Assembly (NCBI GenBank): GCA_036172245.1
Contig: JAYWIR010000056.1
Span: forward strand, 682,001 to 746,000
From: Raillietiella orientalis
Taxonomy: Eukaryota
Reading direction: 5' to 3'
DNA length: 64,000 nt
Made by a program: the position numbers and the translations under genes. Shown piece after piece: positions 1-64,000 of the stretch (position 1 is its first letter; every line of letters starts with the position of its first letter). Below the pieces are notes generated by a model. The model was not told the DNA's origin. It saw only the letters and a list, made by a program, of their open reading frames with translations, and did not search any database.

Positions 1-299
1 CTAGAGTGTGCCATCTTTTCGCTAGTCGGTGCATTTTCGCTTCGAGATTTTGGAGTCCTCGAAGTTCCTCCTCCCAGCCTGCTTGTAAACACTGGATGAT
101 TCGTTCGAGACCAAGGAAGCGTTCCAATCCTTCGTGTTCCCGTTGCCGTTATTTTCTGGGATGCTGTCTCCAGGCGTCCTTTCGTCTCCGTGCGTTTTTT
201 CCGAACACACTTGCCTGTCTTCCCCGAATGTGGTTTCGCGATCCCGTTTTCACACACGGGTGGATCAGGAATCCGGATTTGCGGGGAACCTCCAGTGAA

Positions 300-2100
300 A
301 ACAACAAAAAAAAAAAACAAGAAAAATCAGTGATGGCCGGAAGGGTGGTGGTGCCGGAACGCTGCTACTGTTCCGGATGCCCAGCGCAGGACGTTCGAAA
401 GACATGGGATCGAGAAGCAGGTGAATCCAGGGACTTCGAACGTGCGAGGATAGAATCCCGAGAGGCCACGTACTGCATGCGCGCGCGTGTTTGTTTACAT
501 TTAGTTCCTGTAAACCAAAAAAAAAGCCTTCCCTGTTCACCGAAGAGTGAGATTCGGGAACACTCGAAGGTGATACGGTCACCTATTTTCTGTCTCTCTC
601 TCCCTAAAGACGACTCCGATAAAACAGCTCCACTTTGTTTTCTTCGGCGAACCCACTCCGACCACTTCGTTCGGAAGAGCAAGTCCGAGGCGGTTTCGGT
701 GCTCGGCGACCCCACGGCAGGTCGCCCACCTCGCGTCCTCCAGTAGTCATGCAATAGTGGGTCCGATTTACCACGTCGGCTGTGAAAAGTCGGATGCGTG
801 GCGCCAGATGCCAGCAAGCGAGAAAGCGGGAAAACTCCAAGCATCCTGCAAGCTCCCCTCTTTCAGAAGAGCAGACCAACGTACTTGCCCCTAGACGGGT
901 GGTGAGCTGCTGGGAGACGATTCACTCCAGACAATGACGTGGGTTGCACTTAGACGAGGGCATCCCTATTCACACTGTTTGCGACGCTCACAGCCCCGAG
1001 CTTTCCAACACACCGACACAGTCGCCATAGCGCCCGACGAGGTTGCAGTACTCGATCACCATGGTGTCTGCGACTGTAAGGGGGCTTTCCAGCATGGAAA
1101 AGAACGTTGAAATTTCCTTGGAGAGGCAGGAAAGCAGGGAGGATCCAGATCCAGGTGTTTCAATACGCAATAAACAGTGCTAGTGCACGCATCACCGGTG
1201 GGCGCCACCATGCCAGGCCATGATGATCAAAGAATCAAGGTTCTCGATAGTGCTCCCATCTCGCGGTTCGTTCGGATACTTAATGCCAGGTGATGCTGTC
1301 TCGCGGGTCCGGGAGATACATCCAGCAGCTCGCACCCGTTGTTGCACCCCGTTTGTGTGAGCGCAGAGAACAAGCCTTCTATGGACCTCCACCCGTGTCC
1401 CATCTCTTGCTCTGCAATCGAAGCCTGGGAACCTTCTCTTCACTACTGCTGTCCACGGCTCGGGAATAAGATCGTTCTTTTCAGTTGAGGGATTTCTCTG
1501 GGGTCAGTACGGTCCTCATTCTCTTCTTATACCTAGCCGCGGGCTCCATCCTCATGCTGTTTTCGCAGCTCTGGCCCTATGGAGGCTCACAACCCGCCAT
1601 TCGTCGCTCTCGTGGCTGGAGCCGGAACGCCGCACGAGGACTGTTAACTTTGCGTGTTGGCAGCAAGGAAGTCAGCGTTAGGTCGCTTGCTGGCCCGGAA
1701 ACGGTGGACGCAGTCACGCTGAGGCGCATGGACACTTTGCGCCCGTTACATCTCGGATCACTTCAGCTGCTGGAGCAGAGTGCAGCCGTTGTTTCGGTAG
1801 GCTCGTTGCAGTGGGTCGCCCAATTGCAAGGAGCAGAAGTGGCATTTCGGTTGGTGCAGTCATCTGCGGTTGCAGCAGCTTCGAGATTCTTTCTGGAAGA
1901 CCTGATCTCCGGAGGCGATCGGCGTGGTTGCTCCGGACGGCCATCGACCTGGGTCTGCTTCCATACGGAGTGGCCGGCGCCGAACGGACCGTCTTGTTTG
2001 TAGAGCGTGACTTCCTCGTAGCGCACTGACGTAAGCAGTCGCTTCCGCGGTCCTCTGCTGTCAAGCTATTGGGCAGGGGCCGTGCCCCGGCACGGGTTTC
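300..2100 (-). mobile_element. Decayed LINE fragment (ORF1 end plus AP endonuclease)
   Basis: Interrupted minus-strand frames with Cys/His knuckle-like residues (about 1.8-2.0 kb) followed by FFSMLES..TMVIEYCN, resembling the endonuclease GDFN region. Highly degenerate. Confidence 0.4.
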
Positions 2101-3099
2101 AGCTGCTCTCGATCCCTTGCATCAGAGGAACCGCACTCTTTTGCTTTGCGGTCAAGCATTCAGAGAAGCAACCGCGGTCCGTTGCCACGAGAGCTGCGGA
2201 TGCAAATCTCAGGAAACAAACGTGCGGATCTTGGGGAAGTGTGTGCGCGCGCGCGTTTCCCCCGCTTCTACCATCCTTCCAGACCTGCATTCCAGACTTC
2301 ACGTGCACGTGCGTGCGAGTGGTGTAGGGTGGGCCACTTGAAGTCGGCCCGCTGCCCAGCAGGACGGCCGAGAGCGGGCCTCTTTTAACTCCTCGCGTCG
2401 TGTGTTTTTAGGCTGCAGTGTTGAGCGCCATGGTGATCGTGGATGCTGACGTCACTGTCCGCAGCCAGAGTCGAGGTGGGCCTCTTTCGAGTCGTCGTCG
2501 CCCCCCTCCCCGTTTTCCTGCTTTGACATGCATGCGGGTAGAGGCAAACGGACGTGTTCCCGGCACGGGTCAGCCATTCCACATGCGCGACGAGACGTCA
2601 TCCGACCGGAGCCAGGCGGCACTTTCGTCTCATCACAAGGATCGTCGTCTTCTCATCCGCATCGGTTGCCATGAAAAGGGTGTGCTAATGTGAGGTGCAA
2701 CTAGTGCTGGGGATGAGGGGGAAAGGTACCCTTCCCCTCACTCTCTCCGCAATCTGGTCTCTTCCCCCTCCTCCCAACGAAGCCGCTCTCCTTGACCTTC
2801 ATCCCAGTCGACTCCTCCTCCGCCGGCGTGCACATCACGGGAGTTCTGGATGCTCGAGCACGCCATCTCTTTCCTTCCTGCCTGAGGCACTCCTCCATCT
2901 CCTAGCGACCTTGGGCTCTCTCAGCACGCTATCCTTCTCCGCATCAGCGATCCTTGGGCGGGGTTGACCCGCACCGGGGCAGGTGACCCCCCAGAGGCGC
3001 GACGGAGCTCTCCTTCCCGTTCTCTTTCTGGAGCCGCGGCTGTCGCGGGAACAGGTGATGTCCAGTGCGGCCACCACCACGCCCCGGACCCCCACGAAT

Positions 3100-3700
3100 C
3101 TGCTCCGAGAACGGGTTGGTCCGGGGCCGCTGGTTCGCGACTCCCCTCGGTCATCCTCGAGTTGAAGATGCGGGCGGAACCCCAGAGACCCTCCCACTTG
3201 GGACTCTTCCTGCACGTCCGACGGGTGTACTCCCCCAGCAGGCACTACCCGCACAGGCGAGTCGCGACGCGTAGAAAAATGGACCCTGTCCCGATCTTCA
3301 ATGCTCCCATCAAGTGCAGACGCGGGGGGCTGCCCTGGGGCCCTTCCACCCTTGTCCGGGGCGAGCCAGGAAAGGGCTACGCTGGATCGTCCCCACGCCG
3401 CAGGTGACATTCTTCAGCACCACAACCTCGGAGCGTGACCCTCCGGCATAACACGTCAGCAGCCGAGAGGAGTGGGGTGCGTGCGAAGAGGTGTTAAGGC
3501 AGTGGGGAGCTCTGTGGGCCAGGGAAGCCGTCGAGCTCATCTGGGCACTTCCTTTTCGTTTCCCTTTCTCAACAGCCTTCCATCTGGCAACCCTGCTTTT
3601 GCTCCCCCCCCTCCTTCCGGAGAGGAACGGGGTTCTTGCGTGCCTCTCAAGTGCGTCCGTGGGCTCGCACACCCACCCGATGGTTGTTGCTGGCGCTCAG
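3100..3700 (-). mobile_element. Decayed L1/Tx1-type ORF1 (zinc-knuckle) fragment
   Basis: Across frameshifts: GVGT..R..F.AR...QPP...GQGPFFY..R.C..C....TRRTC, resembling the ORF1 pattern GVWTG.R..RL..PP..G.FFY.GQP..CCHC. Confidence 0.5.
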
Positions 3701-4390
3701 CTGCTCCTGGAGAGGGCAGCTCTGCAGGCGTGCAGCGAGGGGAGTGAGCGGCTGGCGCCCGCGAGTTGCCTTTGGACGAGAAGGAGTCGCGTCATGCGGG
3801 ATCTTTGCTGGGATGAGACGCTCTCTGGATCTCGCGGCGACCTTGTGCGCGCCGACGCCTTACGCCTTTCTTTCCCTTGGTCCCGAGGAGTCCTGGAGGA
3901 GGCGGGAGCCTAGAGGGTGCGACCGCGCGGCTCGGGGTGAGGTTGAAGGGTGGTGCCCTGCCTCCACCCCTTCGCACACAGTGCACGGTGATTTCTGAAG
4001 CCTGCCCTCAGGCTCGCTGCCTCGGGAGCACCCCCCTTCCCTCCCCTCCCTGGATCGCTTCGAGACGCATCGCGTTCAGAGCGGCGGCGGCGCCCCCCCC
4101 CCCCCCCTTCCTCTTTCCGCGCGTCAAGGTCGCAGCGTCTTGAGCGGCCGACGGTAGAAGGGAGTCGCTGCTACGACGCAGCGCGCCCTCCGCGTCGCCC
4201 TTGGGGCAGCAGCAGCCGCCGCCGCGCGCGCGCGCGTCGCATTTTGCGGGCGGCCCAGATGTTTGTGCGCGCGGCGTACTGCGTAGCGGCAGTCGGCTGA
4301 AAAGGTCGGCGCGCCCCGAGCAGCTGTCATTCGTGTGAGGCGCTCCTGCGAAGGCGCTGTCGTGCTCCGCGTACCCTGCAGTCGTCGGCC

Positions 4391-4654
4391 ATGTCTGAAG
4401 TCCTCAGCGACCGCTACGAGCACTACAATTACGACCAGGACAAGTATCTCTTCTGCCACCACAGCGGCAAGCAGAGGACGAAGAGGGAGGCGAGTGCCCA
4501 CACGAACCGCCCCGACCCCTGCGGCCACGTCAGGAAGCTGGTCACCAAGATGATGAACACGGAGAGCAAGAGGAAGGCGGCCCGCGGGCGCGACCCACGG
4601 GCGGACAAGCCGCACGAGCGGGTCACCTTGTCCGTAGAGGCGCCGCGGCAGTGA
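4391..4654 (+). CDS. NUPR1: Nuclear protein 1 (p8/NUPR1) family stress protein, single exon, 87 aa
   Basis: ORF contains YEHYNYDQDKYLF..HSGKQRTKREASAHTNRPDPCGHVRKLVTKMMNTE, matching the p8/NUPR1 core as I recall it (GRTKREA..HTN..DP.GH.RK); AATAAA at 4762-4767. Confidence 0.92.
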   Translation: MSEVLSDRYEHYNYDQDKYLFCHHSGKQRTKREASAHTNRPDPCGHVRKLVTKMMNTESKRKAARGRDPRADKPHERVTLSVEAPRQ

Positions 4655-6899
4655 GGCTCCTGCGAGGACCGCCGCTGTCATGGAAACCCCGCGGCGGCGA
4701 GGTGCGGGTGCCTGGTAGCACCCTTTCGCCCGCTGCTGCACTTCCGCTGGTCTCTTGCAAGAATAAAAAACCCCGAGCCCAGAAGCGGCTGACCACCACC
4801 CGCGTGTGGGGCGCGTCGACTTCCGGGGGCCTTCTGCGTCTCCCCTCCTTGATTCCCCCTCCTCCGTGGTCCTGCAGTGTGCCATGCTCGTCCGTTGCCC
4901 TGGGCGGCGCCAGCAGCGTCCCTCACGCGACCTCCTGCCCACGCCCACCGCAAGGTTTGGCGGCGCAGTTGCCGTCTCGCGGCGCCTTTCCTTGCATGGC
5001 GTAACGTACGTCACCCTCCCCGCGCAGAGACTGAGGCCCTTCCGTCTCGCCTCCGGAGACGGGCGCGCTCGGCCCCCTTGGTCAGGAGGCGCCTGCGGCT
5101 GTCAGTCTCTCCCTCCATTCCAACTCCGGTGCGTCCTCCGGCTGAGACGGCGGCGGGTCAAGGCGCTCGGCGTGCCGCTCCCCGACCAAAGATGCCTGCC
5201 GGTGCGACCTCGGGAGTCCCCGAGATGGTACCGATGGCTCTTCGTGGAGGCCCCGCGGGATCAGCGAGAGATCAACCAAGGAGGTGAGGACGGGAGGCGA
5301 CGCTCGCTCCTCCCCAGGTTGCCCTGGAAACGGAGACCGCTGCGCGTGCATGCTGTGCGCCGCTGCGGCTCTTGGTATCCCCTCCGGGGGAGTTGCCCTC
5401 CTCCTCCAGGAAGAGCCCCTCCAGTTTTCCTCTGCCGTGGACCCAGCGGCGGAGGGGCCGCTTCCGGGTGTGCGCCGCCGCTTTCCGGGACTGTCGGCGA
5501 CCTTCGTGCTGGGGAGGCAGGAGGGAGGGGGACGAGGCCGTAAGCGACGAGCGCGCCACGCTGTGGCACGGATTGCCTAGCGGAGCGCCGATGGCGAAGG
5601 CGCAAGCGCGAGCCCTGCTGGTGGCGGAACCGTGGGTGGGTGGGTGGATGGGTGGAGTCCGAAGGTTCGCGCGAGGGAAAAGTGTGGCTAGAGATGAGGC
5701 GCTACCGAGACTCTAGGTTTTTCTCCCGAGGAATCCGCGCTTTGCCATCCCTCGCGTTGCCTTGCAAAAGCGAAAGGGATGAGGCCTTCTCGATGAGACT
5801 TTTTCGAGGAAATCCGTGGCGACCCTGCTTCGCCGCTCGCCGGCTTGCGGTGGCTAACCCTACCGAATCCTCGGAAGCTTTCGTGCAGCCATCCGTTCCA
5901 AGTGGGTTCGTCGCGTGGCGAGGAGATGGCACTGCGGCGAGCGGGCGCGGGAGCAGAGCGCCCTGAGGGAGCATCCTTCAAGCCGGCAAGAGTCGCTCCG
6001 AGCGTGTTCGCAGGCATGGAAGCCGCATTCGGGAGGTGCGTCGGATTCCAGGGTCGCGAACCCTGGAGTCGGACCTAAGCTCGGGCGATCCTCTCCCCCT
6101 CCTTGGAAACTCCGAGGGAATCCGCGGGATTATTTTTTCCAGCGCCCTCGCGATCGATTTCCTTCCGCTGCCGCGCGAAGATCTGCATCGCTCAGAGTGC
6201 TTGAAGGCGCATGCGTGCGCTCTGGGGTCCGGTCACTGCTGCTGCGGACAGGGATGTCAAGTGTGAGCGCGCCACCCTCCTCTCCTCGATTTCGCCGGTG
6301 CCCTCCGTCCGCATATGGCGGCTACCTAAGGATGGCTGCGGGCCGGCAACCCGCAGCCATCAGCGGCTCGACCGAGAGTCCAGGCAACGAGTTGTGGGAA
6401 CGTTCGCGTCTGCCAAAGGAATATTGCCCGCTTCCGTGACCAGCCAACAGGCCGCTGCAGCAGGACTGGGTCACCCAACCTCTGAAGTCTCTGCTACACT
6501 TCGGGAGACCTTTCGGAGGTTCCTACTTCTGCAGATCCGGAGAACCCCCGTTGAGGTCGACACTCGCGCCGGCGCCCTCCTCGCCTCAGCAGGGTCTTGC
6601 CTGCGGGTATCTACGTGGTACAGCTGCACAATTCACCCTCCCATCCCCCCCGACCTCCTGGAAGATCAGTTTCCGCTTTTTCTGTCTGTCTCCAGTCCTT
6701 GGTGCTCCATCTGGCTGGGAGTCCCTTCGAGCCTACGGGTTCCTATTGTACTCGGCCGAGGTCATGCCACATTTGCGAGACGGTCTCGAAGTCAGATAGA
6801 GTTCCCTCCCGCGTGGTGCACGCGAGGCCGCAAAGGTGCTTCGCCCGCGGCTCTGTTGGTCCCTGCGTCTTTCTCCTCTCTGCCCTCCTAAATTCCGCG

Positions 6900-8300
6900 C
6901 GCATGGCGGCGTCCATGCCGCGACCGACTCCACAGGGGCTACTCCTGGCGTTTTCTGGAGCCACCATCGCTCTGGACTCAAGTTTCCTGGAAGTTTCCCT
7001 AGGCCACTGGCCACCTCGTTCTTTCGATTGGCATCGCGGAGGTCTTTGACCCCTCAGTGCAGGTGGTGCTGAGACGGCGCTATTCATAGGACATCGGAGA
7101 GGAAGGGGGAGAGTCGTTCTGGTTCTGGACCTGTAGTCATAGCAAAGGAACTCGGGACATTCGAGGAGAAAGTGTGATTCCTGACCGCTTGGTGCGCGGA
7201 CGTGGGCACGGAGTGGGAAGGGTGCAGCCTCCGGCTGCTGTAGAGTTGCTTCCATCCGGTGCCTCTGCGGGACGCTCGCAGGTGTCCGACGACTCTGGGC
7301 TTGCATTCTGCAGGATTTTGTCCCTATGATCGGTAGTTCCCCTCTCCTTGCCCTTCATCCTAGGCGAAGGTCCCTTTTTCTTCCTTCTGGGAAGCGTTGT
7401 TTCCTCCGAAAACGACGCCGCGGCGCGGAGCCAGAAGAGAGCTATGTGTGCTCTGGAAGTGATGTAGGGACTCCGACTGGGAGCTCTCTGAGCTGTCCGC
7501 GGGATGGTGGCGTCGCGATCTTTTCAGGTCATCTTCAGCGGAGATTCCGGTCAGCCATAAAAAGACTGTTTGGGACCAAGAAGAGTCGTTCGTTGTATAC
7601 ACAAGCTTCAAAGGCTTCTCATCTCGATTCCGTTTCTTCTGTCATGCCGGTACGCTTCCACCAAAAGGATGCAAACCGGAAGAGATGCGATGGACAGGAG
7701 CTGAAGATTTCCGCTTAGATCATGCTGCTTCCCGGCCATTTGTCTGCAGAAGCTGTGGCTCCCACATGAAGTATGACGTTTGTGCCACCACCAATGAAAG
7801 TTCCTCTGCCAGCAGGCCCAGGGGCGTCCCCTTTAATGCTCTAGCGCCGCTCCCCATTTCTCCGAAGAAAGAATGCACTCTTAAGGATGAAGGCACTTTA
7901 AGGTGGAGGAGCTGTTACTGGGAACTTCGCTTCCTTTCTCTTTCCGAGCACTTCTTATTCATTCCAGAAGTAGCAACGAGCGAACTCCTGAAGGGAATGC
8001 GTTCGTTCTCTCCGAGTCAGCAGTCCCCAGAGAGCTTTCGAGTCTACTCGCTTACACGTGGAATGGAACTCTCGAGTCTCCCGTGATGCGAGGGGCTCTT
8101 CGCCATGCAACCAACTTGTAAAGGCTCGCCAAGGCCGTTCTCGCGAGGTCGCCGATTATTTTCCGCGTCCATCTCTCAAGGGTCAGCCAGCGTGCAGTCG
8201 GTTTGCTCTTGCACAATAAGGGACGCTCCACCAAGGAAGTCAGCCCCGCAGGTCCTGAAGGCTTCTGAACGGGCAGCCAACAGTGCGATCAACCAATCAC
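6900..8300 (-). mobile_element. Probable decayed LINE ORF1 fragment
   Basis: SGQESHFLLECPEFLCYDY resembles tandem CCHC knuckles (about 7130-7200); surrounding frames are broken; limits uncertain. Confidence 0.35.
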
Positions 8301-9317
8301 CGGCGCGGCACACATTAATCGACAGTGCCTCCGCTGAACAATTGTTCAACAATGCAGCGAAATCAATCGGCGGCGCGGCGCAATCAATGAGCACAATGAA
8401 ATGCGCAATGGTTTTCCCCCGTCTCGAGGATGCAAGAGCTCCCTCATCCCACGGGGTGGGGCGGAACGCTTGCAGGCGGCCAGCGGAGCCGCTAGTCGAA
8501 TGGGACCACGCGTCCTGTCGGTAGCGTTGCCCACAGCGGCGTCACTCGCAAGGTCCATTCGTCCGGAGGAACGAGGCTCTTGCACGTAAGCTCTGGGATG
8601 GGCATCCCACACACGCTTAGGCGTCTTCTGACCCTTCCCAGTTCCTCAGGAGTCAGCTACCGGAGTCGCTGCTGCTACTCGGAGTTCGGGGTGCGTTGGT
8701 ATGCGCACCCTTCCGTTTTCGGGAGGAGCACTCCTTCTTTTATCTTCCCCTGACCCGGATCAAAGAGGGTGAAGAGTGGGAGAGTCCCTCCTTGCCGAAG
8801 GGTTCCTTCAGAGAAGCCGCTGTCTCGGCAGTCCGGGAGAAGCTGCCGTACCGGAAGCCTCGCGAGTGCCAATGCTCGCGTGCGCGTCCCTCCCAGGAGT
8901 CGCCGTCGTCGCCAGCGCGAGGAGGACGCCGCCGCATGGCAAGGGATGCGAGAGGGAGGGAAAGGGGTTTTTTCTCGTTCGCGACGGCTGGTCCAGGGAT
9001 CCGCACGCTGCTGCGAACGCTCCGCTCGCTTCAGGATTGGGTGGACAGGTTCCCCTCCCCTTCCCTTCCCTTCCCCCCCCCCCCTTTGCGGCCTCCTGGA
9101 AAGGCAGGAGGAAGGCGTGCGTCTCCTGCTACTCGCAAACCCCCTTTTCGCTCCCTCCCTTTTCCTGGTTCCACTTCCCTGTCCCCGCTCCCTCCGCCGC
9201 CTTTCCCGCCCTCCGATCTCCCACTGGCCCTCGTCTTGAAGATGCGACTGAAGGGCGCCCTGTCTTGCTGATCGCGGACCGGTCCGGCCGCATCGGAGGA
9301 GTCTGGCGTCGGAGGCA

Positions 9318-9405
9318 GAGAGGAGGAGAGGAGGAGGAGGAGGAGGAGGAGGAGGAGAAGGAGGAAGGGAGGAGGAGGAGGAGGAGGAAGAGGAAAGGAG
9401 AGAAG
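9318..9405. repeat. (GGA)n purine tract upstream of the receptor start codon
   Basis: Run of GAG/GGA triplets seen directly. Confidence 0.9.
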
Positions 9406-9754
9406 GGCCACAGCCTGCACCCTGGATCCGCAGCAGGAAGAGTGGAAGTCGAGGTAGGGAGTGCCCCGAAGCGACGGCATGCACGCTCACGTTGCCCCCC
9501 CGAACCCGAAGCGCTCTCCGACCCGTGGCAGCGAGGCGCCGCCATCCCCGGTGATCTCTGTGAGGACAGCCTCTCCCTCGGCGGCGTCCTGTCCCCTCCC
9601 GAGTGCTCCCCGGCGCTTCCCTCCCCCGCGTGACCTGACTGCGGGAAGGACCGCAAGGGACTCTTCTCGGACGGACCAGCCCCCGTTTCCCCGCCTCTCT
9701 CCCCCCTCCCCCGCTTCTTCTCCGATCCCCGCGCCCGGGGTCGGCCGATCGAGG

Positions 9755-12700
9755 ATGGCCGCCTCCTGCCTGCTTGCGACGCTCCTGGCGCTAGCGACCC
9801 GGGTGGGCGCCAGCGTGGAGACGGTGCTCATTGTGCAGGCGGATCGGGCGCCCAGGTTCCTGGAGGCGCTCCCCCCGCGCAACCGGACGGGGGGGGCGGA
9901 GGTGTTCGTCCTGCCGGTGCCCGCCACGGGCAACCCGCTGGCGGACTTGCTGCGGCGGGTCTGCGAAGGCCTCCACGGGAGGCGCCCCGGCGCTATTCTT
10001 GTCCTGGGCGACGTGCCGCTGACCACGGTCGCCGCCATGGTGGGTCACTCCGTCGGCGCCCCAGTGGTGGGCAGGAAGTCCTCGGGCATGGCCGACGACG
10101 CCTTCCAGGTAAGAGTGCGCGCGCGTTGCTCGCGGACCTTCGACCCTGATCTCCTCCACGCCGAGCATACAAGGACTGCTCGCTCTGGAGGGGGCTCGTG
10201 CGAGGTGCTGGGAAGGGAAAGGGAGCCTCCCCATGCTCTTCCCTCCCCCCGCTCTCGGGGGAAAGGAAAATGACCCTGGCCTCCGAGATGCGCCCTCAAC
10301 CCCGGCCTTCCTGAGCACGAGAGAAGGAGCGAAGGGTTCCTTTCCTCGTGCAGGAGAGAGGTCACCTGAGATCATTCCCGCGCTAACGCCCGCAGGTAGG
10401 GTTTCTCCTTTCCGAAGGTAACGTCACCCAGACTCGCATTCGGTGTCCCGCCGCTTTGGGAGAGAGACGGGGGGCAATAGAGGCTGCGGAGAGAGCTCCT
10501 CTCTCTTCTCAGGGGTCGCGCTAGTGCGGATCTGGGCGGCGGCAGATCTTTTCCACGGCCCCTTGACCCATCCAGCTGCTTTTGCGCTGCAGACGAGGTA
10601 CGGGCGAGGTCTGCTCCCCGCTCGGAGGCGTCGGCAGGACATGACCTTCCCCGCCCCCTCTTCCTCTTCCCTACCAGGCATTCAACCCGCTCTACGTCGA
10701 GGCGAACCCCACGATCCGCCACTTCCCGGCAGCGCTGCTGCGCTTCATGGAGGACAACCGCTGGCGCCAAGTGACCGCCATCAGCGACGATTCTCACGTG
10801 GCTAGGATGCTCCTGTGGCAGCTGCAGTCCTCCGCGGAGGTGGCATCCCGGTTTAACTCCATCGTGATCCCCGGACATGCCGACGCGGCCCGCATCGGTG
10901 CCCTCGTCAGCAGGGCACGTCAGTTCCCCACTCGCTTCCTGCTGGTCAACTGCGACAGGTCGATGGCCTCCAGGGTCCTCCAGAGAGCGGCCTCCCTGGA
11001 CATGCTGGACGGCAGCTGGCTGTGGCTGCTCGTGGACGGGCACCTCCGTGGTGGACGCGACGAAGCGTGGACTCTGCCCGCAGGCGTGATCAGGGTGTCC
11101 TTCAAGGACGGCGGCTGGAACAGGAGGACCGTCTGGAATGCCTCTAGGGAGCTCCTCCTCGATTCGGTGCGGCAGACCCTGTCGGTGCCCAGCGCTGCCC
11201 ACAGCCAGCCAAGGAAGATCGACTGTTGGGAAGACGGACAGCAGCCCCCGGGAGACCCCGACCCCTTCTCCATCTCACTGCACAGGTATCGTCAGCCACA
11301 GCGTCTTCATCCTCCTCCTCTTCTTTGCTTGCTTCCCTTCCTCCTCCTTCACCTCTATCTCTTTGTCCCCTTTCCTCTTCCTTCCTTCCTTTGTTTCTTC
11401 CCATACTCGTCGTCCTTCTCCCTGCCTTCCGTTCTCCGGAAAGGGGTCCCCCCATAGGGATGGTCCCGGCGGTGTCCTTCCCAGAACTTGGACTTCTTTG
11501 CGTTCTCCAAGGGCCGCCACCCAAGAAGCCGGCCATCTGCCTCACTTACGCGCCTCGTGGGCGTTCTCTACCTCCGCTTGTTTTTTGACCAGCAAGAGAT
11601 CCCGGAGGGGAGAGGAGGGAAGAGGGGGATCAGGATGAGCACCCGTCAAGACGTGCTCCGCCTCCCCTCTTCTAGTTTCCGCTGCTCGAGGAAAGCTGCT
11701 GTCCCATCGAGCCTGCCAGACGAGCGCGTCTGGGGTCCCTGAAAGCTACCTTGGGGATGCTGCAGGCTCTTCGTCCGGATGACGCTCGTGCGGCTGTCTT
11801 ATCTTGCGGCGCGCGCGCCTCGGGAAGGAGCGTCCGTTCGTTCCCCGTGTTCACGTGTTTTCCCCATCTCTTCGTCTGTCTCTGCCTTCCCAGTCCTTCT
11901 CTCCCTCCTGGGTGACCCCCTCGATCCTGCTGCGCAAATAGGGTCGTCTGCGGGCGCGATTGGCATCGGGGTCGACCTTAGGTCATGGACTCGCTGGCGT
12001 AGCAGGGCGAGACTCCCGGCTCTTCTGTTTTTCGCGCAGCCCCGTCTGCATAGGAGCGACGGTGCAGATCCCCGTCCCCCTTCCCTCGCTCCTGCGGGAC
12101 ACAGGGAGCGCACGGGGGAAAAGAACTCGGGGCAAGTAGAGAGAGCCCATGAGACTGCTCGACGAAGAAGGAGGACGAGACGACTGTCTCCGGTCCAGGA
12201 GACGCCTCTCGGATGGAGGGAAGGCTGAGAGAGGGGGGACTCGTCCATCCCTTACGATTCCCGTCGATCTCATCAGGATCCGCTGCTCTCTTGTCCCGGA
12301 AGAGATGCGATCACAGAGAGAAGGGAATAGGAAGGGAGCAAGAAGAAGGAAGAGAAGGACAAAAAGACGCTCGCGGGAGTCGCCAAAAAGGTCGAGGTGA
12401 ACGCAAATGTGGGGCATCTGTTCTGCCGGATGCTCCCAGGAGCGGAAAGATCATGGAGAGGATCCGAATCGATCTGGGAGCGAAATATGATGATGCGGAA
12501 GAGATACAAGTTCCGAGGAACAAACGACATCAATGAGTTGCGAAATGGTACTTTCGAGAGCACGGAACGCAATAACTGCGCGGAGATAAGCGGAACAAAA
12601 GATTGTACATCCTGGAGTAACACGCGAGAGTCATCACAATATGGCGTTGGCTTCTCGGAGTCTCCAACGCTCATAAATTAGGAAGACGGCAACAATTTAT

Positions 12701-15700
12701 GAGATCCTGGACATGCGGGGAAATCTGCTGGGAAAAACCCTCGAAATTGAAGCAATAACGAACACGATTCCCGGTCCATAGGAGTGACGGACGAGACTAT
12801 CGGATCGAGTAGTCCTTCGCCTCAACCGCAAGCGCAGCTGTAGCGCTTGATGTGCGGTGAGGTTTCCACTGATGAAAGATCCCGATGATCTAGAAAGGAA
12901 AGGATGCATTCTCAGTACATCAGGAACCCTCGTCAGAGAGGTTGCAGAAAGGGCAGGATGATGGGAGATCACCCAAAAGAGAAGACCCACGCCTTCAAGG
13001 AGTGTGCCCCCGGGAAGAGTGCGGGCGCTATATGAAATGACAGAGAACGAAATAAAGGGGATGATGTGCTTTTGAATTCAAAGCAAATGGAAGAAGATCC
13101 TCTCTCGTAAGTTCAGATGAGCGCACATCCGGAGCAGGGAGAGCAGCGAGTATTCCTTAAGACGCAAGTACCGATTTGAAACATCTTTCCTCGAAAAGGG
13201 AAACGTGATCCGAAGGGCAAGTACTCTTTGAGAATGACGAGCATTGTTTAGAAAGTAGAAAGCATTGTTTAGAAAGTAGAAAGCATTGTTTAGGAAGTAG
13301 AAAGCATTGTTTAGAAAGCACCTGCGGCGCATCTTTCACTGAAAGAAATCGTTGCAGTTGTTTAAAGGGAATTTTTTTTGGTGCAACTGAAACTTCAGAG
13401 TGAAAGTGCAGTGAACAGAGGAGAGACCATTCGAATAGATCGGAAGCAGCGCAATCGGCTCGTTTGAAGGCAGAGGTCACGGCCCAGGAAATCGAAGAGC
13501 TTCTTCCTGATGCTTTCAGGTATTTCAGACGGTTTCCCAGTGGAGCCACGTGAAAATCTTGCTAGCTGACATCCGCTCCCAGGAATGTCAAATCAGGTGA
13601 AGTGCGGATAGGTCGAACATCCGATCCGTTTGCCTCCCGCCTTCAACGGCAGAAGATGGAGGCAGGAAAAAGGTCAGAATGAGAGATCTGAGATCCTCCG
13701 AGGGCCACCGAAGAGGCCGGTCGTCTCCTCGCTCCCGCACACCTCGTTAGCGCGCTCCGCCTCCGCTTCATTTTTGGTCGGGAAGAGAAGAAAAGGGAAG
13801 GAAGGGGGGAAGGAGGAGGGAAGGTTGCGTGAACTGCCAAGACACGCGCCCTGCTTCCTTTCTTGACTTGTCCTTTTCTTGCGAAGAGATGCTGATGGAC
13901 GCCTCATGGCTACAGTTGCATCCTGTCCCATAGTTGTAGGCCCTTGCTGCCCTCAGTTCACCTTGCCGCGCGCGCCCAGGCGCGGCATCGCTAGGGAACG
14001 AGGACGTCGGTGTTCCGTCTCCCGAGCTGGAGCCAGAGTTCCCGTTTCCCCGACGCGGCTCCCAGCTTCCTTCCACATCAATTGAAAGATGATGAGGTTC
14101 GTTTCTTCCCGGAGCGCTCCCCATTTTCCAGCAGCTTCTTTTATCGATGCGCGAGGTGCCATTTATTTCCTCCCGGAGGGAGTCCCCAAGATGCTTGGCG
14201 AGTTCCTCTTCTGGAGCATCATTACTAGGAGCGCTCCGCGGCAACCTCGACGTAGCGTCCGATCCTCCGCTTGGAGCCCCGCCAAGCATGACTGTCGCGG
14301 ATAAATCATGCGACGCGTCTCCGAGAAACCCATCTGATAAATAGGTTCTAGGAAATTTGGAATAGGTCCAGGAACGGTCTTCATCCTTTTCGTCTCTATC
14401 GCTCCCAGGTCCGAGGCGGCCCGTGGCCATGGCCTCCGAGGTCGGCTCCGGCCAGCGGCCGTAAATCAGTCGCGGAAAAGGGCGTCCGGAGCCCCCCCCC
14501 CCCGGAGTACGCGGTGGCAGACCCCCTCCTCTCTCCCTTTCTCCGACTCTGACCCCGAGAGTGGCTGCTTCCGGACAATATGGTTCTCCAGCCCCTTCTC
14601 TCGCCCTCCCGTTCCGTCTGACCCGCCGGCTTTGCAGGGAGCTGAGGAGCCGCTACCAGGCCTCCGAGTGGACGGGTACCGGAGGCCGCTCCGGCCACGG
14701 AGCGGTCCGGAGGCCCCGCTTCCTCCTGGAGAACCTCTCCCGCAACAGGACAGGGAAGTTTTGGCGCCCTGTGGGCTACCTGAGCCCGGGCGGCTCCAAG
14801 CTGGACGCGATCATGTGGCCGGGCGAGTCCATCGCGGGGCCGAAGGTCAATCAGCCGAGCGAGTACCGGGTGGTCACTTGCGCAGCGCCGCCCTTCCTGA
14901 TGGTCTCCCAGGAGACGCCTGGGAAGAAGTGCGTCGTGGGTGTGCCGTGCTTGAACCCGCGGCCCGGCGGCCGCGCGCCCCTGATGGAGCTCATCTCGCG
15001 CCTGCGAAACGGCGGCCTCGAGCACGCCGCGGGCAATGTGACCTGCTGCTACGGGTACGTCGTGGACCTCCTGGAGCGCGTGGCCTCCGAACTGGACTTC
15101 CGGTACGTCCTCTACCTTGTTTCGGACGGTTACTTCGGCTCCCTACGGGAGGGCCGCTGGAACGGAGTCGTGCGTGACCTCGTGGAGGGCACTGCCCACC
15201 TGAGCTTTGCCTCGCTCAGCGTGACCTCCCTGCGCTCCGAGTTCGTGGACTTCTCCTCCCCGTTCCACTTCTCGGGGGTCTCCTTCCTGGCCTCCTCCCG
15301 CTACCGGGAGGCCCCCCTGCTGGCCTTCCTCGGACCCTTCAGCCCCAGTCTCTGGATCACCATCTTCGTCAGCCTCAACCTGGTGGCCCTAGTGGCGGCC
15401 GTGTACGAGTGGTCCAGTCCTTTTGGCCTGAACCCGTGGGGCCGCCAGAGAACCAGGAACTTCAGCATCGGCTCGGCTCTGTGGGTCATGTGGGGACTCC
15501 TCTTCAGCCACCTGGTGGCCTTCAAGGCTCCCAAGTCCTGGCCCAACAAGGTTCTCATCAACCTGTGGGGCGCCTTCAGTGTCTTCTTCCTCGCCTCCTA
15601 CACGGCCAACATCGCCGCGCTCTTCGCCGGTCTGCTGTTCCAGACCACCGTCAGGGATTTCCATGATAAGACGGTGAGTCCGACGCGCTAACTGGCCCCG

Positions 15701-18700
15701 AGGGGCCATCCCTTCCGACGGGAAGCCTCCAGTTGATCCTCCGCTGCCCCACTAGGGGCAGACCCAGCAGCAGCACCCCGCCCGAGAGGCGCGTGCCAGT
15801 CGAGTCCCGTTCCGGAAGCAGTCTGGCCCTCGAACTCCCCTCCTGAGGTCTTCCCTCTCAGAGGGTCAGTACGAGGACCGAGACACCCCAGCAGGCACCT
15901 CCTGAAGGACGGTCCGCATCGCGCGGATCGATCCACGGGGAAGTCTCCCTGCGCTCCGGAAGGGGGTCGCCCAGCGGCGAGAGAGGAGCTGCGCGTGGAT
16001 CGCATGATGAACTCAGGGACAACCACCTAGCAGGCCGCGCCGGGATTGTGCCCGTTGAGGGAAGAACGTCGGCACGGTTCGTTCCGACGTCGCGACCGCG
16101 TCCCTCTCCCCTCCGCCGTGACTGACCACGGCTGACCAGGGCTTTTCCGCATGCCCAAGAAAGGAGGACAGGTGCTGCGCGAGTCGTGACCGTCCTCCTT
16201 CTTTGGGACGTCATCCGGGGTCGGCGAGGACTCCTCCTAAGAAGGGTGTCCTCTCCCCTCCCTTTCCGCCATGGGCCTCCTGCAGCCCCGTACTCTCCCT
16301 CAGGAGAAGATTCGTCACCGCCCACGTGCGCGCTTCGGACCTCCCCGAGAGTCCTCTGCTCCACAACCGTGGAAGTCGACAGCACAGTCGCGACTTCCGG
16401 TCGCACACGCCTTCGAGTGCTCGCGCGCCAGACAGCGGGGGGCGATAGTCTCCGGCAGCGGCGGGGGAAAGGGGAGGGGATATGAATTTACACTTTGATC
16501 TTAGCCAAAAGGCCGAGAAGCGATATGAATTTACAGTCTTCCTATTCCCGTCCCCTCCCTCACTTCCTCTTCTTGGGGGACTGCCAGTCGACACGAATGC
16601 ACGTCTTTGCGGGGGTTAAGTGAAGATGCGGTGTCGCCGAGGAACACGACCTTCTCTGGATCCTCCACGGCCATCCGGGGACGCGCACTGAGCGAAGATA
16701 GGCTGCGAGTTCCACGGGCAGCCAGGGAATCCTCGCACGATCATATGCCCGTCCCACTCGTGCCCTCTGGAGTGCTCGCGCATCCTCATGCTCTTTTGCG
16801 AAGAGCACCCATAACCCCGTAAAGGAGGGGGGAAGGGTGTTGCTGGAGGGGTTGCGACGCGCGCAGAGACCTCGGCTCCTGACGAGGTCGGCGCAAAACG
16901 CTGTCCTCTCCCTTCTGGAAAGCGTCGAAAGGGAGGTGGTTTCGGGCACCTTTTCTTCCATCCAGGCGCACAGCTCTTTCAGGAACGCGTGGTTTCAAAA
17001 ACCACAGAGGCTCGACAAAGCGGCGAAGGAGGACGCGCTTGTCGGGCAGAGGGAGCCGGACGGCCTTACTCAGCGGACGCCGAGACGAAGCGTTCCACGG
17101 CAGCTTACGCAAAGCTCTCAGTCGATAAAGCGGGTTCCCTCCTCCAGGATTTGTACGCGCCCCAAATTCTCTCCTCGGTCCCTCCGATTTCCGTCTTCCT
17201 TCCAACAGTTCCCGGATTCAGTTCCGAGCCAGATCGCGCAGATACCACTTGATCGCGCGGCAGATCAAGTGCATCTGTGGCATGATGAGATGCTTTCAAG
17301 TAGGCACGTCTCCTTGGTGGAGGCGACCTGCTTTCAGGCTCGCAACTGCATTCGGATGGCGTTCCCGCATTGTGGAAAACAAACAAACAAACAAACCTGA
17401 CATTCACAAACTCTTTTACTCCTCTTTCGATTTCAAAGGGCAGGAGCACGATGGCTGCTTCACCCCCCCCTCTCGTAACGAGGGAACAATGTTCGCTCCC
17501 CCTTGAAATGCTTCTTGGAATACATCGAATTGCGGTAACAATACTTGGATAACAACTCTTTTTCCTGAAATGGGTAACAATGCTTTTTCCTGAAATGGGT
17601 AACAATGCTTTTTCCTGAAATGGGTAACAATGCTTTTTCCTGAAATGGATAACAATGCTTCCGATCCGAATGTGATTCCGGCTCCGTTTGGCAACGCTTG
17701 AAATCCTCTCTGATGCTTCAGAGAGCTTTCATGGGGCAAGAGATTTGTCAGATTCTCTGGATCAATAATTTTAGACAATGTAGGATACAGGGATTTGGCT
17801 GATGTCCAGCATAGCTTAATGCTTCCCCGTCGGGGAGAAGAAGCCAGCACCCGTGCTTGCAGCCCAGTCGCTAGTGGTGGTGCTTCCTCTATCCGATTCA
17901 AGTGGCATCCACCTTTCCCTTTCCACTTTTTGCAATTTTCCCGCGTCTTTCCTCGTCTGCTTCTCAATGCTGCTGCGGCACGGGATAGTGAATTTGCAAG
18001 AATCCCCCGATTCCTTCATCGATTTTCGGTTGTGAGCCTTGGTTCCAGGATTTAGGGAAGCATCCAAGATGCGATGCGGCTTCGGGAAATTTACAAGAGA
18101 CTCTCGAATGTGCCAGCGCCTTGGAAGGAAGGCGTTACGAGCTCACAAATCTTCTGCTCTGTACTTGGGAAACCCTCAGGGAGACACAGGGACTCTTTGT
18201 TTTTTTTTTGTTTTTTTTTTTTAAAAAAAAAAAAAGGCAAAATAGCTGGAAAAAATTCAGACGTTCAGGAGTGAACTCGCGGCCTGCAATCCGACCAGAA
18301 CCTCTCGTTCATCTTTAATGGTTTTACAATGCTAAACACATTCGAGTCCACGCGCAGCTCAGAGCGACAAAACCTGCAATCCCGTGCAAGACGTTCCTTC
18401 TCCCACATTTGTAATCAGGGAAAAAGAAGGCAACATGGAAATTTTAAACGTGGTGCCTGTTCTGGATGTTCGCTTGTCTGTTCCTCCCTGCATCGGTAAT
18501 CAGGAAAGAACAGCTCTCTTGAGAGGACGCTCGAAAATTTTTCCATCCCGCGGATTCGCTCCTGTCCCGTGGCGACCGAGAGGATTCTGCGTAGCCGCTT
18601 CCGTAAAGATCCGACCCTGGAGGACGCCACGCTACACACAGGGAAGGCACCGGCTTGCAATTTCCGTCCTCCTCAGAGCGGGTACGCCGGCTGGGATCCA

Positions 18701-21700
18701 CATGCTCCCAAGGGTGAGATTCAGGTTAATTCTGAATTCATTGACTGGAGGCCAGCCAACCGGGGAATCGAGCAGCGATGGGGCATCCTCGTCCTCAGAG
18801 AAGCGACGCCTTGGAGACGAAGGAACCTTCTCTGATCCTGACTCCCCCCCCCTTCCTGATCACCTGATCAAATTCGAAGATCGAACAACCGGGGTGCAGC
18901 GATGAGAACTCGCTTCGTGGTCACGGATGGGGAGGGATTCATCCATTCTGACCCATCGGTCAGGATGAAGTTCTTCCCTGTCTTTCGGATCCACGGTAGC
19001 TGGGGCGTGCTCCTTTCCATCTCGAGACCAACTCTCAAGTGCGGGCTGCCGCCGAGGGCCGGCACGTCCCTCTCCCTCCCACGCGTCATCGGTCCGCTGC
19101 GGCCCTGCGGAAGTCACCGCTGATGTTGAGTCCCACAGTTTCTCCAGAGTGGCTCGAGGGATTTCCCTATGAAAAGCTGCGAGCCTCCTCTCTTCTGCGC
19201 TCTCTCCCAGAGGACACTCTGCACGGCTCCGGGGAAGAGGGCACCTGGGTGACGGCGGTGGAGTCCTTCCAGGGATGCTCGTATAACTGCGGAGGGGCAG
19301 GAAGGAGCTTCTTCGGCGGACCTCCCCTCCCCCCATCTCGTCTCCAAGGTAGCGCGATACCGCACCGAGATGCCGGGGTACGCGGGAGGCTGGGGGGCAC
19401 AGAGTTCACGATATGCTTACCCACGAATGCTACGGGCCACAGGGGCCACCCTCAGCATCCCTAGAGCTGCTGTTCGGCACTTCGCCAGCCACTCCTGCGG
19501 CGAGCGGATGCCGCCCGAATCCGCCGCGAGGGGCTGCTGGAGTCTCGGTCGGCGGGATGACCGAACGCCCGGTGGTCTGCGACTCGCGCGGAAGCCCCGC
19601 AGCTCCCGGCCGAGGAAGCGGCTCGTTCAGTCGGGGAGTTGCCAAGTCGATCATTGGCAGACAGAGGTCTCCGGGAAGCCCTCGAGGATCGCCTCGAGCA
19701 CTCACGCGCCGCAGAGCGACCGAACGCGCTCAGCAAGCGGAGCGGCGGGTCACGGGGGGCTCGGCCTCCGCGGATGAGACATGCGGCCCCAGAAGCGAAA
19801 GACGTGGTCGCTTCCGAACCTAGGGAGCTCGAGAGGGTGCGGGAGCCCGTGACCCTGATAAGTCCTTTCGTCTTCCTCAGAGTAGGTCGCCGGTGAAGCG
19901 AACGGGACCCTCCGCTTTGACCTTGGCTCCCTCCAGTGACTTCCCGGTGACTTCCTGTTTTGGCCGGGAAATCTCTCCGGTGACACTTGGGTCGTGAGTC
20001 CGCCCTGCGGTGCTTCGTTCCCTGCGAGGATCCCGAGACGAGTGCCCTTGTTCTCGCAAGGCAGTCTCTCATTTCATGAGGACGCTCATGAACGCGGTAG
20101 GCCCGGAGAGGTTACGAGTCACGAGACTGGAAGACGTGGCCCCGAAAGCTCTCCCACCTTACCTGGAGATGTGCAAGAAGCCCCGCTTCCTAGAATCACC
20201 CGCTCCTCTCCTGCTTGCCTTCTCTCTCCACGCTCCCGGGGGCAGCTGACCATCCCAGAACGACCTCTCTCTGCACGGAGCTTCCTGCTTGCCCTCGGGT
20301 GCGACAGAGTGTACCCGTAAACCGTGCTTCTCCCCCGCGGCGTCCCTTCGTTGCATCCCCCGCCTCCGGGTGCCGAGCACTGACGCTTCTGATGGTTTCG
20401 GAGGGGGAACAAAAGAAAACGGGGAAGAGTTTTCCTAGGATGCTGTTGCCGCCTAGGAAAACCCTTGGGGAGGAAGGAGGAGGGGAAGAACGGCGACCTC
20501 AACTCGCACCACTGGCGTCTCTTGCAGCTGCTGACGTACCGCGTGGGCACCGTGAGGAGCAGCGCCCCTGAGTACTACATCCACAAAGCCAACAGCGTCC
20601 TGGGTCAGCACATGAGGTCATATCTAACCGAGAACATGGAGGAGGCGGTGAACAAAATCCGGTGAGGGTCAGCAATGGCGCCTGCCTCCGCGGAGAGGGG
20701 CTATAGGGCATTTCCTTCCCCCCCCACTGCGCGAAGCCCGGAGCCAGTAAGGGAGGAAGAACCTCGGAAAAGACCGCCGTCTTCCCCTTTCCTCGACCTA
20801 GGATCCTCGGGAGACGGGGATGGATGCTGCGGAAGCGCTCCAGGGCGGACGGGAGCACGCCTGAGGCGAAAGAAGGCGCGCGCGGAGGGTCGCAGCACCC
20901 TTAAGGCACCCGCCCCCGTGATTCCAGATCGCCCTCGACTTGTTGCCTAGCGGCCACCGAGGAAAAGCGGCTGCTGGATGGCTCCAAGAGGAGGGAGACT
21001 CTGTTCTTTTTCCCGCGAGCTCTTGGGGACCCAAGGACCGGAGGAGAGCATGCCTCCCTAATAAGGAAAGGCAGGTCGCTGTCCCCCGGTTTTCCTTGTC
21101 TTCCATGACCTGGGCCCCTACAAGTCATGGCCCAGGTCGTGGGAGCGGTCGTGGTCGAAGATCCTGAAGACGGGGAAGAAGGGTGGCGGATGGCTGCCCC
21201 CTTCTTCCCTCTTTCATCCCTCTTGAGCTGGAGAGCGCAGGTCACTGGGCTGTGGGAAAAGTTGGGAATAGAGGGTTATGCGGGAACCACGGAGTTCCCT
21301 CAGAGGCTGCCACCGCCTCTGCAGGCCTTCCGGCAAACCACTAACCAGGGGCTCTTCTCCTCCCCGTATGCCGCCGCGCCTCCTCCGCCCATGCAGGAGT
21401 AGACAGCTCGACCTAGTCGCAGGAGACACACCCATCCTGGACTACTACCGGGGCACAGACCTCGGATGCACCCTACGCGCCATCGCGGACGAAAGCATTT
21501 CCGACGACGCCTACGCTGTCGGCTTTCACAGAGGAGTGCCTGAGGCCTTCAAGGTGAGCAGCGCCCAGGGGCGTCGGCGCGCCAAGAATTGACACCTAGC
21601 GCCTTCCTTTTCTTCCTCTTTCTTCCTCCCTCGCTTCTTCCTCCCCTTACTCCTTCTCTTCGTCCGCCACTCTTCCTCCGCCCATCTTCCTCCCTTCCTC

Positions 21701-24683
21701 TTGCTCCTTTCTTGCGCCTTACGGCCTTCCCTCCAGAGATGTTAACGGCCGTCTTGTCATCAACTAGGAGTCCGTCTCCGAAGTCATTGAAAGACACGCT
21801 GAAAGGGGATATTTTGATCATCTCCAGGAAAAATGGTTCGGCGCGCTCCCCTGCTTCCGTCTGGACTCGGGGATGTTCGAACCGAGGTCCCTCGGGGTCG
21901 GCGCGCTGGCCGGAGTGTTCCTGATGCTGGGAGTCGGCATCACCGTCAGCTGCATCATATTGCTGCTGGAGCACCTCTTCTACAAGCACATCCTGCCGTC
22001 CTTGCGAAGGAAGCCCCGGGGAGCGTTCTGGAGGTCACAGCATCTCATGCTCTTCAGTCAGGTGTGCCTCGCGCCCTGAGAAGGCGAAAGAGGAGGGGGA
22101 CGGAGACCCTGCATCCCTTCTCCATCGCCGTTCCCGGCCCGGAGTTCGCCCCGCCGTCGGCCTGCCACCTACCACGCAGATGCTACGACCTTTCCCGCCA
22201 GTGTCTACCCTCGCCTACCGTAGAGCGGGGCACCCCTCCCACGGTAGCGACCTCAGAGCTCTCCCCCTTCCGACTTCGGGGGGTTCGCACGGAGGCCGGA
22301 TGGCTGGATCCAGACCTTCCCTTTGGGCATGGGTCCCTCCGAGAAGTGGGGTCTCCGCTCCAAAGCTGCCACTGAGCTTTCCTGGAGGCGGTAACCTCTC
22401 ATTGGCTGTAGCCTATGAGCCTCCTGCTCCGGCTGTCGTCCGGAGAAACCCCTTCCTCCGAGTCCTGGAAGCCTCAACTGAAGACCTCCATGACCCGGAG
22501 GAGAGAGCAAGAGGTCGCGAGCGGCATCCGCCCCGAGCCGTCGGAGGTGCACGTGGGCGTTCTTCAGTCCCAGCCAGCGCGTCCCGAGATTCCCGTCTTC
22601 TTTCGTCTCCTCCCTAACCCCCCATCCTGCTCTCTCTTCCTCGTGTTGATCGTTTGTTGCGCTCTTCCTTTGTAGTTCGGACAACGCGCAAAAGAGGACG
22701 CTGTTCGGAGGGAGAACCTCTGTGTTCAGCCCCTCCCCGCCGAGCTCAAGAGTTCGCGCGCGCACTCTGGCTCTGCCTCTCGCTCGGAGGGATCCCCCAG
22801 GGACCTACTGAACTTCCCCGATCGTCCGGGAAGATCCAGGGTTCCGGGAAAAGCTCTTCTGCCGGTTCCCCGGTTCGCGACCGATGACCGCGCGCCCATC
22901 AGGGAGCTCTGCCCCACCGTCCTCACCATGAACAGTGCCCCCGCGTTAGGGAACCAGGCTTGCGGAGGGGAAACACGTCGTCTCCCTCCTCTTCCGGATG
23001 GAGGGATGCTGCCGCTGCTCAGCGTACGTGTCCCTGAGCCCGCGCTGCGAGCCGCCGCCAGTCCCGCACCTCTGAAGCCGCGTTCCTTGCAGAAGCTGTA
23101 CCAGTTCATCAACGTGGTGGAGCTCGTGTCCCCGCACCACTCGGCGAAGGAGCTCGCCAACTATCTGAAGACGGGCCACATCACCGGCCTCTTCCAGAAA
23201 AGCTTCAAGAAGGTGGGTGCTGGACCCTCTCCGGACAAGGGGCGCTCACCATCGTCTCTCCCGTTACGGTCCAGAAGGAGGACGAGAGGTCTAGGAGGAG
23301 GAAGAGTAAGGCCCTGTTCCTGGATGCCATCAAGGAAGCCCGGAAGTGAGTACCTTCTGCCCGCTCCAGAACCCCGCCCCCTGTACTTCGGGGAAGCCGA
23401 CGTGGTTCCCAAGGCAAAGTGGAACAACAGCTCACCGAGCGCTTCCTTACCATCTCCTCCTCCTCCTCGTTTTCCGCTTCTCCCAGCAGTTGATGGGGGG
23501 AGACGAAGACGACGAGGAGCGACTAAACGGAAGACGTTCGGCATTCCACTCTGCCGAGGGAAGGTGACGTCCACCTCGGGTGGCGGTGCGACTTCCGTGA
23601 CGTCATGACGGGCTTTACGGAGGAGCGTGCGATTTGATAGCTGAGGCAAAGCTCACAGGCTCGCAACTCGCCTTCCAGGGGCCTTGGGGAAGCTTCTCCT
23701 CCCCCTCGTTCCTTCCCTCCCCTCGTTTCATAGTCCCCTGCCCCCTCCCTCCTTCCCGCGGACGCTCGCCGTTCCAAGACGATGCTGCGCGCGCGTGTGG
23801 CGGACCTACACTTTGATCTTAGCCAAAAGGTCGAGAAGCGATGGCAGACCCGAGAACTCGATTTGACCTGTACCCTTCACGCTCTTGCAGATTGCAGATA
23901 CGGAGGAAGTCCCCGCCCGCCTCCATGGCGGCGGCGCCCAGGGGAGGCTCTGCCCGTGCGGGACCGTCGCCGACGCCCGCTGCCTCTTCAGAGAGCAACG
24001 CCTGTGGCTGCGGCGCCGGGCAGGCGGACCCCCGTCGGTGCGCGGAGGTGCGCGACTGCTTCAGGGTGACCCCCTCCAGGAAGCTCTGTTTCGTCCCGGA
24101 GGCGGCGCCCTCAGGGAAGGGGAGGGACCAGGGCATTGCTCCCTCCCCTTTCCTCCTCCCCCTCCCCTCTTCGTCCACTTCCCCGGAGCACCGTCCCACT
24201 GCCAACCCCCAGCACGGAATCTCGAGCCGCCGGAGACAAGGGCGCCAGCAGCGACGCCAGGAGGCAGCTCCCTCCAGGAGCGTGTCGCTTGAGCTGTCAA
24301 TGGGAGGGGCCGCGCGAAGCCCCCTCCGCGGAGGTGGAGTCTGGGGGAGCTGTCCCACACTTCTCTCCTCTTTGGTGGCGGCATCGGTGCTCGCCAGGGA
24401 CGACGATTCTCCGGAAGGCGCCGGCAGATGGAGCAGCCTAGGGCTGCGGGACCGCTCCGTACGGCACGGAGGGACGAACCCCTCCCAGGCGTTCGGAGCT
24501 GACCCGGAGGACCACTTGTTCCCGGTGTCGACCTTTGACCTCGAGCGCGACCGCGCTAGGTTCGACGCGCTCACCAAGGAGCAGATCTTTTTGCTGTGGA
24601 GATCACAAGAGCGGCACTTCCGACGGCTGCTGGGCACGCGGCTGCGAGGGGGTCAGGGAGCGCCTCCCGGCAGCATAGCGTGA
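9755..24683 (+). CDS. GRIN3: Ionotropic glutamate receptor, NMDA GluN3-like subunit, about 1189 aa. Exons 9755-10108, 10678-11285, 14638-15673, 20528-20661, 21397-21553, 21768-22061, 23093-23212, 23490(or 23487)-23563, 23891-24683
   Basis: Signal peptide MAASCLLATLLALA; S1 CCYGYVVDLL, WNGVVRDL, SVTSLRSEFVDFS; YEWSSPFGLNPWGRQR; M2 WGLLFSH; M3 SYTANIAA; S2 GDTPILDYY, DAYAVG, LQEKWF; M4 LAGVFLMLGVG. All introns GT-AG with consistent phases (3570 nt total). The last two exons are the least certain. Confidence 0.9.
12400..13600 (-). mobile_element. Probable decayed LINE ORF2 fragment in receptor intron 2
   Basis: RLKYL (KYLG-like) followed by LQRFL..K.P.V....L.K, similar to the post-RT region; interrupted by a 21-nt tandem repeat. 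Confidence 0.35.
13240..13318. repeat. 21-nt minisatellite, about 3.7 copies
   Basis: Unit GCATTGTTTAGAAAGTAGAAA. Confidence 0.95.
16489..16524 (-). pseudogene. RNU2: 3'-truncated U2 snRNA copy (nt 1-36) with target-site duplication
   Basis: Minus strand reads ATCGCTTCTCGGCCTTTTGGCTAAGATCAAAGTGTA, the U2 5' end; flanked by direct repeat GATATGAATTTACA (16479-16492 and 16522-16535, overlapping the insert ends). Confidence 0.93.
16800..18750 (-). mobile_element. Probable decayed LINE ORF2 fragments in receptor intron 3
   Basis: Endonuclease-end-like segment (SSRVG..; GTGGCGACCGAG shared with the 52.8 kb element) followed by broken RT-like frames. Confidence 0.35.
17547..17660. repeat. 25-nt minisatellite, about 4.5 copies
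   Basis: Unit GGTAACAATGCTTTTTCCTGAAATG. Confidence 0.95.
23806..23842 (-). pseudogene. RNU2: 3'-truncated U2 snRNA copy (nt 1-37, one substitution) with probable target-site duplication
   Basis: Minus strand reads ATCGCTTCTCGACCTTTTGGCTAAGATCAAAGTGTAG; flanks TGGCGGACC (23798-23806) and TGGCAGACC (23842-23850). Confidence 0.9.
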
Positions 24684-26159
24684 CCTGGACGCTGAACGAG
24701 GCCTCTTTCCCGGGCTGCCTGCTGCGGAGCCGAGCGACCCAGAGACGCACGTCCCATCCCCCCCCTCTCTCGGAAGAATAAACTGCTCAGATGAGGCATG
24801 GTCCAGGGGGATACGGGGGACGGTCTTCACCACGCCTCTGTCCCTTCCGCGTGCTGCCGCCTGACGTTGGTTCGACTCGGGAGCCACCCTCCCACGGGAA
24901 AGCGAGGTCAGGGACACGCGGTCGGCGAGGTTCCAGGCCCTGCCTATCCGCAGCGAGGACCCTCAGTGGACCCATAGAGACCATGGAAAGGAAGGCAGCT
25001 CCGCGGAGGACTGATCACGCTGTCCCTCCCTCCCTCTGCCTCCGAGGTCAGAGCTGGCTCTGGTTTGTCCGACCCAGTCTCTGTGGACGTACCTCCTCTT
25101 CTCCATGGAGAACGAGGCTCCTCCGCCCTCCTCGGGTGACCCGGAAGGGCAAGGCAGAGGTAACGTCATCCCGGAAGCGGGCAGCACCGAGGATCCAAGT
25201 CCCGTCCCTTCGGAGAGGGACATCCCTTCGAGAAGACCATCAGTGGCGCCCGTGAGTCATCGGAACGAAGACGCGGCTCGGGGTGGAGAAGCCAGGTGGC
25301 CCCCTCGAAAGTCGACGGCCGCTCTTGGCACTCGCTGACGTCCACCCCCGCACCGCGGCGGATAGCGGCGGCGCTCCAATCGTCACTACCTCGGCTTGCT
25401 CTTCGAGTTACGCATCCCTGGTAGATGCGTAACGGGTGGGATGACCCCACCCCCTGCAGAGAAAACGAACGGCGTCAGTGGCAATTTCTCGCACAGGGTG
25501 GGCCAGGCCCTTGCGCTTCCTACTCCTTCGCGAGGTCAGAGGGGGTCATCGCGTTTCCTCGGCAACGCAGCTCCTGCCGCTCTGGGATAAAAGTTACGGC
25601 TGCGGACAGATCGTGGGCACAAGCCGGTGCAGCGGTGGCGGCGCGGTCGGCACCAACGCTGCACGGTGGTGGTCATCTCCCCTAAGGGCGAGTCGCCATC
25701 ACCGGCTAAGAGGTCCAGGGGTCATGCCGGTGGCTCTGAGCAGGGCTTGTGGTCCGGAGGACCACTGGGAACCGCATGGGCAGTGCTGCCGATAAGGGAT
25801 CTGATGCTCTTTGGGGGGGGGGGGACCCACCAAAGGCACCAGTGGAACGGGCAGGACACTCGCAGTGGCAGCTGTCCCTCGAAAGACATGGGGAATATAG
25901 GGAGGGGGGAAGGGGGAAGGGGGAGGAAGATGGAACGCTTCGGGTTGGTTGGGCTGGCAGCAGCAGCCGACCTGCACAGAGGAAGGAGGCGGCCTCAGCT
26001 CAGCTGAGCGTCCTCACGGCAGCTGCCAAAGGTCGGGGGAAGAAAGCGCGGATCCCCGAGGGTCGCGTTGCAAGGAGGTCCGCGCTGAGGTCCGGCGAGC
26101 GAGCGGACGATGAGACAATTCCCCTTGGGTTTCTCTTCCTGGTTCATCCCGCTTTCCTT

Positions 26160-26912
26160 CCAGTTTTTTGCTTTTTTCCTTTTTCTGATACTCGAGGAGT
26201 GCTGAAAAACCATCGCCTCCTAGCCGGGCTCACGAAGCTCTCGAACCACCGTCCACGCCGCCCGAGGGTGCGTGAGCCTCCTCCAGTTATCGGGGGAAAC
26301 CCCGGAGGGACCAATCCATGAATTCAGGAAGGTCCTGGAGGAAAGAGTCCCTTTCTCTCATTCTTGGGAGGGAACCCTCGCCGTGGTTGTCTTCGAAGGG
26401 AACCCAGAAAGGATCTGCTCCTGTAATTTCCATTCCGGAGGGACCTCCCTCAAGGGAACCTCTCCTTGTTACTTCTCTGAAGAGAACCCCAAAGGGAGCT
26501 TCCTGGTTTCTCCGAAGTGCGCTTCTGACACTCTGGAGAGGCAACTCCCCGCGGGGGAGTATCAATCAGCTTCATGATACGCAATGATAGGTCACCCCCA
26601 AGATGGGACGACTCCATTTTCACAACCGGAGGGAAACCCTGAAGAACTCCTTGATTCCCTGAAGGACTCCGAGGGTCAACTTCCAATCCCGGCCAGTCAA
26701 TGGAGTCATCCGGTTTCGAGTTGCTTCCACCAGTGCCACCGCACCCGAAGCCTACAGGACAATCAGCGTCATCTTGCGGGAGGGGTTCGAAACCCGCGAC
26801 GCACCCCCCGCTCCCGGCATTGACCCTTCCTAGGGCGGGATTCGAACCCGCGACGCTCGGTCCGTGTTGTGGCCACGTGGCGCGGAGATCGCAGCCACTC
26901 AGCCACCAGCGC
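26160..26912 (-). mobile_element. Long tRNA-derived SINE, copy 1
   Basis: Minus-strand head with A-box TGGCTGAGTGG (26905-26895) and B-box GGTTCGAATCC (about 26848-26838); A-rich tail at the left end; body collinear with the copies at 37.3-38.1 kb and 51.4-52.1 kb. Ends approximate. Confidence 0.8.
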
Positions 26913-29041
26913 GGGCCCACACGAGTGCGAAGGTCAAAAGTCGGAGGAGGAAGGAAGGTGAAAGGTCGAGAAGCGAAAGAAACGGACAGCGGATGCGCAG
27001 GGTCGTTGATTCTTGCTGAGCCCCTGCCTCACCCTTCACGGTACCCTGCACCCCGTAACGAGACCGAAAAAAAAGAATGATCTCGTGACCTCCAAAGAAT
27101 TTGCACTTGAGACCCCGGCACCCGTCTGGTGATGACAGGAACTCGTTGCCATGGAATCAGTGCTTTTTCTTTGTAGTTGTTTGGTGCTTCTAAACTTTTT
27201 TGAGAGGAATCGACTCTCTCCATCAGGATAAAAAGATAAACTGGGACACGAAGCGGGAACAAGGACGCTGGGGTATTACTCGCATCTCCCCGTTCACTCC
27301 GGTGCATCCAGGAGAAGAAAGCCTTCTGAGAAACGAGCGTTTTATGAGCCAGGAAATGCTGCAGCCCCAAAGAGAAAGTCAAGTCCAAGACGTAAAAGCA
27401 CCGCCCCTCCGTGGAACTCGAAACATTAAAGACAAGGACGTTAGCTCAGGAAGCTGGATAGGCGGATAAACTCTCGGGAGGATCGAAGCTACAACGGCAC
27501 GGTCCGGTCGTGCAGAAAGCGAACTCTCGAGGAAACGCAGAGCGAGGTAGCTTCTTCCAGAGATCCGTCTCCCCAAACAAAAGCCTCACATCCCTCCCTC
27601 GCGATGTCCTCATTGCTCCTAGACATTCGGCAGTTATCCCTCCATCGGCAAGTCATGTTTTAAAGAGCTCCTCGAAGAAGGTTACGACTTCATTACCCAG
27701 TCTTGCTTTCCATTTGAGGAATGCGGATGCTGCCTAAATTTCTCATTTTAAGGACTACCTATTTCCGAAAAGGGGATTCTCAAGAGAGATAATTTCTAGT
27801 GCCTTCTTCTTGATGGAAAATCATCAAAAGACTTCATGTGTTCTGAGGATAATGTGATGAGGCTCTCAGGTGAATGCTCTTTGAATGCTTTCTAGGGTGT
27901 GGATGAGATCGCTCGTAGGAGAAGCCAACCCTCTGCCACGCAAAACCCGATTTTCCATGCAGCCACTTTTCGCAAAGAGCCCACATTCGGAAAACACCAG
28001 TTCCATAATAAATAAGTGGACGCGAACAAACAAAAGTTCTTGTAAACAGCACCTCCTTCTCGAAAAAGGGAAGAGCTATAAAACCAATCTGTTCTATCCC
28101 TATTAAGGATTCTTGCATATTTTCTTTTTGTTCTGCTTCTCCTTTGTTTTTGTGTTTAGTAAGTACGTGGGCCACCCCAGTCCTTATGGCGAGTCATTAA
28201 TTTTTCAGTCTCAGTTTTACCTATGCACTGGATCTCATGATCCCGAAATCCTGAATTTGCCGAGAATATAGAGGCAACTAAGAATAAAAGTTCACGAAAG
28301 CTTATTCTGGTTTGGAATCGTACTCGCTTCAGCTGTACATATACAAAACAATTGTCCACAACATAAATAAATAAATAAGAATATTCTTAAAAGCTTCTTG
28401 CACGAGAAATGAAAGGTGTGTTCTACGTGAATACCTTTGGATCTGCAACTATTTTCTATTTTGGCCGTTTGATCAGCATTTTGTGAAAACGGATGTCGCA
28501 AATGCTCTAAAGACTCTTAATGCCTTTCAGAAATAAATCGCCTTTCAGCAAACTTTTCTGAATAAGTATATGATCGGCAGATATAAATTACAGGTGTGTT
28601 TGTCAGGAGAAGACGTTTTTTATACAGCTGATTTTAACAAATATAGACCCGTTCATAGAAATCGCGTTTGCTGTTCCAACCACATGAGCATTTCTTTAGT
28701 TTCAAAAACCAAATTTATAAGACCGAAAGAGATCAGTAAACTTTTGCCTTGGGACACCTTTATCACGAAAATATGCACTTTTCCGCTCATGATCTGTAAC
28801 ATTTACTATTGGATCCCCTCTATGAAAACAGAAAGCTTCTTTATTTTCTGTGAACAATATACAGTTGATTGTTCTAAGAAGCCACTGTAGATTCAGATAT
28901 TATTTCACTATTGTTTTGTTCTTAGAAATGCAGGTTAATAGATAGTGAATTTTTCCCACACCGAATCTTGGGGGTTTTCAAGAGGATCCTTGTGTTTCTC
29001 GGATAGACTCATCCCCGCGTTCTCCGTATGCTTTGGGACTG

Positions 29042-29063
29042 ATATATATATATATATATATAT
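29042..29063. repeat. (AT)n microsatellite
   Basis: Seen directly. Confidence 0.95.
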
Positions 29064-29666
29064 GCATTTCAATATGCTTGTGTTCTCCTTCTTCATGAGT
29101 TAACGAATTGCTCCACCACGTATGGAAGAGTCTAAACAAAATGAGAATTTTCCCCATGTTTATGCAAATCTCTACAGAAGCTGGGGTCTCATTTTCTCCT
29201 GCTGTTCATGACATTTCAAAACAAATCATATTAATCTGCCTCCTTCGTTCAGTTCATTTGTGCTTGTACAAATAAAATTGACAAATTTAACAAGAGTCTA
29301 TTGATCGAATTCTCTTATTTTGGGATGATAATGAGAAGTATTTACTGTTTCAGTATGGTTTAGCTGTTGTATTGATCCATGCGTATATTGTGACATTAGT
29401 TTCATCACTGTTGACATTAGCAATGAATGTGGATAAGTATAATGGAGCGTTCAAGCTTTCCCTTGGAAAGCAGTTCATTCCATCCATAACCAAGCTGTAC
29501 TCATACTACATGCCGGACTTGTACCAGGAAAGTGATGGTCCACGTGGAGTTGGTCGTCAACGTTCCTCGGTTGAGTTGGCTACCCTTGCTGAACTCGTGG
29601 TGGAAACGTGCTGGTCGTGGGAAGGTTTCGCTTGTGTTGTGCAGCCTCTGCGAAGGACTATGAAAC

Positions 29667-32413
29667 ATGAAAAGTTTTCCTAGGTTTCTGCAAATATGTG
29701 AGCAGTACTTTTTCATCCCGGTTGTTGAAAGGCAACACGGCAATCACTTCGTGAAACGGTTCATGTTTTCCGCCTTTGGCAGCAGGATTTTGAAAAATAT
29801 TGAGACACTTTGGTGGGATTATTTATTTTTCAATAAGGAGTCTTTTTTCCCTGCTCATTATGATCCTGAGTGTACAGCGAAAGATTGGCAAGGTAAAGCG
29901 AAGCTTTTTGCAGTCTTATGCCATGCTTCTTCCAAAGAATGGCATAAAACTTCAAAATTTGCAAATTTAATATTGTTTATAAATTTACGAATCGTCTTGT
30001 TTGTAGTGTGTAGCCAGAAAAGTTCTCACCTAAGTTACTGATAATTACCTAGATGTATCTAATTCATGTGGCTTTATTTTCGAATAAGTGTAGTTATTTC
30101 ATTCTGAATTCTTGGTAGATCAGCTCTCTTTCGTGGTGTTAGTCTTGTTTGGACAGAATTATGATTAAAACATGCTTCTTGGTGTTCGTAGCGCAGGTTT
30201 GTTTCCTAATCTGAGGAATATCACCAGCCGACAAGCATTAATACCCAAGTGAAAATCTCATCGTTTTAAATTCTGGGATTCTAATTGTACTGTCAGAATT
30301 CTGAAGTGTTTCGCAAATAAACTTTTCCAGCCGCAGACAGTTGATCTTGTTCAGAAATTCAGTTTAGTCAAAGAATATGAAATGATTTAAAATTATGTGT
30401 TTAAAAAGTTACAAGCAACATGCTTTGTGTGCATAACTTCATCTTGGTTTTACCGTTTTTTTTTTTTTTAAAAAAAAAAATTGCATAAATAATTAGAGTT
30501 GCAAGTGGTTTTGAAACTCTCAACTTATATATGAGGTCAACCTTCAAAACAAGTAAGTTACCACATGAATGAGCATATGCTTGGAAACTACCATTGGCAA
30601 ATGTATTCATATCTCCTGTTTTCTTACCAAATTTTTTCATTTGTGAGGTGCATTACTAAATATCTTTCTAATCCTCTACTGATATACCAGTCTCAGAATG
30701 CCTGAATGCATGTGTGTTAATTGTAGAGCACTTTTTTTTCTGGTGTGCTTTTGTTCATGTGAGTGAGAAGGTTTCCACATAAAGCACAAGAGCATTGAGC
30801 TTCATATAACTTTTTACATAATTGCTTGCCTCACCAGAGGGTGTAAGTTATTGTTGTTAATTATGTTGCACTATGTTGTTAATATTATGTTGCGCCAAAT
30901 ACCCATATTCACAGTGTATCTGCATCAAGATATGATGAATGCGTGTATTAGCTAATTTTAATTTACCAACTGAAGTTATCTTCATTTCATAGTCACAGAT
31001 CGCAAAATTTATGGATAATATGAAACCATGAAAGAATAAAAGGAGGTAAATAACTCAATGTATTCAGTTAATTTAAGTATAGAAAAATGAAAATAAGGAA
31101 ACTTGAGCATTTTATTAAATCTTAGTGTTTCTGTTTCTGTTGCATGTTTATATTTTAAGTGCATCAGGGAACATCACGGAAATGTATTACAGAATGATTG
31201 TCAGGAGTGTTTTATGATTGCTTGGTAATTTTGAATGAGTAGCAAACTCTCTGTTAAACTTGGGAGTTTTTGATGAAAGAATACCATTATTCACTCAGGA
31301 ATTCTTACAATCTTCAATGAAGTTCAGTCTCTTGTTTTGTCGACTCTTCCTTTTGGAATTATGACTAAAAATCAGTTGAAAGTCGTCTCACCGAACATTT
31401 CGATGTATTCAGGCAGTACCGCTGATGAAGAAAAGTGGCCTTTACTTTTAAAACCATCATTGAGATCTAATCTCTGTGTGTATTTTTGTTCAAATTCTAA
31501 TAGCTCTCTCAAGTGGTTTCATCATTGGCAAAGTCAAAGATATTTTTGGTGGAGAAAGGTTGGCTAATTTATTCAAGATGTCAATAATGAAATTGTCTAT
31601 TAGCTGGCATCAGATCCTTCTGAATTCACTTTGAGTCCATGTACAACACTTGATGAGGAACAACAGTGTGCAGTACAAGTCAAAATGCCATGGGGACTTG
31701 AATCAATAGAGAACTTTTCTCTCATTGATTCTGTGCAATTGCAAAAGCATTTAAGAGGATCAGCTGTTAATGTTCAGGTTACCAATGAATAGATAGAATT
31801 GTATCTGGAAAATTTGGTTTAGATAAAAGATAGCGATGGTTCAAAGATTCTTCCTTCAATTATTAAATGGGAATTTTGTTTAGAAACTGCTGTCTTAATT
31901 TTCTTGTGGAATTGTTTGAAAATCAACTCCACTTCCAGTATGCATTTGCACTTCAAGTTGGCTCCCTTTATTGCTGCAGTGGTCATGAAGAACAACTCTG
32001 GTAAAGAATATTTTCATTATTTTTTTATTTAGGTGTTTTTTTCGAACTAAAGATTCTGAATCATCCAACAGATTAACTAAGTTTGCCTTGTATTTTACAA
32101 AGGAATTGCGAGAAAATCGTACTCCAGTAGTACATCAGACTTCTTCTGGGAATTGGAATGATTTATTTCAGAGGCATGTAAGCACTTCAAGAGTGTAATA
32201 CGTTAATGTCATAATAGAAATGATATTCTAGGTATTCCATACACTATTATTTTGAGTGAAGACACCTTGACCACGGGTATTGCATCCTTGAGAAATCGAG
32301 ATACAACTTTGGAAGTAAGAAATGACATTAGTTTTAATGCTCTTTTATTTTTTGTTTGCATGTAGGAATACATTCATGTAGGAGACATTCTACAAAGATT
32401 GAGTGGTACCTGA
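29667..32413 (+). CDS. POLG2: Mitochondrial DNA polymerase gamma accessory subunit, 367 aa. Exons 29667-29892, 31299-31558, 31604-31777, 31823-32000, 32053-32173, 32218-32314, 32366-32413
   Basis: Motifs FSAFGSRILKNIETLWW, LPFGI, FWWRK|LASDPSEF, MPWGLESIE, LHFKLAP, NDILGIPYTIIL, GIASLRNRDTTLE|EYIH align with POLG2 as recalled. Phases are consistent (1104 nt); five introns of 44-52 nt plus a 1.4 kb first intron; intron 5 is GC-AG. Confidence 0.9.
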
Positions 32414-33249
32414 GTGGTGAAGAAAAGACCAGATCGCTTCTTTATGCAAGCCTTCACCATCTATCAAGATGTATTTGACAGAGATTATAGGAGGAAATTT
32501 CGATGCAGTCTCTTGTAGGTCATTTGGGGTCATCAGTCTTTGAGTGTTTGTAATGCTTACTGATGGATCCGTATTTTGTCCATTTGCATTTTCTGAATGT
32601 CAGAATGCAAGAAATACCCATCCATGTTGTTTGACACTTGGCACAATCACAGCAGAAGTAGTGGAAGAAGTCCCTGTTGTGTGTGCAGATTCAATTAGAA
32701 ATATATGGATATAAGATATTGTGTGAAAGCTTTCAGTGTCAGTTCTAACTCCTTTATTTTAAGACACTGTACAGCCCTTCAAGTGAAAGCATTTTTCCTA
32801 TAATCACTCTGTATTCATTTCTCGTGTTTATTGAGGCATGTGGAGAACCAAAAATGGAATGTACTGAAATGAAATCCGGAAGAAGTCAAGGGCTCAATAC
32901 GTTATTATTCCAGATGAACTTAGAAAGCAAATGTTACTTTGTGAGCATTCAGACATTTTGATTGAAACAGTTCTGCCTTTTTGTTTCGTTTCGCGCTTTC
33001 ATTCATTCGAAGAACATGAAATTGAAACCTTTTCGTTTTGTTTCGAAAGGAAATTTCACGAAAGAAAGCATCGTGCTGCGGTTTCTGTGTTGATGACTTT
33101 CTGTGGTATAAGTTTCAGTGTTAGAAAGAAAAGCTAATTTTATCCAAGTTACTAATTTTGTTTGTTAAACTATTTAACAAAATTAGCTTCTAAACGAAAG
33201 CTAATTTCATCCAATCCTAAACCAATTTTCAAAAAGCTGATTTTATTGC

Positions 33250-35850
33250 GTCACTTCCAATGAATCTGCCAACTGAGGCTCAAAACGAAACTCCAGGTAT
33301 ACCGGCCAGTTTCGCTTTGAGGCCGCATTCGATACAGACTTACCACTTCTTGGCATCTTTTTCTGGCCTTTTGCTTCACCGAGAAACGAAGAAGCTCTTG
33401 GCCGTCTGGCATGCGGTTCTGCCCCACTGCATGTTTGAGATGTGCACATTTTATGGGAATAGATGCAAGACCTGTGAGATTCAGCGTAAAGTTTCGTTTC
33501 GAAACGCCAAAAGGCGTGTGCACGAGCAGCTTTTATACCTCTGCGACCACGTGGGAGGTGTTTACTCACTGCAGACGACTCGTCTTGGGGATGGAAGAGT
33601 GGTTTTAGAAGACGTGGTTGAGGCGTGGTTTTCGTTGCGTTGATAGGAGCTCGTAGCTCCGATCTTTTGAAGTGTCCAGCATTTGGCGGTTGGCCCTGCG
33701 TGAGATTTGACCGCCGTGTGTACCGATTGCGGAGGATCTTCCCGAAGAATTCACATCCAGCTGCCGTAGATGTGAAACGTCCATGGCGGTGCTGCGCTTG
33801 ATGGTAACTGTGGGCCGTCTTCTTCCCGGATGGAGATCCCTAATCAGCTCCGTTTCGATCGCTTTCTCCGATTGAAACCATTCGGTTACGCAGCCTCATC
33901 GAGCATCTTGTGAGCACCTGTTGTGTTTACAGGAAGCCGTCTGCCATCGAGCAGATGACACACCGTTCGTTGCGATCGCGCGCAGGTAAGGCGTAGTGAT
34001 TTCCATGGAATTGGCTCAGCAAGGTGCAACGTGGGGGACCGTGGAAACGATTGGAATCCCTGCGGCCAGGTTCCCGTCAGGATTTCACCTTCCTAACGGA
34101 GCTACGACTCCCCCTTCCGATCGTGGTTAGCGTTGTCAGGCTCCCTGGAGTGATTTTTCGGGGTTTGTCGGTCTCGTACCCTGTGGGCTGTTTGCCGGCT
34201 CGTTGCGTTTTCGATTCTCCAGCAAGCATTTCTTCGCTTGTCGTCATGGTGTGTGCAGTGCGCCTCGTAGTCGACGTGCCCTTAGGTACTTTGCCTCGCG
34301 TCTCAACTTGGAAAGAGTCTTTGCCACTCAGAGGCGTGACGCCCCCAAACCTGCAGTGGTTTGCACGTTCTGTCTGTAAATGTCTGTGAACTCATTTTGC
34401 CGTGTAATGTCGAGGTGAGCGTGCTGACGTATAACCTTCCGCTCTGCTTACAGTTTGCTCGACGCGTTCAGACAGTCGCGGGTTCCGCAGGATTCAAATG
34501 CTCGTGGGTGTTTTCCACATTGCCATCGCCTCTGTGGTGACCTGACCCGAGGGCACATGGTTTGATCGTTGCGGATGATTGAACCGATAAGTTCAGGAGG
34601 CGAGTTTACGGTGTTTAGACGGAGAAAGTTGCACTTCCATGCGGCGCGGCCACCTGGTTCAGAACCATCACTAAAGTTCTTTAAAAGGTTGATGTTTAGG
34701 GTTTGACGCCAATATGAGTACTTCACCCTTCAAATTTCCTTAACGCGCTCTCCGAAATTGATCTTGAAACAGCATCGGAGTCGGTGAGTTCTGTAAACTG
34801 AAGAATAAAAAAAGATGGAAGCCCTCATCATCGTGGGAAATGTTGCTTCGCGCACCAAAGGATTTACGAGACTCCCATTCAGTCAGAAGGGCTGTCCTAT
34901 TTTTTTGTTCATCGGCCCCAAAAGATGGGATTTCTCTTTGATATCCCGTCTCGTAAGCGTCGAGTCAGACGGATGGTTCCATGGTACAGTGAGCACGTCG
35001 CAGCGATTTCGCGAACGCGTTTTCCCCTTTTTTAATATCGTCGGTTGCTTTGGGCTGTGTATGTGTTTGTAACTTCGAAACATTTAATTCGTTTGTCTTC
35101 CGCGTTACCGAAACAAAGACACCGAGTCTTCGTTTAACCAAAGTGAGCGGCCTTTGCTGCTTCAAGAACTGTTAAAACTTCTTTGAGTAGATTGCATCTA
35201 ATTCAAGGCTTAAACCCTCATTTTGTTTTTGTGCGTCATTTCGTTGTTTGCAGCTTTCAACCGTGCTCCAAACTGGGATGTCTGAATCCTCTGGGACGCG
35301 GCTGTCTCCAGCTGTTTGTCGTTGCACAACTCGCGTGAGCGGATCCATTTCCCTCATCGGACGTTGAGTACCATCACACACGGTGTTATGGGGAATTCCA
35401 TCTCGACTGAGAAGCTGGAGAAGGTTCCTGTGCAAGTGTTCCTGCAGTGAAGCGCGTTTCCTCGTAATTTTGGCTTCGCTTCCTCCTCCTCCCTCCGAAC
35501 CACACGGGATGTCTTCTTTCGGCGATGCAGCCACACCTGCCCTTAACGTGTTTGGTGTAGTTCGTAAGAGCAGTGAAGCCGCTGCTGCCCTCCCGTTGGG
35601 CTGGCTTTCGGCGTCAGGACCTCGCGGATTCGCTGCGGTGCGGTGTCTGCTTCTTCCTCTTCTCTTTCCGGGAGAGATCCTTCGCTCACGCTCGCTTCCG
35701 TGGACTTCCGTGGAGCGATCTCCCGGTCGCTCGACTCGCCGGGGAGAGCACGGACTGTGGCATTCCCCACCCCCCTCCGCACCGCCGCTTTGGTCAGCAA
35801 GGCTGCCGCTCACACTGCCGAGACATTCGCGTCATGGCTGTCGAAACGGC
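33250..35850 (-). mobile_element. Probable decayed Ty3/Gypsy LTR retrotransposon internal region
   Basis: Gag-like frame (35813-35172), knuckle-like RRWQCGKHP (about 34.5 kb), then RT-like VAE..K..VHTPFG (about 33.5 kb) in the expected order; no LTRs identified. Confidence 0.4.
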
Positions 35851-37329
35851 TGCTTCCTTCTCTGCGCACGCACTTGCGAAGCTCAGTCGGCAAGCCCTTC
35901 CATCCGATCAGGGATTTCCGGAGGTCTCTTCCTATAACTATGGACACTGGTTCGTCCTCTTCTGTCGCGCACCTTTTCTGAGGTCCAACGCATTCGTCGT
36001 GCTAGCGCGCTGCATCTGCCGTGTATTCAATCCAGAGTGCCTCTTCTGCAATGGTTCTCTCAGAACCCGATGGCAGCGGAAGTCCTCTTTTCCAGAAAGT
36101 CCGCAGGTCCCGAGGAAAAATCGCGTTTCTGAAAGATCCGCTGACGATGCCGGCGGCAGCTTCGAATTCGATCGAAAAATTTCCGTCTCGACTAACGCAC
36201 CGCGAAATTTTTCCGGATGGCAGCGTGGTTTTCTGCAAAATTTCGCAGCTCATGAACCTCACTTGGGTGACCCTTTTCTGATATCACTGTTTATGGACCG
36301 AGTAAAAAAAAAAAAAAAAAATCGTTTCCCGGAGCAATTTTTTCCTGATCATTTAACAGTTTTGTGGTCCTTTTGTAAGCAAGAGTTGCGACTACTTCGA
36401 GCCGTTACGCCTAATGGAGCAGCATCGGGCGACGAGTGCATCCGTTCCAACTCGTGACTCCGGAACGGGTTCTCGGTCACACTGGTCATTTAGCCGTGCG
36501 CAGGAAGAACCAGTCGTTTACATTGAATCGCAGGAACCCGAGGAAGGTGTCCTGGAAAACTGGCAGCGTTTCCATAGTGAGGAACAGACGAAGAACACCC
36601 GTGCTGCCTTGAAATGTATAGAAATCATCAAAGGCATGTTGCATAGCAACGAGTGGTGGAGCGCTATGATGGCGGTACCGAATAGTTTTTGCTCCATGAT
36701 GTGGACTCGTTCCGAGGCACCTTGAAGAATTCCTTCCAAAGGAGTTCCCTCGTCGGGAGGTGGATGGGAAACGGGCTATGGAAGAGATGCCAGGTGGTGC
36801 TGAGCGCCCCGTGAAGATTGCGTGCCGCGCGTGCTCTCTTCCTGCTGGGGCCCCTCAGATGTAGGCAAAAAAACACAATAGCGTGATGCGCGAGGCTCTG
36901 CACCAGAGTGACTCACGCCGGCCTCGGGGAGACCGGCTCCGCAAGAGCGAGGGGTCTGTGGTTATGGCTGCAGGCACTTCCAGTTGCCCTGTTCCTCCCG
37001 AAACTTCCTGCTTTGCGACCTAGCCTCCGGCCAGACTCTCGCAGTTCGTGACTTCCTGCCGGTGCTTCTTCCTCCGAACCCTGGCTTCCCTTAGGTGGCG
37101 ATGGCAGGCCCCAGTGCTACTGGATGGGGAGGTGGGGTTGGGGGGCACCAGGTGGCCGCGGTGAGGAACACCGTGCTCTTCTTTTCTGCCTCCTCGCCTG
37201 CTTGCCTTGCAGGCAGAAGTCAGCCGACTGCAAGCGGTGAACCGAAAATTCGGGATGATGCGAACAGAAGAATCCCTAAGGGTGGTGGGAATCCCTTTGG
37301 GTTCTTCCGTTCGCCCTGCTTCCCCCCCA

Positions 37330-38072
37330 GTTTTTTCTTTTTTTTGGTTCTCAGAGAGTGCTGAAGAACCGCTCTTCTCCTCAGGGGTTGTCCACGAAGC
37401 TCTTGAAGCACAGTCCAAGCCACCCCAGGGTGTGTGACTCAAGCTAGAGGGTACCTTGAAGGGACCACCCTATGAGTTTAGGATGGCTCCGAAGGAAGGA
37501 GTCCGTTCCTCTCACGCTTGGGAATCCTCGTCCTAGGTGTCTCTAAAAAGAACCCCTAAGGGAACCTGTTCATCCTCTCTGGAGGGACCCCTGGGGGGGT
37601 CACTTTCCATTTCTTTTCCGGAGGGAACCTGCAATAGAACTGCTCCTTGTTTCCTTCTCTGAAGAGAACTCCGAAGGGACGCTTCCCAATTTCTCTGAAG
37701 GGCGCTCCCAGAAGGGAGCAGCCCGCTTACACTCTGGAGAGGTCCACTAGGTCCATGGTGCGCGATGGATGAGGATCCCCACCCTACCTCGCCACGAAGA
37801 GGAAGACGGCTCACACCGGAGGGAACCTCGAAATGAACTCGCTCCTTGATTCCTGGAAGGACCCCGGAGGGTCAACTTCCAATTCTGGCCACTCCACTAG
37901 TGCATCCGGTTTCCAGGTTCCATCAGTGCCGCACCCGAAACCTACAGGCCAACCAGTATCAAGGAGGAACCAGAAACCCACGACGCATTCATTTCTCGGC
38001 GTTGATCCTTCCTCGTATGGGATTCGAATCCGCAATGCTTGGTGCCACGTGCGGAGAAAGCCACTCGGACAC
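37330..38072 (-). mobile_element. Long tRNA-derived SINE, copy 2
   Basis: Shares blocks GTGCTGAA, CACGAAGCTC, CTCTGAAGAGAAC, ACACTCTGGAGAGG, GAGGGTCAACTTCCAAT, GCACCCGAA and GGGATTCGAA with copy 1; T-run at the left end. Ends approximate. Confidence 0.8.
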
Positions 38073-39279
38073 AGGACGATCTCCATGGGCACGAGAGGTC
38101 CTGGGAGATGGAGGGGACGGTTGGGTGCCCCACTCGCGACCTTATCGTGGTGGGGACGAGGGAGCTCTTGCAGCAAACCAGGGAACACGGATACGGAGGG
38201 AGGTTCCGGCCGGATGTTTGGGCAGTTGCAGTCTTGGCGTGATCGCCGCGTCGCACGCGCTGTCGCCCCTCTGAAGTCCCAGAGGCGTCTTCCGCGCGGA
38301 GACGACAGCCATCCTTCTGGAAGCTAGAAGTTAGTTGGTGGCAACGCCCAGCAGCCCAGGCCAGGCGCCCGCAGCGACAGCCGAGAGGAAGTGCCTACAA
38401 AGCAAGTCCGTCGACTTGCGCGAAGCTCCCCCCTCCGCAGTGGTGCATCGGAACACACGAGTGCTGTACCGAGCCGACCACTTGGGGATCCCGAAATTCC
38501 TTCCCCCTTTCCCCTTCATGCCCTCCTCCCCTCTCCGTACCTTTGCTGAATCAATCCACTCCTTTCGAAGAAGCTGGCAGCGAGGGGCAACCAACCACCT
38601 TGCCCTCGCGTGGGGTTCGCGGTGGCGCATGAAACTCCGACCAAGCTTCCTCGGATCGTCCGCGAGATGGCAGGTGCTCGGGGACAACATCTGTGCGGAT
38701 CTCCAACTCTGGAAAAAGACGCGAGGGATTTCTTCATACCGAATCGCTCCCCCCCTACTTCCCTAGGCTTTCATGCCATTCCGGTTGACGGGAAGTTGAC
38801 GGGCTGGTTCACGGGAACGCGAGGCCCTCGTCCCTTCCGTTCGCTCAGCGAGTTCTCGGGCAGCAATTTCAAGTCCGGCTCAATAACCCCCTCGTGGCAA
38901 AGAACTGTTTGCTCCCCAAATAGAGAAACTGGCGTTCCGGAGAATCCACAAGGGCGGGCAGCGCCGTCTTGTTCCGGCTGTCCCCGAATGGAACGCCTCG
39001 GAGTAATTCGAAGGCGAAGTCCTGCAGAGGATGCCGCTGCTTACGGGCGGTGGCAGCGGCAGCCCAGCTCCCTCTCATGGGAGAAACTCCATGGGAGCCC
39101 TCTTCGTGCTGGAGGAGCCGCACTCGAAAGAACGAGAAGGGAAAATCAGCAGCGCGTGCCTTGCCCGGAGACGGCCAAAGACCGCGCAGCGACGAGCACC
39201 TAAAGAATGGGTGCTTGTTGAAACTGGCTGAACACTTATCTTAATCAAGAGTAGGGACGCGGCTGGCGAGGGCGACGGC

Positions 39280-40000
39280 TCCCTACATCAGAGTTATCCT
39301 TTTTATTTTTTGCAAAGTCCACCCGTTCCAGAAAGGATCGCTTTCATAGAAAAAAATTTCGCGGTGCCAGTGGAAGGAAGATGTACAGGAAGCAAACATC
39401 AACCGGACTGAAAATCCAGAGTCTGCTTGCCTGCGTCCGCATTCGTGACACTGCGTATCACGACCGCAGGGGCATTCGAACCAGCGGCATGATGGTTCGA
39501 ATGCCCCCATGAAGATCGGCGCCGACAAGTTGGATGCGTCGCGGGTTCCGAGTTCCTCCGCGAGATGATGCTCAAAGCGGCTCACGCTTCGGCAGCACAT
39601 TGTCAGGGTGCTCCCTGATCGCCTCGTCGACAAGCGACCAGGAATCGCGAGGTCCTTCCAGAAGTTTCAAGATTGCCCCGATGGATGGCCGTAAAGCATT
39701 CTGGGAAGACTCTTTGACAGGGTCCACCGGATCGTGGCGCTGCCAGGAATGATCCACATTGCTCTCTTCCTGTCGATCCGATCAGCCTCTCTGTCCTCAA
39801 ACTGTTTATTGGTCTACCGGTTCCCTTCAGGGTTGACTCCGTGGCGGTTTGATTCCGAAGACAGCACCTTTGATGTCACGCCGTCTCTTTTCTGGTGCGG
39901 TCCTCTCGATCTGCTCGCTTCTCCTTGGGAATCGTAAGCTTCTCAAGTTCCTTCTTGCAAAGCCGCTGTTGAGCACCCAGTTGAGGCAAGCAGTGCACAG
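39280..40000 (-). mobile_element. Decayed L1/Tx1-type ORF1 fragment
   Basis: GFSVRL....SSF....EIFFY resembles the ORF1 segment at 3.2-3.4 kb. Confidence 0.4.
39469..39507. repeat. Perfect 15-bp inverted repeat with 9-nt loop
   Basis: GGGGCATTCGAACCA gcggcatga TGGTTCGAATGCCCC. Confidence 0.95.
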
Positions 40001-43000
40001 AGTGGTCGCCCTCCTTTCCTCTTGGAGCACCGTCCCCGGCTTCAGCTTCGAGGACGCTCCCAGAACAGCCTAGTCAACTCCCACTGTTTCGGAACAGACC
40101 TCTGGATGTGGTCACCCGCTTGTCGCACGTCCCCCTGACCATCGTTTGGCTTGCTGAGGATCAGGGACGCCCCTGGTGGGTGAAGGATACCGGAATATCG
40201 AAGGGTTGGGTTATGCTTCTTGGATGGACCCTCAACCTGCTAATCAATAATTTAGCCAAGGCTGGGTACGACCTCGTTCGTATGGTGGGACCGGTGGCGA
40301 AGAAACCCCGCCGATGGCACTGTATGCGGCACGGCTGCAGTGGGCGTATTCGGCCGTTGAATTCAGATCGTGGAGTCACGGCGGTCCTGCACGGCCATTC
40401 TAAAGGAGTGTCGCAACTGGTGAAGGTGGAGCGAGACGCTGCTTTTGCAGATGAAGGCCCTTTGAAGGAGGAAGGTGGATGCTGCAGCGGAGGGAACGTT
40501 CCCTCTCCTTCCCCTCTCCCCTGTAAGACCTACAGAGGTTTCCCCTACTGGAAGCAGGTAGCCTCTCTCTCCGCTGGTTGTTTTTTTGTTTAAAAAAGAT
40601 GATGTTATGACCTAAAGCGATGATTGACAGAGACGGAGGGAAATTACAATCCAATCTTTCGTGGTGTCGTCGACTGGACCTAACTGGAAGCTGCTCAAGG
40701 TGTTACACTTCCTTCAGCACTTAAGCTTCTTTATTTTCACCGTTTTTGTGTTGAGATAGAGTTTCTAAAATCAGCAGAACAAGTTGTTTCTGGAACGCCT
40801 TCCACTCCGCCCTTTACCAGATACTCTGAATTTGCGAATGCACACGTGTGCCACGAGCTCTCTCCCGCTCTCTGTATGTTTTTGTGTGTATGTTTCCTCT
40901 TTCCTCCAGCTGGGAGAACTTTCACGTGGCGACCCAATAAACGCTGTTGCTTTGGGAACACCATCTTGTCGCGCTCACAGTGTCACGTGTGCGATTGCTG
41001 ACCAAGGCATCATCATAATCTCTAAGGGATGAAGAGGTCTAGATCGAGGGAGACACACGGGGCAGCACGCCTCTGCCGTCAAAGGCCCTCCTCGCGCAGT
41101 GAGATTTCACGATAACGATTTCACGATGTCACAATCCGGCAGGCCGCGTTCACACGAGACAGCTCGCCGCAGACTGCATCGAGGAGGCAGGAAGTTTCCA
41201 TGCAAATGAGAAATGAGTTTCTTGTCAGAAACGAACCAGCGGGCTCGAGGGGAAGTACGGAAGACATTCTTGTCTTGGGATGTCCCGGGAGTCGCCTGAA
41301 GAGGTCACATGCCTTTGCACCGGTGGAAAGTGTAGCCTTGCATTGGAATCAGCAAAACCCATTTGCGGAACTTTCACGTATACACGTGGCCTGCATCAGT
41401 TTGAGAGCCGTTACTGTATAAGAACTCTCTTGAGCTACAAGGAAGCTCAAGTGCCGGGCACATCTTGCTAAGCCTACGATAACTGCGATTGCTTCGAAGA
41501 AGAGTCGAAAAAATACATGAGCTCATGGCCAACGGCATTCCGCGAAGAAGCACAAGTAAAGGTCGAGTTAAAGTGAAGTTAGGTAAAATCGAGAAACTCT
41601 TACTCCAAAAGGATGGGAATGCAACGTATTGACAACCAAAACTACTGATCTATCCGCTACAATTGAGGCGAAGATTTGTACATATGAAAGTCGTGATACT
41701 CAATTGGAAACACGTCTTGCAGAGAGGAAAGAGGCATCTCAGCTTCTCAATTCGACTTGACATGTTGAAGTGCTACCGAGGATACGGTAATGTAGTTTTT
41801 AAACAACTCATGTCATGCAGGTTTTGCTGATTTTAGGGTTCATGAAGATCACATGATTTCTAGAATTAGACATACTGTCATTCACAATTGATGGAGCATC
41901 ACAATTCGGATATTGCACGCACAGAGGATTTTTGCTGAAAGATCGTGCCAAAAAGAGAGATGTAATTTTAAGCTCAATAAAATATTATGCTCTGTTTTTC
42001 AGGAGGTACCTGAATGTATCTGGTGGAATGAAAAGTGCAACAGTGTTTGTACCAACCCACTGTTGCGTACGAACTTCAGCGGGAAATTTCGTGTAAGGTT
42101 ACACTCCAACATTACAAAAAGAGTGGAAAATTCGTTAGATTGCTTTAGTATGGAAGAAAAAGTTCTGAAATGAATTTTCCTCAGCTATCCTCGATTGATT
42201 TTCACGTCTTCTCTGGAATAAAATATAACTGTATTTTTTTCAAAATTAAAAAAAAGAAGAAAGCAAGTAGCCAGTATTATTAATTATCAACTGTTCAGAA
42301 AAACTGCAAATTTCCTGTTGAAATTTCAAATTCACGAAAGACACGAATTCATTTTGAATTTCGAAACACATACAAATTGAAAAATTAGAATCTCAAAACT
42401 GCAACAGAGTTGAATTGCTAAGCAGATGTTTGGGCAGTCAGAAAATTCAATAGCAAAGCTAAACAAAATGCTACTTCAATAGATTAAGCTTGCCTATTTG
42501 AAAGCGTGAAATAAAATGCTACATGAGAATGGAACACTCGAAAGCAAAAGGGTCCACTCCTTCTAGTATCATTTTGATCCTTGAATTATAGAATGCATAA
42601 AAACTCTATGCTATCATAAAAAGGGTCACCGTGCTCATCATTATGAGAGAATACAATTTCCAGCCGAAAGAAAACTGGGATTCAGCTCTGGTGGAAAATG
42701 ATCAATAGATTCCAAAATTATGCATGATATCCTTGTCTAACTGGAAAGGAGAAACGGAAAAGAACATTTATGAAGATGCATTATTTTGAAGGGAAAAAAA
42801 AAACTAGAGTGCATTGTGAAGAAGAATAAGAAATGGACTATTGCAGACTACTGCTGAAGAGAGCGTAACGCCATAATGTCCAGGAAAGAGATTGAGGGTT
42901 TGTACTGTGGTCTCCGTCAAAATAATCTTGATGTACTTTTACAAGCGAAAACAAAAAGAAGACGTTCGGCACTGTTTAGGAATAAGACCTCTGGATCTGT

Positions 43001-43397
43001 GGAGTTTTCTCTTCAAGAATTGCTAGTTTCGGTAGAGTGGCTGTTTGGAACATGTATGAAACCTGTTAAGGAGAATGACTACATCACAAATTGAGGAAAC
43101 TTTGAGCAAAAGAAAGTGCTCCCTCCCTGAGTTGCTTTCGTTTTTAGTCTAAAGATGTTCAGATGCACAGCATGCGGGACGCGGACTGATTGAATCTGAG
43201 CAGGTTTTGTTTGCACACCTCTAATGACCCACCGATGTAGGTAATACTGTTGAGAAAGCTGGCAAATAGTCGTGGATACCCTGACGGAGTTCTCTCTGGT
43301 GGGCTTAACCTGTGAAGCGTTACACGTCAATAATTCGGTTCTACGTGTTATGGATATTTAAAAAGAAATTTCGTGTTAAAGTGTTCTTCCATCCACA

Positions 43398-44333
43398 ATG
43401 AATATTTTCAGATTAGCTGGAGATCTTGCTCACCTAGTGGCAATCGTAATTTTGCTAGTTAAAATGTGGAAATCCCGATCGTGTTCCGGTAAGAAATTTA
43501 ATCTCATTTTAGAAGCGTGCTGATGTCTGTGGGAAAAATTGGATGGTTTTAACTGTAGATCGATTGTTTCTAACCCAAAGTTGTTTGGGATTTGAAAAGC
43601 GGCGATAACAGTAATATTAAATGGCATGTTTTTCTAGGTATATCCGGAAGATCGCAAGTTTTGTTTGCTCTTGTGTATACCACTCGTTATTTGGATTTAA
43701 TTACTACATTTATCTCCGTTTATAATAGTATAATGAAAGTTGTGTTTATTTATACATCGTACACCACATTGTTTCTTATATATATGAAATTCAAAGCAAC
43801 TTACGATCATAACCACGACACCTGCAGGTAACATTTTTCAGACTTTGTGATACTAGAAAACTTGCCAAACTCCATTAGGCTAGAGTTTTTATTATTACCT
43901 GCAGCTGTTCTTGCAATATTGTGTAGTCATGACTGGACGATTATAGAAGTGAGTTAACAGCAAAATTTTGTTCTGTAAATATTCTCTCCTTATTAGGTAT
44001 TATGGACATTCAGTATTTTCTTAGAATCTGTTGCTATCCTTCCTCAATTATTTATGATCTCAAAGACTGGTGAAGCTGAAAGTATAACGTCCCATTATCT
44101 GTTTGCTCTTGGATCATATCGAGCTTTATATTTAGTCAATTGGGTGTATCGGTACTATATGGAATCATATTTTGATTTGGTTGTAGTTGTTGCAGGAATT
44201 ATTCAGACTATTTTATATTGTGATTTCTTTTATCTCTATATTACCAAAGGTAAGAAAGATTTCCAGTGACAGACAAAATAAAGAAAATGCTATTTCAGTG
44301 TTGAAAGGTAAAAAACTTCAATTACCTGCTTGA
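43398..44333 (+). CDS. KDELR: ER lumen protein-retaining (KDEL) receptor, 212 aa. Exons 43398-43488, 43638-43827, 43879-43948, 43997-44249, 44299-44333
   Basis: [78 protein letters not shown]; canonical GT-AG introns, 639 nt; AATAAA at 44434-44439. Confidence 0.97.
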
Positions 44334-46901
44334 TTCATAAGCTTTTGATGCATGCACAAGTTCAACTTCAATATGCTAAACAATAGATGCATTTGGGAAA
44401 ATATTAAGTGATCAACTAATGAAAGATTAGCTTAATAAAAGAATGCAAAAATTATATGTAATGCTCAGTGTACATATTCACTATCAAAGTTTAAAGTTTA
44501 AGTCATTATAGTAAATATTGAATGTATCAACCAAATTGTCGGTATAAATGCATGTATGTGTTTATATTACCATAAAAGACTTTGGATAAGTACATATTTT
44601 ATTAATTGTACATTATTGTAATGTGATTAATAAATTTTTGGCTGTGACAAACAATGTTGTCACAAGCTTGAAAAAATCAAATAGTTATTTGAAATTGAGA
44701 TTTATACTTTGAGATTTAAGAGTGGTGGTATACATGCCAGGTATGGGTGAAATACAATCTTTTGCATTTTCAATACTAAGGATTTCAGTGATCCAGCAAC
44801 TTCCATTAGCAGATAGTGAAATTGTAAGTAATTAAGTAATTAGAATGACTGAATACTTCCTGAGAATGCTCTGCTCTGTTTACAGATAAACAGATTGACA
44901 AAAAGTGCAGACTTCATGAAAATTTGTACCTGTTACACTTGTAATCGAATTAAACAATATGGATTTGAAGATCTGCATATTACTTCAAGAGTTGCAAAAT
45001 TCACAGGTAAACTAATGAACAGAACTTCATGATGTGATATTTTGGCATTAACATGATTCTGGAAATTAATCAGGGTGAAATACAGAGAACAAGCACTTAT
45101 TACGTTTCCAGTAAAAATATGAGCGTAAACAAAGACATAATTTGTTTCTGTGCTTGCCAAATTCCAAGGACAAAAACTGTTTGTTGATTGTTTATCAGAA
45201 CTTTGTCTTACATTGATTACTTGTTGAAAAACTGTATTGCAACAGAAGTACTGACAAGTGTATTTGATAGTTCAGGAAACAACTTAAAGAGGCAATGATA
45301 CTAATACATAATACTGATTGCATCAGTTAAAGTATGTATGAATATAAAAAAATAGAAGGGAAAAAAAATTGAAACTGGCATTGATTGATGAAGTTGTGGC
45401 TTTACAAACTATAAAACCAACAGACACTACAGAAAACTTGTTTTCTTTTCCTCCTTCCACAGTTTGATTTTAGAGACTTGCAAAGTCATTTGCACAAATT
45501 TAATAAAATTGGAATTTGCAACTTAAGTGCATTTAATCTCAAAAAGACATTTATTGCATGTTATGCAAAATTTACAAGTAGTATTTCCATGGTTTGATTC
45601 GAGAAGAAAACACTCCTAATATATCAAAGCAAAAAATTTGTGCATGTGTTTTTAGGAAGACTGATGGAGCAACCTAAAAAGTACACTTCATTTACAGTTT
45701 ACTTGAGATGAAATGAGATGAATTCTCAAAACGTAGCACCATGAACAGATTAGCTGTGTAACTGATAACTTAATCAGCTGTTAGTGAAACATTGCTTTGT
45801 CAATTGGAACATGAAATGAGTGTGTACATATGTACAAATTTATAGATGTATGGATGATATACAGATCTGGCATGATCATTTCACAATTTAGTAATTATAT
45901 CAATAACAGGCCAGAGAAATTTTCTATGCAAAATCCATCACAGGATGCTATAAAATCCACTGAAAATGAATGCAGCAAATGTATGATTCATACTTTATTA
46001 ATAATGATCACTGTATATTTACTTAAACTTCATATTTGCTCCTGCAAACACATGATGAAGATTTAATCATTGAGGATCGCTCTCTTCAAATCTATTTTGC
46101 GAACCTTTAGGTAATGGACACACAAAGTAATCTGACTCTGTCAGTGAAGCATTTCTTAATATATCTTCAATATGGCATTCAATTACTTCATCTGATCTTA
46201 GAGGAATATTCCTTGAGAAATGAATATGGTAATCAGTTGCATTACATTACGCATGACAAACCTTTGCTTAAGTTAAATGACTATTTTAAAAAATCACTCC
46301 TGTGTCATGCACAAATTGATAAATACACAAATGTGATTGCCACATTAATGATCAATTTACCAAACTTTCATAGAGTGAAGGGGTGAGTGAGGGCATGTCA
46401 CATAAAAGAAAACTTCGTTTCAACTGATAAAATAGACATTTAATAACACGCATTTACAGAACATGTGTTAAATTCCGCAACATATGTTCCAAAACCTTAT
46501 GCGTAAACCCCTCATACGCTTTAACCACGTTGCAAAGTTTAGTATAATTTGAGATCAGCATAAACAAACTAATACTTTAAATTACAGAGGGCGTAACTCT
46601 GACTATATGAAACACAGTTGTTTGCAACGAATCGTGGCACGTTACCAAACTAAACGTCTAGCATGCTTATTTTTTGTAACTGTTCTTGTTTTATAGTTAA
46701 AAGTAAACTTATGCTTGAAGGATATTGTGGTCTTTCATAGCGAATGCCATGGCTACTTGATACCGTAACTTGTGATATCGGAATAGCAGAACCCCACAAC
46801 GGCTTCTAATCACGTTTCAAACATGAGGTCGATGCATTTTGTAATAGCTCAACATTTATAAAACACGATCCTTAAACATTCTAGAAGCACACCGTACTTA
46901 A

Positions 46902-47324
46902 TCAATCGTTGTACTGTACACGCAATAGTACTTTGCTTCCCATTGGTGGGTTGACAAACAGCATGATCTTTATAGTACTACGATACCTGTCATCTAGCAC
47001 GTTGACTAAGGGCTCAACGGATTGCGTATCCACTCTATCCATAACACTGACAAAATTCACGACTTCATTTAGCCTTTCAACTGCACAATCTTCAGGCAGA
47101 TTAACAAGTGATAATCGCTCCAATTTTTGGATGTCACCTACATTTGCAACTCTACGTGTGCAGTCTAAACTTTTATAAATCGACGTCAAAGGATTCATGT
47201 TTTCCAGAACATGCAGCAGCACGTTCACTTTCACACGTTTCATCACCACAGAGATAAGGCAAGTTTGCCACATCACTTTTATAAATGCAGACCGAATTCC
47301 AAGTTCAGGGACTGCTGCTTTCAT
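46902..47324 (-). CDS. GATC: Mitochondrial glutamyl-tRNA(Gln) amidotransferase subunit C-like ORF; start codon and 3' structure uncertain
   Basis: IQKLERLSLV...AVERLNEVVNF...VDTQSVEPLVNVLDDR matches the GatC core (IEHLERLALV..VDTDGVEPM.SVLEDR); candidate donor AG|GTATCG after 46987. Confidence 0.75.
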   Translation of the reverse strand: MKAAVPELGIRSAFIKVMWQTCLISVVMKRVKVNVLLHVLENMNPLTSIYKSLDCTRRVANVGDIQKLERLSLVNLPEDCAVERLNEVVNFVSVMDRVDTQSVEPLVNVLDDRYRSTIKIMLFVNPPMGSKVLLRVQYND

Positions 47325-47899
47325 AGCTGAAATTGAGATTCACAGCACCTAAGGTGAATTGATTGCACAATTGAAGAAATTTTTTTTTTCCTCTATGATA
47401 AGCTTCAGTGATGATTTGATCTCATTTTTTTCCACTGTGATATCAAACCAGAGTGCACTCTGCGTAGACCGATAGAATTGAAATATAAAATTGACTACTA
47501 TTTTCGTGCATAATAAACATAACCATATAATTTGTTTTGTAGCACATTGATTAAATTATAATAACATACTTAATCGGACTAGAGTTACATGTACCAACAT
47601 TGAAAATTTTCGTAGATGCATTTTTTTAGACAGCGTTTTCCTAAGCACAAAAAAGCAAGAATTAGAAGAAAAACGAGGTATAATACATACTTTGGATTGG
47701 GTATTACAGTTAGCTTCTAATACAAAACGCAAACATGTGTCAACAGTGTTAATCATTATACACACAAAACCACGAACTGTTTATTAAGAAAATGAAAACA
47801 ATTGACTGTTCTCATAGCCTATCACTACTTTCATTTCTACTTTTTGGAAGAACCATTGCGATTATTTACTTTGGGAAAATTGGCAAAAATATTTTCACA

Positions 47900-49900
47900 G
47901 CACGTTCGGGAATCAAGAATGTTTCCAGAGATCTGTATCGAAAAACTGCTTCTCAGCTCTAAAACTTGAATCACTAGAAACGCCTCTTTTATTTCTTTCT
48001 AATGCTCAAAACTACTGCATACATTGAAAAATTCAGAAATTATTTTATGTTTTACACACTTAAAAAAAAAAGTTCATAACTGGTACATTTGCGCCTATTT
48101 TTGTAATTTACATCTTGATCAAAGCTCAATAAGCACACAGGCAGCAAAAACCATCATAGGTTCACAACACGTGATCGTGTTATCACATGAATACTCTTGA
48201 TGAAAAACAACAGCAGCAGCAGCCGAAAGAATAACAGCGGATTCAAAGTTAATGCATAGCATGAATCAATAATCTTACTTTTTAAAAATTCTGAAGATTC
48301 ATCTTTTTCTGCTCTTTCACCTTTTCTTATCAGCACTATCAATGATTTGCTTGATAGTGCTGATGCAAACCAAGATTCAGTTTTAAGTAATATTTCGTCG
48401 ATGAACGATCGAACGAAAACTTAGGTTAGTAAGCAAGAGGGTATTCATCTGAGGGAAAACTTTGCTTGCATCCATATTAGAAATTTTCTAGTGAAACCGG
48501 ATTCATGTTTTTTCCATTTGTATCCGTACAATTGATCCGATACTCTAGCTAAATATTCTCAGGTGCTCTTTCCAGGATTCATAGTGGCAATAGTTTTCGA
48601 CTCTGAACTGGAAATGTCTCTAAGCTTAGTGAAACTCTGAAATAAAGAAAAATATCTAGGAATCTTAAAGAAATCTAAAAAATCATTTCATACGTGCTCA
48701 CTTCACTCGGAAGAGCGTAGAGATGCCAAGCAATCTACGAATGGTTTCGTGTTTCTGAAAACGCAACGAAGTGCGTAGTTGAGCAACTCTTTCAAAAACG
48801 ATGACGTATAAAATTACCTCTCAAATTTTATTCTTCTTTTAATTCAAGCAGCAGTAATGTATTTGCTCCATTCTAGTGCTGCACATTCATTCGAGCTTGA
48901 CCTGCAAGCAAAGAACAATGTCATTCAAATATTTAAAGACCTGATATTATGTATTGACTTTGTCTGTTTATATACACAGTTTATATACTGATTTCTCCGA
49001 TGCAGTTCAAATCATTCATCTGACGAATGAAAGCTCAACGAATCGAATCCTGATTCTCATAATATCCGTCAATTTTCAGCCTTGCTTCAAAAAGACTGTT
49101 TAGACAAACTATTTTGACGAAAATCACAGAGAGAAGATAAAAAGCTTATCCGACTCATTTTCTGAATTTTAAATTTCACAGATCTGTATCGGTAGTTGCA
49201 GAAGTCGTTAGCTTGCAGAACCGAACCCTTTTACATTACCGGTGTCCTTAAATAATGGGACAATCTCTAAAGCACTTGTTCTGTCCATGATTCTGTGCAG
49301 CCACATAGAATTCTTCCACTAGTTCCAGACTTAAAGACAAATGAAAGGAATGAGCACATGTCGTGGTTTCATAAATTTGCTTCATACTCCCCAACAGTTC
49401 CGCAGTTATCAATTGTGAGCGCATTGCGAATGTTATTTCCCTTTTGCGAGAAGAAACACAACCAATCTACAATTCTCACTCTGCGCTGGAGTATCGGTGT
49501 CATGGCGTTTGTAGAAGGTCAGCCCAAATGAAGAAATGAGTCTTTGAGTATCCGCCACATCAGCGGTCAGTAAGCTTCTTCAGCAGATAAGGAAACCATC
49601 AACGTGACCTGAAGAATCCCATGCTGAACAGATTTCACCCGCCTACTCCGTCTTTTTCGGATGTGTTCAGCACTTATCTGATTGGTAGAATCAGGAAAGT
49701 GAACTGAACAGTTTGTGTTTGGCAGCTTAAAGTCTTGAGAACTCTCTATGAAGGAAAAACCGTACCATTTCGTGGACTTCTATTCTGAGTGCTGCAAGCA
49801 TTTGAGTACCTTCCGTTCTTGCTATAAAAAATTGCCCCAGCATCCTAGATTTCGTCAGCGCCTGGTGGGAAGTAAAAGGGGAGAAACAGGAAAGAAGGCT
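47900..49900 (-). mobile_element. Old AT-rich LINE reverse-transcriptase relic
   Basis: IVPLFK..G....FCNYR (about 49270-49185) matches the IVPLFKKG..C.NYRPISL motif of non-LTR RTs; many stops; limits uncertain. Confidence 0.5.
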
Positions 49901-50543
49901 GCATTATTTGAGGTCAAAAAGCAAACTTCAACATAAAGTGATGGTAACTGAGGATGTAATTTAGTTGCCACGTATGCTCGCTCACAATTCCGAGTTGATC
50001 TCCACCCTCAGTTACCAAGTTTAGTACACCCTAGTAAAGAATTCCATAACTGCAACCGCCGAATATTTGCTTGCTTTTTCCTCTGGTCTTATGGATTTCT
50101 TTTTTTTTCTTCCCCCCCCCCCCCATTGAGTGAGACTGCTTTCACCACGGCTCGTTCGTTTTTCAACTTCTAAGGCCGGCATCACTGTTCCAAGGAACCT
50201 GATCGATGAAGATGCTGCTTCAGCTCCTAGCTACCTAAGGGTGCCTACCCTCCTCCTTGAGGGAAAAGGATTTCTGTTTCCTCTCATTGGGGCAAGGGCT
50301 GCATTCAAGTGCGGCATGGATTTGTAGTTCCGTGCAGAAGTGGAAGCAAAAGGTGTGCAAGGGAGAAAGAGGCAGCTGTGAAGAGCTGATTTTCCTGGGA
50401 ATACCTTGCTGGGTCTCGTGGAACGTTTTCAATTGGGTAGGAGAAAAACGTAAATTCTTGCACTCTTTTTAAATGATATTTCAGATTTCCTTTCTCATTG
50501 CAAACGAAGCTCGGTGCTCCTTGAGGCTACTTCTCAGGAAAAC

Positions 50544-50609
50544 ATCCAATGCCGCAGTTCGGATTTAAATCTGAACGTTCAGATTTAAATCCGAACTGCA
50601 GCATTGGAT
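50544..50609. repeat. 66-bp spacerless palindrome (33-bp arms, one mismatch)
   Basis: Centre GAAC|GTTC at 50576/50577; mismatch at 50553/50600. Confidence 0.95.
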
Positions 50610-51389
50610 TAAGATTTAAATCTGGTAATGCTGGCAAAAGCTGCGCTTCCTGGAAACCAGATGACATCTGTCTTGAGCTCTGCGAACCTGACTGGCTGTA
50701 GAAGAGAAGAAATCGAGTAACACATGGAACACTTATGAGCACAAGATGGAGGCAAGTCTGTTGAATAAACAGCTACTTGCTAAAGCTAAACTACAATCGT
50801 ACGATTTTATTCTGTCTTTCAGCCTGTTCTCCCTATAACGGGCTTACCGATTCTTCTCTTTTCCTGTTGCATCAGACAGATGATGTCTTGACTTACTGCG
50901 TTCAAAGATATGACGAAAGAAATTCCGTTTACTGACTGTCTCGACCCTCCCGACACGCATATCTTATGCATGTGTGATCACGGTCGCGTGGAGCTGCTCG
51001 CTTAGCGAGACGCATGCCGAAAGAGCAACGCGGGGTTTCCAAGACCACCTCCCTCGACTGCATTTTCCTCCCTTCCCCTGGGAGTTTTCGCTGTTACGAT
51101 GAAAACGGACGGGTCCAGCATTCCCGGTCAGGTTAGCAGTCTCCTGTCGCGGTAATCGTTGCTGTTGGTTATTGCCACCTGGCACATTACGAAACTTCCC
51201 TTTACTAGCCGGTTAACATTCTTTAGAGGAACCCGGCAACCGGCCCTGAATACGGAAGTACCGTTCACGCCCCTGTTGCAAGCTCATTAAATGCTCGTTG
51301 AAAAGAACTTGCAATTGGTCACAAGGGTCTTCGGTGGATCCACGCAGAATCCTTTCAGATTCATCTGCTCCGCTGTTTTCCTTCCAGCC

Positions 51390-52075
51390 TTTGTTTTCGG
51401 TTCGTCAAGTACTGAAGAATCGTTCGCCCAGGGGCTCACGAAGCTCTTTTACCTTGTCCATACCACCCGAGACTGCGTGAAACGCGTCAAGCTAGGGGCG
51501 GATAACCCTGGAGGGACCACCCCATGAATCCAGGAAGACCGGAGGAAGGGGTCCGTTCTTCTTACTCTTGGGAATCCTCTCTCTGGTTGTCTCTAAACAA
51601 AAGGGAACCTCTTCCTCATTTTCTCCGGGAGGATCTCCTGGAGGGGGCCACTTTTCATTTCTTCTCCGGAGGGAACCCGCAAGGGAATTGCATCCTGTTT
51701 CCTCCTCTGAAGAGAACCACGAAGGAACGCTTCCCAGTTTCTCTGAAGAGCGCTCCCAGAATGGAGCAGTCCACTTCTTACTCTGGAGAGGCATCAATCT
51801 ACCAGTTCCTTAGTGCGTGACAGAGGGACGACTCCATTTTCACAAGCGGAGGGGAATCCTGAAAGGTTTCTTGATTCCTGGAGGAACCCCAGAAGATCAT
51901 CTTCCGAATCCCGACCAGTCAACAGGGGCATCTGGATTCCACCAGCATCATCCTGCGGGAGCAACTCGAAACGCGAGACGCACCCATTTGTCGTTGTCGA
52001 TCCTCCACACGGGGATTCGAACCCGTGACGCTCGGTGCCCCGCTAGGAGGCCGCAGCCTCACGGCCGCCAACAGC
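51390..52075 (-). mobile_element. Long tRNA-derived SINE, copy 3
   Basis: Shares GGGCTCACGAAGCTCT, GGAGGGACCA, CTCTGAAGAGAAC, GGGACGACTCCATTTTCACAA and GGGATTCGAACCCG.GACGCTCGGT with copy 1. Ends approximate. Confidence 0.8.
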
Positions 52076-52399
52076 GGACCGCCAATCCTCCTGGAGAAAA
52101 AGCGGGAACAGAATCTTTCCTCTTTCAGTTGAGGGCTCCTCCTCCACATTTTCGATATCCGGAATTCGTAGATGACCTGTCTTCACGGGTTCGCCCACTG
52201 TTTCATAAATCGAAGTCAGTGCTAGAAGCAAATCTACAAATTCAGTTCTTTTGTGCATTCAAACCACATCTTCATCCCGATGACCTTGTTTGTCCCGGCA
52301 ATAAAACAAGCTCTCGCGTCGGCTTCACTTTGTCCGTTTCCTTGGTGCGTTCTCCTCTTTGAGGAGTCACGTTCGCGCACGTTCGCGCACACGCGTCCG

Positions 52400-54000
52400 C
52401 TTTATCTGGTCGGTTAGATCAACGAAAGGGTAGTGTCGTGACCCCGCGCGGTCTGCGAGTCGCCGGCGAGCCTGTGGCAGAATCGTCTTGCTGGCTTGCA
52501 ACAGGTTTTCCAGACGACCACCTGGACTTGAAAGGAAAACAGTGCGCCCTCCTCTTTCTTGACCTTCGGCGTTCGGAGATCTCGAGGATGAGGGGCCGGC
52601 ATGAGCAAGAGAGAGTAGAGCCATCGCCGGGGGATCAAGTGGGGGAGTGAGGTGGGGAACGGGGGAGAGGGAGAGAGAACGAACGGGTGGGCATTTTCGC
52701 TGGAGAAATGGAGCGCCGCATCCGAGGCGCCACGCAGCAGTTGGGACACGCCCTGCTTTTCGAGTCGCATGAACGTTAGCGAGCGCGGATTTGTGGCCCG
52801 CCGTTGCACAATCCGTTTGCGGAGGCGCTACGTGGCGACCGAGGCGATCCTCGCTCACATTCGATGTGTACAGCTCGTGTACAAGGAAACCAGGCCGTCG
52901 GGAAGCCATGGTACAGCCAGGTGCATCGCTAGAGTACGGTTCCCATGCACTACCTGGAGAAGACGCATGCCCATTCACGCTCAGACGCACGCTCAGCCTG
53001 GCGATTTATTCAAAGGCTTTTGCCAATTTTGAAATCAGGTTTCGTAGATTCCATGCTTATCGCGTGTACACCTACACGCATGCTATATACATCCATGCGT
53101 GCGCAAGTTGTGTATATCCATCAGTAAGGCACAGGCATCCCCTTCCTATAATATATTTGAGCCCGTCTTCTGGTACACAGGAGTCGTTATAACCGCCGCT
53201 AGGTGGAACCAAATCACTGGATGCCTAGGAAGCAATAACTCTATGAGTATCCCACTCCCCTAACCTGGCCCCACTGTTTGGATAACTATCTACGCTCTCT
53301 GCTTCCCGGTTCAGGTGTGGCTTCCCATCCCGCAGCTGCGGAACGAGTTTCGGCTTGTCCACACGGTCGCATGGCAACGCCGCGTCCACGAGGCAAGGGG
53401 TGGGCACTCTCCAGTTGCGCGCAGCGTTCATCCGTGGACGGGCGGGTCGCTCGGCTTAGGGGCGAAAGCGAAAGGCGTCTGGCGAAGCGGAGTCTCCCGA
53501 AATCGAAACCGCCGAGCGCCCCCAAGGATCAAACACAGCGCAGGCAGAGGTCTTTCGCGCAGACCAGGAGCGCCCTGACGCAGGAAGCGAAACAAGCGAC
53601 CGCCGGCCAGGGAAGCACGGAACTCCTCCTGTGACAGACTTGCCCTCCCACGCAGAAGGAAGGGAAGGGGGGAGCGGTGCCTCAAGAGGACGCTGCCGGG
53701 TCGCGGGCGAGAAGGTTTCGGGGTAGGGAAGACCCGATGAGGCTTTTTTGCGGATTCGAACCTGCAGAGGGAGCTCTCCACGGAGATCCACGTGGACCGC
53801 CCTGCGCACTTCGCAGGGCCTGCAGGACCGCTGTCGGCCGTCCCCTGCGCGTTCCCTCGGATCACGCGCGAGCTGAGCGCGAAGAGGGCCAACGCCTCGA
53901 GGGTCCGGTCCCGGAGCCCGCCGACTGAACTTTTCAGCTGGAGAGGGCCCGTGGGTGCGGCTTTCGCGGTCGCGGCGCCGCCGCTCCGCTGCCGCCTCCA
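52400..54000 (-). mobile_element. Decayed LINE (ORF1 knuckles plus AP endonuclease)
   Basis: Cys/His cluster near 53.8 kb, then GR..CL..G....I..VY and AWE....APGCT......LYTS...LGRH, resembling the endonuclease DAW..PG.TW..R.D..SDH series. Confidence 0.55.
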
Positions 54001-55460
54001 TGCTCGCGAGATGGTGGTTAGGGAGGAACGGCGTGCTCCGCAGGGAGAGGAGGTCTACTAGGTCAAGGGGGGCAACCTGTACAGGTATGTGTGTATACGA
54101 GCGTGCACACCCACCACTTTCTTTTCCCGCCCTTCCAGGAGGCGCGTGAAAGACCTGGGTTACGAGGAGTTGGCACGCCTGGTCGAAAGGTATACGAACA
54201 GCAGCCCTGCTTCCTCGTCGGAAAAAGGACTGCTGTTTTGATGAACGCTCGGGATCGAATAATCACCACCGGCAAGCGCCCTCCCCTCCGGCTGCTCGCG
54301 AGCATGCGCGTGTCTCCAGCGGGCGCGCGGGGGCTTCGAGGTCGCAGAGGACCGAAGGCCTGGGCGATCGCAAGAGTTCTTTGGGGACGGGCAGCAGGCG
54401 ACCCGGACGGGGACGAAGAGGGACGAACCGGCGGAGGGACGGAGTGCCCCAGGGCGAGTAGCGTTGGGCGCGTCTTCTCTTGCGAGGGCAGGCACTGAAG
54501 AGCCTCTCGGGCCGGACGAAAAATGGTTCTCGAAAGGATAGAAAGGGCTGCCCTCGGGTGGAGAAAGTCGCCAACGGCCTTAAGAGTTTAAGGAATGCCT
54601 CGGAGCAACCCTCCGTCCTCTCCTACTTCCCCACCGATTCCGGGAGAGTCGCGAGCGGTCTGACACTCGCGACGGGGAAAGTGCGAACTGACCTGGGAAG
54701 CGCCGGAAGCGGGAACGAAGTTCTCGTGTAAGAAGGAAGGAGGATTTCGAGCAGAAGTGCAGGAGGGCAAGGCACTGATATCTCCCTGAAAACGTGCAGG
54801 GAGCCGGGGACCTTCGTTAGACGTTCGCCGTGCCGGAGGCGACGGTCCCAGGCCGACTCTCCCGGAAGACCGAGGCAGCGGTCAGCTTGCGAGCATCGCT
54901 GTCCCAAGAGGAAGGAGATGCCATCTCAGACCCTTTCGTGGGTGGGATCTTCACCTGCGAGACTCAAGGAGGAAGGAGGGATTTTGGTTTGCTTTTTTTT
55001 TTCCAAGATGTTTCGTGCGAAGCTGCCAGAGGTTTCCTGCGCGATGCGGATCTCGCGGGGACTTCTCGAGGAAGGGGGGAGACTGCTGTTTGACGAGCGA
55101 CCTTTCAACGACCTTTCCCCTGCCTTGGGCCCTGTTGCGGCCAAGGCGACGAGTCGGTCGTGACGTCAGGGGGCTGATTGCCTCCCTGTATCCGCAGCCG
55201 CGCGGAAGCGGCGTCTGGGTGATGGTCACCAGAAGACCGACCGGGCTAAGAGACCGAGGGAGGGCAGAAGGGATTCCTGGGGCCCCTCCGATGACTCCGA
55301 GCGGCACGGCCCCCAAAGTCACCATCGTCGTCGTAAACTCTTTTATTGTGGGCGCAGTCGGGAGGAACGTTTTCTCCCCGGGGGGTGATCGCTGCCAACC
55401 TCAAGTTTGTTCCTCGCTCTTTACTCGAAGGCCGCTCCCAGGCGCGTCTCCCGCGACCTC

Positions 55461-58400
55461 TCACTTGCCAGGCTGCAAGAGCCGCCGCGGGGAAGGCGGC
55501 GGCGGGGCCGGAAGTCGCCTCTTCTCGAGCAGCTCGATGGCCTCCGATGGTGGGTTCCCCGCTGCACCGCCGGTCCTCTTCCTCCTGACCCTCCTGGCGG
55601 TCCCAGGAGGGGAAGGGCGTGGTCTCGCATTCCATAGCTGCTCCTCCCCGCGGCCGAAGACCACGAACACAATGTTCCCGACCAGCAGCACGACCGAGGC
55701 TATCAGGAAGGTCATCTTCCAGCGGGCGACGGTATGCTGGGGGCGGAGGAGATGGAGGGGGAAGGGCAGCTGGAGGAGATGCTTCGATGGCTCACCTGCT
55801 CCTGTGTCAGTGCCGACGCGGTCGCGGGAACCAGCAGCTCCGGCAGGCATCCCGCGGCGCTGGACAGCCCGATGATGACCCCTGGAAACAGGCCCTTCGT
55901 CGGCGGCCCTCCCCTCGCGGGAGGAGGGAGGAGGCACTGGGCAAGGAGTGCAGAGAGGAACCCCTGCTGCTGATACCGGCGTAGTTGGGGGCCAGGTCCA
56001 AGACGTTGGTCCAGAATCCGGAGTACTGGGCGCCGCTGAAGAGGAGGCAGAAGGAGAAGCAGACGACTGCAGCGGCGGAGTTGCAGCCCGAGAAGGCGAC
56101 GCCAACCAGGAAGAGGGCGGGCAGGAGCATGCCTGAGGGACCGCTCAGGAGGATGGCCGTGCGGAGAGCACCCGAGCAAGCCCCACCCCTCCATTCTGTT
56201 CCCATGCCTCACTTATGGTGGTTGCCATCTTGCGCACCGCCGTGGTGGATATGAGCTTCCGATGCCTGAGGCAGTCGGCCAAGGCACTGAAACTCACGCT
56301 GAAGACCCAAAGGGCAAGGTAGGGGCCGGCAGTAGCGGCGGCGTTCTTCCAGGACAAGGGGGAGAAAGGGTAGTGACCTTGTCCCGTTCTCTTCCCCCTT
56401 CCCTCTCCACTTCACGCTACCTTCTTGAGGTGCACCCCGACCACGTTGCGCAGGTAGATGTTGGTCTCGTTGAAAACGACCCTCCAGCCCCAGCTGCTGC
56501 ACAGGTGGCACACGATGACGGCCCAGACAGGGGAGGAGCACAAGATATCTCGCCATGGGATGAGATTCTGCTGCATCTGTTGGGAAACCGGAGGGTAGGA
56601 GGAGGAGGAACGATCATGCGAGCGCCGAGCAAGAGGAAGAAACGCAAAGGAAGCGAGTAGCAAGGGAGCCGGGAAGAGGAGGAGCAAGAAGGGCGGAGGA
56701 GAGAGGGAAGGAAGAGAGGGAAAAGGAGAAAAGGAGGAGAAAGGGAGGAGGAAGAAGGGAGGAAAGAGAAAAGAAGGAAGTGGAAGATGAAAGGGGGAGG
56801 AGAAAAAGGGGAAGCGGAAGAGGAAGGAGTGCCGGGTGCTCACCCTTTGGGACAGCTTCTTCCCGACTCCTGTCCGATTCCTCAGGATGTAGTCCCTCTC
56901 GGTGGACGATATCCACGGGTGTACGATGGGGTCGTCGTGAACGAGGATGAGGAAGAGGAGCAGCCACGCGCAGCTAATGAGGCCGGTGGCGTAGAAGATC
57001 CACTCCCAGCCGAGCATGGCACCGATGGACGAGGGCAGCGGCTTCACGAGGGCCACACCGAGAGGAGTGCCTGCTTGTAGGGAGGGTCCCGATCCGGCTC
57101 GCACTTCCTATCTCACCCACGCGATCGGGGCACTGACCTGCCAGGACCAGAGCGGTCATCCTAGTCCTCTCGTGGACCGGCGCCCACTCTGCGATCAGGG
57201 TGTGCATGGAGGGCAGCAGAACTCCCTGCGGGACCCTTCGTCTCATCCCGGGGGAGGGGCGTCAAGTGGCGGGCGGCCCGAGCCTCGCCGAGAGGTGCTC
57301 ACCTGCGCCGTTCCCTCGATGAACCTCGCTGGGATGAGGGCTAGGTAGCTGGTGCGGGCCATGACGGGGGCCAGGAGGGTGAACAGGATTGCCACGGCCA
57401 TTCCCATGCTGAAGACGATCTTCCCGCCGTACCTGTGGGAGAGGACGCCCCCGGGGATGAGGGAGAAGGCGTAGCCAAAGCTGGAAGAGGCCAGCACGTA
57501 GTCCTGGATGCTCTCCTTCCAGACGAACTCGCCGTCCCGTCTCTAGGCGGTCCTCTTGCGGGGGAGGAGGAGGGCAGGACTCAGGGATCACCAACCGTCT
57601 CCGTCTGGTTCTTCAGCACGTAGCACTCCGAGGGGGTCCAGGAGGCGTAGCGATCCCTGCCTGCTGCAAGGGCCGTGTGGTTGATCATCCCCACAATGCC
57701 AATCTCCAGATTGATGCGAAGGAGGTAGGTCGTGATGTAGCCCAGGAGGCCCAGGAAGGCGAAGATCCAGCGGCACTGAGGTCTCATCCACCCTGGAAGA
57801 GGGGATGCGCTCGATGCTTGGAGAAGACAGGCTGGAACGGGGCAAGAAAGTGGGCACACGGCAAGAGGAAAGAAGGGTGCCGTGAGAAAGGAACAAGGAA
57901 GGGGAGGGGGAGAGAAAGGGAAAAGGAGAAGAAAAAAGGAAGTGAGGGGGAATAAAAAAGAAAAAGGAGAAGAGGGGGAGGAAGGGGAGAAGAGGAGAAT
58001 AGAAAAAGAAAAAGAGAAGGAGGGGAGTGGGAAGAGAGGGAAAGAGGAAGAAGAGGAAGAAGAGAAAGACGAGCAAGAAAGAGGGAAGAGGAAGGCAGGA
58101 AGAGGAAGAAGAGAAACACGAGCAAGAAAGAGGGAAGAGGAAAAAGAGACAAGGAGGAAGAGAGTAGGATTAGGAGGAGGGGGAGGATCATGACGAAGAA
58201 CGAAGAGAATCGACCAATAAGGAGAGAAGAGGAGTGGAGGAAGAGGAAGGAAGGCGATAGGAGGAGGAAGGAAGGAGGACGAGGAGAAGAGGAGGAGGTG
58301 AAAGGGGAAGGGGGGAGGAAGAGAATTTCGATCCTTGGAAACTTGTGGGCGGTAGTGGAAAGGGAAATGAAACAAAGCTCTTTGCGTTCTCAGCAGTTCT

Positions 58401-58836
58401 CCTTCGTACGACAGTTTTTTGGCGCCAGAAGCTGCACACAGAGGGGTGAGCGGCCATCCCTGGGTCGGGGCGAGACGGAGGTTGGTTGGGGCGCCGGGAA
58501 ACGGAAGTTGGCTCTCCGCTCCTGGGACTCTCCGACTCCCTGCTGCTATTCTTTTAGGCACCGGGAGGAGGAGTTTTTTTTCCAGGGAAGGAGGCGCTCT
58601 CGGCATCTCACCCACAGCTTGTCCCGAAAGTCCGGGACCGGCACGGGAGCCACCCGCGTCGTCTGCGCCAGGGCTCCGAAGCCGCAGGCTGCCGAACCAC
58701 CACCACCACCACAACCACCAGCACGGCGCAAACCGGAGGACGTACCACAGGGGCTTCTGCGCTGCTGCTGCTCCTGCTGCGACCGGCGTCGTCCCGGGGC
58801 GCGACTGAGCACCGCTGCTGCTCGCGCCTCTTCCAT
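55461..58836 (-). CDS. SLC17-family MFS anion transporter (sialin / putative inorganic phosphate cotransporter-like), 549 aa. Exons 58836-58746, 57792-57596, 57542-57303, 57225-57138, 57070-56844, 56576-56421, 56345-56213, 56132-55977, 55881-55796, 55736-55461
   Basis: YLLRINL, GEFVW, RYGGK, RFIEG..QGV..PSMH.LIAEWAP.HERT, GWEWIFY, DDP..HPWIS..E, IPW..IL.S.PVWA, VRK, LDLAPNYAG, GEEQ.WN; all introns GT-AG with consistent phases (1650 nt). Confidence 0.9.
56620..56830. repeat. Purine-rich (GA) low-complexity tract in SLC17 intron 5
   Basis: Almost only A/G on the + strand. Confidence 0.9.
57860..58325. repeat. Purine-rich (GA) low-complexity tract in SLC17 intron 1
   Basis: Almost only A/G on the + strand for about 460 nt. 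Confidence 0.9.
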
Positions 58837-60922
58837 CCGGGCGGGCGCCGGGGGACGCCAGGCGGTCCTCGGCCCTCTGCAGAGATAAAGCGCCGTCAGC
58901 CTGTCGCCTCCACGCTCCCCTCCCCTCCCACGCGCGATAAGGACGTTCCCCCTCCGCCTCCCGTCGCCACCAGCGCCCTCTCCGGGGGCGAGCGACGCTC
59001 AAAGGCGTCTTCGGCGCACGGAGAGGGAGCGCTCCTTCTCCTCACCCCCATCATTAAAGAACCCGGTAAGGAGCTTCCGGGGAGATGTGGTACGCCTTCC
59101 GCTCCCGGACCGGGACCGGGCTCCCCGCTTCCCCGAGGGACGGGAAGGGGCGAACGAACGAGAGTTCCAGCAGCGGGAGGGCGCACGGGTGGCGTTCCCC
59201 GAGGAAGCGGCGCGTTCTCCTGACCGAAGGAAGTCTCCGCACCCTCAGCTCGCCATGGGTGGCCCTCCCGGGCGCCGTGGACGGATGACCTTCCGCATCC
59301 GCACGCCCACGGCGCGCGTGCGCGGCTCCTCGCGGCGGATCACCCCTTTCCGGCTCTCTGCTGTTTCCCGACGTTCCCCCTCCCTCCCCCTCGATGGGAG
59401 GAGGAGTCCAGGAAGGGCCGGGACAGGGAGGAGAGAAGGGTATGGCGCGCCCTCACTCGCAAGGTGGAACTCTTGGGGGCTCATGATGGGAGGGCTACGC
59501 TCCTGCGAGAGAGGAAGCGGTGGGAGGGGCGAGCGAGCTCTCTTCTCGACTCCTCTGCCCAGGAGAACGCACGCTCCGAGGTCTGGACCCACCGCCGAGA
59601 AAAGTGGGGAGCAGGCAGCGGACGACGAATCGGCAATCGGCGCGCCACGAGGCGGCGGAACGTGGAAGCGCGGCGTCCGGTGACCGGCCGCGCCTCGGCG
59701 ATGCCCCCAGGAGAAGCGGGTCGTCGCAGCAGGTGACCCCGACAGTCACCGTGCGCAGCACCCCCTTATCGCCTCCCTCCTCGCCCCCGCTCCCAGGAAG
59801 GCGGGATTCTGGTCCATCTCCAAGGCGCCCTCCTGAGCAGAGCGAAAGCTCTTGGCGCACGGGTCTCAGGAGGATTGTAGCGACGACCTCGTCCCCACAA
59901 TCCTCCTCCCCAGCACCTGCAGCTCCTCCGCCGGCGCGCTCTCCCCGCTGCCTCGCGGGCGCGCGCCTTGCCCTGCGCACCTGCAGGAGGGCAACTGACG
60001 CCGGCAGCGGTGGGAACGCGGACACGAGCTCGTGCCTCCGCCCTTCCTCCTCCTCCTCCCCTTCTCCACCTGCTCGCAGGTGCACGGAGCCCTGCCGGTG
60101 GCGTACCCCGGAAGCGACGCGCACCGGCCGCCCCGCTGTTCAGCTCCTCCCTCACACAATAGCATCTCCCGGGGCAGCCCTGGGGGCGAGGAGGGGCCCA
60201 AGGTCACGGGGTCACACATGCATGCCACGTACCCTTTGCGCTGCTTGTGTCGACGGACGCGGGCGCACACACTCGCAGGGCTCCTTGTCCGCTCACAAGC
60301 GACTGCCGGGACGGGCGGACTTACGAGAGGCTACCACGGCGACCGGAAGCTGCCACCTCGTCTCCGTCCCGGCGGAGGAGCGGCGGCGGCGGAAGCTGCC
60401 GCGCGGCTGGCGGATGTCCAGCGCCGGCCTCGGATCACGTGCGTCCCAGGAGGCCCCGGGGATGGAAGGCGGCGCTGCAGGAAGGGAAGCCGTCGCCCTG
60501 GAGGCAGAGGAAGGCACTGCGCGCGTGAAGGAGGTCAGGCTGGGTGGCTCTCCAGTTCCGCGCGGTCAGCCGGCGGCCCCCCCGACACACGGGGCTTTCT
60601 CGCAGACTCGCTGTCCCTTGGATCGCGTTTCCGGTCCCGCCCTGTCTTCGGCGCGAGCACCCCGTCCTTCCACCGCTCCCTCCTTGCTGCCGTCAGCGCT
60701 GCTCTTCCGACGCGAAAGAGAACGAAGACCGCGTGGCCGCAGGGTGCGAATTCGCGTGCGATCCGACGCTTCCCGTCCTCCCACTCGCTCGCGGATTCCC
60801 CCTGAAAATTCGTTTCGTACATTCTATTTCGAAGTTCATTCTGTAAATTCTCCTTGCCAGCGTATTCTGCGAATTTTCCCTTTTCAATGCATTCTGTAAA
60901 TTCCCCATGCAAATTCATTTTA

Positions 60923-60926
<4 letters not shown>

Positions 60927-60961
<35 letters not shown>

Positions 60962-61810
60962 TCATCCTGCTAATTCTTTTTGCAAGTTCATTCTGCAAAC
61001 TTTATCCAATTTACAAGACATGCAAAGTCGTTTTGCCAATTCTGCCCAGAAAGGCACCGCCGGCGCGCATTCCTCGCGGCAACGTCGCTCCGCCGGCGCT
61101 CTCCGTCCGTCGAGGGGCGGCGGCGCTGCGCAGGCGCCTCGCATTCGCTCCCACCCTAAACCGCACCTGTCATCTGCTGCTGGTCCCAGGCGCCTAGCCT
61201 CTCTCCCCCATCGAAGATTCTCATCTTTCAAGAGTCTGCGCGAGGCCCGCCGCGCGGCTCTCGCGCTTTCCGGGCCAACCTGCGGCCACAGGTTTCCCAC
61301 CTGGACTTGCTGGGGGCGTGCATGACCACAAGATAATGAAGTTACGGGTATTCCGTGTGTTAGGGCTCCCCGGGCTCCCTGTCCTGCCACGTCCGAAACA
61401 ATTTGGAACCCGCCGTGTAGCCGGCGCGCAGACCGGCGGGGTCCCTCTCGGCAGCGAAGGGGATTCGGACACACACAAAAAAAGATAGGCGAAAATGGCT
61501 TTCTGGGGAAGAGGAGGGAAGGGATCCCTGCTCTCCATCCTTTCCAGTGTGTCTGCAAGTTCTTTCCCTATGCTGCCCAGGTGAGACCATCTCGCGGAGG
61601 CCCTCAAGAAGATTCCCGCGACCAGAGGATGGCTCCCCTTCCATTCTGACCCCACGACGCGTTCCAGGCCGACGCCGTCCCGCGAAGATGGCGGAGAGCT
61701 GCGAGGGCGGCTGCTGGAGGCTGAGCCGCACCTCGCACGAAGAGACGTTTCAAAGTGTCCGTGGGGCCCCCTATCGGGGTTCCAAGGGTCGTCTCCTGAC
61801 GATCCCAGAG
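60927..61810 (-). mobile_element. 5'-truncated LINE 3' end with poly(A) tail
   Basis: LKRLF..GA..PAA.LAAL..L.GT..AW.A is homologous to 62290-62015; T-run at 60927-60955 is a minus-strand poly(A). Confidence 0.65.
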
Positions 61811-61842
61811 GGGCTGGTTTGACACCCGGTTGCGCCAGGGCG

Positions 61843-63240
61843 TTTATTTATGTAAAAAATAAACATACAGGTCAGAGGCAGGACGGTTGGTCCTGCCACA
61901 TTATAAACGTACTAAATGGACCTACCGAGAACCAGAACTCAGTGAGAGGGGACAAACAGAAAAGAAAAATGAAACGAAAAATATGTATAAAAAATGGGAG
62001 GGTTCAGGAAGGGATCATCGGTTGCTGGGGGTTGTCCTCCGCATCCTTGTAGGGATGCCTGCAAGTTCCTGTTTCAAGACTCCCAGTTGGAGCCATCTTG
62101 ATGCTGTCCTCATGAAGTGGACAGCCAAATAGATGAGGTCCCTGTCATCGTGGCCTCCTCTGGCGTTGCTCCATGCAGCCACGGTCCCGTGTAGGCAGCA
62201 AAGTGCTGCTAGGGATGCGGCCGGTGTGGTGGCGCCGTGCTGGAAGAGGCGCTTCAGGAGGCTTCTGGGATTGCCCTTGGAGATCCTCAAGGACGCGGCA
62301 AAGCGTTCTCACGGGGAGCGGAGGGCCACACGATCCACGAGCAGGTGCGGGATGGACTGTCCCTTGCCGCAACTGCCGCAGTTCGGGCTCACCTCCTCCC
62401 CCGGATCCAATGGTGTCAACGGACATTGCACGAGAGGCCCCAATGCAACAGCAGGGTCGCTGACATTCCTGCCACTTTAGGGGAAGAACTGCACTTTCCA
62501 GCACGCTGGGGGCTACTGTACCTCCTCTGGAGGCATTTCTAGTAGCTCTCCCCAGCGTAGCAGTCCTTTTGGAGGGACACTCGGGGGGGGGCAGCATCTG
62601 TCATCTCCCGAGTTGACCACGCATTGAGATGCTTTCTTCTATTTTCGATAGTGCCCGTCACCTTCCACCTTGCTGGAAGGTAGCTGTCCCTTGCTTTCCG
62701 TAGGGAGGGCAGTGCTGGGACTAGGGGGTGAACGACGTCCAAAGCAGATTCCCGGTGTTACCCAGGATGTCCCTCAACGACTCACAAGTGTATCTGCTGT
62801 TTCGCAGGCAGATGAACTCTGCCCCCTCTCTCTTGCCGTTGATCTTGCCCCAGGCGAAAACTGACTGCTGCAGCCAAGTAGTCCAGTTCGCGGGAAGGAC
62901 GGAGATCCAGGGATTTCGTTGTACCAAGGCAACCATTTGGCGAAGTTGAGAACCAAGATGGCTGAAAATTCGCTCGCTGGCCGCGACGACCAAAGTCTCC
63001 CTCGCGGCCGGGTGTTCGCTTGGCGAGGATTCTTGCCGGAGTGCACCAAGGCGCAGTCCAAAGCTTGGAAGGGCAGTGCGAGTTTTCGGAATCGGAGCTG
63101 GCGATCCATTCTCTCCAGCGTAAGGAGGCCCAGTCCACCATCTTACGTGGAGCGTAAAGGTCCTTTAACGGGACCTTCCTGTGGCCCACAGGGCTTTTCT
63201 GAGGTGATCTTCCGTACCCTGATTTTTGTTTGTCCCACCC
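61843..63240 (-). mobile_element. 5'-truncated L1/Tx1-type LINE (ORF2 C-terminal part)
   Basis: TEDHLRKALW..., KDLYAPRK.GGLG.L across frameshifts; AATAAA on the minus strand near 61848; inverted homolog of 63240-64000. Confidence 0.75.
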
Positions 63241-64000
63241 CACCCAACATTAGAAAACGAACCGAGGAACTCCTGAGGAAAGCCCTTTGGGTCACAGGGA
63301 CGTCCCAAGTTCTCTTAAAACACTTGTGTGCTCCGCGTAAGGATGGTGGACCTGGCTTCCTCACTCTGGGGCGGATGGAGCGACAGCTCCAATTCAGAAG
63401 ACTCGCCCTTGCGGCGAAGTTTTGGACAGCGCCTTGCTGCGCGTCTGCACGACTCCTCACCAGAAGTGCGACCAGCTGCGAAGGATTGACCTTGATCCTC
63501 GTGGCCAACGAGACCAGCCTGAGACAATGTGACCATCACCTGCGTCAAATGGTTGCACTGATGCAGGAGAACACTTGGATCACCTGCCTCCCTGCGAACT
63601 GCACTGCCTGGTTTCAGGAGTCAGTTTCCGCATGGGGAAAGATCAACGGCTCGGGAGAAGTGGAGTACGCCTGCCTCTGGGAAGGGAGGGACGCTCGACA
63701 GCTCCTGCAGGAGATCGTGTAAAACCCCCGCAAACTGCTGTAGGTTTCGTTCATCCCTCTTGCCCCAGTGCCGCCCTCCCTTAAGAATGCTAGGGACAGC
63801 AATCATCCGACAAAGTGAGAAGTATCCTGTCTCCTTCAAGGCAGAAGGAAACTTTTACATGCTCGGACAACTCGGCAGCTAATGGACGCTGCCACCCCGA
63901 GTGTCCCGCCAAAAGTACTTGTTAGCTGGGGTGGGATGCTCACAATACCTTTGGAGGAGGTGAAGTGGTACCCAGCTTGTTGGGACAATGGCGCCCTCCC
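63225..64000 (+). mobile_element. 5'-truncated L1/Tx1-type LINE (ORF2 C-terminal part), running off the window
   Basis: PPNIRKRTEELLRKALW....V..KHLCAPRKDGGPGF matches the LW..V..L..P...GGLG motif downstream of L1/Tx1 RT. Confidence 0.75.

Follow-up and report, generated by a model that had tools for sequence, protein, structure and literature searches.

Two short 5' fragments of U2 snRNA in introns of an NR3-type NMDA-receptor gene are probably truncated, tail-less retropseudogenes

The closest described relatives of the elements reported here are the heavily 3'-truncated retropseudogenes called Group III by Doucet, Droc, Siol, Audoux and Gilbert (2015, PMC4476161), which correspond to the old Class IV of Denison and Weiner; they are flanked by target-site duplications, are truncated in single-stranded segments of the RNA, show complementarity at the 3' junction, and are attributed in that paper to the L1 ORF2p endonuclease with its 5'-TTTT/A-like site. 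The same internal-priming model is given by Noll, Raabe, Churakov, Brosius and Schmitz (2015, PMC5322556), who describe 2-18 nt of complementarity between target and RNA at the 3' junction and whose supplement contains 666 human U2 cases; the coordinates of the human and cow tailless U2 copies span 33-44 nt in all 16 of the supplement rows examined. As these two papers describe it, the class is confined to therian mammals and the anole lizard, with sparse cases in maize, and in those lineages it is linked to LINE-1; the Noll screen is described as covering vertebrates and three plants only. No paper on such retropseudogenes in arthropods was found in a search at the level of titles and abstract openings. 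A second related system is the SINEU family, which Kojima (2015, PMC4494074) found in crocodilians only. Its dispersed copies have a short piece of the U2 5' end at their head (32 bp in SINEU-3), followed by a body and a poly(A) tail, whereas at the loci described below the U2 piece stands alone inside its duplications.

We describe two U2 fragments, copy 1 and copy 2, that lie within 7.3 kb of each other, and in the same orientation, in one NR3-type NMDA-receptor (glutamate-receptor) gene. The window (the whole 64-kb stretch of DNA that was analysed) contains them and their flanking direct repeats as follows:

23806 to 23842, minus strand: copy 1, U2 snRNA nt 1-37 with G12 changed to A and nothing of U2 past nt 37 (cmscan RF00004, pattern match)
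23842 to 23850, minus strand: 5'-side direct repeat of copy 1, GGTCTGCCA, whose last base doubles as U2 nt 1
23798 to 23806, minus strand: 3'-side direct repeat of copy 1, GGTCCGCCA, whose first base doubles as U2 nt 37
16489 to 16524, minus strand: copy 2, U2 snRNA nt 1-36, with the exact sequence that opens full-length environmental U2 genes (BLAST, cmscan, exact pattern match)
16522 to 16535, minus strand: 5'-side direct repeat of copy 2, TGTAAATTCATATC, whose last 3 bases double as U2 nt 1-3
16479 to 16492, minus strand: 3'-side direct repeat of copy 2, TGTAAATTCATATC, whose first 4 bases (TGTA) double as U2 nt 33-36
15671 to 20527, plus strand: 4.9-kb intron that hosts copy 2 (exon map from tblastn and sequence)

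Cmscan aligned the minus strand from 23842 to 23806 with positions 1-36 of the Rfam U2 model (RF00004), the alignment containing a single non-consensus base, an A at nt 12, and an additional A, at a score of 28.1 bits (E 0.0018 in a 1.1-kb search and 0.1 in a search of the whole window); this is far under the 46-bit gathering score because the first 37 nt alone are present. Copy 2 was found as a BLAST self-match of the copy 1 region (97% over 36 nt) and scores 36.1 bits (E 0.0012), also below the gathering score. A search of the window at gathering threshold gave no match. A 36-nt pattern allowing up to 3 mismatches found exactly these two sites in the window and no match in 100 dinucleotide shuffles (0/100), which rules out a chance resemblance to U2. 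The preliminary description of this DNA had stated that the receptor pre-mRNA carries a 37-nt near-perfect complement of U2 nt 1-37, and the cmscan score, the pattern search and the shuffles bear this out: copy 1 is on the minus strand and the pre-mRNA is therefore the complement. A candidate third copy at 26961-26976 is a 16-nt match only, in a CT-rich stretch (BLAST E 0.04), and is doubtful. No other snRNA, 5S or tRNA fragment was found in the window by cmscan at E of 1 or less, and ARAGORN found no tRNA there.

Is the extra A a defect of the copies or a feature of the RNA from which they were made? The exact 36-mer of copy 2 is present in at least 120 metagenome loci, and 107 of the 120 loci listed continue with one identical 12-mer as full-length U2 genes; because of this the "inserted A" is, on the present comparison, native to this U2 type and not a defect. 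The Bos taurus U2 consensus in the Noll supplement (PMC5322556) is without it. Against the U2 type that carries the extra A, copy 1 is identical at 36 of 37 positions, the G12 to A change being the sole difference, and the U2 part of copy 2 is unblemished. Four of the 120 listed environmental loci (L040, L096, L110 and L118) break 4 nt or less past the 36-mer, but a junction repeat equal to that of copy 1 was found in none of them (best score 5; L040 has no upstream flank), and apparent inverted U2 pieces in L001, L011, L039 and L072 were not confirmed by the repeat search; as judged here, the truncated environmental loci lend no support to a wider distribution.

Both copies start at U2 nt 1 and stop at nt 36/37, in the single-stranded branch-recognition stretch; positions 27-46 are unpaired in the Rfam consensus structure, and both copy ends fall inside that interval. 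The direct repeats of copy 2 match at 14 of 14 positions and abut both junctions, and their score is reached by 37 of 20,000 random positions (0.19%). Those of copy 1 also abut both junctions and match at 8 of 9 positions, the single mismatch being CpG versus TpG; this repeat is short and imperfect, and 271 of 20,000 random 37-nt positions in the window (1.4%) reach its score. Neither copy has an A-tail, the U2-sense strand continuing as GTCCGCCACACG after copy 1 and as AATTCATATCCC after copy 2. At the 3' junction copy 1 has 1 nt common to target and U2, and copy 2 has the 4-nt TGTA shared with U2 in addition to ATC at its 5' junction. The target site of copy 1 reads ..CG/GGTCCGCCA and is GC-rich, and that of copy 2 reads ..AC/TGTAAATTC.. 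(also written ..AC/TGTAAATTCATATC). When 23300-24100 was compared with the window by word-9 BLAST, the two loci were linked by one 36-nt HSP only and no similarity outside the U2 part was found; having nothing in common except that part, the two copies are, as judged from these alignments, independent. Copy 1, which carries a base change in its U2 part and the CpG/TpG difference between its repeats, looks older than copy 2.

The host gene appears to be of arthropod type. Its large exon matches arthropod NMDA-3A-like proteins at 53-60% identity (356-406 bits) and gives only 230 bits against solved GluN3A chains. A vertebrate GRIN3B identity was rejected, since the arthropod matches are higher than those to the solved chains and the exon after M4 is also close to arthropod proteins. 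Its 3' portion is read as follows:

23093 to 23212, plus strand: receptor exon after M4 (KLYQFINVVELVSP...), matching 6 of 7 arthropod NMDA-3A-like proteins at 66-76% identity across 41 aa (tblastn)
23275 to 23345, plus strand: short penultimate coding exon (weak tblastn match to P0121 residues 986-1010, 56% over 25 aa)
23346 to 23890, plus strand: predicted last coding intron, which hosts copy 1 (donor GAA/GTGAGT, acceptor CTCTTGCAG/A)
23862 to 23867, plus strand: branch-like TTTGAC, whose A, at 23866, precedes the AG by 24 nt (motif read from the sequence)
23891 to 24683, plus strand: open frame of 264 codons up to its stop, in phase with the donor and proposed as the last coding exon

The seventh arthropod protein, P0126, matches the exon after M4 at 49% over a longer 73-aa stretch (tblastn). 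The penultimate exon is flanked by AG and GTGAGT, and its tblastn match to P0121 backs the upstream side of the predicted last intron. On the downstream side the frame is backed by a C-terminal motif common to arthropod homologues: of 15 long homologues whose C-termini were compared, 14 have, close to that end, a match to residues about 270-320 of the spliced tail (best E 6e-4, database of 137 proteins). The acceptor at 23890 (AG at 23889-23890) is a prediction; it is the best in-phase candidate, with 78% pyrimidines at positions -20 to -3, and a second AG (23896-23897) lies 7 nt downstream of it, out of phase. The host of copy 1 is most probably the last coding intron of the receptor as predicted from these matches. 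Copy 1 ends at 23842, 48 nt before this acceptor, and the distances from the fragment to the AG and to the TTTGAC adenine given in the preliminary description were recovered. Copy 2 is about 820 nt from its upstream exon and about 4 kb from its downstream exon, far from any splice site. Because the twin sits so far from the nearest exon, lying close to a branch site is not characteristic of these elements.

How do these features compare with the known systems? Like the tailless U2 retropseudogenes of therian mammals and the anole lizard, both copies start at nt 1, have no A-tail, are flanked by target-site duplications and end after stem-loop I (33-44 nt in the published cases). They likewise resemble Group III in being heavily 3'-truncated between target-site duplications, with an end in a single-stranded segment. 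The bases common to target and RNA at the 3' junction, 4 nt in copy 2 but only 1 nt in copy 1 against the 2-18 nt of Noll et al., would be a further point in common with both systems. They differ from the cases of Noll et al. in that the host gene looks arthropod-like, the source U2 carries the extra A, the sites are not TT/WAAAAWW and the density is far higher, and from Group III in that the L1-like 5'-TTTT/A site is absent from both copies; neither target site resembles any of the L1 sites (TT/AAAA, TT/WAAAAWW or 5'-TTTT/A). Such sites count against L1 having driven the insertions, but not against the mechanism of insertion itself. A genuine U2 gene (RF00004) is identical or nearly so to both copies over its first 36-37 nt, but the copies have nothing of it past nt 37: the branch-recognition sequence is cut short, and the Sm site and the 3' stem-loops are missing.

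We conclude that both fragments are very probably heavily 3'-truncated, tail-less U2 retropseudogenes (Group III) that entered the two introns in separate events and are most likely neutral. We infer the insertion from the anatomy of the copies only; the RNA intermediate, the enzyme and neutrality are inferences too. The preliminary description had kept a neutral insertion as the default explanation, and the direct repeats that abut the junctions, together with the deep-intronic twin, favour it. The insertions might have come about as follows: the reverse transcriptase of a non-LTR retrotransposon would act at a staggered DNA break, where a free 3' DNA end would anneal by a few bases to the single-stranded stretch of U2 RNA at about nt 33-37, after stem-loop I, which on nuclear U2 is the branch-recognition region. 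Reverse transcription would then run to the capped 5' end, giving a cDNA of 36-37 nt, and repair of the staggered break would duplicate 9-14 bp of target on either side. A Pfam search covering 103 of the window's 155 ORFs that reach 130 aa found no reverse-transcriptase domain; the other 52 are mostly overlapping ORFs in GC-rich parts. With two copies in 64 kb the local density far exceeds the published maximum of 338 per Gb (about 0.02 per 64 kb). Both results count against the retropseudogene explanation, as do the short, imperfect repeat of copy 1 and the non-L1-like sites.

The target sites, one of them GC-rich and both unlike the AT-rich L1 type, would also fit a capture in which short U2 cDNA, or U2 RNA serving as the template for repair, was patched into chance staggered double-strand breaks by microhomology end-joining, independently of an endonuclease and with no choice of site by a LINE enzyme. 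The microhomology at both junctions of copy 2 and the lack of a reverse-transcriptase ORF among those scanned fit such a capture, but two sites cannot define a target-site preference, clean duplications of 9 and 14 bp are the expected outcome of target-primed reverse transcription at staggered nicks, and the two copies break off at one and the same point of U2, like the internally primed class. We regard endonuclease-independent capture as unlikely.

A different question is whether copy 1, however it arrived, affects splicing. The antisense 37-mer could pair with the U2 5' end near the branch point and recruit, hold or block U2, and so adjust how the last intron is removed or which acceptor is chosen. 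RNAduplex, with the environmental U2 of locus L003 as a stand-in, predicts 37 contiguous pairs at -66.7 kcal/mol, compared with about -3 kcal/mol for the branch-like region. The G12 to A change places a pre-mRNA U opposite U2 G12 and keeps the pairing as G.U; both this and the place of copy 1, 24 nt from a plausible branch point, count against neutrality. The short distances to TTTGAC and to the best acceptor, and the out-of-phase second AG, would suit such a role. In extracts, U2 snRNP can be bound by antisense oligonucleotides directed at the 5' end of its RNA, and this too counts for co-option. Copy 1 nevertheless bears the hallmarks of an insertion, a twin with equal complementarity sits far inside another intron, remote from splice sites, and the predicted fold of the intron leaves the segment partly self-paired, with a mean unpaired probability of 0.41 (0.37 for the intron as a whole). 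The argument for co-option draws only on complementarity, a trait of every antisense intronic U2 retropseudogene, and no paper on a functional role for intronic antisense snRNA fragments was found in a search of titles and abstract openings. As it stands the decoy or recruiter idea is unsupported beyond that complementarity. We therefore hold control of last-intron splicing by the 37-mer to be very unlikely, and its specific form, in which a co-opted 37-bp duplex would act in cis on the last intron (for example by an inactive pairing with U2 that favours retention or the AG 7 nt downstream), to be highly improbable.

Finally, that the fragments are pieces of a lineage-specific repeat with a U2-derived head, and not direct copies of U2 RNA, is suggested by the existence of crocodilian SINEs with such heads (Kojima 2015, PMC4494074) and by two copies of like length in one window, but is extremely improbable and, on the sequences at hand, already contradicted, since the loci share nothing past 36 nt, the direct repeats bracket the U2 part itself, the poly(A) tail and common body present in all SINEU groups described in that paper are lacking, and non-LTR copies truncate at the 5' end and not the 3' end.

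As retropseudogenes the two fragments are ordinary genomic fossils of a well-described class, and nothing indicates splicing control. Their value is mostly negative: a striking complementarity to U2 beside a branch site can come from retroposition alone. A functional role would be of importance only if splicing were shown by experiment to be affected; if co-option were true, retroposed snRNA fragments would be a source of splicing regulators. Two side points may be of use to the study of retroposition: the class is seen here in an arthropod-type gene and at sites unlike those of LINE-1, and the two copies lie within 7.3 kb. If the high density proved to be genome-wide, this would speak for a "relaxed" route of reverse transcription beyond the lineages in which one is known.

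Read as its reverse complement, the plus strand at 23806-23842 gives U2 snRNA nt 1-37. On the minus strand this fragment (copy 1) aligns by cmscan to positions 1-36 of the Rfam U2 model with 28.1 bits, one inserted A and a single non-consensus base, at nt 12 (E = 0.0018 in a 1.1-kb search and 0.1 in a whole-window search). Across the 64-kb window no Rfam family attains its gathering score, which for copy 1 is expected, because only 37 nt of the 190-nt RNA are present. Chance resemblance to U2 is excluded, since a 36-nt pattern (up to three mismatches allowed) occurs twice in the window but in none of 100 shuffled sequences. The antisense U2 5' fragment that the preliminary description saw in a receptor intron is thus borne out, and its distances are correct (fragment end 23842, AG 23889-23890, A of TTTGAC 23866).

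What kind of gene hosts this fragment? The large exon (14720-15670) shares 53-60% identity with arthropod "NMDA 3A-like" subunits (e.g. millipede, scorpion, horseshoe crab and tick), contains Lig_chan-Glu_bd and Lig_chan domains, and scores up to 406 bits against the arthropod subunits versus 230 bits against solved vertebrate GluN3A chains. The gene therefore encodes an NR3-type receptor of arthropod-like type, and a vertebrate-type receptor is rejected. Exons were mapped by tblastn with seven full-length homologues, and the map, with a second U2 fragment (copy 2), is as follows:

10672-11289, plus strand, receptor exon (tblastn)
14654-15670, plus strand, large receptor exon (tblastn)
16489-16524 (flanks 16479-16535), minus strand, copy 2, in a 4.9-kb intron (BLAST, cmscan, perfect 14-nt repeat)
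20528-20668, plus strand, receptor exon (tblastn)
21383-21541, plus strand, receptor exon (tblastn)
21768-22061, plus strand, receptor exon (tblastn)
23093-23212, plus strand, receptor exon (tblastn; six of the seven homologues at 66-76% identity, the arthropod homologue P0126 at 49% along a longer stretch)
23275-23345, plus strand, receptor exon, weak support (tblastn)
23346-23890, plus strand, predicted last intron, 545 nt, hosts copy 1 (donor, downstream frame, best acceptor)

The exon at 23275-23345 ends in the donor GAA/GTGAGT, and a frame in phase with it is open from 23823 to a stop at 24683; in 14 of 15 long homologues a region close to the C-terminus aligns with the ~50 last residues of this frame (best E = 6e-4, 137-protein database), and of the in-phase AGs between 23826 and 24489 the acceptor at 23890 is preceded by the best pyrimidine tract (78%). 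Because of this frame, alignment and tract, the earlier designation of 23346-23890 as the last intron is the most plausible one, as predicted from exon map, frame and acceptor. Within this intron, at 23567-23612, a pair of palindromic TGACGTC(A)-type motifs ~30 nt apart and an ACTTCCG motif resemble promoter elements by sequence. The GC content of 2-kb bins ranges from 0.30 to 0.68 over the whole window; the receptor gene lies in the GC-rich part, and AT-rich blocks come after it, at 28-34 kb and 42-50 kb. Farther on are a near-perfect 66-nt palindrome (50544-50609), which scores like a microRNA-precursor hairpin on both strands but, at 35.6 bits, far under the gathering score of 89, and a minus-strand ORF (56415-57107) that encodes a Major Facilitator Superfamily domain (E = 1.2e-09) and belongs to a neighbouring transporter gene.

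When 23300-24100 was compared with the window by BLAST, the one further strong match was copy 2, in the same orientation (97% over 36 nt), and the two loci showed no similarity outside the U2 part. Copy 2 is unblemished U2 nt 1-36 (cmscan, 36.1 bits, E = 0.0012) and lies within the intron 15671-20527, with ~820 nt between it and the nearest exon. The two fragments share an antisense orientation relative to the gene, to which, with n = 2, we attach no meaning. A second copy only 7.3 kb away is unexpected, unless the genome is rich in such copies, because the highest published density is 338 per Gb, or ~0.02 per 64 kb, which two elements in 64 kb exceed by far. Downstream of the receptor gene, a CT-rich stretch contains at 26961-26976 (minus strand) an exact 16-nt match to copy 1 (U2 nt 3-18), including its A12 variant (BLAST E = 0.04); this match is doubtful, and could be a coincidence or the decayed remains of a third copy. 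Nearby, two B-box-like motifs lie in a tRNA-like stretch (26780-26920, minus strand) where neither ARAGORN nor cmscan calls a tRNA; the stretch looks like what remains of a tRNA-derived SINE.

On the U2-sense strand, copy 2 has a perfect 14-nt direct repeat, TGTAAATTCATATC, on both sides, whose last three bases are U2 nt 1-3 and first four U2 nt 33-36. Copy 1 is flanked by GGTCTGCCA and GGTCCGCCA, which match at 8 of 9 bases (the sole mismatch is CpG versus TpG) and each overlap U2 by a single base. In a control that placed a 37-nt element at 20,000 random window positions and counted only repeats adjoining both of its junctions, the score of copy 2 was reached at 37 positions and that of copy 1 at 271; a looser control without the positional requirement (103/1000 for copy 1) is uninformative there. 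The flanking sequence contains no A-run downstream of either copy.

At least 120 metagenome loci carry the exact 36-mer of copy 2. Among the 120 in the matches listed, it continues through one identical 12-mer into the rest of the U2 gene in 107, two more have this 12-mer with one base changed, and four are cut off by a contig end. In four of the 120 (L040, L096, L110 and L118) the 36-mer is broken off within 4 nt downstream, and convincing flanking duplications were not found at these loci. The "inserted A" is, judged from these genes, native to the source U2 and no defect. It is missing from the cow U2 consensus in the supplement of Noll et al. 2015 (PMC5322556), and the source RNA is therefore a non-vertebrate-type U2, from which copy 1 differs only by G12 to A.

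Both copies start 5'-complete and end at nt 36/37, in an Rfam-unpaired U2 stretch (positions 27-46); at the 3' junction, target and U2 RNA share four bases in copy 2 and one in copy 1. The Group III snRNA processed pseudogenes of Doucet et al. 2015 (PMC4476161) and the "tailless retropseudogenes" of Noll et al. are defined by 5' completeness, single-stranded truncation, no A-tail, duplications and 3'-junction sharing. Both copies have the first four of these features, and for the fifth Noll et al. report 2-18 shared nt. The supplement of the latter gives 666 human U2 cases, the biggest single source beside tRNAs, and U2 spans of 33-44 nt in all 16 coordinate rows among those listed, the same size as both copies. 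In the model of both papers, nicked target DNA anneals within the RNA at a single-stranded part, from which reverse transcription proceeds to the RNA 5' end. By analogy we infer insertion, RNA intermediate and enzyme for both copies: nicked target DNA would have annealed to such a part of U2 RNA, and reverse transcription would then have run to its 5' end. The target sites, ..AC/TGTAAATTC.. and ..CG/GGTCCGCCA, are unlike the L1 sites reported for such pseudogenes, and no reverse-transcriptase ORF was found in the 103 of 155 long ORFs of the window scanned. Break-repair capture of a U2 cDNA without LINE endonuclease is a possible variant of the mechanism.

Could copy 1 have been co-opted as a splicing element of the receptor's last intron? 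Its pre-mRNA segment is predicted to pair with U2 nt 1-37 without a break over all 37 positions (-66.7 kcal/mol, environmental U2 as stand-in), the changed base still pairing as G.U, and the branch-like region gives only ~-3 kcal/mol. Any intronic copy in antisense orientation would show such pairing; copy 2 reaches -67.0 kcal/mol, yet has no splice site nearby, and the copy 1 segment is partly self-paired in the predicted intron fold (unpaired probability 0.41 versus an intron mean of 0.37). A literature search listed no precedent for a splicing role of intronic antisense snRNA fragments, and the suggestion that this U2 complement recruits or decoys U2 is unsupported and seems very improbable. 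Against a SINEU-like repeat, of the kind described by Kojima 2015 (PMC4494074), the two loci have neither a body in common nor a poly(A) tail, which contradicts this reading.

The screen of Noll et al. covered vertebrates and three plants only, and the word "invertebrate" is absent from their text. Both copies are very probably an ordinary, already described kind of retropseudogene, in a host lineage where this kind is apparently uncatalogued.
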